64,000 nt of DNA. It comes from Planctomycetota bacterium (lineage in GTDB: Bacteria; Planctomycetota; J058; JAJDCP01). Of the stretch, positions 1-64,000 are shown piece after piece. The position numbers and the translations under genes were made by a program. The stretch covers positions 1,863 through 65,862 of the forward strand of contig JAJDCP010000125.1 in the NCBI GenBank assembly GCA_029260765.1, given 5' to 3'. Every line of letters starts with the position of its first letter. Position 1 is the first letter of the stretch. The notes below the pieces were generated by a model that saw nothing but the letters and a program-made list of their open reading frames with translations, was not told where the DNA came from and made no database searches.

Positions 1-1
1 C

Positions 2-1324
2 CACTTTCTAGGGAACCGGGAAGCGGCCTTGAGCGACTTCGAACGCGCGCTCGCCATCGAGCCGGGGAATCCCGAGATCGAGGTCTTGCGCCTCGAGCTG
101 TTGCTGACCCTGCGTCCGGAGGCCGTCGAAGCCGAGATCGAGGCGGGCCTGGCGCGGACGCAGCACAAGGCGCCCTACTTCCGCCTGCTCGGACGCCTCT
201 ACTCTGCAAGAGGGGATCCAGATGCGGCGCTGCAGGCCTACGATCAGGCAGTGGCGCACGACCCTGGCCAGGCGGAGGCCTACATCTTCCGCGCCGCGCT
301 GCACTTCACGATGCGTCGCTTCGAAGCCGCCCTGGCCGACTACAGCGAAGCGATCCACTTGCTTCCGCTCAGCGCGCCGCTCTTGGCCAGTCGTGGCCAG
401 GTGCTCGGAGACCTGGGTCGTGACGACGAAGCGCTGACGGCCTTTGATGCCGCCCTGGAGATCGATCCGTCCTCTGCGCGCGCCCGGCTGCAACGGGCCA
501 TTCTACTGATCAGACGCGGGGAGCTGGAGCAGGCTTGGGAAGACCTGCAACGCGGCGCCGAGCTGGAACCAGACGCGCCGCACACGTGGACGGCCTTCGC
601 GCACTACCATGCCGCGCGCGGGGACGCGGAGCAGGCCCTCAAGCTCGTGACCCGCGCGCTGGACCTCGACGCGCAGTACCTGGCCGCGCGCAGCGTGCGG
701 GCGAGCGTGCTGGTGTCGCTCTCCCGGCCCGAGGAGGCTCTCGCTGACTTCGACTACTTGGTGCAGCGCCAGCCCTGGGACGGCGAGACCCACCAGGCCC
801 GGGGCCTGGTGCTGTGGCAATTGGAGCGGCCTGAAGAGGCCCTGGCGAGCTGGACCGCTTCCATAGAGCTCCAGCCCGAAGTACTCAAGACCTACTACCA
901 GCGCGGCACCGCGCTGCTCAATCTCACCCGCTACGAAGCGGCCATCGAGGACTTGAGCAGGGTCATCGAGCTCGACCCGGACTTCTCGGGCGGCTACTAC
1001 CTGCGGGCGCTGTGCCACTACCAGAGAGGCGACTACCCTGCCTGTCTCGAGGACCTGCCGCGTGCCGTGGCACGTGAACCCGGCAATCTCGAGCTTTTGG
1101 TTTCGGGGCTGGCCCTGTGCCAGGCCATGGGCGACGTCTACGCTGCGCGCGACGGCACGGAGGCAGCCGCCCGGGCAAGCCTCTGTACCGATCGAGCGTT
1201 CGAGCTGCTCGCGTCGGCGGTGGCCTCAGGGTTGGACCTGCGCACGCTGGAGGTCCCCTACCCGCGCATCACCGGGGATCCACGTTGGCAGACGCTGCTG
1301 GAGGGTGCGACCGGCGACCCTTGA
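2..1324 (+). CDS. TPR repeat protein, 5'-truncated by the window edge
   Basis: Frame is open from base 2 (HFLGNREAALSDFERAL). About 10 TPR units of the type 'A..RG.....LG..EEAL..FD.ALE.DP'. Confidence 0.85.
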   Translation, partial: HFLGNREAALSDFERALAIEPGNPEIEVLRLELLLTLRPEAVEAEIEAGLARTQHKAPYFRLLGRLYSARGDPDAALQAYDQAVAHDPGQAEAYIFRAALHFTMRRFEAALADYSEAIHLLPLSAPLLASRGQVLGDLGRDDEALTAFDAALEIDPSSARARLQRAILLIRRGELEQAWEDLQRGAELEPDAPHTWTAFAHYHAARGDAEQALKLVTRALDLDAQYLAARSVRASVLVSLSRPEEALADFDYLVQRQPWDGETHQARGLVLWQLERPEEALASWTASIELQPEVLKTYYQRGTALLNLTRYEAAIEDLSRVIELDPDFSGGYYLRALCHYQRGDYPACLEDLPRAVAREPGNLELLVSGLALCQAMGDVYAARDGTEAAARASLCTDRAFELLASAVASGLDLRTLEVPYPRITGDPRWQTLLEGATGDP

Positions 1325-1383
1325 GCCGACTTCCGGAGCCTTCGGTCAGGTTTGGTCGATGCCATCGAACTGCTGAGAAGCGC

Positions 1384-1495
1384 CTGTAGCGTCGGTCTAT
1401 GACCGACGAGATGATCGATCAGATTGGTGAACCCAGAGCCTCTGGATACAAGCTCTGCCCGAGCTGCTTCCGGCGCTCACAGAGCGCCGCTACAG
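1384..1495. repeat. Inverted pair of GTAG-family REP palindromes (REPIN-like)
   Basis: TGTAGCGTCGGTCTATGACCGACG at 1385-1408 and the inverted copy CGGCGCTCACAGAGCGCCGCTACA at 1471-1494. Each is GTAG plus a short hairpin, lying between convergent genes. Confidence 0.75.
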
Positions 1496-1625
1496 AAGAC
1501 GGCTTGGACGCGTGCGTGCTTTAGAATGCTGGAGAAGGTCGCAACGGATAGTGGCCGCCAGTACCCAGCCAGGCCGGTTGTCTGGGGCCCATGTCAGGAG
1601 CTCCGCGCTCGGAGTCCCCCTGGCT

Positions 1626-2429
1626 CTACTCCAGAACGATCTCCGCCGGCAAGTCGAAGAACTCGCCCGCTTCGACCACGATCTCCACAGGCTCCATCTC
1701 CAGAGGCTCAGAGAACACGTAGCCGGTGACCTTGCCGTCGGAGCTCTCGAGCGTGTCCACGATCTCCCAGCCTTCGTGCCAGACCACCAGCTCATACACG
1801 CCGTCAGGAACTCCGCTCAGGGAGAAGTTGCCATCCGCATCGGTCGTGGTGTAGTACGGATGCTCGATGACCCAGACCCAGGCTGTCATCCAGGTGTGGC
1901 CCGCGTCGCAACGCAGCTCGATCCTGCCAGGCTTCTTGAGCTTCTGCTTGCTCGCGGCTGGCAGCGGCATGGCCAGATTGAAGGCCGTGTCGTTGCCCAG
2001 GTAGCCGTGCACGTTGTGGAGGATGTCGTCGCTGTTGCGGATGACCAGCTTCTTGCCGACCTGCACGAACGTTACGTGTGGGTCATAAGCACAGCCCAGC
2101 TGGTTGATCTCCGCGCCCTTCTCGAAGGCCTTGCCCGGGGTGTCCAGCGCATAGCGCGCCAGGTAGACCACGCAGTTCTTCACCCCGTTGTTCTCGGGGT
2201 TGACGGTCAGCCTGCCGGAGTCTTTGTCGCAGGCGGTCTCGCCTTCTCCGCAACAGACGTCGGTGTTCTTGCTCGCCCCGAGCAGCAGTGGATCGGGAGC
2301 ATCACCGGGCCACACGACACGGCCTGTGACCGTGGTTCCTTCGAAGTCTTCGCTGCCTTCATATTTCTGGCCCAGGCACACGCTCGCGCAGCCGATCATG
2401 CAGGCCAATACCAGAATCAAGGTCTTCAT
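1626..2429 (-). CDS. Secreted cupredoxin-like / carboxypeptidase-regulatory-like domain protein, last gene of the nxr operon
   Basis: Signal peptide MKTLILVLAC after a GGAG RBS. Motifs 'QLGCAYDPHV', 'NSDDILHNVH', 'CDAGHTWM' (His/Cys/His/Met possible Cu ligands) and 'TDADGNFSLSGVPDGVYELVVWHE'. Confidence 0.75.
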   Translation of the reverse strand: MKTLILVLACMIGCASVCLGQKYEGSEDFEGTTVTGRVVWPGDAPDPLLLGASKNTDVCCGEGETACDKDSGRLTVNPENNGVKNCVVYLARYALDTPGKAFEKGAEINQLGCAYDPHVTFVQVGKKLVIRNSDDILHNVHGYLGNDTAFNLAMPLPAASKQKLKKPGRIELRCDAGHTWMTAWVWVIEHPYYTTTDADGNFSLSGVPDGVYELVVWHEGWEIVDTLESSDGKVTGYVFSEPLEMEPVEIVVEAGEFFDLPAEIVLE

Positions 2430-2481
2430 CAAGCTCTCCGTTTTGGTTAAGCACTTTGTACTGACGGGCTTCCCCGATTCG

Positions 2482-4005
2482 CTATTCGAGCTCAAGCTCA
2501 AGCCACTGAGAAACGCACTTCTGCCCGTTCCTGTCTCCAGCCGCGCCATCCCAGACGGCGACTGCCACAGGCAGGGAAACACCCTTGCGCAGCCGCAGGG
2601 TCTCTGGGCTGGCTGGAGCCTGCACGACCACAGTCCAGTACCCGTCCGCCCAGGCTCCCTGACCGCGGATGGTCTGGCTCTCGGCGGGCAGGCTGGTCAG
2701 GGTGCCGAAGCCTTCGGCGATCAAGGCTTCTACCGAGCTGCTACGGGGGCGTTGGGACATAGGATTGCCTGCTTCGGCCCCGGCGCGGTAGAGCTTGTCC
2801 GTGCCGCTCTGGTCGCGGATGCTCTGGTCGTAGCCGAGCGCGTGCTCGCGCTGCGAATCCAGGTAGAAGCCGCCGTCCAGGTCGGCCTGCCAGTCCGCCT
2901 TCCAGTGCCAGATGCTGACGGTCTCCTGCTTGTCCCCCATCCCGATAAAGGGCAGGCCCACATAGTCTTCAGGCGTTCCTGTAGAGACGAATTGCAGGGC
3001 CACGGCATCCCGGAAGTCCTCAGGGCGCACGACCGTTTCATCGACGGCTTCATCGGCCCAGCGGAAGCGGAAGCTGGTCGTCTTCGGGCCGGCCACGACC
3101 TGCACCTCAGCGGAGAGGACCCAGACATCCCGTGCCCAGAGCGGACGCAATGGGACGACGACCGAGGGCGCGGTCTGCCAGACCGGGTCGTCGACTGCCA
3201 GTGCGGGGTCACTGGCGGACGCGACTGCCCGCAACCGGGGTGTCCCCTCGAAGACCGGCACGCCATCGGCGCTGGAAAGAGACTGGATGTAGTGCACCAG
3301 CCCCCAGCCGGCGTCCTCCATATCCAACAGCAGGGCATAGGACGGCATCGGCGTGCCGTCGAGCCCGGTAACCATGGTGCGGAAGATGGCGCTTGCGGAG
3401 GCGCCGCCCTTCATCAACCCCGGCCCTCGCGTGAAGTCGTAGGCGCGGATGGGCCGGCCACTGTCGTCGGTCAGGGTCCCCGAGGAGGGGCCGTCCCCTT
3501 TGCCGCTCGGCCCATGGCACTCATAGCACTGCATCCGGGTGAAGAGTTTCTGGCCGGCCAGGATGCTCTCGTCGGTCGCGGGTGGTGGCGTCCCGATTTC
3601 GTACGGCGGCTCGAGATCTTCCTCTTCGAACACGTCGGAGAACTGCTTGATGTAGGCGACGAGCGCCGTCAGATCGGCATCGGGCAGGCGGTCCCAGGCG
3701 GGCATCGAGGTTCCGCCCACACCCCGCTTGAGAGTCAGGAGCAGGTCGGCATCGGTGGGAGGCTCACCGGTCGGGGTGCTACGAAACTTGTAGACTCCCG
3801 TGGTGAAGTCCCTGGGCTTGGGAAACAGGTAGGCCGCCGCCAGGCCCGCTCCATCGCCGAGATCCCCATGACAGGAGGCACAGTGCCGCCGGAAGAGCAG
3901 CTCGCCGCGGTCTCCTTCCGCCAATACGGGCTCGGTCCGCAACAGCGGCAGCAACAGCAACAGACTCGCGGCCACGAGTGGGGCCCACAGATAGCGCTTG
4001 TTCAT
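2482..4005 (-). CDS. Diheme cytochrome c fused to an ethylbenzene-dehydrogenase-gamma (heme b) domain; NxrC-like subunit
   Basis: Signal peptide, two CxxCH motifs (CASCH, CYECH), and a C-terminal EbdC-like domain 'FRDAVALQF...IGMGD...IWHWKADWQ...AVWDGAAGDRNGQK' with Met/Lys heme-b ligand positions. Confidence 0.85.
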   Translation of the reverse strand: MNKRYLWAPLVAASLLLLLPLLRTEPVLAEGDRGELLFRRHCASCHGDLGDGAGLAAAYLFPKPRDFTTGVYKFRSTPTGEPPTDADLLLTLKRGVGGTSMPAWDRLPDADLTALVAYIKQFSDVFEEEDLEPPYEIGTPPPATDESILAGQKLFTRMQCYECHGPSGKGDGPSSGTLTDDSGRPIRAYDFTRGPGLMKGGASASAIFRTMVTGLDGTPMPSYALLLDMEDAGWGLVHYIQSLSSADGVPVFEGTPRLRAVASASDPALAVDDPVWQTAPSVVVPLRPLWARDVWVLSAEVQVVAGPKTTSFRFRWADEAVDETVVRPEDFRDAVALQFVSTGTPEDYVGLPFIGMGDKQETVSIWHWKADWQADLDGGFYLDSQREHALGYDQSIRDQSGTDKLYRAGAEAGNPMSQRPRSSSVEALIAEGFGTLTSLPAESQTIRGQGAWADGYWTVVVQAPASPETLRLRKGVSLPVAVAVWDGAAGDRNGQKCVSQWLELELE

Positions 4006-4892
4006 TTTCCCTCTCCCGCTGCCATGACTTCGGGGGCGGTACGCATTCCCTTCATCGGGCAGCCTTCACAGTCTGCGGCGGACAGGTCTTGCTCAGGTTG
4101 CGGGGCGGGCATTTCCATGGCCGGATCGATGCCGAACACCGTCCGCTCCGAGGGAATGAAAGCCGCCAGCAGCGAGCCGATAGCGCCCTGATAGCTCTTC
4201 GGAGCCGTGCGCAGCTCGCTCTCATCTTCGAGTCCATCGGCCTTCCGGCGCAATTGCAACGCAAAAGCCGCGATCCACCACGCCAGATGGTCCGCGAAGA
4301 ACCGGGCCTGCGCTTCTTCGCACTGGCGCCGATGTTCCTCATCCCCGTTCAAGGCCGCGTAGATGCCCTTGGCGATCAACCAGGCCATGAACTCGAGCTC
4401 AAGCACCAGATGGTCGTGGCGCTCCGGCCTGTCCCGCGAGGGTGCCAGCCCGAAAGCCTTGTAGAAGCCAGCGATGTCCGCCAGGTGCTGAGAGCGCGAG
4501 ACCGAGAAGCTCAGCGAGCAGTACTCTGTCTCGTAGGGAGGACATTCCTTGGACATCACCAGACCGAAGGTCAGGTCGTACTCACTGCGCATGGCCACGC
4601 GGCCGGCCTGCGCGAATCGGAGCAGAGGCTCGGCGACCAGCCATGTCTCCGGAGGGAGCTCGCCTCGAGAAAGGGCCGCCGGTCGGGCCTCGGGGTCGGT
4701 CCTGATCAGCTCCATCGCTGCCTTCACCAGCAGCTGGAAATCGGCTTCCAGCAACCGGGACCAGCGCTCGGTACCGGGATCGGCGGCGGCGATGGCCAGA
4801 AATTGGTAGACCAACAGGCGGGCATGGTCGAGGGCCAGCCCAGGATCAGAGGCCTTGGGCGATTCCATCACCAACGTTTCCAGTTCGGACAT
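4002..4892 (-). CDS. TorD/DmsD-family molybdoenzyme maturation chaperone (NxrD-like)
   Basis: 'CPPYETEY', 'LADIAGFYKAFGL', 'ERHDHLVLELEFM', 'FFADHLAWW'; located inside the operon. Confidence 0.9.
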   Translation of the reverse strand: MSELETLVMESPKASDPGLALDHARLLVYQFLAIAAADPGTERWSRLLEADFQLLVKAAMELIRTDPEARPAALSRGELPPETWLVAEPLLRFAQAGRVAMRSEYDLTFGLVMSKECPPYETEYCSLSFSVSRSQHLADIAGFYKAFGLAPSRDRPERHDHLVLELEFMAWLIAKGIYAALNGDEEHRRQCEEAQARFFADHLAWWIAAFALQLRRKADGLEDESELRTAPKSYQGAIGSLLAAFIPSERTVFGIDPAMEMPAPQPEQDLSAADCEGCPMKGMRTAPEVMAAGEGK

Positions 4893-4916
4893 GGGCGGGG
4901 CTCCTTGCAGCCTTGG

Positions 4917-6203
4917 CTAGATGGAATTGACGTGCTTGCCGGGGCGCTCAAAGGTCGGTTCTTCGATGGTCACCCGCACGACCTCATGGCCGAATTTGTT
5001 GAAGCCCAGGACCGTGTCATTGAAGAGCTCCTGGGTCTTCTTCTCGCCCGAAGGCAGCGTGGCCTCGACTTCACCGATCTTGGGACCCTTGAGGATCTTG
5101 TAGGTAAAGAGGATCTCTTGTGAGGCGCGGAACAACTGCAGCACCGCCAGCAGCTCCCGATCGGGACAGCAATACTGCTCGAGGGCCTTCTCGACACCGG
5201 GGCCGAACATCTGGTGGAGGTAGCTGCGCGGAGCCCAACGGGGCGGAATGTAATAGCCGTTGGGCTCGGTGCCGAACTGCGGATACAGCGGCAGCGCGAT
5301 CTCGCGTTCGCGGATCAAGAAGTAGAGGGGACTGTCCGAAGCCTTCGTCCAGGTACCATCCTCTTCCTTCTCGACCAGGCCCTGGAGGCGGATCTTGCCC
5401 ACGCAGGCGGACATGCAGCGCGTCTCCAGAGGTTCCCCATTGGGGCTGAGGGCGCTGTCTTTGCCTTCGACCCGCGGATAGCAGCCGATGCACTTCTCCG
5501 ATGCCCGGGTGGCCGAGTTGTACATCGGCTTCTTGTATGGGCAGGCCTCGACGCACTTGCGGTAGCCGCGGCAACGCTCCTGGTCGATGAGCACGATCCC
5601 GTCCTCGGGTCGCTTGTAGATGGCGTTGCGCGGGCAGGCCGCCAAGCAGGCCGGATAGGTGCAGTGGTTGCAGATGCGCTGCAGGTAGAAGAACCAGACG
5701 CGGTGCTCGGGCAGCTGCACCGAGTCCTTCCAATTCTGGCGCTGCCTGATCTTGCCTGAGGCGGTCTCTTCGTGGATGTTGGGGGCCGTCCACTCCTGCT
5801 CCGAAGGGATATACCCCACGGCCCGTTGCGACCCCTCGGGGGCGAGGTGCGTGTCGGCGGCCTCGAAGATGGTCTTGCCCTTGAACTCGCCGTAAGGTTT
5901 CTCCGGCCCCTTTTGGCCGGTCTTCCAGACCTGGCCCCCGGAGTTGCGCTTCTCGAGCATGCCGAGCAGCTTGGAGTCCCAGTTGTGGGGATAGCCCCCG
6001 TAGGGTTTGGTCTCGACATTGTTCCACCACATCGTCTCTTGGCCCCTGGAGAAGGTCCAGGTGGACTTGCAAGCCATGGTGCAGGTCTGGCAGGCGATGC
6101 AGCGGTTGATGTTGAAGACGAAGGCGAATTGCCAGCGTGGGTGGGCCTCCTCGTGGGGATACGCCATCTTTCTGCCCAGCTGCCAGTTGTAGACCTCAGA
6201 CAT
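4917..6203 (-). CDS. nxrB: Nitrite oxidoreductase / nitrate reductase beta (Fe-S) subunit, Nitrospira/anammox type
   Basis: Start MSEVYNWQLGRKM. Cys groups CIACQTCTMAC, CNHCTYPACLAACP, CRGYRKCVEACP and CIGCYPR...CMSACVGKIR. 'ALPLYPQFGTEPNGYYIPPR' matches Nitrospira NxrB as I recall it. Confidence 0.93.
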   Translation of the reverse strand: MSEVYNWQLGRKMAYPHEEAHPRWQFAFVFNINRCIACQTCTMACKSTWTFSRGQETMWWNNVETKPYGGYPHNWDSKLLGMLEKRNSGGQVWKTGQKGPEKPYGEFKGKTIFEAADTHLAPEGSQRAVGYIPSEQEWTAPNIHEETASGKIRQRQNWKDSVQLPEHRVWFFYLQRICNHCTYPACLAACPRNAIYKRPEDGIVLIDQERCRGYRKCVEACPYKKPMYNSATRASEKCIGCYPRVEGKDSALSPNGEPLETRCMSACVGKIRLQGLVEKEEDGTWTKASDSPLYFLIREREIALPLYPQFGTEPNGYYIPPRWAPRSYLHQMFGPGVEKALEQYCCPDRELLAVLQLFRASQEILFTYKILKGPKIGEVEATLPSGEKKTQELFNDTVLGFNKFGHEVVRVTIEEPTFERPGKHVNSI

Positions 6204-6579
6204 CGTGGTGACTCCTGTGTGGACCTGGGGCAAGCTTGGAACAGGGCGGGATCTGTGGTGCCGCGGCCTGCATCGTGAACCGCAGGACCCCGCACTTCTG
6301 CAGCACGGTCTCAATGCGCTGGCTGACCACCTCTTCGCCGAAACGTTGCGTCAGGCTGTAGGTCGCCAGGAAGCCGGCGTTTTTGAACAGCCCGCGGATC
6401 TTGGCGGCGCTGAACCCCATGCGGGCGTACTCTTCGATCAATGAGTCGAGCATCAAGAAGGGGTCGCCCGAGATCCAGGTGGCGTGGAGCACCATGGGAT
6501 CGTCGGCTTCGGCGGTCTTCTTGAGGGCCTCGCTCGGCTGCCCGCCGGGGTTGTGTTCTGGCTCGGGATGAGGATGCAT
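6196..6579 (-). CDS. Small uncharacterised protein between nxrA and nxrB
   Basis: 127 aa, starts 3 bp after the nxrA stop and overlaps the nxrB start. Core 'DDPMVL...GDPFLMLDSLIEEYARMGFSAAKIRGLF'. Confidence 0.7.
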   Translation of the reverse strand: MHPHPEPEHNPGGQPSEALKKTAEADDPMVLHATWISGDPFLMLDSLIEEYARMGFSAAKIRGLFKNAGFLATYSLTQRFGEEVVSQRIETVLQKCGVLRFTMQAAAPQIPPCSKLAPGPHRSHHDV

Positions 6580-6582
6580 GCC

Positions 6583-9500
6583 TTAGTCCACCTCTACGTA
6601 AGTGCCCGCGATGTACTTGAGCATCGCCTCCGATTCCTTCCCCGGAGACGTTCCCGTGGTCGCGGGGGTCCAGACGCCGTCGCCGTCGAGGCCGCCATCT
6701 TCGGCCTTGCTGATCCGAACCAGCGTCTCCTTGGGGACCGTGTTGACCCCGTGGTTGTCGACTGCGAAGCCGAACACGAACTTCATGCCGCCGGTGTCCT
6801 TGTGGAACAGGCTGTCGGTCTGGTGCATCGGCATCATCCAGCTGCGGGTGATGCTCTGGTGCGATCCGTATCGGTAGCTGGACTGGTAGCCTGTGTCTGA
6901 TGACAGGGCGAGGCCGTCAGCGCGCTCTTCGTGGGCACGGACCGTGCGCTCAGTGGCGATCCAGCCCGTGTGCTTCATGATCGTCATGCCGTAGGGTAGC
7001 GAGGGGTTGAACTTCACCCGCACACGGCAGCGGAAGGCCTTCGCCCGAGTATAGTCCTGCTCCCAGCCGACGAAGGGGCGGTCGAGGGGATTGGCGTCGA
7101 CGTGTACGTAGTCTCCTTCGTGGAAGCCCAGGTCCTTGCCGGCCTGGGGGTTCATCTGGATCTGTCGGTCGCTGACGCCGGGCGAGCGCTTGTCGCGTCG
7201 GCGCACGTCGCTGAAGCTGGTGCTCCAGACCCAGTTCCAGTCGGTGACCGACCACGAGGAGTGGACACTGTGGCGGCTCTTCGGGGTCGAGCAGAAGAAG
7301 CGGAAGCCTTGTGCCCAGAGTGGGTTCGAGGTCTTCTTGACCTCATCCCAGGGCAGCTTGAGGTTGCGTATCGTGCGCAGGTCAGGATCCATCGCGGTGG
7401 CCGGGATCCCGAAGTCGTCAGGGCGGACGTAGATGCTGCTGGAGACGATCACATTCGGCAGGTAGGGCGTCGCCTCCGGGCCTTCCCGGTGGACCATCAG
7501 GTTTTCACCGTAGGAGATGACCTCGGGCAGGTCGCAATAGGCCGACAGACGCCCGTGGTCGGTGTAGAAGGGGATGCTGTCCTCAATCTGCTCAAAGAAC
7601 GGCACGCGCGGATACGTGCGGAACAGCATCAGCGCCGACCCCGGCTGGCCGCCGTAGTCACCGGCCAGCAGCTTGTCGACCAGGTAGGGGCCGTCGTCAC
7701 CTCGGGTCGTCGTGCAATTGTCGAGCACGCGTTGGATGTAGACTTTGGAGTTCTTCTCGGTGACGAACTTCCAGTAGTCGGCGAAGCGCTGGTCGTCCGT
7801 GAGCTTGGTCAGCGCCCGGCCGACACCCGCGAAGATCTCCGCGTCATCCCGTGAGTCGTGCACCGGCTTGATGCCCGTGCCACCCCACATCTGCAGGAAT
7901 GGATTGGAGCAGGAACCACCGATCTCGAGGTCCTCGAACTCCACCCAGGAGTTGGCGGGCAGCACGACGTCCGCATACTCTGCCGAGCCCGTCCATTCCA
8001 CCTGCTGATCGACGATCATGTCGATCTTGGGGAAGATATTGACGATCAGGTTGTAGATCCACTTGGACTGGTTGATCAGGTTGGCATTGTTGTACCACAT
8101 CATCTTTGTAGGCGTGGGCATGTGGGACTTGCCGGTGAAGCACTTGCGGCCCTTGGGGGTGTCGACGACCAGGGGCTTGTCTCCGTTGCCCCAGAAAGCG
8201 ACATCTTCGCCGTAGGTAAAGTTGTGCAGGTGCTCATGGGTCATGCGGATGTCTGGGTCCAGAATCGGGGCGAAGGGATCCTCGTGGGTGTAACTCCCAA
8301 CACCGGGGCCCGTCCAAGGCGAGGCCTGGAACAGGGCGCCCTTGTAATTCCCCGCCCAGGTAAAGACACCCGCGCCGTGCTTGCCGAAGTTGCCCGTGAG
8401 CATCAGGGGCAAATGACAGGCGCGGTTGTGCAGGGTGGCGTGGAAGTAGTGGTTGGTCCCCTCGCCGTGGTGGAGGGCGACCGGGTGGCCGGCCTTTGTG
8501 GTCTCCCAGATGTCCCGGGCCAGGCGCGCGACCAGCTCCGGCTCGGCGCCGCTGATTTCCTGGACCACGGGCAGGGTGTAGTCGGCGAGGTGGCGCGTGT
8601 ACATCTCGTAGGCCGGCATCACCTCGATCTCCTGGCCGTCGAGCAGCGTGACCGTGTAGGCTCCGGTCAGGGCGGCGTTCAGGTTGGCGTGCACGCCGAC
8701 GTTCTCGCGGCTGACGGCAACGACCTTGCCCGCCTCGGCATCCCAGATGGTGAAGTCGCCGATACGCTCGCGCTGCTCGGCAGTCAAGCCCTGGATCTTG
8801 ACAGACGGCCCGTCGCGGAGGTCGGCGTTCTTGTAGCCGGCGATCACCTCTTCGGGGCGCAGCCGCCGCAGAGTGTCGGTGCGGACCAGCAGCGGGAGGT
8901 CGGTGAAGCTCTTGACAAAGGTCTCGTCGATCCAATGGTTGTCCATCAGAATCTTGGAGACGCCGAGCAGGATGGAGGTGTCCGAGAGGCCGGGCCGGCA
9001 CGCGATCCAGTAGTCGGATTTGGCGGCGGGGGCGCTGTAGTCTGGAGCGATGACGACGATCTTGCCGCCGCGCTCCATGATCTCGGTGAGCCAGTGCGAC
9101 TCGGGCATCTTGTTTTCGATCAGGTTCTTGCCGATCTGGATGGACAGCTTGGTGAAGCGGTGGTCGGCCATGTCGATGTCCGACGTCTGCAGGCCGTGCA
9201 CGAAGGGCTGGCCGGGAGCCTGGTCGCCGCGCCAGGTGTACTCGGTCCACTCACGGGCGCCCTGGGCTTCATCGTGCGAAGCACCGCGGGCATGATGGTC
9301 GATCAACCCTGTCATGTTCGCGAAGCGGAACAGGCCGAACTTGCCGACGAGTCCGTGGATGGGAAGCGACGAGCCGATCTTCATCGTGCGTGTGCCGGCT
9401 CCGTGCCAATGTTCGAACATCAGCGGGTCGTAGCCATCGGCGAGCAGCCGGCGTTTGCCCTCGTCGTCGCTGTAGGTGCGGGCGACGGCCAGCAGTCCGC

Positions 9501-10104
9501 GCGCGGCGTAGTCCCAGGCCTCATCCCAGGTGACCCGCACGAAGGTGTCGTTGCCGCGGTTGTCGAACTTGTAACGGCTACGCAGCGCCGGCGTGTCCGA
9601 GAGTGACGGAAAGCCCGCGTCCGCCCAGGCCTTCCAGCCCGCCCGCACCACCGGTCCACGCAGGCGGTAGGGTCCGTAGACGCGGCGTTGGAAGGTGAAG
9701 CCCTTCAGGCAACCGCGGGGGTTCCACGTCTGAGTCGCCCGGTTGCCGTACATGTCGCCGATACGGGCATGGTCGTAGTTCTGTTCGCTGCGGATCATGA
9801 CGCCGTTGCGTTCGAACGCCCGCATGCGGCACATGTGGGTGTCGTTGGGCGCGCAGATCCAGGTGAAGGTCCGGTCGAACTTGTACTGGTCGCGGTAGAC
9901 CTTCTCCCAGTCTCTTGCTGGGTAGTGCTTCAGGGGGTTGTCGATGCCGGGAATGATGCCCTGGGCGTACAGCAGCTTGCTCGGATCGAGCGCTGCCGCC
10001 AGGGTTCCCGCCGTGAACAACTTGAGGAAATTGCGCCTCGAGAAGCTCCCGCGCTGCGGGCCTGAGACTTCCCCTTGACCGTCCGAACGTCTGCCTTCTG
10101 CCAT
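6583..10104 (-). CDS. nxrA: Tat-exported DMSO-reductase type II molybdoenzyme alpha subunit, Nitrospira/anammox NXR type
   Basis: Twin-arginine SRRNFLK, 'YPARDWEKVYRDQY', FS0 motif CAPNDTHMC...RGC, Mo-ligand region YTWRGDQ, 'GKNLIENKMPESHW', 'TPKSRHSVHSSW'. AGAGG RBS. Confidence 0.93.
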   Translation of the reverse strand: MAEGRRSDGQGEVSGPQRGSFSRRNFLKLFTAGTLAAALDPSKLLYAQGIIPGIDNPLKHYPARDWEKVYRDQYKFDRTFTWICAPNDTHMCRMRAFERNGVMIRSEQNYDHARIGDMYGNRATQTWNPRGCLKGFTFQRRVYGPYRLRGPVVRAGWKAWADAGFPSLSDTPALRSRYKFDNRGNDTFVRVTWDEAWDYAARGLLAVARTYSDDEGKRRLLADGYDPLMFEHWHGAGTRTMKIGSSLPIHGLVGKFGLFRFANMTGLIDHHARGASHDEAQGAREWTEYTWRGDQAPGQPFVHGLQTSDIDMADHRFTKLSIQIGKNLIENKMPESHWLTEIMERGGKIVVIAPDYSAPAAKSDYWIACRPGLSDTSILLGVSKILMDNHWIDETFVKSFTDLPLLVRTDTLRRLRPEEVIAGYKNADLRDGPSVKIQGLTAEQRERIGDFTIWDAEAGKVVAVSRENVGVHANLNAALTGAYTVTLLDGQEIEVMPAYEMYTRHLADYTLPVVQEISGAEPELVARLARDIWETTKAGHPVALHHGEGTNHYFHATLHNRACHLPLMLTGNFGKHGAGVFTWAGNYKGALFQASPWTGPGVGSYTHEDPFAPILDPDIRMTHEHLHNFTYGEDVAFWGNGDKPLVVDTPKGRKCFTGKSHMPTPTKMMWYNNANLINQSKWIYNLIVNIFPKIDMIVDQQVEWTGSAEYADVVLPANSWVEFEDLEIGGSCSNPFLQMWGGTGIKPVHDSRDDAEIFAGVGRALTKLTDDQRFADYWKFVTEKNSKVYIQRVLDNCTTTRGDDGPYLVDKLLAGDYGGQPGSALMLFRTYPRVPFFEQIEDSIPFYTDHGRLSAYCDLPEVISYGENLMVHREGPEATPYLPNVIVSSSIYVRPDDFGIPATAMDPDLRTIRNLKLPWDEVKKTSNPLWAQGFRFFCSTPKSRHSVHSSWSVTDWNWVWSTSFSDVRRRDKRSPGVSDRQIQMNPQAGKDLGFHEGDYVHVDANPLDRPFVGWEQDYTRAKAFRCRVRVKFNPSLPYGMTIMKHTGWIATERTVRAHEERADGLALSSDTGYQSSYRYGSHQSITRSWMMPMHQTDSLFHKDTGGMKFVFGFAVDNHGVNTVPKETLVRISKAEDGGLDGDGVWTPATTGTSPGKESEAMLKYIAGTYVEVD

Positions 10105-10228
10105 GGCGGTGCGACCTCTCTGGTTGCTGGAATCGCATCAGTCCTCCTGGGCCAGCTGCCGGGCAAACAAGTTGTCCGCTCGCCAGCAAGATCGTCCAAG
10201 AGTTCGATGTCTGAAGAGACCACAGCAC

Positions 10229-10246
10229 ACTTACAGGCGACTTACA
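10229..10246 (-). promoter_or_regulatory. Candidate operator for the adjacent wHTH-BTAD regulator
   Basis: Perfect heptamer direct repeat TGTAAGT-N4-TGTAAGT (11-bp period) about 125 bp upstream of nxrA. Confidence 0.55.
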
Positions 10247-10301
10247 CGCCGCCTGGCAAGGGTCTGCTGAGTGGGGGGTTGGAAACAGGGAGTGGCGGCA
10301 G

Positions 10302-12074
10302 CTACCGCATTGGGCTGGGCATTGCAGGTAGGGCGTGGGGACCTAAGTTTTTCTCCAGAATCTGCAGGAAGAAACCCCATTGCTCTTCGGCCTCTCCACA
10401 GCGGCCCAGGGCGCGGAGAGTCGTGACCAGCCGCCGGTTGAGGTCTTCCCTTTGCGGGTCCAGCTGCAAGGCGCGCTGCAGAGTACGCACGGCCAGCTCC
10501 AGCTCACCGCGACCGCAACGCAAATCGGCGAGGTCTTTCAACGCGGTCAGGCAAGAGCGGTGGAGCTCGCGCCGTTCGAGCAGGCACCAGTCGGCGTAGG
10601 GGTCGTCGGCGAACAGCTCGCCACGGTAGAGGTCGACCGCCTGCTCGAGTGCGACGATCCGCTGCGCAGCGGGCAACGCCGTGTCGTGGGCGGTGCGCAA
10701 AAACCCTCGGAAGTCGTACAGATCGACCCGATGCGGGGTCTGTGTGTTGAAGGAGTAGAGGCTGCCCTGGTTGCAGATGTGGCGCCAGCGGCCCTTGCCC
10801 ATTTCGGGCTCGATCACGCTTCGCAAGGCGTGGACTACTCCATACAGCCGGTTCCTGCCAGCGCTCGGCTTCACACCCGGCCAGAGGAACTCGATCAGGA
10901 CATCCCGATCGAGAGCGGAGCCGGAGTGCAGCACCAACAACTTCAGCAGAGGCAGCGCCTGGCGTCGCGGAAACGCAGACGCAGGAAGGCGACGACCAGC
11001 GAAGCTGATCTCGAAGTCTCCGAAACAGCGGAGCTGCAGCGCGGGCGCGGACTCTAGCAGCGCGGGGCCGCGGGAGTTGGGGGGCGCGGGCACGCGATGA
11101 TCCTGCAACACCGCGGCCAGCTCGTCGGCCATCATCCGCAGAGGGATGAGTTTGCGTGTCATCGGTCGGGGCACGTTCTCGGGATAATCGAGCAGGAGGG
11201 CTCCCAGCAACTCGCCACCCGCCATCAGCGGCAGGCAAGAGCTGCCCGCCGCCAGCCGTGGCGGACGCGTGCAGCTCTCCGGCCAGTTTTCCTGGCTGCG
11301 GTCCAACAGAGCGGTGCGTCCCTGCTTCAGCCAGGTGCAGGTGAGCACGCATTCACAGGTCGGGGCTCCGCGTCGGCGAAAGACTGTATCCTGTTTGCTG
11401 GAGAGCTCGAAGATGCCCGAATTGTCGGGGCTTTTGAGTGCCAGTGTGCTCAGCGAGGTGCCGGCGACCCGTTGGATCTGTTGCAACGTGCGCCGCAGGC
11501 GGTGATCCAACCGACCATCGCCCGTGATCGAGTGGCAGACGGCCTCGCGCAGAGATCCAAACTGTGCAGCCAGCGTTGTGCTGATCGAGCCGGTCACGAG
11601 CTGGAGCAAGCGCATGGCTCTCAGCAGCGGCGCATGGGAGTCGTGCCAGGTCAGGTGCAGAGAGCCCAGGATTCTCCCTTGGCTGATCAGGGGAGCGCAG
11701 GCATAGGCTTGCACGCCACAGTCCTTGACCGCCTGCCGCACGTACCGGGTGTCCCCCTGCAGCTGGCAGGTCGTGAGTCCCTTCCGATCTCGTGTCACAA
11801 TCCCGGGAAAGCCGACTCCGGGCGCGAAACGCAGCGTCGAGAGCAGCTGGGGACGGTCGCGCCCCTGGCAGTCCCACAGCAGCAAGTCTCCGCTGCTGGG
11901 CTCCACCAGGAAGATCTCCCAGGCATCGGCTCGCAGCGCCTGCACGAGGCAGTCCAGTGCGCGGACGAGCCCCTCCTCGGGTCGCCCTGAGGCGAGCGCC
12001 CAGGCGATGGAGCCGAGCAGCGGCAGATCTTCGGCTGCCGGTTCGACACTTGGTTGGTCCAGGGCATCTGGCAT
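10302..12074 (-). CDS. GAF-GAF / OmpR-type wHTH / BTAD (SARP-like) transcriptional activator
   Basis: GAF 'FAPGVGFPGIV...ACAPLISQGRILGSL'; wHTH 'LRCFGDFEI...LLKLL...DRDVLIEFLWP'; BTAD 'AVDLYRGELFADDPYADWC..ER'. Start could be 12104. Confidence 0.85.
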   Translation of the reverse strand: MPDALDQPSVEPAAEDLPLLGSIAWALASGRPEEGLVRALDCLVQALRADAWEIFLVEPSSGDLLLWDCQGRDRPQLLSTLRFAPGVGFPGIVTRDRKGLTTCQLQGDTRYVRQAVKDCGVQAYACAPLISQGRILGSLHLTWHDSHAPLLRAMRLLQLVTGSISTTLAAQFGSLREAVCHSITGDGRLDHRLRRTLQQIQRVAGTSLSTLALKSPDNSGIFELSSKQDTVFRRRGAPTCECVLTCTWLKQGRTALLDRSQENWPESCTRPPRLAAGSSCLPLMAGGELLGALLLDYPENVPRPMTRKLIPLRMMADELAAVLQDHRVPAPPNSRGPALLESAPALQLRCFGDFEISFAGRRLPASAFPRRQALPLLKLLVLHSGSALDRDVLIEFLWPGVKPSAGRNRLYGVVHALRSVIEPEMGKGRWRHICNQGSLYSFNTQTPHRVDLYDFRGFLRTAHDTALPAAQRIVALEQAVDLYRGELFADDPYADWCLLERRELHRSCLTALKDLADLRCGRGELELAVRTLQRALQLDPQREDLNRRLVTTLRALGRCGEAEEQWGFFLQILEKNLGPHALPAMPSPMR

Positions 12075-12347
12075 GATGTTCCGATGCGAGTACGGGGCTG
12101 CCAACCTCCAAGGCTTCAGTGTTTAAGGTATCACAACCGTCGTGGACCGGAAACTGGAGTCTGCTGGATTGCGGCCAGGGAGGGCCAAGAATGCGGGGAC
12201 AGGGCCGTTGACCCAAGCCTTCATGCTTGGGCGCTACGTACACGCTTGTTCGGGGAGCCGCGTCGCCGCGCTCCTGCTCCATGCTCACGGTCTGCCCGGC
12301 CGGCAGCAGCGATGCCACGGGCAGCGACGATTGTCGCGCCCGGGCGC

Positions 12348-12782
12348 TCAGCCGTAGTGTTTCTTGTAGTTCTCGAAGGTGGAGGCTCGTTGAGCGATCG
12401 CACGGAACAACCTCGTCACCTTCCCCGCCGCTCCCCCACGCCAGAGCTTGTGCTTGATCTTGTCCCCGACATTGCTGAGGAAAGGACCGACGTTCTTGGC
12501 GATCACTTGTCGCAGCTTGTTTGACTTCACAAGCGCCAGTTGCCTGCGGAAGGCCGCCGTGTCCCTCTTGAAGGCCTGCTTTCGGGTAGCGATCTCACCC
12601 TGCTTGTCAGCCGAGAAGGAAGCTTCAGGGTTCAAGCGGCCTGCTTTGCCGGTCAGTTGCTTCAATCTGCGGTAGTGATCAGCCAGACCTTTGGCATAGA
12701 ACTCAAGGATCTTCAGCGCGAGCTGGTCGGCTTTCCAAGCCGGAAGCAGGCGTTGGTCCTGGGCATTCTTGGTATCTGTCAT
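12348..12782 (-). CDS. Hypothetical basic helical protein
   Basis: Lys-rich ORF from MTDTKNAQ with coding-like GC3 bias; no recognisable motif. Confidence 0.55.
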   Translation of the reverse strand: MTDTKNAQDQRLLPAWKADQLALKILEFYAKGLADHYRRLKQLTGKAGRLNPEASFSADKQGEIATRKQAFKRDTAAFRRQLALVKSNKLRQVIAKNVGPFLSNVGDKIKHKLWRGGAAGKVTRLFRAIAQRASTFENYKKHYG

Positions 12783-12927
12783 CGTCGCCTCGGCGCACGT
12801 GGATTCTGTGATGATAGCGGGCGGAGGTCCACTAGATGACTCTCGACAGATTTCGGCTGCCGTTTGACGCGAGAAGGGCACGAACCTTGCTTGCGGCGTC
12901 GCAGCTCCCCCGGTTGCGGGCTATGCG

Positions 12928-13900
12928 TCATTCCAGGCCGGTGTAGCTGATCGTCCGGCCATCGACCTGCAGGCTGCCGTCGTGGGCGTTGCTGAACGTG
13001 AAGCTCTGGGTCGTCGCGCTGCCCCCTGTGATCGACAGGGAATCCCCATCGGGGCTCGTCGTCTGATCCCCACCGTCGAACACGACGTCGTGGCTGAATG
13101 CCGTCGTGAATTCCAGGGGCAGGCTGTCGTCCCCGGCTTGGCCAGCGACCATGATCTGTGGCCCGGTGACGGCGCTCAGAGGGATGCCCACGGTGCTGGT
13201 GCCGTCGCCTGTCGCGCCAGCGATGCTGGTCGTGAGGATGTTGCCGTTGTCGTCGCTGATCAGGACTTGACCGGCGGCGACGGCGATCGTCCAGCTGTCG
13301 TCGGTGTCCGCGCCGTCGAGGACGAGGTTGCCACTGCCGTCGAGGCTTACCTCCGAGCTGGGGGGTCACGGGCACTGTCAATGTGACGTCGTTGCCATCC
13401 CCCCCCTGGTAGCTGACAACAGCACTGAAGTTGTTGACGCTGACCGCGGCCCCTTCTGCCAGGCCGCTGAAGGTACCCGCGACAGCCTCCGTGCCATCGT
13501 TGGCGATGATGGTCAGGACCTCTCCGCCGCTGGGTGCGACCGCTCCCCCGTCGAGGACGAGGTTGCCGCCCAGGGTGACAGTGCCGGTCACGTTGAGCTG
13601 GTCGTAGTCGGTGCCTGCGATCAGGTAGGGGCTGTTGAGCTCGATGTTCAGGGTCGAGCCCGCCAACAGACTCACGTCGCCCGTGTTCAGAATGCCGGGA
13701 CTGAGCCCGGGTGCCAGGCCCGTGCCGCTGTTGAGGGTCAAGCTGCCGTCGACCACCCCGATTCCCTTCGCGGTGGCTCCCGACGCTGCTGCGAGCACGA
13801 AATTGCCCGTGAAGACGTCGCTTGCCGAGTCTCCAAAGACGACATCGGCAGTGAGCACGACGGCGCCTGATTGGCCAGCCACGAAGTCGAGGTCCTGATC
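12928..13900 (-). pseudogene. Frameshifted fragment of a large extracellular adhesin / autotransporter-like repeat protein
   Basis: 'LAPGLSPGILNTGD...YDQLNVTGTVTLGG...GTFSGLAEG...SYQGGDGNDVTL' shifts frame at the G6 run (13360-13365) into 'EVSLDGSGNL...DGRTISYTGLE*'. Both ends look truncated. Confidence 0.75.
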
Positions 13901-14670
13901 TCCCCGGCCCACGGTAGGCGCCGTTGGGGCGTCGAGAAGCCACTGTGGCAGGTTCAGGCGCAGATCGTGACCCACAATATCCGCGCACGCCATGTGCAGG
14001 CACAATGAGGCAAGAACAACCGCTTGTAGAGCTTTCCAGGGCATGACGGGTCCTCTCCGGGTCAGTACAAGACAGGCAGGCTGCCGAGGATACCGGATCG
14101 TGCCTGCAGATCAACACGCAGCAGATCCTCTCGCTGATGGGACGTGTTGGAGAACTGGCACGCCTGCCGCGGCCCCAACATCTCGAGAGCGCGACGGGGG
14201 GGGGACCTGTGCTTCCTGCAAGCAGATGAAGCTGCGCGGCCATCCTTCCGCGCTGGAAGGTGCAGGATCGCATCGGTTTCAACCGCGACCCGTTTCAAGC
14301 CCGGCCAGGGCCTGCAATTCGATGTCGACAACGGGCACGACGAGCTGCCAAGCGCGCGCTTCTTGTTCGGCTCCTTGCAGACCTCTGAGGTGACCCCCAG
14401 CAAAGGGCTGAGCCGCAAGCTCAAGGGCCATCCCCGCGCCCTGAGCCTCTTGCAATAGCCTGGCGGCGTCCTAGCGCGCCAGAATCGAAGCCCGGCCACT
14501 CTCGAGTGCGCGTAACTACCCCTTGGAACACCAAACCGTCCAAGTCTCGGCTCCGCCGTGACCCGGTAGAGGTCTCCCGGCGACGGCGAGCAGCTGCGAT
14601 CAAAAAAAAGATGCACGAATCCCTGGTTGTGCCGGCTATTTACTTTGTAAACACAATTCAGGATACTGCT

Positions 14671-15603
14671 ATGACGCGCCGATTTGCTGGCTTCCTGGTG
14701 CTTCTCGCCTTGGCTTCGCTGGGCCTGCTGTTCAGTAGCGACCCGTTGACTGCCGGTCCCCCCCGGGCAGCTTCTCCGTCCAGAGATCTCCAGCACGAGG
14801 CCAGTCCCTCGCTGGACCTGGAATGTCCGCTCGCCTCGAACCCCACGGCGCCCACCGGCCCGCGGCACACAGCCAGGCCTCCGTCTGGTCTCGTCGAGAC
14901 TGTCGCACAAGCGACGGGCTCCGGTCCACAACACATCACGGCCGAAGAGGGCGCATCGCGGCTGGCCGATATTCTGGCCGCGGCGGACCGCAGCGCGGAC
15001 GTGCTCGCACTGGGCCGCGCCGTGGCCCAGGACGAGACCATGCTTGAGCTGTTGGTGGTGCAAGCCCGACGCATGCTTGCCGCAGGCGAAGGGCTGGTAC
15101 GGACGCGTGGCGTGTTGATCCTCGCTGCCCTCGGGCAGATCGATAGCCAGGACTGGTACCGTCACATTCTGGCGGAACCCGACGCCGAGGCGCGCGCACG
15201 GCTGGTCGCCTCACCGCCGTTCATCGCTGCCGACCCGGTGGCGACGCGCGGGAGCCTGCTCGAGCTGGCGCTCCACGATCCGGCTGCGGCGGTCCGCGAG
15301 GCGGCTGTTGTCAGCCTTCCGGCGGGCCTGACAGCGACGGAAACCGACGTGCTGCTCGGGATACTGCGGAGCGATCGCGAGCCCATGGTCCGCCTGCGCG
15401 CGTTGGCCTACTTTCGCGGCGCCAGCGACAACGAAGCCGAGGCGTTGACGATCCTGCTCGAGACGACCCGCAACGCCGAACAGCCCGATGAGGTTCGCCG
15501 TGCCGCCGCCTACCACCTGCTCGAGCTCGAAGATGGGCTGGCAGCTGCCGGGGCGAGCAGTGAAGAGCTACATGCCCTGCTTTTGGCCTTCGACACAGAA
15601 TAG
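14671..15603 (+). CDS. Exported HEAT-repeat protein
   Basis: N-terminal hydrophobic signal, Pro-rich linker, HEAT-like units 'HDPAAAVREAAV', 'SDREPMVRLRAL', 'PDEVRRAAA'. Confidence 0.75.
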   Translation: MTRRFAGFLVLLALASLGLLFSSDPLTAGPPRAASPSRDLQHEASPSLDLECPLASNPTAPTGPRHTARPPSGLVETVAQATGSGPQHITAEEGASRLADILAAADRSADVLALGRAVAQDETMLELLVVQARRMLAAGEGLVRTRGVLILAALGQIDSQDWYRHILAEPDAEARARLVASPPFIAADPVATRGSLLELALHDPAAAVREAAVVSLPAGLTATETDVLLGILRSDREPMVRLRALAYFRGASDNEAEALTILLETTRNAEQPDEVRRAAAYHLLELEDGLAAAGASSEELHALLLAFDTE

Positions 15604-15625
15604 TCACACCATGGGAGGAAAACCG

Positions 15626-16324
15626 ATGTCACTACGCGCTCGAACCCCTGTCGGCTCGATGCTGATCTTCGTCAGTGTCTGCCTGAGCCTCAGCTCCTGC
15701 GCCAGCCAGATCCAAGGGATGGTGCAGGCAGAGTTGAACAAATACTGGTCTCAACCCGCCAAGAAGGCTGCCTTTCAGTCCCAGGCCAAAACCCAGCTCC
15801 ACGCAGCTCTCAAAGGCTATCTGGTTGGCCAGGAGTTCGACATCAAGGGCCCAAATCCCTACGTAAAGCGAATCAAGCAGACGGTCGTCAACGTCGGCAC
15901 GGTCGCACCGGACTTCGAGGTGCTCGGCAACGTCCAGCTCACCCAGACGGGCAACTTCCACTACGGTCTGTTCGACTGGCAGGCCCACTGGGAGCCGGGC
16001 AACGGGGCGCGTCTGGTCATCAAGCTCGAGCTCAAGAGCCACGCCTGGTATCTGTTCAAGGAGTACCCCGATCACAAGGTCACGGTCAAGAACATCGACG
16101 CCGTGCTTACGGGCTCTGCGGTCGTCATGGTTCCAGCCAGCTTGGACCACGCAGATGTCACCGTCACCGTCGACAGCGCGGCCATTGACCTCAGGGCGGA
16201 AGCCAAAGGCTGGTTCTGGACGATCAACATCAGCAACCAGATCAAGAGCAAGGTGCGCGACCTGGTACTACGGGAGGTGATTGGCAAGGCCATCGAGCGT
16301 GGCTTTGACGCCGCTTTGCCCTGA
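15626..16324 (+). CDS. Lipoprotein, possibly SMP/TULIP-like fold
   Basis: GGAGG RBS, lipobox LSSC, helix / long beta region / helix pattern. The fold is inference (see findings). Confidence 0.7.
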   Translation: MSLRARTPVGSMLIFVSVCLSLSSCASQIQGMVQAELNKYWSQPAKKAAFQSQAKTQLHAALKGYLVGQEFDIKGPNPYVKRIKQTVVNVGTVAPDFEVLGNVQLTQTGNFHYGLFDWQAHWEPGNGARLVIKLELKSHAWYLFKEYPDHKVTVKNIDAVLTGSAVVMVPASLDHADVTVTVDSAAIDLRAEAKGWFWTINISNQIKSKVRDLVLREVIGKAIERGFDAALP

Positions 16325-16349
16325 GCGCGCCTGAGGTGCAGGGATGGCC

Positions 16350-16540
16350 GACTCCCCGGGGTGATGGGAGCCGTCTACGAAGCGCGGCAAGCGAGTTTCG
16401 AGCGGCGGATCGAGGTCAAGCTTCTGCACCCTGCGCAGGCAAAGCAGCGCGCAGTTCCTGACCGAAGCGGTCTGCCCAAGCAGGCGCGAACACCCGAACA
16501 TCGTCTCGGTCCACGGCCTGGGTCAGACTGAAGCCGGTGA
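16350..16540 (+). pseudogene. Remnant of a Ser/Thr kinase N-lobe
   Basis: Reads 'GVMGAVYEARQASFERRIEVKLLHP', then after a frameshift 'QFLTEAV...EHPNIVSVHGLGQTEAG'. No catalytic lobe follows. Confidence 0.7.
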
Positions 16541-16573
16541 CGCCTCGATGCCGTCCATGGTCTACTACCAGCT

Positions 16574-17182
16574 ATGGATGGGCCTATCTGCGCCCTAACA
16601 GACCTGCACCCGGGCAACGGCGGACCCCTGGACCGCTTTGGCCATGACGGGGCCCTGTTCCTGCGCCTGCTGGATGACCTCGAAGCGAGGTACAGCCCAA
16701 TTCTGGTGTTCGGAGACGTCTTCGAGACCCATCACGGCACCCGCTTCCGCGACTTTTCTGCCGAGCTTGCGCGTTGCCGCGCGGCCCATCCTCGCATCGC
16801 CCCGCGTCTCGCCGGCCTCGCCTACATCCATTTGTATGGCAACCATGACGAAGTCCGCGCCCACAACGCTGGTGTGCCTGCCAGACTGCGGCTGGATTGT
16901 GGTGCAACACGTTGGCTCTGTATCCACGGTCACCAAGTCGACGGGCCGGTCTGGAACCTGCCGCGTTTGGCACAATTCAGCTCATGGGTCGCAGCGGCGC
17001 TGGAGCGGCGAGGCGTACCCGGTGTGCTCAGATGCCTCGACCAGATCGACGACCTGTTCTCGGGTCTCGACAGCGCCCCACTGCGATGCCGCTACTCAGG
17101 AGCAGGCCTTCCGCTACCTGCAGCGTGCGGGGGCGGACGTGCTGGACCTGCTGCACCTCGATCACTCTTGAGGCCCCCGTGA
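16574..17182 (+). pseudogene. Metallophosphoesterase (LpxH-like), frameshifted and truncated
   Basis: DLH, GDVFE, GNHD and HGH motifs are present. The frame shifts near 17095 and the terminal GHxH motif is missing in both frames. Confidence 0.65.
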
Positions 17183-17263
17183 GCGCGCTGGGCCAGACTT
17201 GCTGCCGGAATCCTCGCGACAGCTCCTGCAACGCCGCTGTCCTCCATCCTCGAGCCCCGCGGC

Positions 17264-17986
17264 TCAGCGCAGTCGAGGACGCTGGGAGGGCGGACGCTGC
17301 CTGGTGCGGGGCTGCGCGGCCCCGTGTCGGGTGCGCAGGTCGGGCCCCGTGATCACTGTCCCACGCCGCAACCCCAGGGATTTCAGACTCACCCGGTGGC
17401 GCGGCGGGCGGCTCGAGCGGAAGAGGATCTCGTCGCAGCGGCGGACCATGCCCGGGCTCAAGAGCATCGGTGCGGTGTCGGGACGGTAGCCCCCTTTGCT
17501 GAAGCGGAGCGTGTAGTGGCTCCCGCGAGGCTGGTCGATCGCCAGGAAGTAGACGCCGAAGCGGTCCGTAGAGACAGCCCGCGATGTCGGGGAGGATGTG
17601 ATGCGCACGCCGCAAAGGGGCACCCCATCCGGCCCCACAACGAGCCCTGAGAAGCCCGCGCTGCCGGGTTGTCCGTGGGTGCCTCCCGCTCGCTCAGAGC
17701 CGCTGCCCTGGGGCGGAGCCGTCGTCCCGTAGAGCACGAGATCGCAGCTGCGTCGTTGGCCCTGGCCGCGCACCACCACGTCTGCCGTGCTGGGCCGGAA
17801 CCCGGGTTTGTGGGTAAAGACCTCGTAGTGGTTCCCGGCGGGAACGCGCAGAGAGTACGCTCCGCTGGCGCTCGTCCGAACCCGGTAGCTGGCTGGCACC
17901 GTATAGAGCAGCACTCCCGGGATGGGCCGATCATCGAGCGCGGAATAGACCTTTCCTTCGATGAACCCGTACGCGCCACCTGGCAT
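17264..17986 (-). CDS. Protein with two carboxypeptidase-regulatory-like domains
   Basis: 'GKVYSALDDRPIPGV...TSASGAYSL...HKPGFRP' and 'GLVVGPDGVPLCGV...TDRFGVY...SKGGYRP'. AAGGA RBS. Confidence 0.7.
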   Translation of the reverse strand: MPGGAYGFIEGKVYSALDDRPIPGVLLYTVPASYRVRTSASGAYSLRVPAGNHYEVFTHKPGFRPSTADVVVRGQGQRRSCDLVLYGTTAPPQGSGSERAGGTHGQPGSAGFSGLVVGPDGVPLCGVRITSSPTSRAVSTDRFGVYFLAIDQPRGSHYTLRFSKGGYRPDTAPMLLSPGMVRRCDEILFRSSRPPRHRVSLKSLGLRRGTVITGPDLRTRHGAAQPRTRQRPPSQRPRLR

Positions 17987-18284
17987 GCTTGCTTCCTTTC
18001 GCTGCTGTGTTCCAATATCGCGAGGTCCGACCGAACTCGACCCTCGAGAGGTGTGTGCCGGAGCGAAGGCCTGGGAGGCGGAATTCTCTGAAAATTCTCT
18101 CACTGGTCCCTGGCTTCCGTCGATCGCCAGGCTCAGAAGAAACGCAGCGCTGAGCGTGTTGCGACGATCGGGGTGGCGACAGGGGAGATCTCAGGGACCT
18201 TCCCTTGCGCGGCGAAGTATGCAGACGTTTGGTAGCAGGTGTTACGGTCCAGCAGACAGCCTGGCAGGGGGACCCCAGGAGTTC

Positions 18285-18980
18285 TCAAGCCAGGTCGAAC
18301 AGCATCACTTCCGCCGGGCTCTCGGCCTCGATGCGCGCGCTCTGCTCGTCGCTCAGGGCCGCGCCGTCGCTCGTCTGCAGCGGTGTCCCGTTGACGCGCA
18401 GAGTGCCGCGCAGAACCTGCAGCCAAGCGTGGCGGCCGGGGGCGAGAGCGTGGTCGAGCGTCGCGCCACGGTCGAGCCGCGACAGGTAGATGCGGGCATC
18501 CTGGTGGATACGCAGCGACCCATCCGCGGCGTCTGGCGAGGCCACCAGCCGCAGGCGACCTGAGGTCTCATCCGTGAAGCTCTTCTGCTCGTAGCTCGGC
18601 GTGATGCCCCGCTCCCGAGGCAGCAGCCAGATCTGGTACAGGTGCAGAAGCTCACTGGAGGAGTGGTTGAATTCGCTGTGGACGATGCCCGTTCCGGCGG
18701 ACATGCGTTGGAGTTCGCCGGCGCGGAGCACCTCGCCGTTGCCCATCGAGTCCTTGTGCTCGAGGGCGCCCGAGAGGATGTAGGTGACGATCTCCATGTC
18801 GCGGTGGGGGTGCATTCCGAAGCCCCTGCCGGGCTGGATGCGGTCCTCGTTCATGACCCGTAGAGCGCGGAAGCCCATCTGCTCGGGCTCGTAGTACTCG
18901 GCAAACGAGAAGGTGTGGCGGGCGTCCAACCAGCCGTGGTCGGCCTGGCCGCGTTCGTTGGCTATGCGTCGCTGCAGCAT
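18285..18980 (-). CDS. yhhW: Pirin family protein (YhhW-like)
   Basis: 'RGQADHGWLDARHTFSF', 'GFGMHPHRDMEI', 'MSAGTGIVHSEFN'; metal ligands intact. Confidence 0.93.
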   Translation of the reverse strand: MLQRRIANERGQADHGWLDARHTFSFAEYYEPEQMGFRALRVMNEDRIQPGRGFGMHPHRDMEIVTYILSGALEHKDSMGNGEVLRAGELQRMSAGTGIVHSEFNHSSSELLHLYQIWLLPRERGITPSYEQKSFTDETSGRLRLVASPDAADGSLRIHQDARIYLSRLDRGATLDHALAPGRHAWLQVLRGTLRVNGTPLQTSDGAALSDEQSARIEAESPAEVMLFDLA

Positions 18981-19163
18981 GTCGGGTCCTCCTCTGGCAT
19001 GCGATTTCATACTCAGGGAGTGTAGATGAGGCCGATTATGGCGATAATAGGTCTTTGTTGGGATTTATTGTGCCGTTCTTGGGATAATCGCTCAGCTTGG
19101 GGGGCATTTGCGCTTGAGCCCTGGGTTGGCGCTCGATGACGAAAGATCACCGGGACGAGCCTG

Positions 19164-20627
19164 CTACTCACCGAACCCGAAGTCGGTCGTCTGGGTGCGC
19201 AGCTCGAAACCTTCGGTGACCAGTCGGGTTTCCAGCACGAGTCCACCTGGCCGCAGCTCCGGAGCCAGGATCAGCAGATACGCCCAGCGCGCGCTGCCCA
19301 AACCGGAGTTCCAGTCGACGACCAGCTCGCACTCCTTGACGGGCACCGTCTGGCCGGCGAACTCCCGCTCGGAGTCGCGCTCCTCGTAGCCAACCGCGGT
19401 GACGCCGCCGTAGACAGACAGCTCGCTGAGCATCTGCTCGCCCTGCGTGCGGCGCAGGAAGCCTCCCCAGTCTTCGACGCGGGTCGCTTCGCCGCCGCGC
19501 AACACCGTCACCGAACAGAGTTGTTCGCCGTCCACAGCGGTCGTCCAAGAGAGCCCGTCCTGCTGCGCGCTCAGCTCGCCGCCCAGCCAGGTCGTCATCA
19601 CAAACCGGTGCCAGCTCTCCGCCTGGTCCGCGTGGGCGGGCTGTAGAGCCTGCGCACCCTCAAGTCTGGGCCGCTCGGCAGGGGCGGCGATCTGCTGCTC
19701 GAGCTCGAGGCTGCCCAGGTCGGGCAACGGCTGGGGCGCGCCGTCCGCACCCGCGGGAGCGACGTACTGCCTGGCCTCGATCGTGGCGAGATGGACGCGG
19801 TCGCGCTCGGCGGCAGCGAGCCGGGAGCGCTGGACCTCCTGCAGCTTGAGCCCCGGATCGCGCGGCGTTCCCATGTTCTCGATGATCTCCATGTTGACCA
19901 GATGCGAGACGCGGGCCTGATCGGACTGCATCACCACGTTGGCCTGCCAGCGCTGCAGGTAGATCAAGGTCAGACGGTAGCCGGCGACAGTGGGGCTGGA
20001 GGTCGGACGGTTGGGCACGTCGACATGCGCCAGCTGGGTGGTTCCATCGTCCTTGCGCCCGATGTTGTGGGTGGTCATCATGGTGGCGTCGTGCTGCACG
20101 GCGGAGAGCTCCGCGCGCAGCCAGAGCAGCTCGTGCAGGTCGTGCGGGCTGAGCTGCATCGAGCCGTAGACCGCGGCGACCCGCGGATCTTGCCAGAGCT
20201 CGCGCGGGATGACCTCGTGGAAGCTGAACGGGTCGGCGTAGCCAGCCGCTGCGGCAGCCTCCAGCCGGGCCATGCCGAGGTCGGTTTCGCCGAGGCACAG
20301 CAGGGCCGCCGCCTCACCGAACAGAGCCTCACAGCGGGCCCAGGCTGGATAGCCGTGGACCCGTGCACGCAGGTCCAGGGCACGGAACCAGCCCCGCGCC
20401 TCTTCGAAGTAGCCGGGGCCCATCATGCATTCCCACACCTTGACGACGCGCTCGATGAATTCGATCTGGCGCTCGAAGGCGTCGCAGTCGCCCGGGACCT
20501 TCGGGTCGAGCCAGACTGCGGGGGTGAACGGGGCTTCGGGGGCGGCAGGCGTTTCGGCGTCCTGTCCCAGGCAGAACGCCTGCAGCAGACAGACGCTGAG
20601 CAGAATCCAGTGATGTGTGCGGGTCAT
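19164..20627 (-). CDS. Hypothetical secreted protein
   Basis: Signal peptide, TPR-like 'LEAAAAAGYAD' segment, helical middle, beta-rich C-terminus. GAGGAG RBS. Confidence 0.7.
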   Translation of the reverse strand: MTRTHHWILLSVCLLQAFCLGQDAETPAAPEAPFTPAVWLDPKVPGDCDAFERQIEFIERVVKVWECMMGPGYFEEARGWFRALDLRARVHGYPAWARCEALFGEAAALLCLGETDLGMARLEAAAAAGYADPFSFHEVIPRELWQDPRVAAVYGSMQLSPHDLHELLWLRAELSAVQHDATMMTTHNIGRKDDGTTQLAHVDVPNRPTSSPTVAGYRLTLIYLQRWQANVVMQSDQARVSHLVNMEIIENMGTPRDPGLKLQEVQRSRLAAAERDRVHLATIEARQYVAPAGADGAPQPLPDLGSLELEQQIAAPAERPRLEGAQALQPAHADQAESWHRFVMTTWLGGELSAQQDGLSWTTAVDGEQLCSVTVLRGGEATRVEDWGGFLRRTQGEQMLSELSVYGGVTAVGYEERDSEREFAGQTVPVKECELVVDWNSGLGSARWAYLLILAPELRPGGLVLETRLVTEGFELRTQTTDFGFGE

Positions 20628-21020
20628 GGCCTCTCCTCGCAGTACGGGGCTTGGTGGACGGTGTCTCGATCAGGCGTCTCTACTGCCAGTGTAGCCTGTG
20701 ACCGGCGCTGTGGGGAACCGAAACCCTGCAGACCGGTTTCGCAGCGAGGCTGAAGTCCTGGCCCGCTTGCCTTCGATGGCTGCGCGGACCTTGCCCGCGG
20801 TGGGATCGTGGTTCTCGATGGCGTCTCTGTGGCTTCCTTCCTGCTCCCACAGCATGCTGCGGGCCCCAAGGCCGTAACAGCTGCGGCTGAGCGCCTGAGC
20901 CCCATTGGCCGCGCACCGCCCAGGGCCGGCAGCGCGCGCCCAGTGCGCCTCTGGGATCGACGTCGACAGCACAGCGCAGGCAAGCAATACTGGCGACGAC
21001 GCCCTCTTGGAGGTGATGCG

Positions 21021-22301
21021 ATGGACAATTGCCGAGTCCCTGGCCGCACGCTGCAGCTCCGGCTGCTTTGCCTGTGCGCCGTCACGCTATGTCTTCCGGC
21101 CTGCGCCGACGACTGGAGCCAGTTCCTCGGCCAGGCCCGCGACGGCCGTTCAGACGAGTCGGGACTGGCCCGGCAGTGGCCTGACGGGGGGCCGCGCGAA
21201 CTGTGGAACGTCGGGGTGGGGCCTGGCTTCGGCGGCGCGAGCATCCGCGACGGCGAGGTCTTTCTGCTCGACCGGGCCGACGATGCCCAGGATGTGCTGC
21301 GCTGTTTCGATCTGGCCAGTGGCGCAGAGCTCTGGCGCTTCGAGAACGACGTGCCGGGCCGCCTGGACTACAACGGCTCCCGCTCGACGCCAACGGTGAC
21401 CAAGCGCCACGTGTTCGCTCTCGGCCCGCTGGGCCATCTGTATTGCGTCGATCGGCGCAGCCACGAGCTGGTGTGGATGGTTGATCTGATGGCGACCTTC
21501 GGCAGCTCGCCGCCCCGCTGGGGTTTCGCGGCCTCCCCGTTGCTCTACGATGAGACGGTGATCGTCCCCTCCCTGGCGGACGAGGTCGGCCTGGTAGCCT
21601 TCGATGTGGACGATGGGCGGCCGCTCTGGCAGAGCGGCAATGTCGGGGGCGAGAGCTACTGCTCACCGGCGATCCACCGCATCGGCAAGCGCGACGTCGC
21701 GATGTACCTGAGTCCCCAGGGTCTGTACGCCATCGACGCGCGCAATGGCAAGCAGCTGCTGCACTACGCGGGCTACCAGTGCTCGATCCCGATCACCGCT
21801 CCGACGGCGCTCGGCAAGGGCGCGTTCTTCCTGACCGGAGGCTACGAGACCGGCTCGGTGTTGATCCAGCTCAAGGCCAAAGGGCGCGGCCTGGCGATCA
21901 CCGAGATTTTCCGGCTCGACCGCGACGGCGCGCAGATCCATCAGCCCATCCTGTTCGACGGCCACCTGTATGCCAACTTCAACGAAGGCGGACAGGGACG
22001 GGGGCCGGTGCCCGGCTTGACCTGCCTCAGCCTGGACGGGCGCGCCCGTTGGGCTGCCGAAGACAGCCCTTCGGTCGACCGCGGCAGCCTGATCCTGGTC
22101 GATGGCCTGCTGCTCAGCCTCTCCGGCCAGGATGGGGTGCTGCGCCTGCTCGAGGCAGATCCTGACGGCTACTCGGAGCTCGCCAGCGCCCGAGTCTTCG
22201 AGAACGGCGAGAACGCCTGGGCGCCGATGGCGTTTGCCGACGGAAAGCTGCTGCTGCGCAGCCAGAGCGCCCTGAAGTGCCTGGACCTGATCGAGCCCTG
22301 A
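21021..22301 (+). CDS. PQQ-binding-like beta-propeller repeat protein (BamB-like)
   Basis: Signal peptide, 'DDWSQFLG', repeated 'CFDLASGAELW' blades, 'WAPMAFADGKLLLRSQSALKCLDL'. GGAGGT RBS. Confidence 0.9.
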   Translation: MDNCRVPGRTLQLRLLCLCAVTLCLPACADDWSQFLGQARDGRSDESGLARQWPDGGPRELWNVGVGPGFGGASIRDGEVFLLDRADDAQDVLRCFDLASGAELWRFENDVPGRLDYNGSRSTPTVTKRHVFALGPLGHLYCVDRRSHELVWMVDLMATFGSSPPRWGFAASPLLYDETVIVPSLADEVGLVAFDVDDGRPLWQSGNVGGESYCSPAIHRIGKRDVAMYLSPQGLYAIDARNGKQLLHYAGYQCSIPITAPTALGKGAFFLTGGYETGSVLIQLKAKGRGLAITEIFRLDRDGAQIHQPILFDGHLYANFNEGGQGRGPVPGLTCLSLDGRARWAAEDSPSVDRGSLILVDGLLLSLSGQDGVLRLLEADPDGYSELASARVFENGENAWAPMAFADGKLLLRSQSALKCLDLIEP

Positions 22302-22508
22302 GCCGGATCTGCCAGGCCTGCCCCTCGGCGAGTTGTAGCGCGTCTCCCAAAAGCTCGTACTCGTCGGCGTGGAGCGTTGCTTTCATGCGGTCCGACGGCC
22401 GAGCCTACCGACCACGCCCAGCGAAAAAAAAGAAAAAGCGAGCCACTCTCTCTTCCCGGCACAGGGGAATTGACCCGCTTCTGCAACTCCTCCATTGAAA
22501 GGTCGGCC

Positions 22509-23237
22509 ATGCACAACATCTTGCCGGAGCTCGTTCTGGCAGCCAATACCCGAGACAACATCCTGGTCGTATTGCTGCTGATCGGCGGTGTCGCCGCCAT
22601 CTTCGGGGTCTATGCCTTTCAGGGGGCCTACTTCAAAAAGGCCGGAAGGGGTTGGGCGATGATGGCCAGCCGCCTCGGTCTCCGCTACCGAAACGACAGC
22701 GAGACAGGCACGGTCTTTGGCAAACTGCAGGGCTTCAAGGTCCAGGTCGAGCTGGAAGTGCACGGCTCCGGCCGGCATCGGAGCTATTTCACCCACGTCA
22801 GCCTGAGGCTTCCTCGCAGCCTGGGCCTCGAGCTGCACGTGCAACCACGCAACATCCTCGGGCGGCTTGGCAACCTCTTCGGCAAAGAGATCGCATTCAA
22901 GGACACGGAGTTCACGAAACATTACATCGTCGGCGCCCGCGAGCGGAAGGCGGCCAGGCAGCTGCTCGACGACGGCCTTCGCAAACTGCTCAGGGACTAC
23001 GCACGCAGTTTCAAGGGCCTGGTCATCCAGGACCGTGAGCTCAGCTGGAAGACCCAGACCACCGTCACGGACACCAAGAAGCTCAGCTTGATCCTCAAGG
23101 CCCAGGTGCGCATCGCAGGCCACCTCTTCCCCGAGAGCGTGGAAGCTGACGAGCAGCCGTCCTCCGCCTCCCGAGGCCGTTCCGCCAAGCGCCGGCGCCC
23201 CATAGGCAAGCGTGCTCTCCGCACGAGAGCACTATGA
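22509..23237 (+). CDS. Hypothetical single-pass membrane protein
   Basis: One TM segment followed by 'W..MASRLGL' and an alpha/beta domain with 'DTEFTKHYIV'; basic tail. Confidence 0.75.
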   Translation: MHNILPELVLAANTRDNILVVLLLIGGVAAIFGVYAFQGAYFKKAGRGWAMMASRLGLRYRNDSETGTVFGKLQGFKVQVELEVHGSGRHRSYFTHVSLRLPRSLGLELHVQPRNILGRLGNLFGKEIAFKDTEFTKHYIVGARERKAARQLLDDGLRKLLRDYARSFKGLVIQDRELSWKTQTTVTDTKKLSLILKAQVRIAGHLFPESVEADEQPSSASRGRSAKRRRPIGKRALRTRAL

Positions 23238-23330
23238 CAGATGACGGGGACATGCAACCGTTCGGACTGTCTCAGCAGGACCCCGCCCATCGCGCCCTGT
23301 CCCCCTCAATGCGCAACGGAGGATCCAGCT

Positions 23331-24101
23331 ATGCTCACTGAAGAAGAACGCAAGATCGTGACCTGCGACTGCGGCAAACGGCTGCGCTACCCGGCCAGGC
23401 TCGAGGGCAAGCGCAGGCGCTGCAAGGCTTGTGGTGACTGGCTCGTACTCAGCACGCAGGAGGCCGACGAGGCGCAGCCGCCGCGTCGAACCGCTCGGCG
23501 GATCCGGCGGCGGCGTGCGCTTCCCCAACGCGGCGGGTTCCTGGCGGGTCTGGGGCGCGCGTTTGTGCAGAGGCTGGTCGTAACCGGAGCGATCCTGGCC
23601 GTCGTCACGGTGGTGGTCGGGCTCCAACACCTGGCCAGCCCGGAGCCGAAGACACCGCCGCCAGGGACCTGGCGTATGCCAGCCTATGGCCTGTCTCTAG
23701 AGCATCCTGCCGGCTGGGTGGAAGAGATCGAAGAGGGCCAGCACTTCCTGTTGCACAAACCCAGTGACAACGAGGCCCAGCTGGCCATCTTCGACGAATT
23801 CCTGCCCGACCTGGTGCTGCAGGATTTGCTGATCGATGCCTGGCAGCCGCTGCACAAAGCGGGCTTCTACCTCGAATCCAGCTGCGTCGACCAGATCGAT
23901 GGCGTCGAGGTTCTGCACTTCGAGTACCGGGGCAAGGGGCACATCACATCCAACTTCGCCAACGTCGAGTACCGCTACCACGAGCTCGTGTACCTCCGTG
24001 GTGATCGGCTCGTCACGCTCAACGCCAGCGCGCCGAAGGCGAAGTGGGCCCAGTGGAAGCCGAAGATCGACAAGATCCTGCGCAGCGTGCGCCTGCGGTA
24101 G
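23331..24101 (+). CDS. Zinc-ribbon + TM + PsbP/DcrB-like domain protein
   Basis: 'CDCGKRL...CKACG' Zn ribbon, TM helix, 'YGLSLEHPAGW...IDKILRSVR'. GGAGG RBS. Confidence 0.75.
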   Translation: MLTEEERKIVTCDCGKRLRYPARLEGKRRRCKACGDWLVLSTQEADEAQPPRRTARRIRRRRALPQRGGFLAGLGRAFVQRLVVTGAILAVVTVVVGLQHLASPEPKTPPPGTWRMPAYGLSLEHPAGWVEEIEEGQHFLLHKPSDNEAQLAIFDEFLPDLVLQDLLIDAWQPLHKAGFYLESSCVDQIDGVEVLHFEYRGKGHITSNFANVEYRYHELVYLRGDRLVTLNASAPKAKWAQWKPKIDKILRSVRLR

Positions 24102-24418
24102 GGAATCCTCAGCAAACACCTGCCGGTAGAGCCCGGACCATGGTCGGGCGCCAGCTCCAACTCCGGCGCGGAGCGTTGCACAGCAGCAGCCACCACAACA
24201 GAAAGGCAGAGCTGGCAAAGCGCAGGAGCCTGGGCAGGAGACCGCTGCGGTCGAGCAGCACGCCGTCACCGGGGAAGCCGCTCCAGCCGAACAGGGCGGG
24301 CCGGCGCTGCAGCGGGGCTCACGGTAAGGAGGCTGGGCTGGAGGTCTTCGCTGGGCGCGACCTGGCCGGCGGTTTCCAGTCCGACGGCTCGGCGCGGAAC
24401 GCCGAACACGCGTCCCGT

Positions 24419-25135
24419 TCAGAAGCTCTCGCAATGCGGGCGCAGGTCCAGCTCGAGAGTCCAGCAGTCGCGGGGCTGGCGCGCCAGCTGCCAATACTGG
24501 CCGGCGATCGCATCGGGCTGCAGCAGAGTCGTCGCGTCGCGCTGGGGCTGGCTGAGGCGCAGGCGCGGCGTGTCGATCTGGCCGTCGATGACCACGTGAG
24601 CGACGTGGATGCCCGCCGGCCCCAACTCACGCGCCAACGACTGCGCCATACCGCGTACTGCGAACTTGGCAGCGCTGAAGTCGACAGCGCCGCCACGGCC
24701 GCGCACCGCCGACGTAGCCCCCGTGAACAGCAGCGTGCCACGCCCCGCGCGCAGCATGTCCGGCACCGCCTGCTGCGCGCACAGAAAACTGCCGAGCGCG
24801 CAGACCCGCCAGGCGCGCTCAAAGTCCGCCGCACTCAGGTCGAGCAGTCCCTGCCAGCGTGCCGCGCTGGCGTGGTTGATCAGAATCCCGACCGGCCCGA
24901 AGAGCTCGCGCAGCGAGGCGAAGGCTGCCACTACCTGGTCGGGCTCAGCGATGTCGGTCGCGATGCCCCGAGCCTGGTGCCCGGCCGCGCAGAGCTCCCC
25001 TTCGAGGCGGGCCAGGCGCTCACCTGAACGGGCCAGCAACCCCACGCTGCAGCCCTCCGCGGCGAAACGTCGCGCCAGCGCTGCCCCCAGACCCGGTCCT
25101 ACCCCCGTGATGACCGCGAGCGTCCTGTCCATCAT
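24419..25135 (-). CDS. SDR family NAD(P)-dependent oxidoreductase
   Basis: 'TGVGPGLG', 'TGATSAVRG', 'FSAAKFAVRGMAQSLARELGP', 'HVVIDG'. Confidence 0.92.
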   Translation of the reverse strand: MMDRTLAVITGVGPGLGAALARRFAAEGCSVGLLARSGERLARLEGELCAAGHQARGIATDIAEPDQVVAAFASLRELFGPVGILINHASAARWQGLLDLSAADFERAWRVCALGSFLCAQQAVPDMLRAGRGTLLFTGATSAVRGRGGAVDFSAAKFAVRGMAQSLARELGPAGIHVAHVVIDGQIDTPRLRLSQPQRDATTLLQPDAIAGQYWQLARQPRDCWTLELDLRPHCESF

Positions 25136-25245
25136 GATCCTCCTGCTCTGCCAAGCCGGACTCTCCAGCGTTGCCCACGGGAACCGGCCGCCCAGGGTGA
25201 GCACACCAACGCACCCGGCAGAGGACTGTCACGCCGCCCGGCAGG

Positions 25246-26274
25246 CTACTTCTGGAGATACAGCCACACCTGGCCGGTCGATGTCCCGTCGATCGTCACC
25301 GTATCTCCGACCAGCACATCGAGCTTGCCGTCGCCGTTGACATCCTCGACGTGGATGCGTGTGGAGCCCGCCGGACCCGCCGCGGGCGTCGGCGCGATGA
25401 GTGTCTGGAACGCGGCGAGCTGCGCGGGGATCGCTTTGCCCAGGTCCGCGTCATCCGCACCGTCCAGGGCCTGGTTCTCGGCCCATTGGATCTCGCCCGT
25501 GTGGCTGGTAGCGAGCAGATCGAGGTCGCCGTCGCCGTCCCAGTCGACCACGAAGGGGTCGCTGTGCGCGCCCGCGGTCCGCATCACCGCGCCGTCCGCG
25601 CTGGTCAGCGCGGTGGGCCGGGGCAGGAAGCTGCCGGCCCCCTCTCCACTGAAAACGAAGAACGTGCCTTTGAAGTTGCCGACGACCAGGTCGAGGTCGG
25701 CGTCCCCATCCCAGTCTACGGCGAAGGGGCGGGTGCAGATGTTCTCGGTCAGTTGCTGGGCGCGGTCGGTGAGCTCGTGGTGCACCATCAACAGCTCGCC
25801 GTCGGTCCCCGTCAGAGCCTCTGCTGCAGCGAAGCTGCCGTCTTCTTGTCCACGCAGGACATGGAACAGCCCGACCATGACCTCATGGCCAGAGACCGAG
25901 TAGCAGCCGGAGAGAATGTCGGGGCGGCCGTCAGCGTCTACGTCCACAAACTGTGGCGTGGAGCTGGTGCATCACCAGACACCCGGGACGCTGGCGGGCT
26001 CGCCGCCTGCCTCCAGCCAGCGCTGGGCTTCGAAGTCGAAGCCGCCGTCGGATTTTCCCCGGTACAAGCTGATCTTGCCGTCCCGGAACTGTCCGACCAG
26101 CAGGTCTTTCACGCCGTCGCCATCGATGTCCGCAAGGCATGGGGCGGCGTATCCCGGGCTCTCCACCCGGATCGGCTGCCCTTCGGCAGTGACGAGCACC
26201 GGGTCCTCGAAACCGTCGCCGAAACAGGGGCCGAGCATGCCGAGAAACAGACCGGTCATGAGCAGTCGTCGCAC
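25246..26274 (-). CDS. Secreted FG-GAP/VCBS repeat protein with an in-frame TGA (candidate selenocysteine)
   Basis: ORFs 25972..26274 and 25246..25947 are in one frame and join as VPGVW-TGA-CTSSTPQFVDVDADGRPD. Signal peptide plus five DxDGDGxxDL-type repeats; 342 codons in total. Confidence 0.75.
25932..25966 (-). promoter_or_regulatory. Candidate bacterial SECIS hairpin
   Basis: CAGC-TC-c-ACG-CCACA-[GTT]-TGTGG-a-CGT-a-GA-c-GCTG. The apical loop starts with GU, 20 nt after the UGA. Confidence 0.55.
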
Positions 26275-26460
26275 AGGTGGCCTCCAGGTAAGGTGTTCTG
26301 TGCATCGTAGCAGCTCGCTGCCACAGAGGCCAGCTCGCTGCGGCGCTCGGGCGGCACAGCCTCCGGCCGGCCCGTGCTTCTCAATACACGACAGGAAGCA
26401 GGATCAGTTTGTCCGAAGGCGCGCAACGCCCACACAACCGCCGATCCAGCCCCCCAACCA

Positions 26461-26922
26461 TCAGGGGTTGGCGGAGATGGTCGCGGTCAACGTCGTCGTG
26501 AAGGTTCCCGCAGGCAGCGGCGGCACGGGGATGAACCGGAGCTCGATGGTGAAATCCGCGTCGCCGGGTCCCGCGGAGGACGCGCTCACCACGGCATCGC
26601 CGCCCGGCGTGCTGGTCGCGGAGGCCGCGTCCAGATTCCAGGCGGTGCCCTGCTCGAGCAGCAGGGTGAGTCCGATCGCCGGCCGAGTGCCAGCGATGGT
26701 CTCGTGCTCGAAGGCGGGCGCCGAGAAGACGATATGGGCCCCGGCCGGCTCATCGCAGCGGACCTGCCACAGCTCGGTCCGGCCGACTGCGGGTTGGTCG
26801 GGGTCGGCGCTCAGCACGACGTCGGCAGGCGGGGCGACGCTGACGGCCGCCCATAGGGCGAGGGGCGTGGCGAGCAGGCCTATCATGAAGACGGCGCGGG
26901 CGCTTCGAAAATCGGGATGCAC
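26461..26922 (-). CDS. Small secreted Ig-fold pilin-like protein (minor subunit)
   Basis: GAGGAGG RBS with GTG start, signal peptide, C-terminal 'LPAGTFTTTLTATIS' strand typical of chaperone-usher / SCPU pilins. Confidence 0.65.
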   Translation of the reverse strand: MHPDFRSARAVFMIGLLATPLALWAAVSVAPPADVVLSADPDQPAVGRTELWQVRCDEPAGAHIVFSAPAFEHETIAGTRPAIGLTLLLEQGTAWNLDAASATSTPGGDAVVSASSAGPGDADFTIELRFIPVPPLPAGTFTTTLTATISANP

Positions 26923-26939
26923 AGGACACCTCCTCGCTG

Positions 26940-27899
26940 CTAGGGCTGCCACGTCTGCAGGAGCGCCGCACATCGCGAGCGCACCTCCTGCGTTGCCGCC
27001 GCATCCGAGGCTCCGAGCTCGGCGACGGCGTACGCCATCTCTGGATCATCGTGGGCCCGGTAGGCCAGGGCCAGGATGTCGTAGCAGCCGGCACCCCGCG
27101 CATTGGCCTGCTCGGCAAAATACAGAGCATCGGCCGGCCGGTAGAGCTCGGCCGGCCCCTCGGTCCGCAGATAGAGCGCTGCCAACTCGCGCATCGCCAG
27201 CTGCGGCTCGCCCGGCCCGCCCACCAGAGCCCGGAGGAGGGCCTCGGCCCGCCCGGACTGGTCGGTTCCCAGCAGAGCGCGGGCCAGAAACAGGCCGCTC
27301 TCGAGGTCAGGACGCTCTTCGAAGGTCCGCTCGAGCAGGGGCAGGCCGCGCGCATGCTGGCCCGACTGAACACAAGCAATGCCGAGGTAGCGCTCCGTCT
27401 GAGCGTCCCGCTCGACAAGGCTGGTCAGAAGCTCACAGGCGCGGGCCGGCTGCCCGCTCTCCAACAGCGTCAGACCTAGCAACTTGCGGGCAGCCTGGTG
27501 TTCCGGATGCCGCACGAGGATGGCCTCGAATGCGCTGATCGCCGCGCTGTGCTGGTCGGCCAGGAACAAGGCCTTTCCGAACTCGTAGCGCAGGCGCTCG
27601 TCTCCCGGCCAGGCCTCGAGCAGCTGCGCGTAGACCGCAGGCAGCTCGCTGAGCCGCTGCATCTGCTGGTAGCCGAGCTGCAGAGCCTTATGCGCGGCTG
27701 GCTCCTCGGGGTGCCGCTGCAGATACACGCGGGCCGCTTCGGCCGAAGCCCACGGGTCGTCGCGGGGAACGAAGGCCGAGTCCGCGGCCCGGGCTGTGCC
27801 GGGAGCCGCAGGCGGCGGTTCTCGCAGCATCTGCCCCAGCAGCAGCCCGAGTAGACCGGCTACAGCCAGGACCCACAGGAATCGTCTACGAGCCCTCAT
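26940..27899 (-). CDS. Membrane-anchored TPR protein
   Basis: N-terminal TM helix, several TPR units, 'YDILALAYRA'. Confidence 0.8.
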   Translation of the reverse strand: MRARRRFLWVLAVAGLLGLLLGQMLREPPPAAPGTARAADSAFVPRDDPWASAEAARVYLQRHPEEPAAHKALQLGYQQMQRLSELPAVYAQLLEAWPGDERLRYEFGKALFLADQHSAAISAFEAILVRHPEHQAARKLLGLTLLESGQPARACELLTSLVERDAQTERYLGIACVQSGQHARGLPLLERTFEERPDLESGLFLARALLGTDQSGRAEALLRALVGGPGEPQLAMRELAALYLRTEGPAELYRPADALYFAEQANARGAGCYDILALAYRAHDDPEMAYAVAELGASDAAATQEVRSRCAALLQTWQP

Positions 27900-27920
27900 C
27901 GGACTGCCTCCCTGCCCGAC

Positions 27921-28388
27921 TCAATGCGTGAACGTTACCGTCACCGTGGCCCCCCAGGAGCCGGCCGGAGCGTGACCGAAGGCATTGACCTCACCTGTGA
28001 CCAACACGGTCCACAAGCTCTCGCCGTAGCCGAGGCAACCGAAGGTCACCGCTTCGGGCATGCCATTGACCGCGACGACTTCGTCGGGTGCGGTGACGTA
28101 GTTGCCGATCGGGCCGTTGCCACCATTCGGATTGATGCGCATCCTCCAGTCGAGCTCGGGTCCGTCGGGATCGATCTCGGCGACGGCGCTCCAGGGGATG
28201 TTGGCCACGACCGCGATGGGCAGGAGCTCCGTGGTGTTGAGCGTTGTGGCTAAGTCCCCATCAGGGCAGATGTCGACGACGAAGCTGGGATCGACCTCGA
28301 CGTCGATCCGGACGGTGCAGACATCGTCCGCGAGGGCGGCCGTCGCAGCCAGGCATGAGAGGATGATCAATAAGACGTTGCGAGACAT
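27921..28388 (-). CDS. Secreted pilin-like protein (putative major subunit, class-5/alpha chaperone-usher-like)
   Basis: AAGGAG RBS, signal peptide ending ALA, mature N-terminus 'DDVCTVRIDVEVDP', C-terminus 'APAGSWGATVTVTF'. Confidence 0.65.
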   Translation of the reverse strand: MSRNVLLIILSCLAATAALADDVCTVRIDVEVDPSFVVDICPDGDLATTLNTTELLPIAVVANIPWSAVAEIDPDGPELDWRMRINPNGGNGPIGNYVTAPDEVVAVNGMPEAVTFGCLGYGESLWTVLVTGEVNAFGHAPAGSWGATVTVTFTH

Positions 28389-28429
28389 GCTGTGAGCTCC
28401 TTTGCTCAAGGGAACCGACGCCCGGGCTA

Positions 28430-29995
28430 TCATTCCCCGTGGCGCCAGCTGCGCGTGATGCGCAGAGGTTCTAGGCCCGCCCGCTCGACATTGAGCGTCA
28501 GGCTATAATCGCCGTTCTGCAGCGGCCGCGCGAGCGGAAAACTGAGCTCGGCCTGTTCTCCGGGCAGGAGCCACACCCCTGATCCCCGGACGACTTCTTC
28601 GAGCACCCTGCCGAAGGGATCGGCGATGCTCAGGGAAACGCGGAGGGGCACGTGAACCTTACCGGGGTTCGCCAGCCCGCAGATGAACGTGAGCTCCGAC
28701 TCGCCTGTCGAGCGCAGCGACTCGAGGCTGATCTGGGGCTCGGGTCGCTCGCTGCCGAGCAGGGCGACCGGAATCCGTACACTCCCTCCCAGCGAGCCGT
28801 CGTCGGGCGTCACGACAAGCTCGAGCCAGGCGTAGAGGGGTTCGCCGTTGCTGGTCCGCCCACGGACGCTGGCCGCGATGCGGCGGTCCCTGTGGCCGGA
28901 CAGCCAGACCGACTCGGGACGCACCACCAGCCAGTCGGGAGCCGGCTGCCCAGCAAGCCCGACGATGCTGACGCGCAGGCCCGCCGCCACCTCGGCCGTG
29001 TTCTCGAGCAGGATCGGCAGCATGCGGCTACTGCCCGCCCCGGTGGAGAGCTCGAGCGCTTGCGGAGAGACCTGTAGCGAGGCGACGACGCGCGGCAGCA
29101 AGCCCGCCTGGGTCGGAAATTCGGCCGCCTCGACTTCCAGCTCGAAAGACTGCTTGCGGCGGTCCTTGCCGGCGCGGACCTCCACATCCAGGCGGTAGGG
29201 GCCGCTGGCCAGAGGCTCGGGCAGCTTCTCTTCAACCCGGATGCGGGCCCCGGGCAGGATGAGGATCTTCAGCCGGTTTGCTTGCAGCCGCTGCGAACGG
29301 GACGGCATGATCAGAGGAAAGCCCGGCCCGACCTGTTTCCCGGAAGGCAACCGGACCAGCGCTGCGTCGAGCTCGACCTCGTGCGGTTGAGCGCTCGGGT
29401 TTGTGAGCCAGACGCGGGCGACCGCCAGACCATCCCGTTCGACCAGGCCGCCCTCTTCGATCAAGAGCTGGCTCAGCGCCGGCTGCATGCCTCTGGCAAC
29501 CTGGACTTCAAGCCGGATCAGATAACGGAAGCGGACGCGCACGTTGACCTCCCGGTCTTCGCTGGCGGCCGGGCCGTCGCTGGCGGACAGCTGGGAGATC
29601 AGCAGGCCGTACTGCAGCAGCGCCGGGCAGTCAGCGGGCAGGAAGATCTCCCCCCGGACCTGGCTCGTCGAACCCGCTGTCAGGCTCAGGCGTTCGTCGC
29701 TGAGGCTGAGATCTCCGGTCGGGCCGTCCAGGAGCGGGGTCAGCGTTCCGGTCTCGGTCTGGCCCAGGGCGACCGGGACGACCGAGACTTCGAGGGGCTC
29801 TGGACCACACAGGACGTCGACCTCAAAGGGGATACTGTCGCGCGGGTTGCCCTCGAGCTTCAGGATCAGAGGCGTAACCCGAAAGAGCGCGCCGGCCGCA
29901 GGTTGTGGCTCGTTGTCTGGCGTCTGGCCGTCGGCGGCCGCGAGCAGCAGCAACAGCAGGCCGAGCCGCGTCAGGATCTCCTGGCAGCCGCTCAT
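28430..29995 (-). CDS. Periplasmic PapD-like chaperone, internally duplicated
   Basis: Signal peptide and two units starting 'FRVTPLILKL' and 'LQVSPQALEL'; 'VNVRVRFRYLIRL', 'LTNPSAQPH' / 'LANPGKVHV', 'GPYRLDV' / 'GDYSLTL'. Confidence 0.65.
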   Translation of the reverse strand: MSGCQEILTRLGLLLLLLAAADGQTPDNEPQPAAGALFRVTPLILKLEGNPRDSIPFEVDVLCGPEPLEVSVVPVALGQTETGTLTPLLDGPTGDLSLSDERLSLTAGSTSQVRGEIFLPADCPALLQYGLLISQLSASDGPAASEDREVNVRVRFRYLIRLEVQVARGMQPALSQLLIEEGGLVERDGLAVARVWLTNPSAQPHEVELDAALVRLPSGKQVGPGFPLIMPSRSQRLQANRLKILILPGARIRVEEKLPEPLASGPYRLDVEVRAGKDRRKQSFELEVEAAEFPTQAGLLPRVVASLQVSPQALELSTGAGSSRMLPILLENTAEVAAGLRVSIVGLAGQPAPDWLVVRPESVWLSGHRDRRIAASVRGRTSNGEPLYAWLELVVTPDDGSLGGSVRIPVALLGSERPEPQISLESLRSTGESELTFICGLANPGKVHVPLRVSLSIADPFGRVLEEVVRGSGVWLLPGEQAELSFPLARPLQNGDYSLTLNVERAGLEPLRITRSWRHGE

Positions 29996-31377
29996 GGGGC
30001 GTCCTCCCGAATGATCCGTGGTGAGATGAAGATCGCGATCTCGACGTCCTCTTCCAGCGTGTCGATCCTCGAAAACAGCCAGCCCAGGCCCGGAATGTCG
30101 CCCAGGAACGGGACCTTGACGATGCGCTCGACCTCGCGGCGCTGGACCAGCCCCCCGATGACGATGGTCTGGCCGTCGGCCACCTGGACCGTAGTCGACA
30201 CGTTGCGGGTGTTCAGGGTCGGCAGGCGGCTGTCCTGGTCGCGGGCGACGACATCGCTCGGCCGCACTTCGTCGCTGACCTCGGCCCGGCGGATGTCGAC
30301 CAGGACCTGCGAGCCGCGGATGCGAGGCAGGATGTCGAGGACGATGCCCGACCGGACCGACTCCGCCTCACGGACGAAGCGCGTCGGGTCACCGACCGTG
30401 AAGTAGGTCTCTTTGCCGATGTGGATGCGCGCTGGCATGCCGTTTCTGGCCATGACCCGCGGCGAGGCCCGCACCGAGAGGTAGCCCTCGGACTCCAGGG
30501 CACGCACGAACGCCGAGGTGAACTTGAAGGAGCGGAGCCCTTCGAGCTCCTCCGGCCCGAAGGCAGAGGAAGCCGTCAGCTGCTGCAGCCCCAGGTTGCC
30601 GAACAGGTCGCTCGAGGCGCGGAAGCCCTGCACGCCGTCGGCCGCGAACTCGAAACGGGAGTCCGGGGCGTAGGCGCAGATGATCGCCTCAAACATGACC
30701 TGCGGGATCGGCTGATCGAGGCGCTCAAGCTCCCCCATGATACTCTGGGCGAGCCTGGCCGGAGCGCGCACGACGATGATGTTGCCCGGCTCGCTGACCC
30801 TGATGTTCGCACGGGCGTACAAGGGCAGCAGCTCGACCAGCTGCGCGATCTCGAGGTGGGCCGGCCGGAACTCGTATGTCTCGGCGATCAGCGAGAACAG
30901 GGCCGAGCCCGGATCGGACACCCCGACCAGGTAGGTCTCGCGCGACTTCCGGCTGTGATAGCCCAGCGGCAGCAGGATACTCTGGAGGGCGATGTCGAAG
31001 GCGACCTGCTCGAACTGCGCGTTCGTCCGGCCCCTGACCTGATCGTCCAGAACCAGATTGACACCCGCTTGGGACGCCAGTGAGCGGAGCGCATCGCGCA
31101 CATCGGTGTCGACGAAGAAGTCGCTGACCAGAGGGCCCGCGCTTGCACTGCCGGCGTCCACAACAGCAAACGCTTCACTGGGCGGCCGCGGCTGCTGCCG
31201 GGTCGCGACGGGCAGAGTCGGCTCCCAGTCGCGCCGTGAGACTTCCAGGGCCTGGGCAAAGAGCTCTTCGATCGAGCGCGCCCGAGGTTTGGTGGACGTG
31301 CAGGCGGGGATCATGTGGAGCGCGACGAGCAGGAGTGCTCCTGGCCAGCTTCTCTTGATCTCTCGGTGGTTCAGCAC
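29992..31377 (-). CDS. Outer-membrane secretin (type II/III family) with lipoprotein signal
   Basis: STN-like 'DTDVRDALRSLASQAGVNLVLD', N domain, 'PQVMFEAII', 'ASPRVMARNG', 'TTVQVADGQTIVIGGL', 'KVPFLGDIPGLGWLFS'. Lipobox IPAC. Confidence 0.92.
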   Translation of the reverse strand: MLNHREIKRSWPGALLLVALHMIPACTSTKPRARSIEELFAQALEVSRRDWEPTLPVATRQQPRPPSEAFAVVDAGSASAGPLVSDFFVDTDVRDALRSLASQAGVNLVLDDQVRGRTNAQFEQVAFDIALQSILLPLGYHSRKSRETYLVGVSDPGSALFSLIAETYEFRPAHLEIAQLVELLPLYARANIRVSEPGNIIVVRAPARLAQSIMGELERLDQPIPQVMFEAIICAYAPDSRFEFAADGVQGFRASSDLFGNLGLQQLTASSAFGPEELEGLRSFKFTSAFVRALESEGYLSVRASPRVMARNGMPARIHIGKETYFTVGDPTRFVREAESVRSGIVLDILPRIRGSQVLVDIRRAEVSDEVRPSDVVARDQDSRLPTLNTRNVSTTVQVADGQTIVIGGLVQRREVERIVKVPFLGDIPGLGWLFSRIDTLEEDVEIAIFISPRIIREDAP

Positions 31378-31796
31378 GGCGCTCTCCTGGCTTGTTCTCC
31401 AGACACAAGCATCGTGGAGCAAGGGCCATGCCAACCTCTCGGAGCCCGCAGCCCAGCGCCCGCCGAGCAGGGTACGTGCGGATTCCGGACACCTGCCCGC
31501 GCTGCGACCAAGGATTGTGAGGAAAACTCAAGACACGGGTGGCTCGGATCGCGAGGCTGCCAGCCGCTGCGGGAAGTTTCCAGAGGTGTTGGAAAGGTCG
31601 CTTGTTGGGATTTGTCCAGTTTTCCGACAGTTCAGCTGCCGGCTTTTTCGACGGCCAGAACAGTCCTGGCGGAGCTGGGTTCAAGCACGCGGTATGCTCA
31701 GCGGGTAGCGCTACCCAAGCTCAAGCCATGCGGAAAATGGGCCTCTATGACGGAAAGACCCACGGCCCCCCAGGCACCTGGCCCAAACGGAGCTGC

Positions 31797-31871
31797 TGTC
31801 CCAGCGATCGTCACCGTATCGACGACCAGCGCATCGAGCTCGCCGTCGCCGTTGCCATCCTCGACGCCGAT
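31797..31871 (-). repeat. Degenerate direct copy of the 3' end of the FG-GAP gene (25282-25356)
   Basis: 75-bp ungapped alignment with about 9 mismatches; encodes IGVEDGNGDGELDALVVDTVTIAG versus IHVEDVNGDGKLDVLVGDTVTIDG. Confidence 0.85.
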
Positions 31872-31910
31872 CGAGGATCTGGCGCAGCGCTGCGATCGTG
31901 GAGTCTCCAG

Positions 31911-32032
31911 ACTGACCTCAGCATAAGTAGGGGAGGGGTTCACCCCCTCCCGCAAGCGAACCGTTCGAGTCGGCGAGGAGGGGTAAACCCCGCCCCTACG
32001 GGATGATGTCCTGAACTTATGCTGAGGTCAGT
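31911..32032. mobile_element. 122-bp MITE-like element enclosing an inverted GTAG-REP pair
   Basis: Perfect 18-bp terminal inverted repeat ACTGACCTCAGCATAAGT (31911-31928 and 32015-32032). Internal REPs GTAGGGGAGGGGTTCACCCCCTCCC and reverse GTAGGGGCGGGGTTTACCCCTCC. Confidence 0.7.
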
Positions 32033-32120
32033 ACGCTCAGCAGGCGAAGCGGCGGAAATCTGATTGCAAGAGGGCCTCAAATGACCGATCTTCGTCTAAC
32101 CGCTGCGGGGACCCTGGCGC

Positions 32121-33887
32121 GTGGATTCAGGTCGGGAGTATACGGAGCGGACAAACCTGCGCGCCCTGCGTGAGAAGGCGGAGGTCATTCTCAGCAGCGG
32201 GAGCGGACCTTTATTGGCGCCGCCTGACGGCGACCTGCGCGAGCTTGTACACGAGCTGCAGACGTACCACATCGAGCTCCAACTACAAAACGACGAGTTG
32301 CAGCGCGCACAGCTCGAGCTCCGCGCGGCCCTGAGCCGGTCAACAACGCTCTATGACTACGCCCCCGTAGGATATATGACACTGGACCAGAATTGGATGG
32401 TCCGCGATGCCAACCTCCGGATGGCCGAGATGCTCGGGGTCGAGAGGAACCGCGTGAGGGGACGGCGCGTCAGTGACTTCGTGGCCTTCTCAGACCAGGA
32501 CGCTCTGTACCTCACGTTGCGTGGGCTCTCGCGCGACAGGCAACGCCGGGAGCTCGACCTCAGGCTGAAAACGGCCAACGACGGCTCCTTCTGGGCCTCG
32601 AGCGAGTGGCTGGCGTTCGAACACACGGGCGCGCGCGCCGAAGTGCGCGTCACCTTTAGCGACATCTCCGCGCGCAAACGCATGGAGGAGGAGTTGCGGC
32701 AGGCCAAACAGGCCGCTGAAGCTGCCAACCTGACCAAGAGCCGCTTTTTGGCCAACATGAGCCATGAGATTCGCACGCCGATGAACGGAGTGATCGGTAT
32801 GGCGAGTCTCCTGGCTGAGACCAATCTCGACGCGGACCAGAAAGATTTTGTGGCTACGCTCACGTCCTCGGCCGAGGACCTGTTGACGCTCATTGATGGG
32901 ATCCTGGACCTCTCGAAGATCGAAGCGGGCGGGATCGAGCTGGAGGCCATCGACTTCGACCTTCCTTTGGTCACAAAGAACGTTATGGCCCTGTTCTCGC
33001 AGGAAGCCAAGGACCGGCAGATTGGCCTGTCGTTCGTGTGCGACCCGAGGGTTCCCCCGTCCGTCGTGGGCGATCCGGTTCGGCTTCGCCAGGTCTTGAG
33101 CAACCTTGTCAGCAACGCGCTGAAGTTCACCAAGGAAGGGACGGTCGACGTGCGTGTGGGACTCCCCGACGCCGGGGCCGAGGCAGACCTCGTGCGCTTC
33201 GAGGTGAGAGACACGGGAATCGGTCTGAGTCCAGCGGCCCAGGAGAAGATCTTCAGGCCCTTTGTCCAAGCCGATCCATCGACGACCCGCAGGTATGGGG
33301 GAACGGGTCTTGGCCTGGCGATCTCCCAGCGTCTCGTGGGGTTGATGGCGGGTGAGCTGGGCGTCGAGAGCCGGCTCGGCGGCGGCTCGCTGTTCTGGTT
33401 CACGGCAAGGCTGAGTCCCACGCGCGTGCCGTCCCCTGGCGACGAGCACGTGTCGAGCGGGTCCGTGACTCTCGAGGCCCCGAGGAACGGCGGCAGAGTG
33501 AACCACGGACTTCGGGTCCTGGTTGCCGAAGACATGCTGGTCAACAGGCTCGTGGTCGTCAGTATGTTGGAGAAGCTCGGCTGCCGTGTGGACACGGTCG
33601 AGAATGGCAAGCAGGCCATCCAGGCTGTCTGCACGAGCAGCTATGATCTCGTGCTGATGGATTGCCACATGCCCCTGCTAGACGGATATAGCGCAACCGC
33701 GCGGATCCGTGCCAGCGAAGACGGCGCCACGCGCATCCCGATCATCGCGATGACAGCATCGGCTATGTCCGGCAGCCGAGAGCGTTGCATGGAGGCGGGT
33801 ATGGATGGCTTTGCCAGCAAACCCCTCACGTTGGAGAAACTGGACCTGCTCATCACGAAGTGGCGCAATCCTCAGGATCCGGTCTGA
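32121..33887 (+). CDS. PAS-domain hybrid sensor histidine kinase / response regulator
   Basis: Coiled coil 'ELQLQNDEL', PAS, H-box 'FLANMSHEIRTPMNG', N/G1/F/G2 boxes, REC 'LMDCHMP'. Confidence 0.95.
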   Translation: MDSGREYTERTNLRALREKAEVILSSGSGPLLAPPDGDLRELVHELQTYHIELQLQNDELQRAQLELRAALSRSTTLYDYAPVGYMTLDQNWMVRDANLRMAEMLGVERNRVRGRRVSDFVAFSDQDALYLTLRGLSRDRQRRELDLRLKTANDGSFWASSEWLAFEHTGARAEVRVTFSDISARKRMEEELRQAKQAAEAANLTKSRFLANMSHEIRTPMNGVIGMASLLAETNLDADQKDFVATLTSSAEDLLTLIDGILDLSKIEAGGIELEAIDFDLPLVTKNVMALFSQEAKDRQIGLSFVCDPRVPPSVVGDPVRLRQVLSNLVSNALKFTKEGTVDVRVGLPDAGAEADLVRFEVRDTGIGLSPAAQEKIFRPFVQADPSTTRRYGGTGLGLAISQRLVGLMAGELGVESRLGGGSLFWFTARLSPTRVPSPGDEHVSSGSVTLEAPRNGGRVNHGLRVLVAEDMLVNRLVVVSMLEKLGCRVDTVENGKQAIQAVCTSSYDLVLMDCHMPLLDGYSATARIRASEDGATRIPIIAMTASAMSGSRERCMEAGMDGFASKPLTLEKLDLLITKWRNPQDPV

Positions 33888-34115
33888 GGCCGCGGCGCTC
33901 CGTCGCATTGCCTCGCGCATCTTTACGTTCGAGGCCGCTTGGGCACCGAGCACGCACCGGTCGTCGGCTCGTCTCCGGTTCAAAGATCTCAAGCGGGCCT
34001 TCAGCCCGTGCCATCCCCCATGCTGTCGTTGCGCGCACAGAGGGGGAAGAGCGATCATCAGGCCGTGTGCCAGGGTCTGTTCTTGAGGGGATCAAACAGA
34101 CCCCGTACAGGCGCA

Positions 34116-37100
34116 TCATGGGGCGGAATCGGTGACGTCCTCGATGGCGAGCAGGATCAAACCCGACCCCGCACTTGCATGGGCGAGGCGGCGTGCGTTG
34201 AGCCGCATCCTGCGCAGCCCGAGCTCCTCAAATTCGTGCGACATCTCGAAGTCCTCAAAGCTGACGTTCCTTGGCAGGATCTCCTCGAGCAGCTCACGCA
34301 ATCTGGGGATGTCCCATTGCTTGTTGCCCAGCTCGTAGAGCGAGTTCCCAATGGTCTGGTCAGGGATGGTACCGAAGGTCTTGTAGAAAGACGCGTTGAC
34401 CGAGATGACACGCAATTGCTCGTCGAGCACAATCAAGGGTTCGCGGACAGTGGCCACAATGCTCCTGGCCACGCTTTCCTGCGCAGACTGCAGTGACGCC
34501 GCCGCTCGTTTGCGTTCGGTGATATCGATAAAGGTGATCACGGTTCCCTCGATGACGTTCTCCAGGGTACGGTAGGGCCTGATGCGCATCAGGAACCACA
34601 AACCCTCGTGGGACTCGACCTCGGCTTCCACGCTGTTCAAGGTGTCGAGTACGCTCTGTATGTCGTCCACCAGGCAGTCGTAGTTCTTCAGCTTGGCTGC
34701 GATATGACCTACCGGCCGGCCGAGGTCCGACGGGATGAGGTTGATCACCCTGGTGGTGTCCGGAGTGAAGCGGGTGATGCACAGCTGCTGGTCCACGAAT
34801 AATGTGCCCACTCCCGTCCCCGCCAGCAGGTTGTTCATGTCATTGTTGGCGCGCGACAGGTCCGTCAGCTTGGTCTGCAGCTCGATGTTGACCGTGGCCA
34901 GCTCCTCGTTGACCGATTGCAGCTCCTCCTTTGAGGTCTCCAACTCTTCATTGGTGGATTGCAGCTCCTCGTTGACCGACTGGGCTTCCTCGTTTGCGGA
35001 CTTGAGCGACTCGTTGGAGGTCTCCATCTCCTCCAGAGCCGTCTGAAGGTACTCTTCTTTGGCCCGAAGCTCCTGTTTCAGCGAGCTGATCTGCATTTTC
35101 AGCTCGTCGGCTCGCCGTCCCTCCGGAATCGCGGACATGTCCTTTGTCGGGCCCTGCTCCGTTGCGGGGGTCTGCTCTTCCAGCACGACAAGGAAGAGGT
35201 CTCGTTTGCCTCCATCGCCGCTTCGGAGCACCGGTGTGACGATCAGGCGGGCTGTGATGGCATCGCCGTTGGTCTTGATCTGCAGCCCGGGACAGTCCAC
35301 GGCCACCTGTGTGGTGCTGACGCGGTGCAGCGCAGTGGTGAGCTCTCTTCTCAGCCCTTCCCTGGCCATGGGCAGGATGAACATGCTGGCGTTGCCAGGG
35401 GCTGGTTCCAGATACTTGCCGGTGCGGCCATAGATATGAAGGATCTCGCCACGTCTGGTGACCAGGATGCCGGCCTGGACGTAGTGCTGAAGCAGGGCGT
35501 GTTCAATAAGCTCACGCAGGTTGTCTTTCCCGTCTGCTGGGCCCTGTCCACGCGACGTGATCGGCAGCCCGGGAAGGGCTCGCCGCCACGACGGCATCAG
35601 ATTCCCCAAAGCAGGACGCCGGACTCCCGGCACCCTTTCCTGGCGCAGATACAGCTTCTCCTTGCGATCCAGCGTTTTGAAGAGCGTCTCGACGCCTCCG
35701 ACCGTCTCCGACGTCCCCAGGAAGAGCACTCCCTCGGTGAGCAGAGCGTAGTGGAACAGGGCCATGAGTTTCTTCTGCAGATCCCCATTCAGGTAGATCA
35801 GCAGGTTGCGACAGCTGATCATGTCCAGCTTGGAAAAAGGCGGGTCTTTGATCACATCCTGTTGAGAGAAGATCATCTGATCGCGGATGACCTTGTGGAT
35901 GCGATAGACGCCAGCCTCCGGGTCATGAACAAAGTAACGAGCCAGCCGTTCAGGGGTGACGTCCAGGGCGATGCTGACGGGAAAGACACCACCGCGGGCC
36001 CGCTCGATGGACCGCTTGTCTATGTCGGTGGCGAACACCTGCACTTTGAGCGTCAGCCCCAGAGTTTCCATATGTTCCTGGATCAGGATGGCGATGGAAT
36101 AGGCCTCCTCACCGGTCGAACACCCGCACACCCAGACCCTGACGCTGTCATTCCCGGCCTTGTTGGCCAGAATGCGCGGGATGCCTTTGGTTTGGAGGGC
36201 TGCAAAGGCGTCCGCGTCGCGAAAGAAACAGGTGACGCCGATCAGCAGCTCGTGGAACAAGGCCTCGATTTCCGCTGGAGACGTTTGCAGAAAGTGGATG
36301 TAGTCGTAGGCTTCGTCGATCTGGTGCAGAGCCATGCGCCGCTGCACGCGGCGCACCAGAGTGTTCGTCTTGTAGTCGGAAAAATCGTGTCCGGTCTGGG
36401 ACCGCAACACGCTGCAGATCTTGTTGAGCATGTTGACGAAGCTGGCAGACACGGGAGCGCCGTGCGTGGGGGGGCGCCTGCTGTAGGCGTGGCTCACGTA
36501 GGCGATCAGTTGGGCAGGCATCTCTTCTGGTCGCAGCACGTAGTCGACCATACCGGTGGCAATAGCGCTCCGCGGCATGCCGTCGAACTCGGTCGAGTCG
36601 GGTGCCTGCGCCATAACCATGCCGCTCTCTCCCTTCACGGCACGCACGCCAAGTGTGCCGTCACTGCCGGTTCCCGCGAGCACGATACAGATGGCGCGGT
36701 CCTGTTGGTCTTGGGCCAAGGAGCGAAAGAAGAAGTCTATGGGCAACCGCATTCCGCGCGGCGCGGTCGGCTTGAAGAGCTGCAGCGAGCCATGGAGCAG
36801 GACCATGTCCCGGTTGGGGGGGATGATGTAGGTGCAGTTGGGCTGGAGTTTCATGCCATCCTGAACCTCGAAGACCTGCATCCCTGTGTAGCGCTTGACC
36901 AGCTCGCTCAGCATGCTCTTGTGGTCCGGGGCCAGATGCTGCACCAGAACGAAGGACAGACCGCTCTTGGTTTTGTCGGGCATCGCAGAGAAGAAGGCCT
37001 CGAAAGCCGCCAGGCCCCCTGCCGACGCCCCGATACCCACGATGGGGAAGACCTGCACCGGCTCGCGCAGGGGTTCTTCCTCAGGATCGGGAGCTGCTCG

Positions 37101-37220
37101 GAGCGCTGGGACCTCGGTTGCAGTGAGCTCTTGGGGAGGCCTGGACGGCGTGCCGCCCTCTCCTGCAACATTGCCCGGCAAGTCTGGTGCGTTATCTTCC
37201 CCGGGCTCCTCATCAATCAT
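34116..37220 (-). CDS. cheBR: CheB methylesterase / CheR methyltransferase / coiled-coil / PAS fusion
   Basis: 'GIGASAGG', 'VQHL', 'GTGSDG', 'GVTCFFRD', 'GCSTGEEAYS', 'SCRNLLIY', 'NEELQSTNEELETSKEELQS', two PAS domains. Confidence 0.95.
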   Translation of the reverse strand: MIDEEPGEDNAPDLPGNVAGEGGTPSRPPQELTATEVPALRAAPDPEEEPLREPVQVFPIVGIGASAGGLAAFEAFFSAMPDKTKSGLSFVLVQHLAPDHKSMLSELVKRYTGMQVFEVQDGMKLQPNCTYIIPPNRDMVLLHGSLQLFKPTAPRGMRLPIDFFFRSLAQDQQDRAICIVLAGTGSDGTLGVRAVKGESGMVMAQAPDSTEFDGMPRSAIATGMVDYVLRPEEMPAQLIAYVSHAYSRRPPTHGAPVSASFVNMLNKICSVLRSQTGHDFSDYKTNTLVRRVQRRMALHQIDEAYDYIHFLQTSPAEIEALFHELLIGVTCFFRDADAFAALQTKGIPRILANKAGNDSVRVWVCGCSTGEEAYSIAILIQEHMETLGLTLKVQVFATDIDKRSIERARGGVFPVSIALDVTPERLARYFVHDPEAGVYRIHKVIRDQMIFSQQDVIKDPPFSKLDMISCRNLLIYLNGDLQKKLMALFHYALLTEGVLFLGTSETVGGVETLFKTLDRKEKLYLRQERVPGVRRPALGNLMPSWRRALPGLPITSRGQGPADGKDNLRELIEHALLQHYVQAGILVTRRGEILHIYGRTGKYLEPAPGNASMFILPMAREGLRRELTTALHRVSTTQVAVDCPGLQIKTNGDAITARLIVTPVLRSGDGGKRDLFLVVLEEQTPATEQGPTKDMSAIPEGRRADELKMQISSLKQELRAKEEYLQTALEEMETSNESLKSANEEAQSVNEELQSTNEELETSKEELQSVNEELATVNIELQTKLTDLSRANNDMNNLLAGTGVGTLFVDQQLCITRFTPDTTRVINLIPSDLGRPVGHIAAKLKNYDCLVDDIQSVLDTLNSVEAEVESHEGLWFLMRIRPYRTLENVIEGTVITFIDITERKRAAASLQSAQESVARSIVATVREPLIVLDEQLRVISVNASFYKTFGTIPDQTIGNSLYELGNKQWDIPRLRELLEEILPRNVSFEDFEMSHEFEELGLRRMRLNARRLAHASAGSGLILLAIEDVTDSAP

Positions 37221-37523
37221 CCGACACTCCTGTACGAAAACCGAGTGACACCCGGGGGCGGCTGTGCACAACGAGGTTCGATCAATCTGCACGGATACGT
37301 TCTAACGGAGGGTCGTTCCCCGTCAACCATTTCGGCCGGAAGTGTCACAAGTGCGCCATTGCCCCGTCGGGGTTCCTTCGGGCACAGGATGACAGGCTTG
37401 GAGGGAGGCACATGAGCCTCTGAGGGGGTACTCTTCTTGCGCCGATGGGGGTCGTTCAGCTCTTGGGAGGGCTCTCTGTGCGGGTACCGTGCTCCCTTTC
37501 AAGGCGGGCCCACGCGCACAACC

Positions 37524-39311
37524 TCAGCCGCTGTTGTAGGTCAGCAGACGGCCGGAGCGCGCATCGCGCGTAAACCTGTAGAAATGCCAGTGGGTCACAC
37601 AGCGGTTGAGGAACATGGCCAGACCGATCACGTTGGGCCTGTACTTCAGGTTCTTGCGAAAGAAGAAGCGCAGGTAGACCCGACCTACCGAGAACAGGGA
37701 GCCGTCCCTGAGCAAGGTCCAGAACAGGTTCCACAGCAGGATGAGGCTGTAGCCCAGGGTGGGCAGGGTGCGTCCCTCATTGGCCTTGCGGCTGATCTCG
37801 GCCCGGCGTTCGTGGTACTCGGGGAGGCGGTAGGCCATGAAGTAGCGTTCCAGGAAAGCCTCGGGCGTGTAGAGGCGGCGCACCAGCTCCCAGTAATTCT
37901 CCCGCAGCTCCTTGCGCGTCATGTTCTTGGGGTGGAAGTTGCAGTTGGGGTCGTTGCTGACCAGACGCCCCGCTTTCTCGAGGCGCTCATAGAGGGGCGT
38001 CTTGGGGATCGCAGACAGCATGCCCACCATCGCGAGCAGGACGCCATTGCTCTGGATGAAATCGTACTGGGCGTCGAAGATCTCTTTGTCGTCATTGTCG
38101 AAACCCACGATGAACCCAGCGCTGATGTCGAGGCCCGCGCGCTGGATGCGCCTCAGCTTCTCCTCCATGCTATCGCCGCGCGTGTTTTGAAACTTCTTCG
38201 TCTCCTCCAAGCTTGCCTTCTTGGGCGTCTCGATACCAATGAAGATGCTGCGAAAATTGGCCCGATACATCAGCTCCAAGAGCTCTTCATCGTCGGCGAG
38301 GTTCAAGCTGGCCTCGGTGTTCAGGCGCAGCGGATAGCCGTGCTTCTCCTGCCACTTGATGATCTCGCGCAGGAGCTCTTTGGCCTTTCTCTTGTTTCCG
38401 ATGAAGTTGTCGTCTACGACCATGGCCAGGAAGAACCCGGCCTTACGCAACTCGTCGAGCTCGTTGATCACCTGCGCGGGGGTCTTGAGCCGCGGCACGC
38501 GCCCGTAGATGACGATGATGTCGCAGAACTCACACTGGAAGGGGCAGCCCCGCGAGAACTGCAGCGCTCCTGCTCCGTAGCGGCTGGCGTTGAGCAGGTC
38601 GTAACGCGGCGAAGGGAGCTGGCTCATATCGGTCTTTCGGGACTGCTCGTAGCGGGCCACGAGTGGGCGTCCGGCGGCGAAGTCGGCGAGGAACCTGGGC
38701 CAGGTCTCATCCGCCTCGCCGATGAACACCGCGTCGTAGAGACCGTCGAAGTATTCGGTCTCCACGTAGGCTAGAGGCCCGCCGACGCACACGAAGGTCT
38801 CGATGCGGCGCAGACGCTCGAGAATCTCGCGCATACGAACGCGCTGCACATTCATACCCGTGACGCCCACGATGTCATAGCTCGAGAGGGCATCCCAGTC
38901 GATGTCCTCCACGTTCTCGTCAAGGAGGCGGAAGTCATGGCTCCCGCCCAGGCCTGCCAGAGTGGGCAGAGCACCGTTGATCATGGTGCTGCGCCGGTCC
39001 CCCGGATAGAGGGGGAGCGCGAACTCGAAGCCCCAGAACGAGGGCTCGAAGCGCGGGTTGATCAGACACACCTGGAGAGTACGCGCCGGCGCCGACAGCT
39101 CCACTGCGGACGCAGACCGGACCCCAGAAGGCTGGGCTTCCGCATCGGATGGGACGAGGCTGGAGCGGGTCAGGACTGGGGACGTAGTAGTAGGAACCAA
39201 GTGCTGTCCCTCCAGGCAAGTGTCTACGACAGACCGATTGTCGCGTGGTTGCAGGTTGAAGCCATCGGAGCCCAAGCGGCTTCCTGCGGTTGCATACAGG
39301 TGCCGGAGCAA
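37524..39311 (-). CDS. B12-binding radical SAM protein (HpnP/DUF4070-like)
   Basis: 'LLDENVE', 'GVTGMNVQ', 'SRGCPFQCEFC' (CxxxCxxC), 'VDDNFIGN', 'GFIVGFDND'. The true start is probably downstream of 39311. Confidence 0.88.
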   Translation of the reverse strand: MLRHLYATAGSRLGSDGFNLQPRDNRSVVDTCLEGQHLVPTTTSPVLTRSSLVPSDAEAQPSGVRSASAVELSAPARTLQVCLINPRFEPSFWGFEFALPLYPGDRRSTMINGALPTLAGLGGSHDFRLLDENVEDIDWDALSSYDIVGVTGMNVQRVRMREILERLRRIETFVCVGGPLAYVETEYFDGLYDAVFIGEADETWPRFLADFAAGRPLVARYEQSRKTDMSQLPSPRYDLLNASRYGAGALQFSRGCPFQCEFCDIIVIYGRVPRLKTPAQVINELDELRKAGFFLAMVVDDNFIGNKRKAKELLREIIKWQEKHGYPLRLNTEASLNLADDEELLELMYRANFRSIFIGIETPKKASLEETKKFQNTRGDSMEEKLRRIQRAGLDISAGFIVGFDNDDKEIFDAQYDFIQSNGVLLAMVGMLSAIPKTPLYERLEKAGRLVSNDPNCNFHPKNMTRKELRENYWELVRRLYTPEAFLERYFMAYRLPEYHERRAEISRKANEGRTLPTLGYSLILLWNLFWTLLRDGSLFSVGRVYLRFFFRKNLKYRPNVIGLAMFLNRCVTHWHFYRFTRDARSGRLLTYNSG

Positions 39312-39402
39312 TCTTCATGCCGATGGGGGGGGAGGAAGTTCGCCGGGGTGCGTTTTGGCGGCTCGCTACCGCGTGCCGTTCATGGCTTCCTGGCCGGCCT
39401 GC

Positions 39403-40110
39403 TCATCGGCCTCGACCGACATCGACAAGCAGGATCTCGCTGGTCGTCTGGGCTGTGAAAGAGACGCTGCGTTCCAACGTCACTCCCACCCCGTCTCCCC
39501 GGGTCAGGATCAGGTCTTGCAGCTTGACCTCGCCGTCGATGAGATGGAGCCAGGCGCTCCGTCCCGGGGCCAGCTCGTGGATGAGGTGCGTTCCCGGGTC
39601 GATGATGCTCGAGAAGATCTGGGCGTCCTGCAGGATGCGGAGCGACCCTCTACGTCCGTCAGAGGAGGCGACGGTACACAGCATGTTGCGGCGCTGCGCC
39701 GAGGTGAAGCGCCTCTGCTCCTGGGAGCACTCGAGGCCGGATTGTGCGGGACGCAGGGTTATCCTGAAGAGGTGCGCCTGCTGCGTCGGCGACGCGCTCG
39801 TCTCTCTGTGGCGGATGCCGCGGCCCGTGACCATGCGTTGGAACTCACCCGCCTGGACGACGATCGAGCTTCCGTTGGAGCTCTCCTGCGCGAGGGCCCC
39901 CCTGTGCAGGTACAGCACGATCTCGGCTTCATTGGGTACGTGCATGGCAGAGGCACTGCCCGGTTGGAGTCGAAGCTCGTCGAAGCTGGTGACAAGGCCC
40001 AACGCGTCGTGGCTGGCAGCTGGCCGCCGCTGAGGGTCGAACGTCGACCAGATGGCCAGCTCAGCTTTCTCGACATGGCGGCGCTCCGCGTTCCTGCGCA
40101 GCGTAATCAT
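39403..40110 (-). CDS. Pirin-like bicupin with degenerate metal site
   Basis: Colinear with the pirin at 18285, but MHPHRDME is replaced by MHVPNEAE; 'GSLRILQDA' and 'GRSAWLH' are retained. Confidence 0.85.
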   Translation of the reverse strand: MITLRRNAERRHVEKAELAIWSTFDPQRRPAASHDALGLVTSFDELRLQPGSASAMHVPNEAEIVLYLHRGALAQESSNGSSIVVQAGEFQRMVTGRGIRHRETSASPTQQAHLFRITLRPAQSGLECSQEQRRFTSAQRRNMLCTVASSDGRRGSLRILQDAQIFSSIIDPGTHLIHELAPGRSAWLHLIDGEVKLQDLILTRGDGVGVTLERSVSFTAQTTSEILLVDVGRGR

Positions 40111-40381
40111 GGTTTGTCACGATTCATGGAGAAGGGCTGTGCCCGGGATCTCAACTGTCAGGGCTCGGAAGAACGGGCGACCTGACGCCCTCGGCCAGCC
40201 TGGCTGGCGCGCTCTTGCGAGACCTCTCCCATGAGTCGCGCGGCGGCTCCTGGCCGCTGCGTTGCGCTTCCGTTGCGCAGCAAATCCTATCAGTGGGCAC
40301 GTCGCCCCCTTTGTTGTGCTGGCGCGCTGATTTCTAACACTGTCCGTGGCCCCCGGTGGAGGTTGCTGTAGACAGCGTGAC

Positions 40382-40396
40382 GCATCGACCGTGCCA
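40382..40396 (-). promoter_or_regulatory. Sigma-54 -24/-12 promoter
   Basis: TGGCACGGTCGATGC has the exact GG-N10-GC spacing, is divergent from a sigma54 activator and points at the pirin-like gene. Confidence 0.7.
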
Positions 40397-40494
40397 ACAC
40401 AATCAGGTAGAGGGAGTTGCGCGACAGTACTTTGTCGTGCGTCGCACATCGCATTGAAATGAAGTACCATCCATTCAAATTGATGTGGTGCTTT

Positions 40495-42138
40495 ATGCGA
40501 GTCGAGGATCTGCATCACGACGAACTGCTGGAGTTGGACCCGGAAGGAGGCGTGATCCGTTTCGCGGGTCAACGCGCGCTCCTGCTCAACGCTGTGGCCA
40601 TGGGAGTCCTGCGGCAGTATCTCGTCGACAACTTCGGCCTGACGGCTGCCCGAACGGTGCTGACCCAGTTCGGCTTCGCCCATGGCTGGCGCATGGCGGA
40701 GGCCATGCAGCGGGAATTCAAGTGGGTGGATCAGCGTGAATGGAGCCGCGCAGGCCCTCGCATCCATACTCTGGGCGGACTGTTCCGCACGCAACCGGGG
40801 CACGAGGACCCGATCAGCAAGCAGGGGGCGATGTTGCTCGCCTCCTACGAAGCGGAGCAGCATCTCCTGCACTTTGGCCGCTCCGATTCTCCTGTGTGTT
40901 GGACGATCTGCGGTCTGATGAGTGGCTACTTCAGCCACACCAGCGGCGAAGAGGTCTACGTCATCGAAGATCGCTGCCTGGGCAGAGGCGATGCGGCCTG
41001 CCATCTTCTGGGCCGCACACGCGCAGGATGGGGGAGCGAACACGCGGAGGAGCTGCTGTATTTCGACTCGGGGCGTCTGAAGGAGAGTCTCGATGTTTCC
41101 CTCAGCCGTGTGATGGCAACCTTGAAGGCCGCGGAGGAGTCTCTGCGGGCCCACCGCAAGCTGCTGGTGCCGTTCGTGCATGACGTCGAGGAGCCGCTGG
41201 GGATCGTCGCCAAGAGCGCGAAGATGCAAAAGCTGTTGCAGCAGGCGCGTCGCGTGGCAAGAGTCGAGGCCACCGTCCTCATCACCGGTGAGAGCGGGGT
41301 GGGCAAGGAACGTGTCGCGCGCCTCATCCACCAAGAGTCGAAACGTGCCGCGGGGCCCTTCATCTCCGTCAACTGTGGGGCGATCACCGAGACGCTCATC
41401 GAGAGTGAGCTGTTCGGGCACAAGCGCGGCGCGTTCACAGGCGCGAGCTCAGACCGACCCGGCTTGTTCGAAGCGGCCCAGCACGGAACGCTGCTGCTGG
41501 ATGAGATCGGTGACATCTCCGCGGGCATGCAGGTCAACCTCTTGCGGGTGATTCAGGAGCGGCAGGTCAGACGGGTCGGGGAGAACACGAGCCGTCCTGT
41601 GGATGTACGGGTTTTGGCCGCCACCAACCGCGACCTGGCCCACGCGGTCGCAGATGGTGCCTTCCGCCAGGACCTCTATTTCCGGCTCAAGGTCATCGAG
41701 CTCCACGTTCCCCCCCTTCGCGACCGCCATGAAGACATCCTGCCGCTCGCCCGGTTCCTGCTCGCGGATGCTGCCTCTCGTATCGACCGCAAGATCTCGG
41801 GCCTCATGCCCCGCGCAGCCGATCAGCTGCTGCGCTACGATTGGCCTGGCAACGTGCGAGAGCTGGAGAACGCGATGGAGCGAGCTGTCGCCTTCGCGGT
41901 CGGAAGCCGCGTGGACTTCAGCGATCTACCCGAGGAGATCCGCCAGGTTTTCCCCAAACCGGTGATCAGTGAGGGAACGGTGCAACCGCTCGTGGAAATC
42001 GAGAAGGAGTACATCCTCGCGGCACTGAAACTGAACGATGGCAACCAGACCCGAACTGCAAAGCAGCTGCGCATCGCCACGGCGACCCTGTACCGCAAGC
42101 TCAAGAAGTACGGCCTCATCAAGAAGTCCAAGAAGTGA
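40495..42138 (+). CDS. XylR/DmpR-type sigma-54-dependent activator (XylR_N, V4R, AAA+, Fis HTH)
   Basis: 'GQRALL', V4R 'CWTICG...EDRC.GRGDAAC', Walker A GESGVGKE, GAFTGA, 'WPGNVRELEN', 'TLYRKLKKY'. Confidence 0.95.
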   Translation: MRVEDLHHDELLELDPEGGVIRFAGQRALLLNAVAMGVLRQYLVDNFGLTAARTVLTQFGFAHGWRMAEAMQREFKWVDQREWSRAGPRIHTLGGLFRTQPGHEDPISKQGAMLLASYEAEQHLLHFGRSDSPVCWTICGLMSGYFSHTSGEEVYVIEDRCLGRGDAACHLLGRTRAGWGSEHAEELLYFDSGRLKESLDVSLSRVMATLKAAEESLRAHRKLLVPFVHDVEEPLGIVAKSAKMQKLLQQARRVARVEATVLITGESGVGKERVARLIHQESKRAAGPFISVNCGAITETLIESELFGHKRGAFTGASSDRPGLFEAAQHGTLLLDEIGDISAGMQVNLLRVIQERQVRRVGENTSRPVDVRVLAATNRDLAHAVADGAFRQDLYFRLKVIELHVPPLRDRHEDILPLARFLLADAASRIDRKISGLMPRAADQLLRYDWPGNVRELENAMERAVAFAVGSRVDFSDLPEEIRQVFPKPVISEGTVQPLVEIEKEYILAALKLNDGNQTRTAKQLRIATATLYRKLKKYGLIKKSKK

Positions 42139-42416
42139 CATCGGACGCCAGTTCTGCAGGCGCGAGCCGGGTAGAACGTCGTGGTCAGGGGTTCTTCAAC
42201 CCAGACTGAGGACTCCTCGCAGGGGATGGCGAAACATTCTCTGGCCTCAAGCCAACGGTTTCTTGGGACCGAGCGCGCTCCGTCCGAGTGACGCTTCCCA
42301 AAGAGTCGCGCTCGCCCGGCCTGCTCCGACGTCCTCGCTCCCTGCCCCATCTCCCTGGTATCATGGGCCGTCCGATCCTGACCCCAAGGAGGCTCGCTGT
42401 GACCCTACCTGCGACT

Positions 42417-43436
42417 ATGCGCGCGATCGTGCTTCCCCGCCATGCCGTCGACCTGTCCGAGGCCATCGCCGGCCTGCGCGTCGAGGAACGGCCGGTGCCA
42501 AGCCTGCGCAAGGGCCAGGTCTTGATCCGGATGTTGGCTGCGCCCTGCAATCCCAGTGACCTTCTGTTCCTGCAGGATCAGTACGGCGTCAAGAAGACCT
42601 TGCCGAGTGTGCCGGGTTGGGAGGGCGTCGGCGAGGTCGTGGCGTCCGGAGGCGGCTTCCTGCCCTGGTTCCTCAAGGGCAAGAAGGTCGCCTGTGCGGG
42701 CCAGGCGGACCGGGACGGAACCTGGGCCGAGTACTTCGTCACTGAGGCCGCCCAGTGCCTGCCGCTGCTCGCGGGTATGGACGCCGTCCAGGGCTCGATG
42801 CTGATCGTCAACCCCTTCACCGCCGCGGCCCTGCTGGATGAGGCCCGCAGCCTGGGCTCGAACGCGGTCGTCCATCTGGCCGCGGCGAGCCAGCTGGGGC
42901 GGATGATGCTGCCTCTGGCCAAGGACATGCGCATCCCGTTGCTCAATGTCGTCCGCCGCCCCGCCCAGGTCGAGCTCTTGCGCGGCCTGGGGGCGGAGCA
43001 CGTGCTGAATTCCAGCGCGCCTGGTCATGCCGAGGAGCTGCGTGCGCTGTGCCAGCGGCTCGGCGCGACGGTCGCCTGTGATCCCGTCGCCGGGCCGCGC
43101 ACGGGCCAGGTGCTCGAGGCTATGGGGCAGGGGGGCACCGTGCTGGTGTACGGTGCTCTGTCCGGCGAGGCCTGCGGCGGCATCGACCCGATCGGTCTGA
43201 TCTTCAAACAGCAGCGCGTGCGCGGCTTCTGGCTCAGCGAGTGGGTCCAGTCCCGCGGTATGCTGGCGATCCTGCGCCGCGGCAACGCCCTGCAGCGCCA
43301 CTTCGTGTCCGGCACCCTGCGCAGCGCCGTCCGGGCCGAGGTCGGCTTCGACGCATTCGCTGCACAGCTGCAGGCCTACGCGGACGACATGACCGGCGGC
43401 AAGGTCGTGCTGCGCCCGTGGGGGGCCGGCGCTTGA
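42417..43436 (+). CDS. Medium-chain dehydrogenase/reductase (MECR / quinone reductase-like)
   Basis: 'AAPCNPSDL', 'VPGWEGVGEVV', 'GTWAEY', 'VNPFTA', 'AAASQLG'. Confidence 0.9.
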   Translation: MRAIVLPRHAVDLSEAIAGLRVEERPVPSLRKGQVLIRMLAAPCNPSDLLFLQDQYGVKKTLPSVPGWEGVGEVVASGGGFLPWFLKGKKVACAGQADRDGTWAEYFVTEAAQCLPLLAGMDAVQGSMLIVNPFTAAALLDEARSLGSNAVVHLAAASQLGRMMLPLAKDMRIPLLNVVRRPAQVELLRGLGAEHVLNSSAPGHAEELRALCQRLGATVACDPVAGPRTGQVLEAMGQGGTVLVYGALSGEACGGIDPIGLIFKQQRVRGFWLSEWVQSRGMLAILRRGNALQRHFVSGTLRSAVRAEVGFDAFAAQLQAYADDMTGGKVVLRPWGAGA

Positions 43437-43526
43437 GCGCACCCCCGGGGGCCGTGCTGGTTCTGGACGACGGACAGCTCGGTGGTCGTTTTGGTGCGCG
43501 GGGGCGGCATCCCGATGGGGATCTGC

Positions 43527-44225
43527 TTACCGCAATCTCCGGCAGCGGTGCGCCGGCGAGCGGTGTCCCCGACAGCCAGGCCTTCCACAGCTATTGCGCG
43601 GGCGCTGTCCCGCAGCCGCAGAAGCCGCGGGCGCAGGTCCGGCCACCCGCAGCTGCGCTCCCTGGGTGCGGCCGTGGACGGTCGCGTGATCGTAGCTATC
43701 GCTCGCGTGCTGCACTTCGCCGGCCAGTGAGGCGAAAAGCGAGCGCACCCGCTCGCGCATCAGCTGCAGCGCTTCGCGTTCGGCCGCCTGCCGGCTGCTG
43801 CCCATGCCCATCACCCGGGCCTCCGACAAGGTCCGCTGGTAGCGCTGCATCACCGGGAGCGAGCAGGCCGAGTGGCCCTGCTCGTGGGCGCGCAGGCAGC
43901 GCTGGTAGCGCTCCCATTCGCGACGGGCGGTGGCGGGCACATTTGTCCAGCGCGGCAGGCGGAAGCGGAAACCGTAGCGCAGCGTCGCCGCGCTGACCTG
44001 CGCTTGGACGATCCAGCTGTCGCCGGCCTGTTGCGCAGAGCCGGGCATGATGCCGAGGCGCAGTCCCCGCATCACGTCGGCCACGGTGTCGCAGCTCGCT
44101 GCGTGGCGGCCCTGGGAGTCGCGCGGTCCGAGGCGCTCGATCTGGGCGCGGGCTTCTGCCAGGCTCGCTGCTTGGAAAGAGTAGTGGTTTCTCTCTTCGC
44201 CGAGGTTGAGAAGTGTGACAGCCAT
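43527..44225 (-). CDS. DUF922-like putative Zn-dependent protease
   Basis: 'LPRW...WERY...LRAHEQGH' (HExxH) and 'YDHATVHGRTQGA'. AGGAGG RBS; no obvious signal peptide. Confidence 0.75.
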   Translation of the reverse strand: MAVTLLNLGEERNHYSFQAASLAEARAQIERLGPRDSQGRHAASCDTVADVMRGLRLGIMPGSAQQAGDSWIVQAQVSAATLRYGFRFRLPRWTNVPATARREWERYQRCLRAHEQGHSACSLPVMQRYQRTLSEARVMGMGSSRQAAEREALQLMRERVRSLFASLAGEVQHASDSYDHATVHGRTQGAQLRVAGPAPAASAAAGQRPRNSCGRPGCRGHRSPAHRCRRLR

Positions 44226-44352
44226 CGGGATCCTCCTGGGAGTCTGTCCTGCGCGTAACATACGCCGTGCCGGACCCGTTCGATGTCTGGAAGTCCTTTA
44301 TTGGCAATGTGTTGTAGAATGACAGCGGCCGTCAGGTGGGCTGGGCACAGGC

Positions 44353-44502
44353 TCGAGTTCCGCGTCCGATCGCCTGGTTGTTCAGATCGAGGCCGGCAGG
44401 TGTTCACTGTGCCACACTTCCGGCCGTGCTCGAGGCTGCGGTGCGACGCGAGGTCTGACGAGGCGCGCGGCGTGTTGCCAGCACCTGCCGGTGGCGCTCA
44501 AT
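44353..44502 (+). repeat. Degenerate direct repeat, copy 1
   Basis: Shares the exact 33-mer GCGTCCGATCGCCTGGTTGTTCAGATCGAGGCC, plus TGCTCGAGGCTGCGGTG and AGGCGCGCGGCGT.TTGCCAGCACC, with 49081-49219. Confidence 0.9.
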
Positions 44503-44540
44503 TCGTGCAACACACCCTGCTGCTTGATCGGCACAGGGAC

Positions 44541-47375
44541 CTATCGGGGAGATGACCACTGTATTTCTGCTCCCCAGACGGTCTCGCCAAAGCGGACTCG
44601 AGCACGTAGCTCTGCGTCGCTCTCAAGCAGGATCTTCTCGCTGTACAGCAGGGCATGCGCAGAGACCCTGCCGTCATCGCTCCGGGGGTCGCTTCCGTCG
44701 AGGCAGTAGTAGATCTCTCCGCCCTGACGGGAGCGCAGCTCAACGCACGGACCGGCGCCCTCCGTTGGTGTTCCTACAACCTCGGGAGCCGCAATCAGCT
44801 GGGAATCTACCCACGCGAGCCGCTCCGCGAGCCAGGAACGCATCGTCTCGAGCTTGCCCTTCCAGCCCTGGGGTCCGAGCTCGAGCTCGGGCCAGCGCTC
44901 GAAGTTGCGCCCGGCGGCTTCATCGATCTCGGCGGCGAGACCATCCAGCAGCTCGTTGAGCAATGGGGCGTTCAGCCTGCCCTGGCGCAATTGGAGCCAA
45001 CGTCTCGCGTAGCGATCGACGAAGGCAGGATCGGAGAACAGGCGCTTCCACCAGCCGAAATCCCAGCGTCGGCTCCAGCCTACCGGAGTGATGTCGGGTG
45101 GGTCGTCCCCCAGATCGTGGTTGTCGAAGTGCATCGCGCGGTCGAAGTCCCAAGGCGGCCCGGCCCGCAGCTTCTCCCCTGGGCCCGCCAACCTGTGCAT
45201 ATACGTGCTGTACTCGTTTGCATCCTTGTTCTTGAGGAGCTCATTGAGGAGGTGCACGTCGATCCAAGAAGCCACGTCGAGCCAGGCTGCGTAACCGCTC
45301 TCGGGATCTTTGTAGGCATCAGAGTACAGCGCGTCATGGACGCCCTGGGTGTAGTCGAGGATCTCACGGCGACGCTGCGGGGTGAGCCGATCTTCCTGGG
45401 GGTAGCAATGGGCAAACCAGTATGCGCCCAACTCGAAACCCAGCTCGTCGGGCCCGCGAAAGTCCTGCTTGATGATCCAACCCCCGCCATCCTCCATGCC
45501 GTCGGGCCAGCCCAGATCCAGCCGCTGCGGACCGGCCTCGATCTTCTCGATCAGTACATACAAGCCCCGATAGTCCTGACGCTCGACCGGCCGGTCTTCA
45601 AAGCTCAGAAACAGCTCCAGAAAACGCGTGCGGGGCGCCCAGATCCCCAGCTCTCGGGCCAGAGCGTAGGCGAAGACGTTGTGGATCAAGGTCGTGTCGA
45701 AGTTGTAGGAGGAGTACAGGATCCAATCGGCATCGCTGCCCAGGCCCAGCAACGTGTGCGGACTGTCCTTGCCCCCGGCATCACGCAGCTCGACCGCATA
45801 GGTCTTCTTGGGCCGATGGAAGGAACTGGAGCCGCGGGTCCGCACGCCTGCCGCGCTGAAGACATCGGGTTTGCGTGCAAGCCGCGCTCGATCGTCCTCC
45901 CCCAGCTCCCAGAGCGCGAAACTGCCCTCTCCCGAATTCCAGTGAATGGGATCCTGACCGGCCACGGTGACGAGAGCGACGGGTAGATTGGAGTGGAACT
46001 CCTGTGCTGTTGAGCCCAGGACTACGTAATGTCCGTTGCTGACAGGCCCCAGGTCGCCTCGGGGCGTCTGCAAGCGGGCCCGCAGTTGGCGGTTGCCGAG
46101 CACCCGGAAAGGGCCCCTGTAGGCGGCAGATTGGGCATCAGCTTCGAGGTTGTTCAGGCTGTAGCGCACCATGCCCGGCCCGCCGGCGGACAATCTGACC
46201 TGCGGAGGCTCGTGGAAGACGCCCGGCGGCGGCTGCATCTCGACCACAGGCAGAGGACGGAGATGCCCGGAGGTGTTGGCGCGGCCCGGCGTTGGTTCGC
46301 CGAAGAAGCGATAACTGCTCGTGTCGTAGGGCTTCTCACGCACGGCCAGCAGCCTCAAGTCGAGCAGCAGATCCGGGCTCTCGTTTTCATTGAACAGCCG
46401 CAGGGCCAGCATGTTCGTGCCATCACGCAACGCAGCAATCGCGCTGGAAATGTCGACATCCTGGCTTCGCAGGGCCTCCCAGTCCCCGCGAAGCTCTTTG
46501 ATCTCCGCCTGAATGTCGGAAGCGCTATCGATAGAAACGCCCCCGGCGGCGACGATCTCCCCGTTGATCCAGGCCACGACGGCGTCGTCATAGCACCAGC
46601 GCAGGATCAGCCGGTCGACCCCCTGCGGATCGACGATCTCGAAGGGAATCCGCAGCAGGATGGACGGCTGCATTTTCCACATCTTCCACATCTCTCTACG
46701 GATGTCTGTGCGGAGAGTGCGTTTGAAGAAATCTTCGAACTCGAATCCAAAAGGAAAGCTGCAAGGCTTCCATGAGCCATCGGGCTCGCCAAGCTGTTGC
46801 CATGGAGTCTCGAGCAGCTCTTCGGTCGGGAAGTGGTACAGCCCCGCGACTGGGGCGAATTCGAGGTCCTCGGATTCGGTGGCCAGCCCATAGGACTGGT
46901 TGGAGGGAGTCCGGGGGAACTTGGGCACCACCGAGGACAGAATCTCACCGTCCCGTGCCAGCAGGGCCAAGGGCTCCCCCGACGCATCGAGGCGGAAATT
47001 GGTGTGCAGCTCTGCATCGGGATCTCGACGATCCTTCGCCGAGGCAAAGACGATCAGGTACTCCCCGGCGCCGATGCGCAGGCCCGTGGGAAACTGCCAA
47101 CGCTTGGGTCGGGACAGATCATCCGTCAGGGAGCAGCCTGACAAGTCATAGTCTTCGGACCCTGCGTTGTAGATCTCGATCCAATCGGGGCAGAGCCCGT
47201 CGGCATCGCGCAAGCCTCGAGCGTTCGCGGCGCAGACCTCGGTGATCAGCAATACGGGGCGGCGGCTTGTGGGAAGCGACAGCAGCCCGACCAGGCAACC
47301 CGCGAGGATGGCCCAGAGGACCAGCTTGCCCCCGACGCGTCGAAGCGGATGCAGCTCCTTCGGCTTTTCCTCCAC
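44541..47375 (-). CDS. cotH: CotH kinase family protein with lamin-tail and Fn3/chitobiase-like domains
   Basis: N-terminal TM; LTD 'ITEVCAAN...DWIEIYN...LHTNFRL'; CotH 'RGSSS...KKTY', 'YRGLYVLIEKI', 'KNKD', 'PWDFD'; 'IYYCLDGSDP'. Confidence 0.9.
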   Translation of the reverse strand: MEEKPKELHPLRRVGGKLVLWAILAGCLVGLLSLPTSRRPVLLITEVCAANARGLRDADGLCPDWIEIYNAGSEDYDLSGCSLTDDLSRPKRWQFPTGLRIGAGEYLIVFASAKDRRDPDAELHTNFRLDASGEPLALLARDGEILSSVVPKFPRTPSNQSYGLATESEDLEFAPVAGLYHFPTEELLETPWQQLGEPDGSWKPCSFPFGFEFEDFFKRTLRTDIRREMWKMWKMQPSILLRIPFEIVDPQGVDRLILRWCYDDAVVAWINGEIVAAGGVSIDSASDIQAEIKELRGDWEALRSQDVDISSAIAALRDGTNMLALRLFNENESPDLLLDLRLLAVREKPYDTSSYRFFGEPTPGRANTSGHLRPLPVVEMQPPPGVFHEPPQVRLSAGGPGMVRYSLNNLEADAQSAAYRGPFRVLGNRQLRARLQTPRGDLGPVSNGHYVVLGSTAQEFHSNLPVALVTVAGQDPIHWNSGEGSFALWELGEDDRARLARKPDVFSAAGVRTRGSSSFHRPKKTYAVELRDAGGKDSPHTLLGLGSDADWILYSSYNFDTTLIHNVFAYALARELGIWAPRTRFLELFLSFEDRPVERQDYRGLYVLIEKIEAGPQRLDLGWPDGMEDGGGWIIKQDFRGPDELGFELGAYWFAHCYPQEDRLTPQRRREILDYTQGVHDALYSDAYKDPESGYAAWLDVASWIDVHLLNELLKNKDANEYSTYMHRLAGPGEKLRAGPPWDFDRAMHFDNHDLGDDPPDITPVGWSRRWDFGWWKRLFSDPAFVDRYARRWLQLRQGRLNAPLLNELLDGLAAEIDEAAGRNFERWPELELGPQGWKGKLETMRSWLAERLAWVDSQLIAAPEVVGTPTEGAGPCVELRSRQGGEIYYCLDGSDPRSDDGRVSAHALLYSEKILLESDAELRARVRFGETVWGAEIQWSSPR

Positions 47376-47393
47376 GGTCGTGATCCTCTCCGA

Positions 47394-48089
47394 TCAGATG
47401 AGGCCCAGGCCCCGGCAGCCTTCAACATACTTCGAGTAGCGGGTCGGACGAAGCTGGAGCGGCGCCAGCACCCTGGCGAGCTCCAAAGGGTGGCCGGCCG
47501 GAGCCTTGGCTTCGAGAACGACCATCCCAGCCATCGAGACGGGGAAACGCAGACCCGGCCGCGAGGACTTTTGTGGATACGCCTTCAAGGCCGTGTCCAA
47601 GGTCAGGCGCAGGGGGCCGTGAGGCGACGCAAAGTGCTCGCGCCGGTATTCGACAAGACAGACGGGGTCGGAGGAGACAGTGAGCCGGTGCGAGAAAGCC
47701 GGGGGTAGAACGGCAAGGAGCTGCCTGTGCAGGCACTTATAGCTCAGCTGGAAGAGCTGCGCATCGATGCGCACGCGCACTCGGCGCTTTCTGGTCAACC
47801 CTGCCACACGTTGTTTGAGCTCGGCATAGAATTCGTCGTGGGGTTGCCGGCTATCGTACCAACGAAGTCGGATCTTGAGGCGATCATCGACCGAGGCCAG
47901 GTTCTCTTTGCAAGCACTGAGGCGGGCATCGTCGAAATAGAGGCTCCGAACCAAGCTGACATCATGTTTGAAGCGCAGGCGTCGGAAGCCGCGGAGCAAG
48001 GCTCTGATCTTGGCCGGGTCGGCCCCAGGCAGGGCGAATTTCAACTCCTGCCTGTAGCCCTGGATGGGCAGCTGCTCTAGAAGCTCCAT
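47394..48089 (-). CDS. VTC (polyphosphate polymerase-like) domain protein
   Basis: 'RQELKF', 'SLYFDD', 'KIRLRWY', 'ELKQR', 'YRREHF', 'RLTLD', 'SKY'. Confidence 0.9.
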   Translation of the reverse strand: MELLEQLPIQGYRQELKFALPGADPAKIRALLRGFRRLRFKHDVSLVRSLYFDDARLSACKENLASVDDRLKIRLRWYDSRQPHDEFYAELKQRVAGLTRKRRVRVRIDAQLFQLSYKCLHRQLLAVLPPAFSHRLTVSSDPVCLVEYRREHFASPHGPLRLTLDTALKAYPQKSSRPGLRFPVSMAGMVVLEAKAPAGHPLELARVLAPLQLRPTRYSKYVEGCRGLGLI

Positions 48090-48093
48090 AGGC

Positions 48094-48783
48094 TCAAGCC
48101 AGGGTGTCGAGGTTCAAGAAGGAGATGTCACACGCAGGCAGGCGCTCCTTGAACTTGTTCATCAGCGACGCAGCGTCCTTCGGGTCGATGCGTTCGAGGT
48201 GCAGGCGGAGCGAACGGTGCTGATCGGTAATGTCATAGCGCTGGACGGTGTAGCGGTCGGCTGCGAGTTCTTCGAGGGTCTGAAAGACGCTGCCCTTTTC
48301 CTGGTCGAAGGCTTCTTGTCCCCCGCCGCTGATACTGACCACAAAGTTGTGTCGACGTCCGCCTCCGATCAGGCGTCGGCCGATGATGAAGAGGCTGGCA
48401 GCGATGACAAGGGCCAGAGTGAAGAGCAGCTGCCCCGCCCCAAGACCGAGGCCGATCGCGATGCAGAAGAACAGATAGACCAGCTCTTCGGGTTGTTTGA
48501 TCGCGGCGCGGAAGCGCACGATGGAGAGGGCCCCGACGAGCCCGAGGGAGAGCGCCAGCGAGGTCTTGACGACCGCGATCACGCAAATCGTCACCAGGGT
48601 AAGAAGTGGGAACACGTTGCCGAGAGGGCTCGAAAAGGTCGCTCCGGCGCTGAATCGGTTGTAGAGAAAACGCACGTACAGCGAGAGCGCTCCTCCCACG
48701 AGCAGAGAGATTCCAAGCTGAAGCAGGTCAGCGGGGCGTTCGTTGAAGCCGTAATCGGCCAGGAGATCGATCAGTGTGTCCAT
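48094..48783 (-). CDS. DUF4956 family membrane protein
   Basis: 'SLALSLGLVGALSIVRFRAAIK..EEL.YLF..IAIGL..GAG'. Confidence 0.92.
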   Translation of the reverse strand: MDTLIDLLADYGFNERPADLLQLGISLLVGGALSLYVRFLYNRFSAGATFSSPLGNVFPLLTLVTICVIAVVKTSLALSLGLVGALSIVRFRAAIKQPEELVYLFFCIAIGLGLGAGQLLFTLALVIAASLFIIGRRLIGGGRRHNFVVSISGGGQEAFDQEKGSVFQTLEELAADRYTVQRYDITDQHRSLRLHLERIDPKDAASLMNKFKERLPACDISFLNLDTLA

Positions 48784-49080
48784 CAATGGAGTCCATCCTG
48801 CGAAGAGGCCCCAGCTTGTTCAGCTCGGAACTCGGCGGCCGTCCGGGCAAACCTGGCTCACGGGCATGGGGGCGCCGACTTCTCCGTTCTGGAGGGGATC
48901 GCTGACATCGGCGGGCCGCATCATTCTCCGCCGACCACGTCGCTCCAGAATCTGGAGAACCTGCGGCCTACCCAGCGAAGGCGAATCAGACGGCAGCCCG
49001 GGCCAGGCTCGTGGGCATGTTTTGCACGATCCGCAGTGTAGGCATGCACTGCGCTGTGGGCGAGAAAAATAGAATTTGGG

Positions 49081-49219
49081 TCGAGGTCGGCGTCCGATCG
49101 CCTGGTTGTTCAGATCGAGGCCCGCAGGGGTTGACGCTGCCATGCTCGAGGCTGCGGTGGGACGCAGGGCCTGACCAGGCGCGCGGCGTATTGCCAGCAC
49201 CACTCTGTGGAGCTTCAAT
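49081..49219 (+). repeat. Degenerate direct repeat, copy 2
   Basis: Matches 44353-44502 with one deletion of about 11 bp. Confidence 0.9.
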
Positions 49220-49717
49220 GTCCAAGCAGCGTGTACCCATGACCCGAATTCTGGCTGGGGGAATCGGATGGGCCCGCAGTCCTTGGCCGTTGCAGCGTCT
49301 GAATCCGGGGGTGCCATACAGGGTGGACAGGCCGAGTCAGGATTGTCCCGTTCGAGCCGTTCAGTTCGCCTCCATGTCCTCGAAAAACGACTCCCCTCCG
49401 ACCCGCATTGCATCGCCGGCTTTCCCACTGGAACGCCTCATTTGCATCACTGATCGTGTTACCCTGGACGGAGAGCAGGAGGAAAGATGGGAAGGGCCGC
49501 CTGCTGGTCGAGCAGGTCGGCTATGCGCTAGAGGACCTCGCTCGGGAGCAGGCCGCGGGCCAGGAGCGCACGGGGCTCCCCCTCGAGCTCGAGCCGATGA
49601 CGCATGGCCCCTGGCCGGTGGATTTTCCGATCCCCTCATGGCCCGCGATGTTACTAATGGCGGTGGCAACGAGGCCTGCCCTTCCCGACGATGAACGGCG
49701 GAGGTAGTGTCTGCGAC

Positions 49718-51280
49718 ATGCGGCGACGAGTGTGCCCCCAACTTGCAGTCTCCTTCCTGACCGGGGCGCTCCTGCTCCTGGCGGCTGGTGCTCGGGGCCA
49801 GACCGCTGGAGAGGAGGCGCTGGTCGCCGAAGTGGTTCGCTTGGAGGCTGGCGGCGCCGAATCGGCCCTCGTTGTCTTCTTCTCCCGGTTGGATCCTGTC
49901 CAGCGGGTCGAGATTGCGCTCCGGACTGCAGACGTCAGCGACAGCCTGCTCAGCTTCGAGCGTCTGCTGACACTGGCTGTCGAGCAACCCGACCGGGCCC
50001 TGCCGGCGCGGGCACGGACGATGGCCGCAAGGCTTCACGACGATGACGGCTGGTGTGACGCGCTCCGGCGCAGGCTTCCGCAGCTAGGCGCCGCCGAGGC
50101 TCTGCTCGCCGCCCAGATTCTGGTTGATGCCGGCGGGCAGGCGGCGCGTGAGCTTCTGTCCCTGGCGCTGAGCGAGCGCAACGTCGCCTTGCTCGAGCCC
50201 TGCCTCGACCGTATGAAGGTCGAGGAGATCGCGGATTCTCAGCTGCCTCGTCTGGCGGAGCTTTGTGCGGACGAGGATCAGCCGTTGCATTCCCGCATCA
50301 AAGCTGCAAGAGCCCTGGGCCGCTGCGGACGGCGCGCCCTCGAGCCTCTGTACGCGGCGTACCGTGAGGTCTACGCGCACGCCGAGCAACGCCCGGCCTT
50401 GCGTACGCTCCGTCATGAGTTGCATCGCCAGCTTGTCGCGCTGAACGGGCAGCACGACCGCGGAACGTCCCCCGAGGCCTGGGCGCCTCGGCCTGCCCGC
50501 CCTCCCGAGACGGAACCGGACCCGGCGGCCCTGGACTGGATCGGCTGGGGAGCGCTGGCAGGGCTGTTGGCGGCGATGCTGGCATTGGCTGCCGGCCTGC
50601 GCCGCAAGCTGCTACTCTGCCTGTGCGCCTCTGCCGCGGGGGCCCTGGCTCTCGCTGTCGCTGCCGTTGAGCTGGTCTCGTCAGGTCGCTACGGCGAGCC
50701 TCTTCCGGCCGGGCTCTGGGCAGGCGGCACGCTCATCCTGCTCCTCAATGGGCGCCTGTTGAGTCGCATGCGCCCGCAACTGGGCAGACGACCGTCTTCA
50801 GCCAAACGGGCCTTGAAGCCTTCGGCGGCGCCGCGGCCGCTGAACCATGCAGTGCGCAGCCTGGGCAGCCTGTTGCGCGGGGCCGAGACCCGGCGCATGA
50901 AGCCCGTTCCAGCGGATGAGCTTCTCTCCCCTCTCGCCGAGCGACGCCAAGGGCCCCGGCTGGTTGTCAAGCGCCCGCTGTGGTACCAACCCGCCGCAGC
51001 CTCTGCAGACTCAACGGCTCCCGCCGGCGTCGCGCAGGGCGAGCTGCTCGATATCTCGCGCACAGGTCTGCGTTTCCAGGCTCCTCAGCCCGTCGAGAGA
51101 GGGGGCCTGCTCTGGATCTTTGTACATCAGGACGACGGCAGCACCTTCCGAGCCCTGACCCGGGTCGTCTGGTGCACGGGCTGGAAGAACGCAACGCATG
51201 AGATTGGCCTGGAGATCTACACTCCCCTGCAGTCTGAAGCTGGCGAGCGGTCAGAGTCCGGCCATCAATCAAGTGGGTAG
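49718..51280 (+). CDS. Exported HEAT-like domain + 3 TM + cytoplasmic PilZ domain protein
   Basis: Signal peptide, helical repeats, three TMs, PilZ motifs 'ERRQGPR' (RxxxR) and 'DISRTG' (DxSxxG). Confidence 0.8.
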   Translation: MRRRVCPQLAVSFLTGALLLLAAGARGQTAGEEALVAEVVRLEAGGAESALVVFFSRLDPVQRVEIALRTADVSDSLLSFERLLTLAVEQPDRALPARARTMAARLHDDDGWCDALRRRLPQLGAAEALLAAQILVDAGGQAARELLSLALSERNVALLEPCLDRMKVEEIADSQLPRLAELCADEDQPLHSRIKAARALGRCGRRALEPLYAAYREVYAHAEQRPALRTLRHELHRQLVALNGQHDRGTSPEAWAPRPARPPETEPDPAALDWIGWGALAGLLAAMLALAAGLRRKLLLCLCASAAGALALAVAAVELVSSGRYGEPLPAGLWAGGTLILLLNGRLLSRMRPQLGRRPSSAKRALKPSAAPRPLNHAVRSLGSLLRGAETRRMKPVPADELLSPLAERRQGPRLVVKRPLWYQPAAASADSTAPAGVAQGELLDISRTGLRFQAPQPVERGGLLWIFVHQDDGSTFRALTRVVWCTGWKNATHEIGLEIYTPLQSEAGERSESGHQSSG

Positions 51281-53298
51281 CGGACCCGCAGAGCCTTGAT
51301 CACGACGCAACACGAGCTGTCTGCCTCCGCTTCCAGCGCGAGTTGCGGCGCGGCCTGCAGCTCCAGCCTCTGCAGCCTGTTGTCCGCCACGGAGAGCTCG
51401 AGCACGCCGGAGGTCAGCTCGCAAGAAAACGGGACTCCTGCGGGAGGAAGGGCGACCTGCAGCTCTTCAAGGTCGTACGACCAGTCGCGGCCCGCGGCGG
51501 ATCTGATCGCGACCAACGAGGCCTGTAGATGGCTGGGTGCCTGAGCCCGAAAACGCAAGGCGTAGCGTGGCTCACCAGCCTCATAGATCACCAATGCGCC
51601 CCGGGCATGGCCTTCCACATCCAGCCACCCCTCGAGCCGCCACGATTTCTCGTCCGCCCCCAGAGTCAGGGGCAGGGTTCCTCTCCCCGTGGCGCGCCAG
51701 GCGTCTGCCCCGGCATCGCGGCTCCAGGCCGCCGCAGCGCTGCCCGGTGGCTCGGGCTGCGAGACCTCGACCTGCCGCGCTTCACCCCAGCCCGAAGAGG
51801 TGTCGAGCGAGACCGCAATCAGCGTCAGGACCACGAGCACCACGCCTCCCAGCAGCACCCAGCGTCGGGAGGACGGCCGTACCTCCTGGGGTGAGGAGCC
51901 CAGGACGTCGTAGGGCACCTTGTTGGCCGCGTCCTGGAAGCTGACCGAGGCCAGTCTGGACCCATGCGGCCGCTGCTCGAGACGCTTCTGGTCGGCAAGC
52001 TGCCCGCGCAGCCCCTCGAGCTCAGCCATCAGGGCTTCCGGACTCGGCGTGCGCTGCTCGGGATCCTTCACCAGCAGCCGTGCCAGGATGGCCTCGAAAC
52101 CCTCAGGGATCTGGCGCGGGCCGCGCAGACTGCGCGGTGATGCAAAGCAATGCAGAAAGATGTAGCCCGAAGCCGTGCCCGCGGAGAATGGTGGCGCACC
52201 GGCGAGCGCCTGATAGAGCGTGACGCCCAGCGAATACAGGTCGCTACGCACGTCGACAGTCGTGCCGCACGACTGCTCGGGCGAGAAATAGATCGGCGTC
52301 CCGAGGATCTGCCCGGTGCGGGTCAGGTCTTTGTCCAACCCGAAGCACTTCGCCAGGCCAAAGTCGAGCACCTTGATCTGCCCGTCAGCGGCGATCATGA
52401 TGTTCGACGGTTTGAGATCGCGGTGGACCAGATCCCGCCGGGCTGCTGCCTCTAGCGTGCGCGCCACTGCCAGCCCCAGCTCGATGATCTCACCGAAGCT
52501 CAAGCTGCCCGCCTGCAGGATCGTCTGCAGGTCCCGTCCCTCGACGTGCTCCATGGTAAAGAACGGTACCTGCCCGTCCTCGGTGATCATGACCTCATAG
52601 ATCTGGATCACGTGGGGATGCACCAGAGAGGCGGCGTTGCGTGCTTCGGCCAGGAACCTCTCGCGGAAATCGGGTTGCTCGGCCAACCAGGGGTGCAGAA
52701 CCTTGAGCGCGACCTTGCGCCGTAGCCTCAGGTCGCGTGCCAGGAACACTGCCCCCATCCCGCCGCTGGCAAGGCAGCGCCCGATCTCAAAGCCGGGCAA
52801 CTCGGGCGGCAAGAAGTCGAGCTGTCTTCCGCCCCAGTGGGACAGGGACGGCTTGCTCCCCGGCCTGATCGCGGGAGGCGCCTCCCCCAGCACTGCCAAC
52901 ATCGCGCGCTGCAGGGCCAGCGGATCGCTCAAGCGAGAGATCAAGCCCACGGCGCCGAATTGCAGGCTCTTGCGCTCTCTTGCCTGTGTGACATGCAACA
53001 CCGTCAACAGGACGGGTGTCTCTGTGACGCCGGCCTCTCGCAAGTGGGCGATCAACTCGAACGCATCCATGCCGGGCAGCTCGAGGTCGCACACGACCAG
53101 CAGGCAGCTCCGTTTTCTCAGAAGGGCCAGCGCTTCGGTGCAGCTCGTCCGGACCAGCACCTCATACCCACGCCGGAGCAGCACGCCGCGCGCCTGCTCG
53201 ACGAAGCGCTCCTCGCGCTGCACCAGCAGGACAGATTGGGGTCGGTCGCTGCCGAGGAATGTGCTCGGCGCATCTATGAATGTGCTGTCATCACTCAC
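51265..53298 (-). CDS. Receiver-domain-fused membrane Ser/Thr protein kinase
   Basis: REC-like 'CDLELPGMDAFEL'; kinase GGMGAV, VALK, HRDLKPSN, DFG, GTPIYFSPE; TM; beta-rich C-terminal domain. Confidence 0.9.
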   Translation of the reverse strand: MSDDSTFIDAPSTFLGSDRPQSVLLVQREERFVEQARGVLLRRGYEVLVRTSCTEALALLRKRSCLLVVCDLELPGMDAFELIAHLREAGVTETPVLLTVLHVTQARERKSLQFGAVGLISRLSDPLALQRAMLAVLGEAPPAIRPGSKPSLSHWGGRQLDFLPPELPGFEIGRCLASGGMGAVFLARDLRLRRKVALKVLHPWLAEQPDFRERFLAEARNAASLVHPHVIQIYEVMITEDGQVPFFTMEHVEGRDLQTILQAGSLSFGEIIELGLAVARTLEAAARRDLVHRDLKPSNIMIAADGQIKVLDFGLAKCFGLDKDLTRTGQILGTPIYFSPEQSCGTTVDVRSDLYSLGVTLYQALAGAPPFSAGTASGYIFLHCFASPRSLRGPRQIPEGFEAILARLLVKDPEQRTPSPEALMAELEGLRGQLADQKRLEQRPHGSRLASVSFQDAANKVPYDVLGSSPQEVRPSSRRWVLLGGVVLVVLTLIAVSLDTSSGWGEARQVEVSQPEPPGSAAAAWSRDAGADAWRATGRGTLPLTLGADEKSWRLEGWLDVEGHARGALVIYEAGEPRYALRFRAQAPSHLQASLVAIRSAAGRDWSYDLEELQVALPPAGVPFSCELTSGVLELSVADNRLQRLELQAAPQLALEAEADSSCCVVIKALRVRYPLD

Positions 53299-53541
53299 GT
53301 GTGAACCAGGCCTCCAACGCTTCCCGAGCCTCCATGCTGATCCTGGCATCGTCGGGGGTTGCGTACCCACTCGGGCTGCCTGGCAGTGATTCTACCATCG
53401 CGAGCCGGCGCTGGCGCGCTTGCTTGCCGCAGCCCGCTGGCGTACCTTGGGAACCGCAACGTGGTTGTTGGGATCAGCCGGGCAGCCCTGTGGAGGTCGT
53501 TGCGCCGTGCGTCAGGTTCGCAGCGCTCGCGCACGAGCCAG

Positions 53542-55512
53542 ATGGTCAGCCAGAATCCCTGCCAGCCAGCAGGAGCCAGCGTGCCAGCCGAAGCCAGGCC
53601 CTCCCCCAGCGACTCCGAGATTCCCGGGGGTCGACCGCAGCTCGACCCCCGGCTGCTCGCCGCGAAGCGCCATATCGAGAGCCTGTTCGCGCCTCGCAAG
53701 GCGCCCCCCGACCCTGACCCCGACCCCGACCCCGAAACCGAAGCGGCGGACGAGGTCTGGAGCTGGTTCTTGCGGCCCCAAGAGGCATTGGCCGAGGCCC
53801 CCCCGTGTCTGGAGTTCCTGCAGTCGCCCCCCCGGCATCTGCAGGCCCCGGGTCACGAGGCCCCCGCAGTCGGCATTCCCAAGCTGCTGGCTTCGACAGT
53901 GGACGCTATGGTACGGGCGGTGCGGATGCAGCTAGCCAACCTCGATGTGATCACCGATCGCGCCCTGCAGATTCTGCGGAGACACGCCAGCTGTCGCCTG
54001 GAGTTGAGCTCCCAGGGAATCGCCGTGGACGGGGTCCTCGGCCTGCGGGCGCAAGCGCGCCAGACGGCCTGGTTGATCCCCGCCTGCATGGCTGGCCTGC
54101 GCAGCCTGCGAGCGCGCCCCGAGCTGAGCGCCGAGGGCCTCGCGCGGCTTGCCCGTGAGTTGGCGGCACTCGAGCCCGAAGCTGCCTCGATCGAGCGCTT
54201 CAACAGCTGGCTGTGGGCCGGTGGAGCCGAAGGTTTCGAGGTCGAGCTGCGCCAGAGCCTGATGGAGACGATCGATGTGCTGGCCTGGCTCGACAGCGGC
54301 GAGTCCCCTCTTCCCCCGCGTCTGGAAGCCTCGCTGGCCGCCTCACGACTGGCCGGCATGCGCTACCAGCTCTCCGAGCAGGGGAGCCTGACGGGCCGCC
54401 TCGCGGACCGGATTCAGGCGGGCGACTTGAACCTGAGCGACGTCCGCCAGGAAGGGCTTCGCGCCCTGGTAGACGACAGCCACTCCTGGGATCTGGCTGA
54501 GGCAGCCTGCGCGGTCGAGCTCGCCGAGCTCCGAGCCGCGGTCGATCCACGGCTTGTCGAGCTGGGATTTCTTCAGCTGACGCAGGCCGGCGTCGGTCCG
54601 GAACTGTTGCGCAACTGCCGGACGCTTCTGGCCGAGCCGCGCCTGGCCGAGACACTGGACCTCGAGGGCATCGGGCGGGCGCTCGGACGTCAGATCTCGA
54701 AGAAAGCGGCCCGTGGTCCGCAGCTGGCTGAATTGCTCGGGCAGGCCCCTCTCGTTCTGCGGCGCGCATTGTTGCTCGAGTTGCTCGAGCGCTGCGTCGA
54801 CGACCAGGGACTGGTCGATGTCTGTGCCAAACTGCTGGGCCAGGTAGGATCCGATGGGATCGAGCACTTGTTCGACCTGCCGCGCCTGGCCCCGCGACCG
54901 GCCACAGGGCTGATCTACGCGCTTCTGGCGCTCGAGACCGGCCGCCGTGCGGGTGGGGGGGCGGCGGAAGCACCGGACGAGCGCAAGCCCCTCGAGCTCC
55001 GCTTCCAGGGCATCGCCGCGCGGCTGGCGGGCGTCGTCGCGGTCCTGCCCGCGGCCTCGACCCTGGCGGTGCTGCGGACTCTTCCGCCCTACGTCGGTGT
55101 GCATTTCGCTGAGATCGCACGCGGACTCCTCCTGCACGGTCCCCCAGAGCTTCGTGAGGAGTTGGTTGTCACGCTGGCAGACCCTGCTCTCAATGGCAAT
55201 TCGAACTGGGCGATCTGGCTTCTCAGCGAAGGTCTCGACCAGACCCGCGGCGAAGGTTGGACGAGCCGCGCACTGTACGGTGGGTTGCAGGCCTGTCTGG
55301 ATGGGGGCCTCGGCAAGAACCTGGTTGTCCTGGTCCACGAGCGCTCGATGCCCGTAGCCCTGCGGGCCGCAGCGCTGGACGTGCTGTCTGCCCGCCCTGC
55401 ACTGCTGCGCCAGGCCTGCCGCCCACGAGCGTCCGATTTCCTCGAGCCCCGGGCGTTACGCGCCAGCCTGGAGGCGGCCCGCGCGCTGCTGAGGAGCCAC
55501 GACGATGCTTGA
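53542..55512 (+). CDS. Hypothetical helical / HEAT-like protein
   Basis: Long Leu/Ala-rich ORF overlapping the next gene, with a (DP)n linker. Start uncertain between 53359 and 53542. Confidence 0.65.
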   Translation: MVSQNPCQPAGASVPAEARPSPSDSEIPGGRPQLDPRLLAAKRHIESLFAPRKAPPDPDPDPDPETEAADEVWSWFLRPQEALAEAPPCLEFLQSPPRHLQAPGHEAPAVGIPKLLASTVDAMVRAVRMQLANLDVITDRALQILRRHASCRLELSSQGIAVDGVLGLRAQARQTAWLIPACMAGLRSLRARPELSAEGLARLARELAALEPEAASIERFNSWLWAGGAEGFEVELRQSLMETIDVLAWLDSGESPLPPRLEASLAASRLAGMRYQLSEQGSLTGRLADRIQAGDLNLSDVRQEGLRALVDDSHSWDLAEAACAVELAELRAAVDPRLVELGFLQLTQAGVGPELLRNCRTLLAEPRLAETLDLEGIGRALGRQISKKAARGPQLAELLGQAPLVLRRALLLELLERCVDDQGLVDVCAKLLGQVGSDGIEHLFDLPRLAPRPATGLIYALLALETGRRAGGGAAEAPDERKPLELRFQGIAARLAGVVAVLPAASTLAVLRTLPPYVGVHFAEIARGLLLHGPPELREELVVTLADPALNGNSNWAIWLLSEGLDQTRGEGWTSRALYGGLQACLDGGLGKNLVVLVHERSMPVALRAAALDVLSARPALLRQACRPRASDFLEPRALRASLEAARALLRSHDDA

Positions 55513-56797
55513 GACCCAGACCCACGCGCGCCTGCTCGACGCGCTCCACAGTCTGCTGCGGGGAGTGCGCATCTTCGGGGCGGCCCATCCGCGTGCAGAG
55601 CTGGCTGCGGTTGCTTGCGCCCGAGCGTTGCAGGCGGCGGAACCCCCGTTCGCGCTGCAGATCGTCGGCCATGGCTTGTTCCGCGGATACCACCTGATCT
55701 CCCTGGCTGCCGCCCACTTCGAGCGACTGCACGTGCTCGCGGAGAGCTTCGCCCGCCATGGCTTGCACGAGTTGCGGGTGGACGCCTGCCCCGAACCCTC
55801 CACGCTGCTGGCGATGGCCGGGTTCCTGCAGAACGCTTCCGCAGGCGAGCCGATACCAGAGCTCCTGGACCTCGAGCTGCGCGGATTGCCTCTGGCTGAG
55901 GCCGAGGCCGAGGCCGGGGATCCGCCGCAAGACTCTGACCGAGAAGGGCTTGCGTTGCTCCGTCTGCACCGCGCCGCGCTGGAGGTCGAAGCGGTCTTTG
56001 CGGAGGGAGGCTGCGATGCGGGCCGCGCGCTTGCGGTGGTGCGGGGGCTCGAGCAGTCGCTGCGCAACGATCCGCGCAAGATCCTGGCGGCCCTTGAGCT
56101 CAACGCCTTTCAGTGGACTGCCGCACGGCGCGCGCTCAGTTGCGCGCTGTTGACCGTGGCGGTCCTCGGGGACCTTGGCGTACAGCATGCCAACCTGCGA
56201 GCCATCGGCCATGCCGCGCTGGCGTGTGCCTGGGCGGGCTTGCGCGAGCCGCACGGGCTCACGCTGTGCAGCGCCGCCGACGAGGCTCTGCGCCGCCTGC
56301 GGGCAGAAGCCGGCCGGGAAAATTTCGCGGCTTCCCGCCACCTTCTGAAAGTCTGCGCGCTGTTACGAGGCTTGCGCCAGGGACGTCCCGGCCTGGCGGC
56401 AACGGGGCTGCTCGAGCTCAGTTACGGACTCGAGCGGTCGCGGCCCCTGAGACCCGAAGCGGCCAGCCGCTGTGAGCTTCTGGCGCAGCTCGAGCACGAG
56501 GGCGCCATCGCGGAGGTCTGGTTGCGGGCAGCCCTGCGTACTCTCGGCGGAGTTCCCGCCGGCAGCCTGGCCGCGCACGACGGACGCGTCGGACTGGTGC
56601 TCGGCCCTGCGGCTCCGCCGCGCGCCGGAAGTGCTGCTTCGGCAAATCTGTACGATCGAGGGCGGCGAAAGTGGACGGGCCCCGCCAACTGGGAAGCGAC
56701 GCGGCTGGAGCTGCTCAGCAGAGGCGAGCGGCTGCGCGCCGAGCAGGCGTTGCGCGTGCTCGCGAGCACAGAGCTGTTCTCCGATTCCCAACAATGA
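55505..56797 (+). CDS. Degenerate HD-GYP-like protein
   Basis: 'RIFGAAHP' N-terminal module; 'LRAIGHAALACA' where L..LG.AALLHD is expected; C-terminal 'LGGVPAGS...GRVGLV'. Confidence 0.55.
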   Translation: MLETQTHARLLDALHSLLRGVRIFGAAHPRAELAAVACARALQAAEPPFALQIVGHGLFRGYHLISLAAAHFERLHVLAESFARHGLHELRVDACPEPSTLLAMAGFLQNASAGEPIPELLDLELRGLPLAEAEAEAGDPPQDSDREGLALLRLHRAALEVEAVFAEGGCDAGRALAVVRGLEQSLRNDPRKILAALELNAFQWTAARRALSCALLTVAVLGDLGVQHANLRAIGHAALACAWAGLREPHGLTLCSAADEALRRLRAEAGRENFAASRHLLKVCALLRGLRQGRPGLAATGLLELSYGLERSRPLRPEAASRCELLAQLEHEGAIAEVWLRAALRTLGGVPAGSLAAHDGRVGLVLGPAAPPRAGSAASANLYDRGRRKWTGPANWEATRLELLSRGERLRAEQALRVLASTELFSDSQQ

Positions 56798-56863
56798 GCG
56801 TGTTTGCTGTATTCTACAGCCGTCTGCCTCTAGTCCTTTTCCATCGCATGCTGTGAGATCCCC

Positions 56864-58510
56864 ATGCCCGGGCGCCACCATTCCGAAAAGAAGCCGGCGA
56901 GCTTCGAGAAATTCCGCATGGGTGACTACCTGGTGGAGCGGCTGCTCGGCAAAGGGGGCATGGGGCTCGTTTTCCTCGCCAAGGAGATCTCCCTCGACCG
57001 CTGGGTCGCGCTGAAACTCCTGGGCAGGGCCTTCCGCGCCAACAAGCAGGCGGGCGCTCGCTTTCTGACGGAAGCCCGAGCGATCGCAAGGCTCGACCAC
57101 CGCAACATCGTGCGTGTCCACAACGTCGGGAAGGACCCCGAGAGCGGTCGGATCTTCATGTCGATGGAGTTCGTCAAGGGCCAGACCCTGTCGGCGCGAA
57201 TGCGTCAGGACGACATGAGCTTCGGAGAGATCCTGCGTATCTGCAAGAGCGTGGCGAGCGGCCTTCAGCATGCCTGGGCAGCTCGGGTCGTCCACCGGGA
57301 CATCAAACCGGGCAACATCATGTTGGCTGAAGACTCAGGCAGGGTGAAGATCCTCGACTTCGGACTCGCACGTTTCCGTGAGAAGGAAGGCCACGGCTCC
57401 AGTGGAACGGTGATGGGCACTCCCAGCTACATGTCCCCTGAACAGTCCGAAGCCGGCTCCGTCGATTGCCGCAGCGACCTCTATGCGCTCGGGGTGATCC
57501 TCTATGAAATGCTCGCCGGTTCACGGCCGTTCACCGGAGACTTCCCGGCGAGCCTGATCTACCTGCATTGCTATGCCAACCCCCGTCGGATCTCCAGCGT
57601 GCGCAAGAACGTGCCGCCGGGCTTCGAAGACATCCTCGAACGCCTGTTGGCGAAGAAGCCGGAACAACGCTACCGCGATCCGGCGGCCCTGCTGCACGCC
57701 CTGGAAGCACTGGAGCTGAAGCTCGGCCGCGCGCGCCTGCTCGACGATCTTCCCCTCGGTCCCATCGTCAAGCCGACCATGACTGTCGAGGTCGACAGCT
57801 ACGACCCCAAGGAGATGCTGAACACCAAGCGCGGCGTGACCGTGCCGGGGCGCCGCTGGCCTATCCGGCTGTTGCTGGCTGCGCTGATCGGCCTGGCTGT
57901 GCTCGCGGGACTGGCCTGGACCCTCGGGTCCTGGACAGATCCCGGTAGCATCGGACCAGACACCCCCGTGCAATGGAGCCAGGCACTGCCGCCCTGGCCG
58001 AGCGGTTCCCGCCTGCAAGGCAGCGAGGGTTCTCACTGGGAGCACCCGGCGGACGCAGCGATCCCCGGCAGCTTGTGGGGACGAGGATCGGGACGCTTGG
58101 AGGTGCCACTGGACGGGCCGGCCTGGAGGCTGTCGGGGTACTTCCTCGTCGGCAGCGCGCCGCGCTTCGGGGTGTTCCTGGCGCTTGCGGGGCAGCCGCA
58201 GCTCGGGATGAGCCTGCAGCGTTACAGTCGGGACCTGGTGTTGTCGATCGAGGAAGCCATCGAGCGAGACGGGGTGGTCCGGCAGGCGCGATTCGCCTCG
58301 CAAGAGGTCGCGTTCCATGCTGAGCGGATGGCCTTCGACGTCACCCTGCTGGGCGACGAAGTGCGGTTCCGCATCGACGGACGCAGCGTCGGCACGGCGA
58401 AGCTCACGCGGACCCCGGACGCCTTCTGGTTGATGGTCGAAGGAAGCGACGAGGAGCGGGCCGGATTTCTCGAGGTGCGCTTACGGCAGGGGGTGGCGGT
58501 CGAGCCCTGA
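56864..58510 (+). CDS. Membrane Ser/Thr protein kinase
   Basis: LGKGGMG, VALK, HRDIKPGN, DFG, GTPSYMSPE, TM, and a C-terminal domain similar to that of 51265..53298. Confidence 0.95.
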   Translation: MPGRHHSEKKPASFEKFRMGDYLVERLLGKGGMGLVFLAKEISLDRWVALKLLGRAFRANKQAGARFLTEARAIARLDHRNIVRVHNVGKDPESGRIFMSMEFVKGQTLSARMRQDDMSFGEILRICKSVASGLQHAWAARVVHRDIKPGNIMLAEDSGRVKILDFGLARFREKEGHGSSGTVMGTPSYMSPEQSEAGSVDCRSDLYALGVILYEMLAGSRPFTGDFPASLIYLHCYANPRRISSVRKNVPPGFEDILERLLAKKPEQRYRDPAALLHALEALELKLGRARLLDDLPLGPIVKPTMTVEVDSYDPKEMLNTKRGVTVPGRRWPIRLLLAALIGLAVLAGLAWTLGSWTDPGSIGPDTPVQWSQALPPWPSGSRLQGSEGSHWEHPADAAIPGSLWGRGSGRLEVPLDGPAWRLSGYFLVGSAPRFGVFLALAGQPQLGMSLQRYSRDLVLSIEEAIERDGVVRQARFASQEVAFHAERMAFDVTLLGDEVRFRIDGRSVGTAKLTRTPDAFWLMVEGSDEERAGFLEVRLRQGVAVEP

Positions 58511-58522
58511 GCCGACAGGCTC

Positions 58523-60493
58523 CTAGCGCGGTTGGACGCTTGTGGTCTGTTCTTCGAAGTCAACACTCTGCAAGAACTCTTCCCACTCGAGCAACACTGA
58601 GTCGGTCAGCAGTGGGACCGACGCGGCGTCCTCTTCCTTGGACTCGGGCTCCGCGCTGGACTCCGGATCCGTTGTGGACTCGGGATCCGCTGGAGATTCG
58701 GGATCCGCTGCAGTCGGCTGCGCTTCGTCGGGCGCCTGCGGGACGATCGTGACCGTAACCTCTTCCGCAAAATCGGTTTGTGGCAGCAATGCCGTCCGCA
58801 CATCTGCTTCGGTCCCCAGCCAGGCAACGGGGAGCACCGCGGCGCTTTCTGGCACTTCCACAGGCTCACGCTCGTGGGTCTGTTCCTGGGTCTGCTCTTG
58901 GGCCTCGAGACGCGCCTGTGAAGCCGGATCCAGCTCGAGCACCCGCGCGACAGACAGAAACATCCCGGGCTGCGTAGGACGGCAGCGTCGCACCTCGGCT
59001 TCGGCCATCAGATGCTTGCCCGGCTCAAGCTCGATCACCAATTTTAGCAGCGCCTGGTCCTCCAGTTGCAGCCGGCACAGGAAGCTGATCGCTTCGCGGC
59101 CGATCTCCTGGGCGACCCCCTCGCAGATCTCTTCGGTGGTGCTCTCCCCGTGGCCGTCGAAGGCCTGGAACCACATCCGGTAGGCGGCGGGCTCTGGCTG
59201 CGGGCGGCGCAAGCGAGCCGTCAAAGCCCGTCGCGCGGGCTCGGCCCGCATGCCGAACAAGCCACCAGGTACCGCCCGCAAACGGCGCGTCTCAGGACGC
59301 GGCGGCGGCGGCGGCTCCACCGCGACAGCCGCCGGCGCGGGGACGGAGGGCTCGTTGCTCGGTTGGATGCGCAACGCCCTGCGGCCTGCCAGCAGCCCGG
59401 TGATGAGGCCCGCCGACAGCAACATCCCGGCGGGCCAGGCCGGGAGCCCTCCGCTGATTGCGTCCGCCAGTTGGATCGAGGCCGCACACGCGAAGCCGAA
59501 GGTTCCTGCCAGACAGCCAACGCTCACCAGCAGGCGGCGCCTCGACGCCGCCCACAAGGCGGCCAGCCCGCACAGGAGACAGAGCCCCGCCTCAAACCAG
59601 GCGCCAGTCGAGGGCAGGGGCCCTACGCCAGGCGGCGGGGCCTCTGTGAGAGGCGGCGTGGCCGCGCGAGGCTCCACCCCCGCGAGCTGCGCAGACGAGG
59701 ACGCGGACGCGGGCTCGGGCTCGGGCCGCAAAGCCAGAGCATCCGCGACGGGAGAGCGGGCCTCCAGCGCCGGGAGATCCACTCGGGCCAGCGCTGCGGC
59801 GGCCGCGGCCCCCCGGCGTTCAAGCGCCTGGTAGGCCGCGATGCGGCGCGCATACTCGAGCCGGGGGTTCTGGACCAGGGCCAGCAAGGCCTCCAGTTGG
59901 GACTCTCCCAGGCAGACGCCAGGAATATGGTCGATCACCGCAGCCCGCAACGGTCCCTCAGTGCCCACCAGCGCATCGAACAGCGCCGTCGCGGTGCCCC
60001 CGCCCGCGGCGGCGACCAGAGCGGCGGCCAGCTGCGCCTCGGCAGCCAGGGCAAAGGGCAAGCCTTCGACGACCTGATGGGTCCAGTCCGTGGAGTCTTT
60101 GTTCTTCCGGGCCATAAAGCGGAGCGCTGTGCTGAGCTGGAACGCGCTTTGGCCTTGCGCCTGCAGGCGTAGCTGAATCAGAACCAGGAACGTCCGGAGC
60201 TGCTGGGCTTCGCTCGCCAGGATCCGGGCGAGCTCGCTCTGGTCCGGCCCGTGCAGTAAGAACAGGCTCTGGGCCAGGGTTTTCTCGGCAGCTGCGGGGT
60301 CCTCAGCCAGCATCTGCATGGCCACGTCCCGCACAGCGATGCTGTCGGCTCTGCCGGGCAGCAGCGAGCGTTGCAGGCGCTCCTCAAGCTGGCGGAAACG
60401 CTCGTCCGCGACGAGTGGCGAAGCGAGCAGGCACACCAGGGCTGCGAGCACCCAACCGCGGGCGTGGAGGAACGGGGTAGACGAGAAGCTCAC
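58523..60493 (-). CDS. Exported HEAT-like + 3 TM + degenerate PilZ protein with acidic tail (paralog of 49718..51280)
   Basis: Shared 'AEA.LAA.L', 'RI.A..AL.R.G', 'RR.LL...CL' and 'ETRR' segments; PilZ-like 'EIGREAISF...AEVRRC'. Confidence 0.72.
   Translation of the reverse strand: MSFSSTPFLHARGWVLAALVCLLASPLVADERFRQLEERLQRSLLPGRADSIAVRDVAMQMLAEDPAAAEKTLAQSLFLLHGPDQSELARILASEAQQLRTFLVLIQLRLQAQGQSAFQLSTALRFMARKNKDSTDWTHQVVEGLPFALAAEAQLAAALVAAAGGGTATALFDALVGTEGPLRAAVIDHIPGVCLGESQLEALLALVQNPRLEYARRIAAYQALERRGAAAAAALARVDLPALEARSPVADALALRPEPEPASASSSAQLAGVEPRAATPPLTEAPPPGVGPLPSTGAWFEAGLCLLCGLAALWAASRRRLLVSVGCLAGTFGFACAASIQLADAISGGLPAWPAGMLLSAGLITGLLAGRRALRIQPSNEPSVPAPAAVAVEPPPPPRPETRRLRAVPGGLFGMRAEPARRALTARLRRPQPEPAAYRMWFQAFDGHGESTTEEICEGVAQEIGREAISFLCRLQLEDQALLKLVIELEPGKHLMAEAEVRRCRPTQPGMFLSVARVLELDPASQARLEAQEQTQEQTHEREPVEVPESAAVLPVAWLGTEADVRTALLPQTDFAEEVTVTIVPQAPDEAQPTAADPESPADPESTTDPESSAEPESKEEDAASVPLLTDSVLLEWEEFLQSVDFEEQTTSVQPR
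58640..58711 (-). repeat. 4 x 18-bp coding tandem repeat (xxDPES)
   Basis: Encodes AADPES-PADPES-TTDPES-SAEPES. Confidence 0.8.
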
Positions 60494-61809
60494 GGTGCGG
60501 TATCCGAAACAGTGCGCAGGGCGTAGATGCCCTCGTCTTCGCGCAATGCGTCGAGCAACGCGACGTCGAAGGTCAGTGACTGCCCGGCGAACAGGTCGAT
60601 CTGCCCGCCGAGGACAGTGCCAAAGACATCGGCGGCCGCTTCGAAACGGATCCGCCCCTCCGGATTGAAGAAGCTGCCGAAATAGGGACCACTCCCGGTC
60701 ACCCGCAGGTTCCGACCGGACTCCAAGTAGACCTGGAAATCCTGGGGGCGCGGAGGGCTCCCCAAGTAGTTGCCTGCCCCGTCGAAGCGCACATCATTGT
60801 TGGCGTAGATCTCCAGGTGCGCGTCTGCCCAACCGTCTCCACGGTCCAGAAAGGTGATCGGTTCTGACACCCGCATACCTGTGCCGAATGCCGGGATGAT
60901 CAAGGTGACGTCGCCCTGGACACGAAGCGTCGCGCCCGCGGCGATCCTGAACTGGTTGGCGGCCAGCGTGATCGGTCCGATCAGCGTCAATTCTCCACCA
61001 GCTGCTACGTTCACGCTCAGCATCCGGTAGTTGCCGGGTCCAAGCACCCGCGTCCCGCCATTGCCGACCCACACAAGGCCCAGGGGCAGACCGAGGTCGA
61101 GCAGGGCGAGCAGGTTCAGGTCGATCAGGTCATCGAAGCGCGCCCAGCTGCGAGGCGCCGGAGCCGTCAAGTTGAGGAAGCCCACCTGCGACGGATCAGC
61201 GATCACAAGCGGGGCCTGCGCCGTCCCGGTGATGCCCGCTCCCGCGGCGAGCTGGATGCTCCCTTCCGACAGGGCTTCGCCGTTGCAGAGCGCGCCCGCG
61301 TCCATGGTCAAAGTGGCATCAGAGCGGATCAGGGCCGGTCCGGCCTCAGACGCCGGACCAGGCAGCCCCAGCCGGCTGTCGAAGTTCAGCTCGATCGCGA
61401 CGTTCAGGCCCAGAGCCAACTGCGAGAGCGCGCAGGCCGCGCCGTCGGACAGCGGTGTCGACAGCGGCTCTGCGACCGCGTAGTAGGTCTTTTGAGCGTC
61501 GGCAAACGACCCCACCGAGACGAGCAGGATCCGCGCGGTGCTGACCTGTGTCCAGTGCACCCGGGCCTCGGAGCCGTCTGCAAACTGGTAGACGCGCTCG
61601 AGGGGAGAGTTGTCTCCATTGTTGATCTCGGTCAAGCGCAATGCCACGCCGTTGTCGGCCGCCAGGGCGCTGCGCTCGAGATCGCCCAGGATCTGGCGTC
61701 CCTGTGCCTGGTCGCCCATCGAAGCGAAGAGGCTGACGGTCACACCCATCACCAGCATGGTCAGGACAAGGGCAAGGACGAGGGAGGAGCCTCGGCGCAG
61801 AGTCTTCAT
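60490..61809 (-). CDS. PilX-like minor pilin with a large beta-helix-like C-terminal domain
   Basis: Class III signal RRG|SSLVL (no Glu5), 'AADNGV', 'LVSVGS', C-terminal 'GSFFNP...VFGTVLG...LTFDVAL'. Confidence 0.8.
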   Translation of the reverse strand: MKTLRRGSSLVLALVLTMLVMGVTVSLFASMGDQAQGRQILGDLERSALAADNGVALRLTEINNGDNSPLERVYQFADGSEARVHWTQVSTARILLVSVGSFADAQKTYYAVAEPLSTPLSDGAACALSQLALGLNVAIELNFDSRLGLPGPASEAGPALIRSDATLTMDAGALCNGEALSEGSIQLAAGAGITGTAQAPLVIADPSQVGFLNLTAPAPRSWARFDDLIDLNLLALLDLGLPLGLVWVGNGGTRVLGPGNYRMLSVNVAAGGELTLIGPITLAANQFRIAAGATLRVQGDVTLIIPAFGTGMRVSEPITFLDRGDGWADAHLEIYANNDVRFDGAGNYLGSPPRPQDFQVYLESGRNLRVTGSGPYFGSFFNPEGRIRFEAAADVFGTVLGGQIDLFAGQSLTFDVALLDALREDEGIYALRTVSDTAP

Positions 61810-61819
61810 GGGGGCTTCC

Positions 61820-62425
61820 TCAGTTTCTAAGTCTGATAGTTTCTTGGCAGAGCGTCAGGACATAGCCGGTCTGGGCCCGTGCCACACCGTCTTCGTGGGC
61901 CTGGGAAAACGCGGGAGCCTTCGGGTTGTAGCGCAGGCAGGTCTGGAAACGCACCACCAGGGTGCGTTCATCATCCCGCACGATGCGGTAGGAGGCGGGC
62001 AGCACGTTCCGAGCCAGGGGAAGCTGCTCACCACTGGGCAGCTGCAGGATCAGCAGGCCTTCATCGGCGAGACCGTTCTGGTTGTCGTCCAACCCATTGG
62101 CCGCCTCGTCCGCCAGATACGCGAAGCGCAGAGTGTAGACGCCCGAGGTGCTGACGCTGCCATCGCTGGGTTCAATCTGGGTGCGGGTGAAGCGCAGCCT
62201 GCGCTCGACTGCTTCCCCGTCGAGTTGGATACCTGCGGGCTCCGCGAAGCGCAGCTGCTCCTGCAAGCGGCGCACCGCGAGCTGGTGGTGATGGTCTGCC
62301 TCCGCCTGCCGCGCGATGTACGCGGTCTCCCGAGCCGCCGAGCCGAACAGCCCGAAGGCGATGCTGGCGACGACCGAGAAGACCGCGACAGAGATCACCA
62401 GCTCCAACAGGCTGACCCCCCTCAT
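61820..62425 (-). CDS. Type IV minor pilin / pseudopilin (PilW/PulJ-like)
   Basis: RG|VSLLELVIS prepilin motif, 'NGLDDNQNGLADEG' loop, C-terminal 'IRLRN'. Confidence 0.85.
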   Translation of the reverse strand: MRGVSLLELVISVAVFSVVASIAFGLFGSAARETAYIARQAEADHHHQLAVRRLQEQLRFAEPAGIQLDGEAVERRLRFTRTQIEPSDGSVSTSGVYTLRFAYLADEAANGLDDNQNGLADEGLLILQLPSGEQLPLARNVLPASYRIVRDDERTLVVRFQTCLRYNPKAPAFSQAHEDGVARAQTGYVLTLCQETIRLRN

Positions 62426-62907
62426 GGCTGGCTTCTCCGCACGAGCAGACTCTGTACCTCGGAGCGTCGTGTCCAGCCGCGATCCTGCCAACGGACGCGG
62501 ATCGTGACGAACAGGCTCACCATGCCCGCGTGTGCCGCTTCCAGCTCATCGAAGACCGTGTCGTTGTCGAGATCGACCGGTCTCCCCACGAAGGCCGCTG
62601 CCTGGGACTCGCTGCCGAACTGCACTTCGAGCAGCCCGTTCGGGAGACCGCCAGGCTCGAGATCGACCGCCCGCCCTTGATACGACGGCAGCAGCTCGGC
62701 CCAGTCCGCTGCCCGCAGCTCTTCGAGCATTGTCTGCAGCTGACGCTGCGCATGTTGCGCCTGGCGGTTGCCGGCGACGTGCTGCAGACCAAGCACCATG
62801 GCCGACAACAAGCTGAGAATCCCCACGACCAGGACCGCGATCGCGGTTGTGGTCTGTATGAGACTGAAGCCGTCACGCGAGGCGCGGCGCGAGCAGAAAT
62901 AAACCAC
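62422..62907 (-). CDS. Type IV minor pilin (PilV-like)
   Basis: DG|FSLIQ prepilin-like N-terminus with a hydrophobic helix, 'DLDND', 'VTIRVRW'. Confidence 0.78.
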   Translation of the reverse strand: MVYFCSRRASRDGFSLIQTTTAIAVLVVGILSLLSAMVLGLQHVAGNRQAQHAQRQLQTMLEELRAADWAELLPSYQGRAVDLEPGGLPNGLLEVQFGSESQAAAFVGRPVDLDNDTVFDELEAAHAGMVSLFVTIRVRWQDRGWTRRSEVQSLLVRRSQP

Positions 62908-63383
62908 GGCTGCAAGGCCTCTCCCGGAAACTCGACCAGAACACTCCGCTTTAAGTGTACCAGCGCTGCGGCGGCATGCCAGGCCACGTGCCGAGCACCG
63001 CGCGTGACATCCTGTCGACTCCGCGAGCCAAGCGGGCTTGCACGCTGGCAAAAAAATCTCAGTTCATGAAGAGATGTTCACATTGGATGCCATCTGGACC
63101 AGAAGGCACGCCTATGTCTTGCCGTGTCTTACATTTGGGTGTGCGGCGGTCTGAGAGAGGTGGATGCAGGGAAGGACGGGCTGGAAGATGGGACTGCCTT
63201 CACGCCGCAGCGCAGCTCCGTCATCACCGCGGCGATTTCCTCGCAGCATCGTTCGTAGTCCGCGGCCGCACCGATCCCCTGCGGGTCCCGTCCGGCCACG
63301 CCCCCCCCCTGAGGGGCCCGCCTGCCTCAAGAACGTTGGCCGCCGACGCTGGGCACACCAACCGTAGATGTGCGCTCGGTCGC

Positions 63384-63998
63384 TCAAGGTGTCTCGAGCT
63401 GGCGCCGCGCGTCTTCCACCTGCTGAAGAATCATCAGAGCGCTTGCCCGCACAGCGGGGTCGGCCCCGGGCAGGATGCGCGTGCGGATCCCGTCGCTCGT
63501 GCGCGCGATCGCGGACTCCGCGACGATGCTGCGGGCGCGGGTCACGTCGATCAACCTCTTCAGCTGTGCCGCATAGGCGCGCAGCTGCTCGCTCCCGGTC
63601 TCGATCTCTTCGGTCTGCTCGACGATCTGAGCCGTCTGCTCCGACAGCTGCGACTGGCTGGCGACGAGGTGCCGGCCCTGGCCCTCCAGCTCCGAGCGCG
63701 ACGCAGCGATGGTGTGGTTCTTGACCAGCAGCAGGGACAACCACAGCAGCGCCCCGATCACAAGCAGCGCGACACTGCCGCGCAGTGCGAGACGCAAGCG
63801 TGAACGGGCCTCCTTCTCGCGGCGTCGGCGCTGGCGTGCGTTCTGCAGCCTCCTGCGTAACTCCAGGCTGCTCGCATCCAGGCGATTGAGCTGCTCGAGC
63901 TGCGCCTCGACCAACTGCAGGTCCCCGTTCTGCACGGCGACCTCCGCCAGCACGCTGCGGGCCCGCGTCTCGCCGGCAACGCTCTCCGGGTTGCCGGG
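63384..63998 (-). CDS. TPR/TM/coiled-coil protein, 5'-truncated by the window edge
   Basis: Frame is open to the window end; one TM followed by a coiled coil. Confidence 0.65.
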   Translation of the reverse strand, partial: PGNPESVAGETRARSVLAEVAVQNGDLQLVEAQLEQLNRLDASSLELRRRLQNARQRRRREKEARSRLRLALRGSVALLVIGALLWLSLLLVKNHTIAASRSELEGQGRHLVASQSQLSEQTAQIVEQTEEIETGSEQLRAYAAQLKRLIDVTRARSIVAESAIARTSDGIRTRILPGADPAVRASALMILQQVEDARRQLETP

Positions 63999-64000
63999 CC

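Follow-up and report, generated by a model that had tools for sequence, protein, structure and literature searches.

The stretch of DNA analysed here (the window, 64,000 nucleotides) carries five tightly packed genes on the minus strand, which lie at the coordinates assigned to them in a preliminary description and have a GC3 of 0.81–0.86, as is typical of coding sequence. They encode a lipoprotein secretin (29992..31434, the longest open reading frame, recognised by Pfam Secretin), a secreted protein of 521 residues that we call BIG and consider a candidate chaperone or assembly factor (28430..29995, described by its family profile and by self-alignment), small subunit 1 (27921..28433, from the open reading frame and its translation), a protein with TPR repeats (26940..27899, recognised by Pfam TPR families) and small subunit 2, a member of a pilin-like family (26461..26973, matched by the family profile A3). 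The start of the BIG gene overlaps the stop of the secretin gene by 4 nt. Pfam and NCBIfam searches of the five proteins found no usher, ATPase or prepilin-type leader, as had been claimed from inspection; the module shows no usher, T2SS or type IV pilus ATPase, inner-membrane platform or prepilin-type leader.

The product of 29992..31434 is assigned to the secretin superfamily, as its C-terminal domain matches Pfam Secretin (PF00263) over the full model (1–169) with 126.7 bits (cut-off 27.5, E 9.1e-37). Translation probably starts at a GTG at 31377, giving a protein of 461 residues of the minimal type, with weak matches to N0 and N3 followed by the secretin domain. The N-terminus agrees with its description as a lipoprotein, a hydrophobic stretch being followed by IPAC, a lipobox-like motif. 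Its nearest solved relatives are PilQ, GspD, phage pIV and RcpA. Its matches to the NCBIfam secretin subfamilies, PilQ, GspD and MshL among them, all score below the respective cut-offs, and it belongs to a group of 25 BIG-linked secretins that form a clade of their own in our tree (support 1.0).

BIG is a protein of about 520 residues with an N-terminal signal-like segment, predicted to be Sec-exported and to fold into four Ig-like domains. The internal duplication noticed earlier is confirmed by aligning the family profile with itself (hhalign, columns 3–266 against 277–497, probability 95.6%, E 1.3e-8), and by domain the values are 77.7% for D1 against D3 and 95.9% for D2 against D4. By these profile comparisons, BIG arose from two domains that were duplicated in tandem as one unit (D1–D2, D3–D4). 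The family is uncharacterised and comprises 162 cluster representatives at E≤1e-3. Among 75 members compared, 64 have an N-terminal signal-like stretch and none has a C-terminal hydrophobic helix (a 19-residue window with mean Kyte-Doolittle of at least 1.6 in the last 60 residues). BIG is predicted to be soluble and periplasmic.

What BIG is related to is less easily said, as no Pfam or NCBIfam family matches it above threshold. The label “PapD-like” given to it before is not borne out by sequence: neither PapD_N nor PapD_C appears in the Pfam searches at E≤1, BIG included, or at E≤10, and neither matches any of the 75 family members at E≤0.01. In hhalign comparison with ten E. coli K-12 chaperones, full-length BIG reaches a probability of 11%, its C-terminal half 30.8% and D3 53%, a range not set apart from the 28% of a negative control in which the chaperones were compared to the pilin alignment. 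The name does occur nearby, in that one member of a BIG cluster is listed in IMG as “P pilus assembly chaperone PapD” (a name only) and Atlas places a cluster named “chaperone PapD” at rank 18 (0.92, under the family-naming bar) for the BIG member P0021. Other leads point to the WxL chaperones. WxLIP_PGBD matches 3/75 and WxLIP_HBD 5/75 members, all below cut-off, the best match being that of D1 of the BIG-like protein at locus L017 to WxLIP_PGBD (19.5 bits, cut-off 27.3, model positions 24–119 of 121); the pair PF06030 and PF11797 is absent above threshold from the 75 members. The Atlas model of P0021 matches, over the N-terminal half, two-domain proteins of 265–391 residues (TM by row 0.53–0.71) from clusters that carry WxLIP_PGBD, WxLIP_HBD or fn3_5, in rows that are again under the family-naming bar. 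Against PDB sequences, A1 and A3 gave nothing below E 0.29.

Small subunit 2 is one of a group of related Sec-exported, pilin-like proteins of about 175 residues, of which 73 were compared. A conserved alternating amphipathic segment follows directly after the signal peptide in 65 of them and is missing in the other 8, subunit 2 among them, while the conserved last strand coincides with the end of the protein in all 73. Both forms lie side by side in G004 and in L039–L041. Such a division is what donor-strand pili would be expected to show if their cap subunit accepts a strand but donates none, though the segment could simply be the strand with which a complete fold begins. Subunit 2 probably starts at 26922 or at an ATG at 26886, matches the A3 profile with 110 bits, aligned from profile position 35 onward, and is 31% identical to its G004 paralogue. 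It has the C-terminal strand and lacks the N-terminal one, in agreement with the first description, and is therefore a candidate cap or tip subunit, accepting a strand only. Leaders throughout the subunit family are of the Sec type (A-x-A and then Q), in line with the reported absence of class III signal peptides.

Subunit 1, which probably starts at an ATG at 28388 (155 residues), is a more difficult case. Its ends are as quoted before, with a mature N-terminus DDVCTVRIDVEVDP that has the pattern of an alternating strand and a C-terminal end APAGSWGATVTVTFTH, and it occupies the position held in the sister locus G004 by a pilin that bears the N-terminal strand. It had been taken for the main pilin, which sequence comparison does not support: it is a near-orphan with a single homologue (88% identity). 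Its match to the A3 profile is limited to the C-terminal strands (8.5 bits), and the hhalign probability is <1% for A3 and 10.5% for the PIL2 subgroup; its similarity to the pilin family is weak, and homology cannot be shown from these comparisons. The proposed resemblance to CfaB is also not borne out, there being no Fimbrial or CS1-pilin match in Pfam at E≤1 or E≤10, and indeed no Pfam or NCBIfam match of any kind to subunit 1. More broadly, the Fimbrial, CS1 and SCPU pilin families match neither the 73 family members at E≤0.1 nor subunits 1 and 2, and PF13731 (WxL) matches 0/73 pilins at E≤0.1, 0/8 at E≤10 and nothing relevant in five locus-carrying genomes. NCBIfam CPR_Pam_pilin_C matches 1/73 (E 0.026), which falls short of membership. 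Here too there are names: UniRef calls the pilin P0211 “WxL domain-containing” (a name only), and the nearest named Atlas clusters to the pilin P0210 are WxL, at 0.94 with 179 features in common, and SCPU, at 0.93 with 175, both under the family-naming bar.

The fifth protein matches TPR_19 with 46.4 bits (cut-off 25) as well as TPR_14 and other TPR families, and begins with a hydrophobic segment that may be a membrane anchor or a signal, which is compatible with its earlier description as a membrane-anchored TPR protein. NCBIfam gives generic TPR matches only, including PilW (3.3e-4) and Tgl (0.1). In G004 the corresponding position holds a homologue (E 1.6e-34) and a TPR-like open reading frame follows the BIG-like gene in G010; phmmer found no homologue in loci other than G004. 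We consider it a lineage-specific accessory, possibly a factor for assembly or docking of the secretin.

The association of these genes proves to be strongly conserved. We examined 26 loci, of which L016 and L045 coincide, leaving 25 distinct places; in 23 of the 25 the pilin or pilins, the secretin and BIG are contiguous on one strand; the other two are interrupted by contig ends. BIG adjoins the secretin in all 23 complete loci. All 25 lie in Planctomycetota, and three carriers are in culture (Rubripirellula obstinata, Novipirellula herctigrandis and Neorhodopirellula pilleata). A pilin homologue is also seen in Rosistilla ulvae and Mariniblastus fucicola. When 401 genomes of the phylum were searched, the A3 pilin profile matched three, the same three that have strong BIG matches. 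Weaker BIG-like genes occur in six further genomes, with a secretin adjoining in five but not in L022, and small secreted proteins with similar termini stand beside the BIG-like gene in L017, L018 and L021. De novo clustering gave no further gene family shared by at least 13 loci, antisense shadow open reading frames excepted, and neither an ATPase nor a platform gene recurs over about 8 kb around the module (23/25 loci, many genera). The secretin, BIG and two to three small beta-rich, Sec-exported subunits are thus inherited together across Planctomycetota. Our literature searches found no published description of a pilin, a chaperone-like protein and a secretin in this combination.

What holds these parts together could be the building of a fibre, and we put at about even the prospect that the module is a secretin-coupled fibre made by a chaperone and donor-strand exchange with no ATPase. 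The hybrid pilus first suggested is supported in part, by the conserved association, the distinct secretin clade, the lack of an usher match in the genome and of T2SSE matches on the contig, the Sec-type leaders and the two forms of the subunit family; its assignment to classical chaperone-usher families is not supported. In such a fibre, the Sec-exported subunits would be held in the periplasm by BIG, much as PapD-type or DUF916-type chaperones hold theirs, and those with an N-terminal strand would polymerise by donor-strand exchange (subunit 1 here, the “T-x-SQKFTVTVP” pilins elsewhere). Subunit 2 would be the first to enter, capping the fibre as an acceptor of a strand only. Folding energy, and not ATP, would drive the thin growing fibre out through the secretin; BIG, being duplicated, could hold two subunits at the same time and so take the usher's role in handing them on, and the TPR protein, confined to this lineage, may aid assembly or docking of the secretin.

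The same genes might instead form a minimal system for secretin export or display, in which the small proteins are monomeric cargo, lectins or adhesins and BIG either serves in the periplasm as adaptor or gate-keeper or is itself a surface protein. A conserved trio demands a joint function but not polymerisation, the sub-threshold matches of the BIG Ig-like domains (FixG_C, NPCBM_assoc, fn3_5, Big_14) are of a generic E-set or adhesin type, and the case for donor strands is one of sequence pattern alone. However, cargo export through secretins as it is known needs a pseudopilus and an ATPase, neither of which is linked here, and monomeric cargo explains neither the sharp split between subunits that have the N-terminal strand and those that lack it nor the strictness of the C-terminal one. 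Moreover, the motifs of the BIG family are strongly conserved and there is no anchor, and a part of a machinery therefore fits better than a variable adhesin. We consider this alternative unlikely, if still a serious contender.

Less probable again is that these are accessory parts of a T2SS or type IV pilus machine with its ATPase, platform and true pilins elsewhere in the 10.4-Mb genome, an explanation that the preliminary description had itself raised. The genome does contain 12 secretin and 40 T2SSE ATPase matches, PilQ and GspD are the families nearest to the secretin, and five other secretins of the genome, which is 93% complete, have no ATPase within 10 kb either, because of which an ATPase may act in trans, a point that also counts against the ATPase-free fibre. 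None of the 40 T2SSE matches is on the contig that carries the window, however, and the conserved surroundings described above, the separate secretin clade and the Sec-type rather than prepilin leaders of the subunits all speak against it, as does the finding of the three-component unit in 3/401 genomes when type IV pilus and T2SS genes are far commoner.

A divergent but true chaperone-usher member, with a PapD-family chaperone, class-5 CfaB-type pilins and an usher lost or replaced, is very improbable: the IMG and Atlas “PapD” names and the D3 value of 53% favour it, but the PapD, Fimbrial and CS1 searches and the hhalign control described above go against it, and the 93%-complete genome has no match to the usher (PF00577) or to PapD_N (PF00345), with E. 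coli as a positive control for both. The sequence tests for classical membership (PapD, usher, Fimbrial/CS1) were all negative.

The secretin-coupled fibre can be compared with known systems on both sides. With the secretins of type IV pili (PilQ), T2SS (GspD), filamentous phage (pIV), Tad (RcpA) and T4bP it shares a true secretin domain, the small N0–N3–secretin size is similar to that of pIV or MshL, and the predicted lipobox recalls the lipidation of self-piloting or T4b secretins. The TPR partner recalls the pilotins PilW, PilF and Tgl, though the NCBIfam matches are weak. The ATPase, platform, prepilin peptidase and class III pilin linked to known secretins have no counterpart in the module, and to our knowledge all known secretins are paired with an inner-membrane ATPase machine or its phage equivalent. 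Chaperone-usher pili of Proteobacteria (Pap/Fim, Csu, CS1/CFA-I) likewise have several small Sec-exported beta-sandwich paralogues per operon, a periplasmic Ig-domain partner and no ATPase; some of their subunits have an N-terminal strand and others lack it, and a conserved C-terminal strand reaches the protein end. However, their outer-membrane part is an usher where the planctomycete module has a secretin, and their chaperone has two domains and about 220 residues compared to the four-domain tandem duplicate of about 520 in BIG. We know of no donor-strand pili of double-membraned bacteria that are not usher-dependent. An ATPase-free module of pilin-like, chaperone-like and secretin proteins would, if true, be a new route for fibres across the outer membrane, and it bears on whether folding energy alone opens the secretin gate.

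Weak leads point to two kinds of donor-strand pili of single-membrane bacteria described in 2026, the WxL/DUF916 (Elr) and Pam pili. The Elr report (10.64898/2026.10.17.759780) shows chaperone-built donor-strand pili without an usher in Bacillota, made in Enterococcus faecalis of WxL pilins and the DUF916/DUF3324 chaperone ElrE; it gives a C-terminal membrane helix for 96.7% of WxL chaperones and reports the system as confined to Bacillota. Elr resembles the planctomycete module in having neither usher nor ATPase, and its donor strand is N-terminal on the mature pilin, to which the planctomycete N-terminal segment is comparable by its pattern. The leads that run from the pilins to WxL and from the BIG domains to WxLIP_PGBD and WxLIP_HBD are weak, and the planctomycete proteins do not reach the Pfam thresholds for WxL, DUF916 or DUF3324. 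BIG differs in having no C-terminal membrane helix (0/75), and the module differs in its lack of LPxTG or sortase anchoring and in a host with two membranes and a secretin.

Usher-free, chaperone-built donor-strand pili are also shown for Pam of CPR bacteria, whose parts are the pilins PamA/B, the membrane-anchored PapD-like chaperones PamC/D and a single-domain tip pilin without a linker strand, PamT, all with Sec leaders (PMC13278184). Donor-strand Ig-like pilins, a strandless tip, assembly by chaperones only and Sec leaders would, on that description, be common to both, the planctomycete side being predicted, and the Atlas look-alikes of the N-terminal half of BIG include Saccharimonadota clusters with WxLIP_PGBD. 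By the same description, Pam differs in its membrane-anchored chaperones, its two-domain pilins and a host without an outer membrane.

Taken with these likenesses, the module may represent a new “chaperone-secretin” pilus pathway of double-membraned bacteria, with donor-strand fibres distantly homologous to those of WxL/Elr (Bacillota) and Pam (CPR), a soluble, duplicated DUF916/PapD-like chaperone, ATP-free extrusion and a secretin in the usher's place, a proposal that we make tentatively and with less than even confidence. Such modules might make some of the planctomycete surface fibres of unassigned origin. If the pathway is real, a growing donor-strand fibre can open a secretin, the pairing of chaperone and pilin is older and wider than Bacillota, and chaperone/donor-strand systems of the Elr and Pam type are not limited to bacteria with a single membrane, contrary to the report that WxL is restricted to Bacillota.

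The five genes of the candidate operon all lie on the minus strand, in the order secretin (29992-31434), a 521-residue candidate chaperone or assembly protein here called BIG (28430-29995), small subunit 1 (27921-28433), a TPR protein (26940-27899) and small subunit 2 (26461-26973). All five open reading frames have coding-type third-position GC (0.81-0.86), and they either overlap, as where the secretin stop and the BIG start share 4 nucleotides, or are separated by gaps of a few tens of bases. Pfam recognises the secretin (126.7 bits) and confirms the TPR repeats; BIG and the two small subunits match no Pfam or NCBIfam family. In the secretin a hydrophobic stretch is followed by a lipobox-like IPAC; of 24 related secretins, at least 15 share this feature. 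A scan of 25900-32200 gave no promoter-like and one terminator-like site, fewer than in shuffled sequences, and carries no information in so GC-rich a genome. The sequencing runs listed as containing this DNA are four DNA runs from a single biofilm-metagenome study, one of which may be its source, and include no RNA run. Immediately downstream of the operon, two ORFs with FG-GAP/VCBS repeats follow in series (25246-25947 and 25972-26274, both minus strand; Pfam FG-GAP_3, E 1.3e-20 and 5.1e-11); they may be a single gene interrupted by a stop or frameshift, or two separate ones. On the other side a hybrid PAS-HisKA-HATPase-REC kinase (32121-33887, plus strand) diverges from the operon, with a CheB-CheR-PAS fusion protein beyond it (34116-37292, minus strand).

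The association of these genes, which the preliminary description had proposed to check by a survey of gene neighbourhoods, is conserved. A genome of the same class and another family (G004) has the identical five-gene order of secretin, BIG, pilin, TPR and pilin. When one genome of each species was scanned for the pattern with a tighter alignment of 20 sequences (A4), 23 loci were found, all in Planctomycetota (Pirellulaceae, Planctomycetaceae and unclassified members), including Neorhodopirellula pilleata Pla100, Rubripirellula obstinata CECT 8602 and Novipirellula herctigrandis CA13. We compared these with the loci of the window, G004 and a third genome, G288, giving 26 loci, of which 25 are distinct because L016 and L045 are the same G288 locus (contig C4, JAWKUB010000004.1, 897,973 bases). 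One or more pilins, the secretin and BIG are contiguous on one strand in 23 of the 25, and in the two exceptions (L023 and L036) a contig ends near the pilin gene. The genes usually run from the major pilin through a divergent pilin and the secretin to BIG, often with a third pilin as well; the major pilin of Novipirellula herctigrandis lies at 7836-8450 of locus L035. When all ORFs were clustered de novo, the pilin, secretin and BIG were the sole families present in 24-25 loci; beyond this triad the clustering gave shadow ORFs on the antisense strand and, in 12 loci, a response regulator, and no recurrent ATPase or platform family. The regulator sits upstream of the major pilin, and one was confirmed as REC plus GerE/LuxR; together with the kinase beside the window operon, this hints at two-component control of the module. 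Among the compared loci the TPR gene was detected only in the window and G004; a TPR-like ORF also follows a BIG-like gene in another genome (G010).

A word-index search with BIG returned only BIG itself, and scanning 1.84 billion representatives in full with HMMER gave a family of 162 proteins at E<=1e-3 (76 at E<=1e-30), most of them 520-580 residues long. An alignment of 75 full-length members was made (A1). Aligning this profile to itself with hhalign pairs columns 3-266 with 277-497 (probability 95.6%, E 1.3e-8), a tandem duplication, and of the four Ig-like domains D1 matches D3 (77.7%) and D2 matches D4 (95.9%), with no similarity between D1 and D2. The earlier reading of BIG as internally duplicated is thus right. 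D1 carries in addition a highly conserved alternating segment (consensus VrFVTqYlLR, for example VRFVTQYLLR) that is absent from D3. A signal-like stretch at the N-terminus is present in 64 of the 75 members and a hydrophobic helix at the C-terminus in none, and so BIG is a soluble protein, periplasmic or secreted. Sub-threshold Ig-like Pfam matches among the 75 were to Cep192_D3 (17), FixG_C (15), Cep192_D6 (10), fn3_5 (6), WxLIP_HBD (5) and WxLIP_PGBD (3), and in ten members scanned singly most such matches fell in D3 (about residues 320-410). A sequence search of the PDB with A1 gave nothing under E 0.29; the rows returned for A1 and for the pilin alignment described next were at chance level (ribosomal L15, ApaG, myelin P2).

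Small subunit 2 shares 31% identity with a protein of the G004 locus, and a four-sequence profile recovered 77 relatives, 73 of which were aligned (A3). None of these can be placed in a Pfam or NCBIfam family, and PF13731 (WxL) gave nothing relevant in five locus-carrying genomes. Their leaders are all of the Sec type, with A-x-A followed by Q at the end, and in 73 of 73 a conserved strand (consensus AGDYxTTVTGTVTAN) forms the extreme C-terminus. In 65 members a conserved alternating segment, T-x-SQKFTVTVP in consensus, opens the mature protein ahead of the next strand, ISITAP; the other eight, among them subunit 2 of the window and the second G004 paralogue, are missing precisely this segment and start at the ISITAP position. 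Forms with and without it share one locus in G004 and in L039-L041. Subunit 1, whose termini are found in the ORF translation as first quoted, is close to an orphan, its one homologue being 88% identical. It scores 8.5 bits against the A3 profile, over the last two strands, and by hhalign below 1% against A3 and 10.5% against a divergent pilin subgroup (PIL2); BLASTP gave no significant alignment to subunit 2 or to the G004 paralogue. It does occupy the position held in G004 by the family member bearing the N-terminal strand, and is laid out like the pilin family: a signal peptide comes first, then an alternating strand that ends in Pro, and at the C-terminus a strand of similar kind. Judged from its sequence and position, subunit 1 is probably a divergent subunit.

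Across 401 genomes sampled evenly from the phylum, A1 matches nine at E<=1e-10, three of them strongly, and A3 matches those same three. A secretin adjoins five of the six weaker BIG-like genes, and three of these (L017, L018 and L021) are also accompanied by small secreted proteins whose N- and C-termini show similar patterns. In a FastTree phylogeny of 36 secretin domains, the 25 secretins adjoining BIG genes of the A1 or L018 type form one clade (support 1.0), which excludes seven other secretins of the window genome. Related modules with other gene orders were also seen. At L017 (7358-11277, genome G300) and L021 (633-5003, genome G205) the order is a small secreted protein, a BIG-like protein, a secretin of 447-448 residues and a small conserved lipoprotein (118-140 residues, no family match) that may be a pilotin. 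At L019 (6717-12650, genome G087) and L020 (2917-7933, genome G232) two Cys-rich secreted proteins of 229-287 residues, which at L019 match no Pfam family, come before a BIG-like gene and a long secretin (919 residues at L019, 629 at L020) whose N-terminal region is extended.

These facts fit a dedicated module in which the secretin, BIG and the small subunits act jointly without an ATPase. The most economical mechanism suggested by the sequences, for which we consider the case evenly balanced, is a secretin-coupled fibre built by a chaperone and donor-strand exchange, as the preliminary description proposed, but with the parts assigned to other families. The small subunits would fold on BIG in the periplasm, and those with an N-terminal strand would polymerise by donor-strand exchange onto subunit 2, which would act as a cap that only accepts a strand; the fibre would then exit by way of the secretin. 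Being duplicated, BIG could, speculatively, provide two subunit-binding sites, which would suit a hand-off role. A rival reading, in which the small proteins are exported or displayed without polymerising, we think unlikely.

It is less probable still that the module is an accessory to a T2SS or T4P machine encoded elsewhere. Matches in the genome number 12 for secretins and 40 for T2SSE-family ATPases, none of the latter on the window's contig, and six of the secretins have an ATPase within 10 kb. The window secretin is among those that do not; this is suggestive only, since the same is true of five others. True membership of the classical chaperone-usher family is very improbable: the search for an usher proposed at the outset found no match to Usher, nor to PapD_N, in the 10.4-Mb genome (93% complete), and a Pfam scan found PapD_N and PapD_C in none of the 75 BIG members. 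Comparison by hhalign with an alignment of ten E. coli K-12 PapD-type chaperones gave values on both sides of a negative control: 11% for full-length BIG, 30.8% for its C-terminal half and 53% for D3, with 28% for the control, in which the chaperones were set against the pilin alignment. What probability remains falls to something we have not considered.

A secretin-coupled donor-strand fibre would combine parts of known kinds in a way not found in print in the searches made, which among the titles and opening lines of abstracts listed showed no paper joining WxL-type or donor-strand pili to a secretin or to Planctomycetota, and found none on WxL together with Planctomycetota. A bolder reading, in which pili are made by a new "chaperone-secretin" pathway, is offered tentatively. 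Crateriform structures have been termed enigmatic (PMC5394234, in the part available), and in the literature on these structures and pili, at the level of the titles and opening lines of abstracts listed, no paper assigns genes to planctomycete fibres. That these modules are the source of planctomycete crateriform fibres generally is a speculation of low probability; the A1/A3 system was detected in only 3 of the 401 sampled genomes.

Several links lead to known donor-strand systems. One pilin (P0211) is named "WxL domain-containing protein" in UniRef, and for another (P0210) the nearest named Atlas clusters are WxL (0.94, 179 shared features) and SCPU (0.93, 175). One member of a BIG cluster bears the IMG name "P pilus assembly chaperone PapD", and the BIG member P0021 has Atlas clusters at 0.92-0.95 for WxLIP_PGBD, WxLIP_HBD and the name "chaperone PapD"; the N-terminal half of its Atlas model resembles two-domain proteins of 265-391 residues in WxLIP- and PapD-named clusters (TM 0.53-0.71 by row). 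D1 of the L017 BIG-like protein aligns with positions 24-119 of the 121 in the WxLIP_PGBD model and scores 19.5 bits, where the cut-off is 27.3. All these links fall short of curated thresholds or consist of names or language-model look-alikes; they are leads and not membership. The nearest unnamed clusters to P0210 are commonest in Acidobacteriota and one look-alike cluster of P0021 in Pseudomonadota, and therefore related modules may exist outside Planctomycetota. Usher-less pili that assemble by donor-strand exchange under the guidance of membrane-anchored chaperones are described in the available parts of two 2026 preprints (10.64898/2026.10.17.759780; PMC13278184). The former, which in that part mentions neither secretins nor Planctomycetes, reports the Elr pilus of E. 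faecalis, with WxL pilins and a DUF916/DUF3324 chaperone, as confined to Bacillota; PMC9772566 likewise mentions neither Planctomycetes nor Gram-negative bacteria. The latter describes, in the part available, the Pam pilus of CPR bacteria, whose tip pilin is a single domain without a linker strand.
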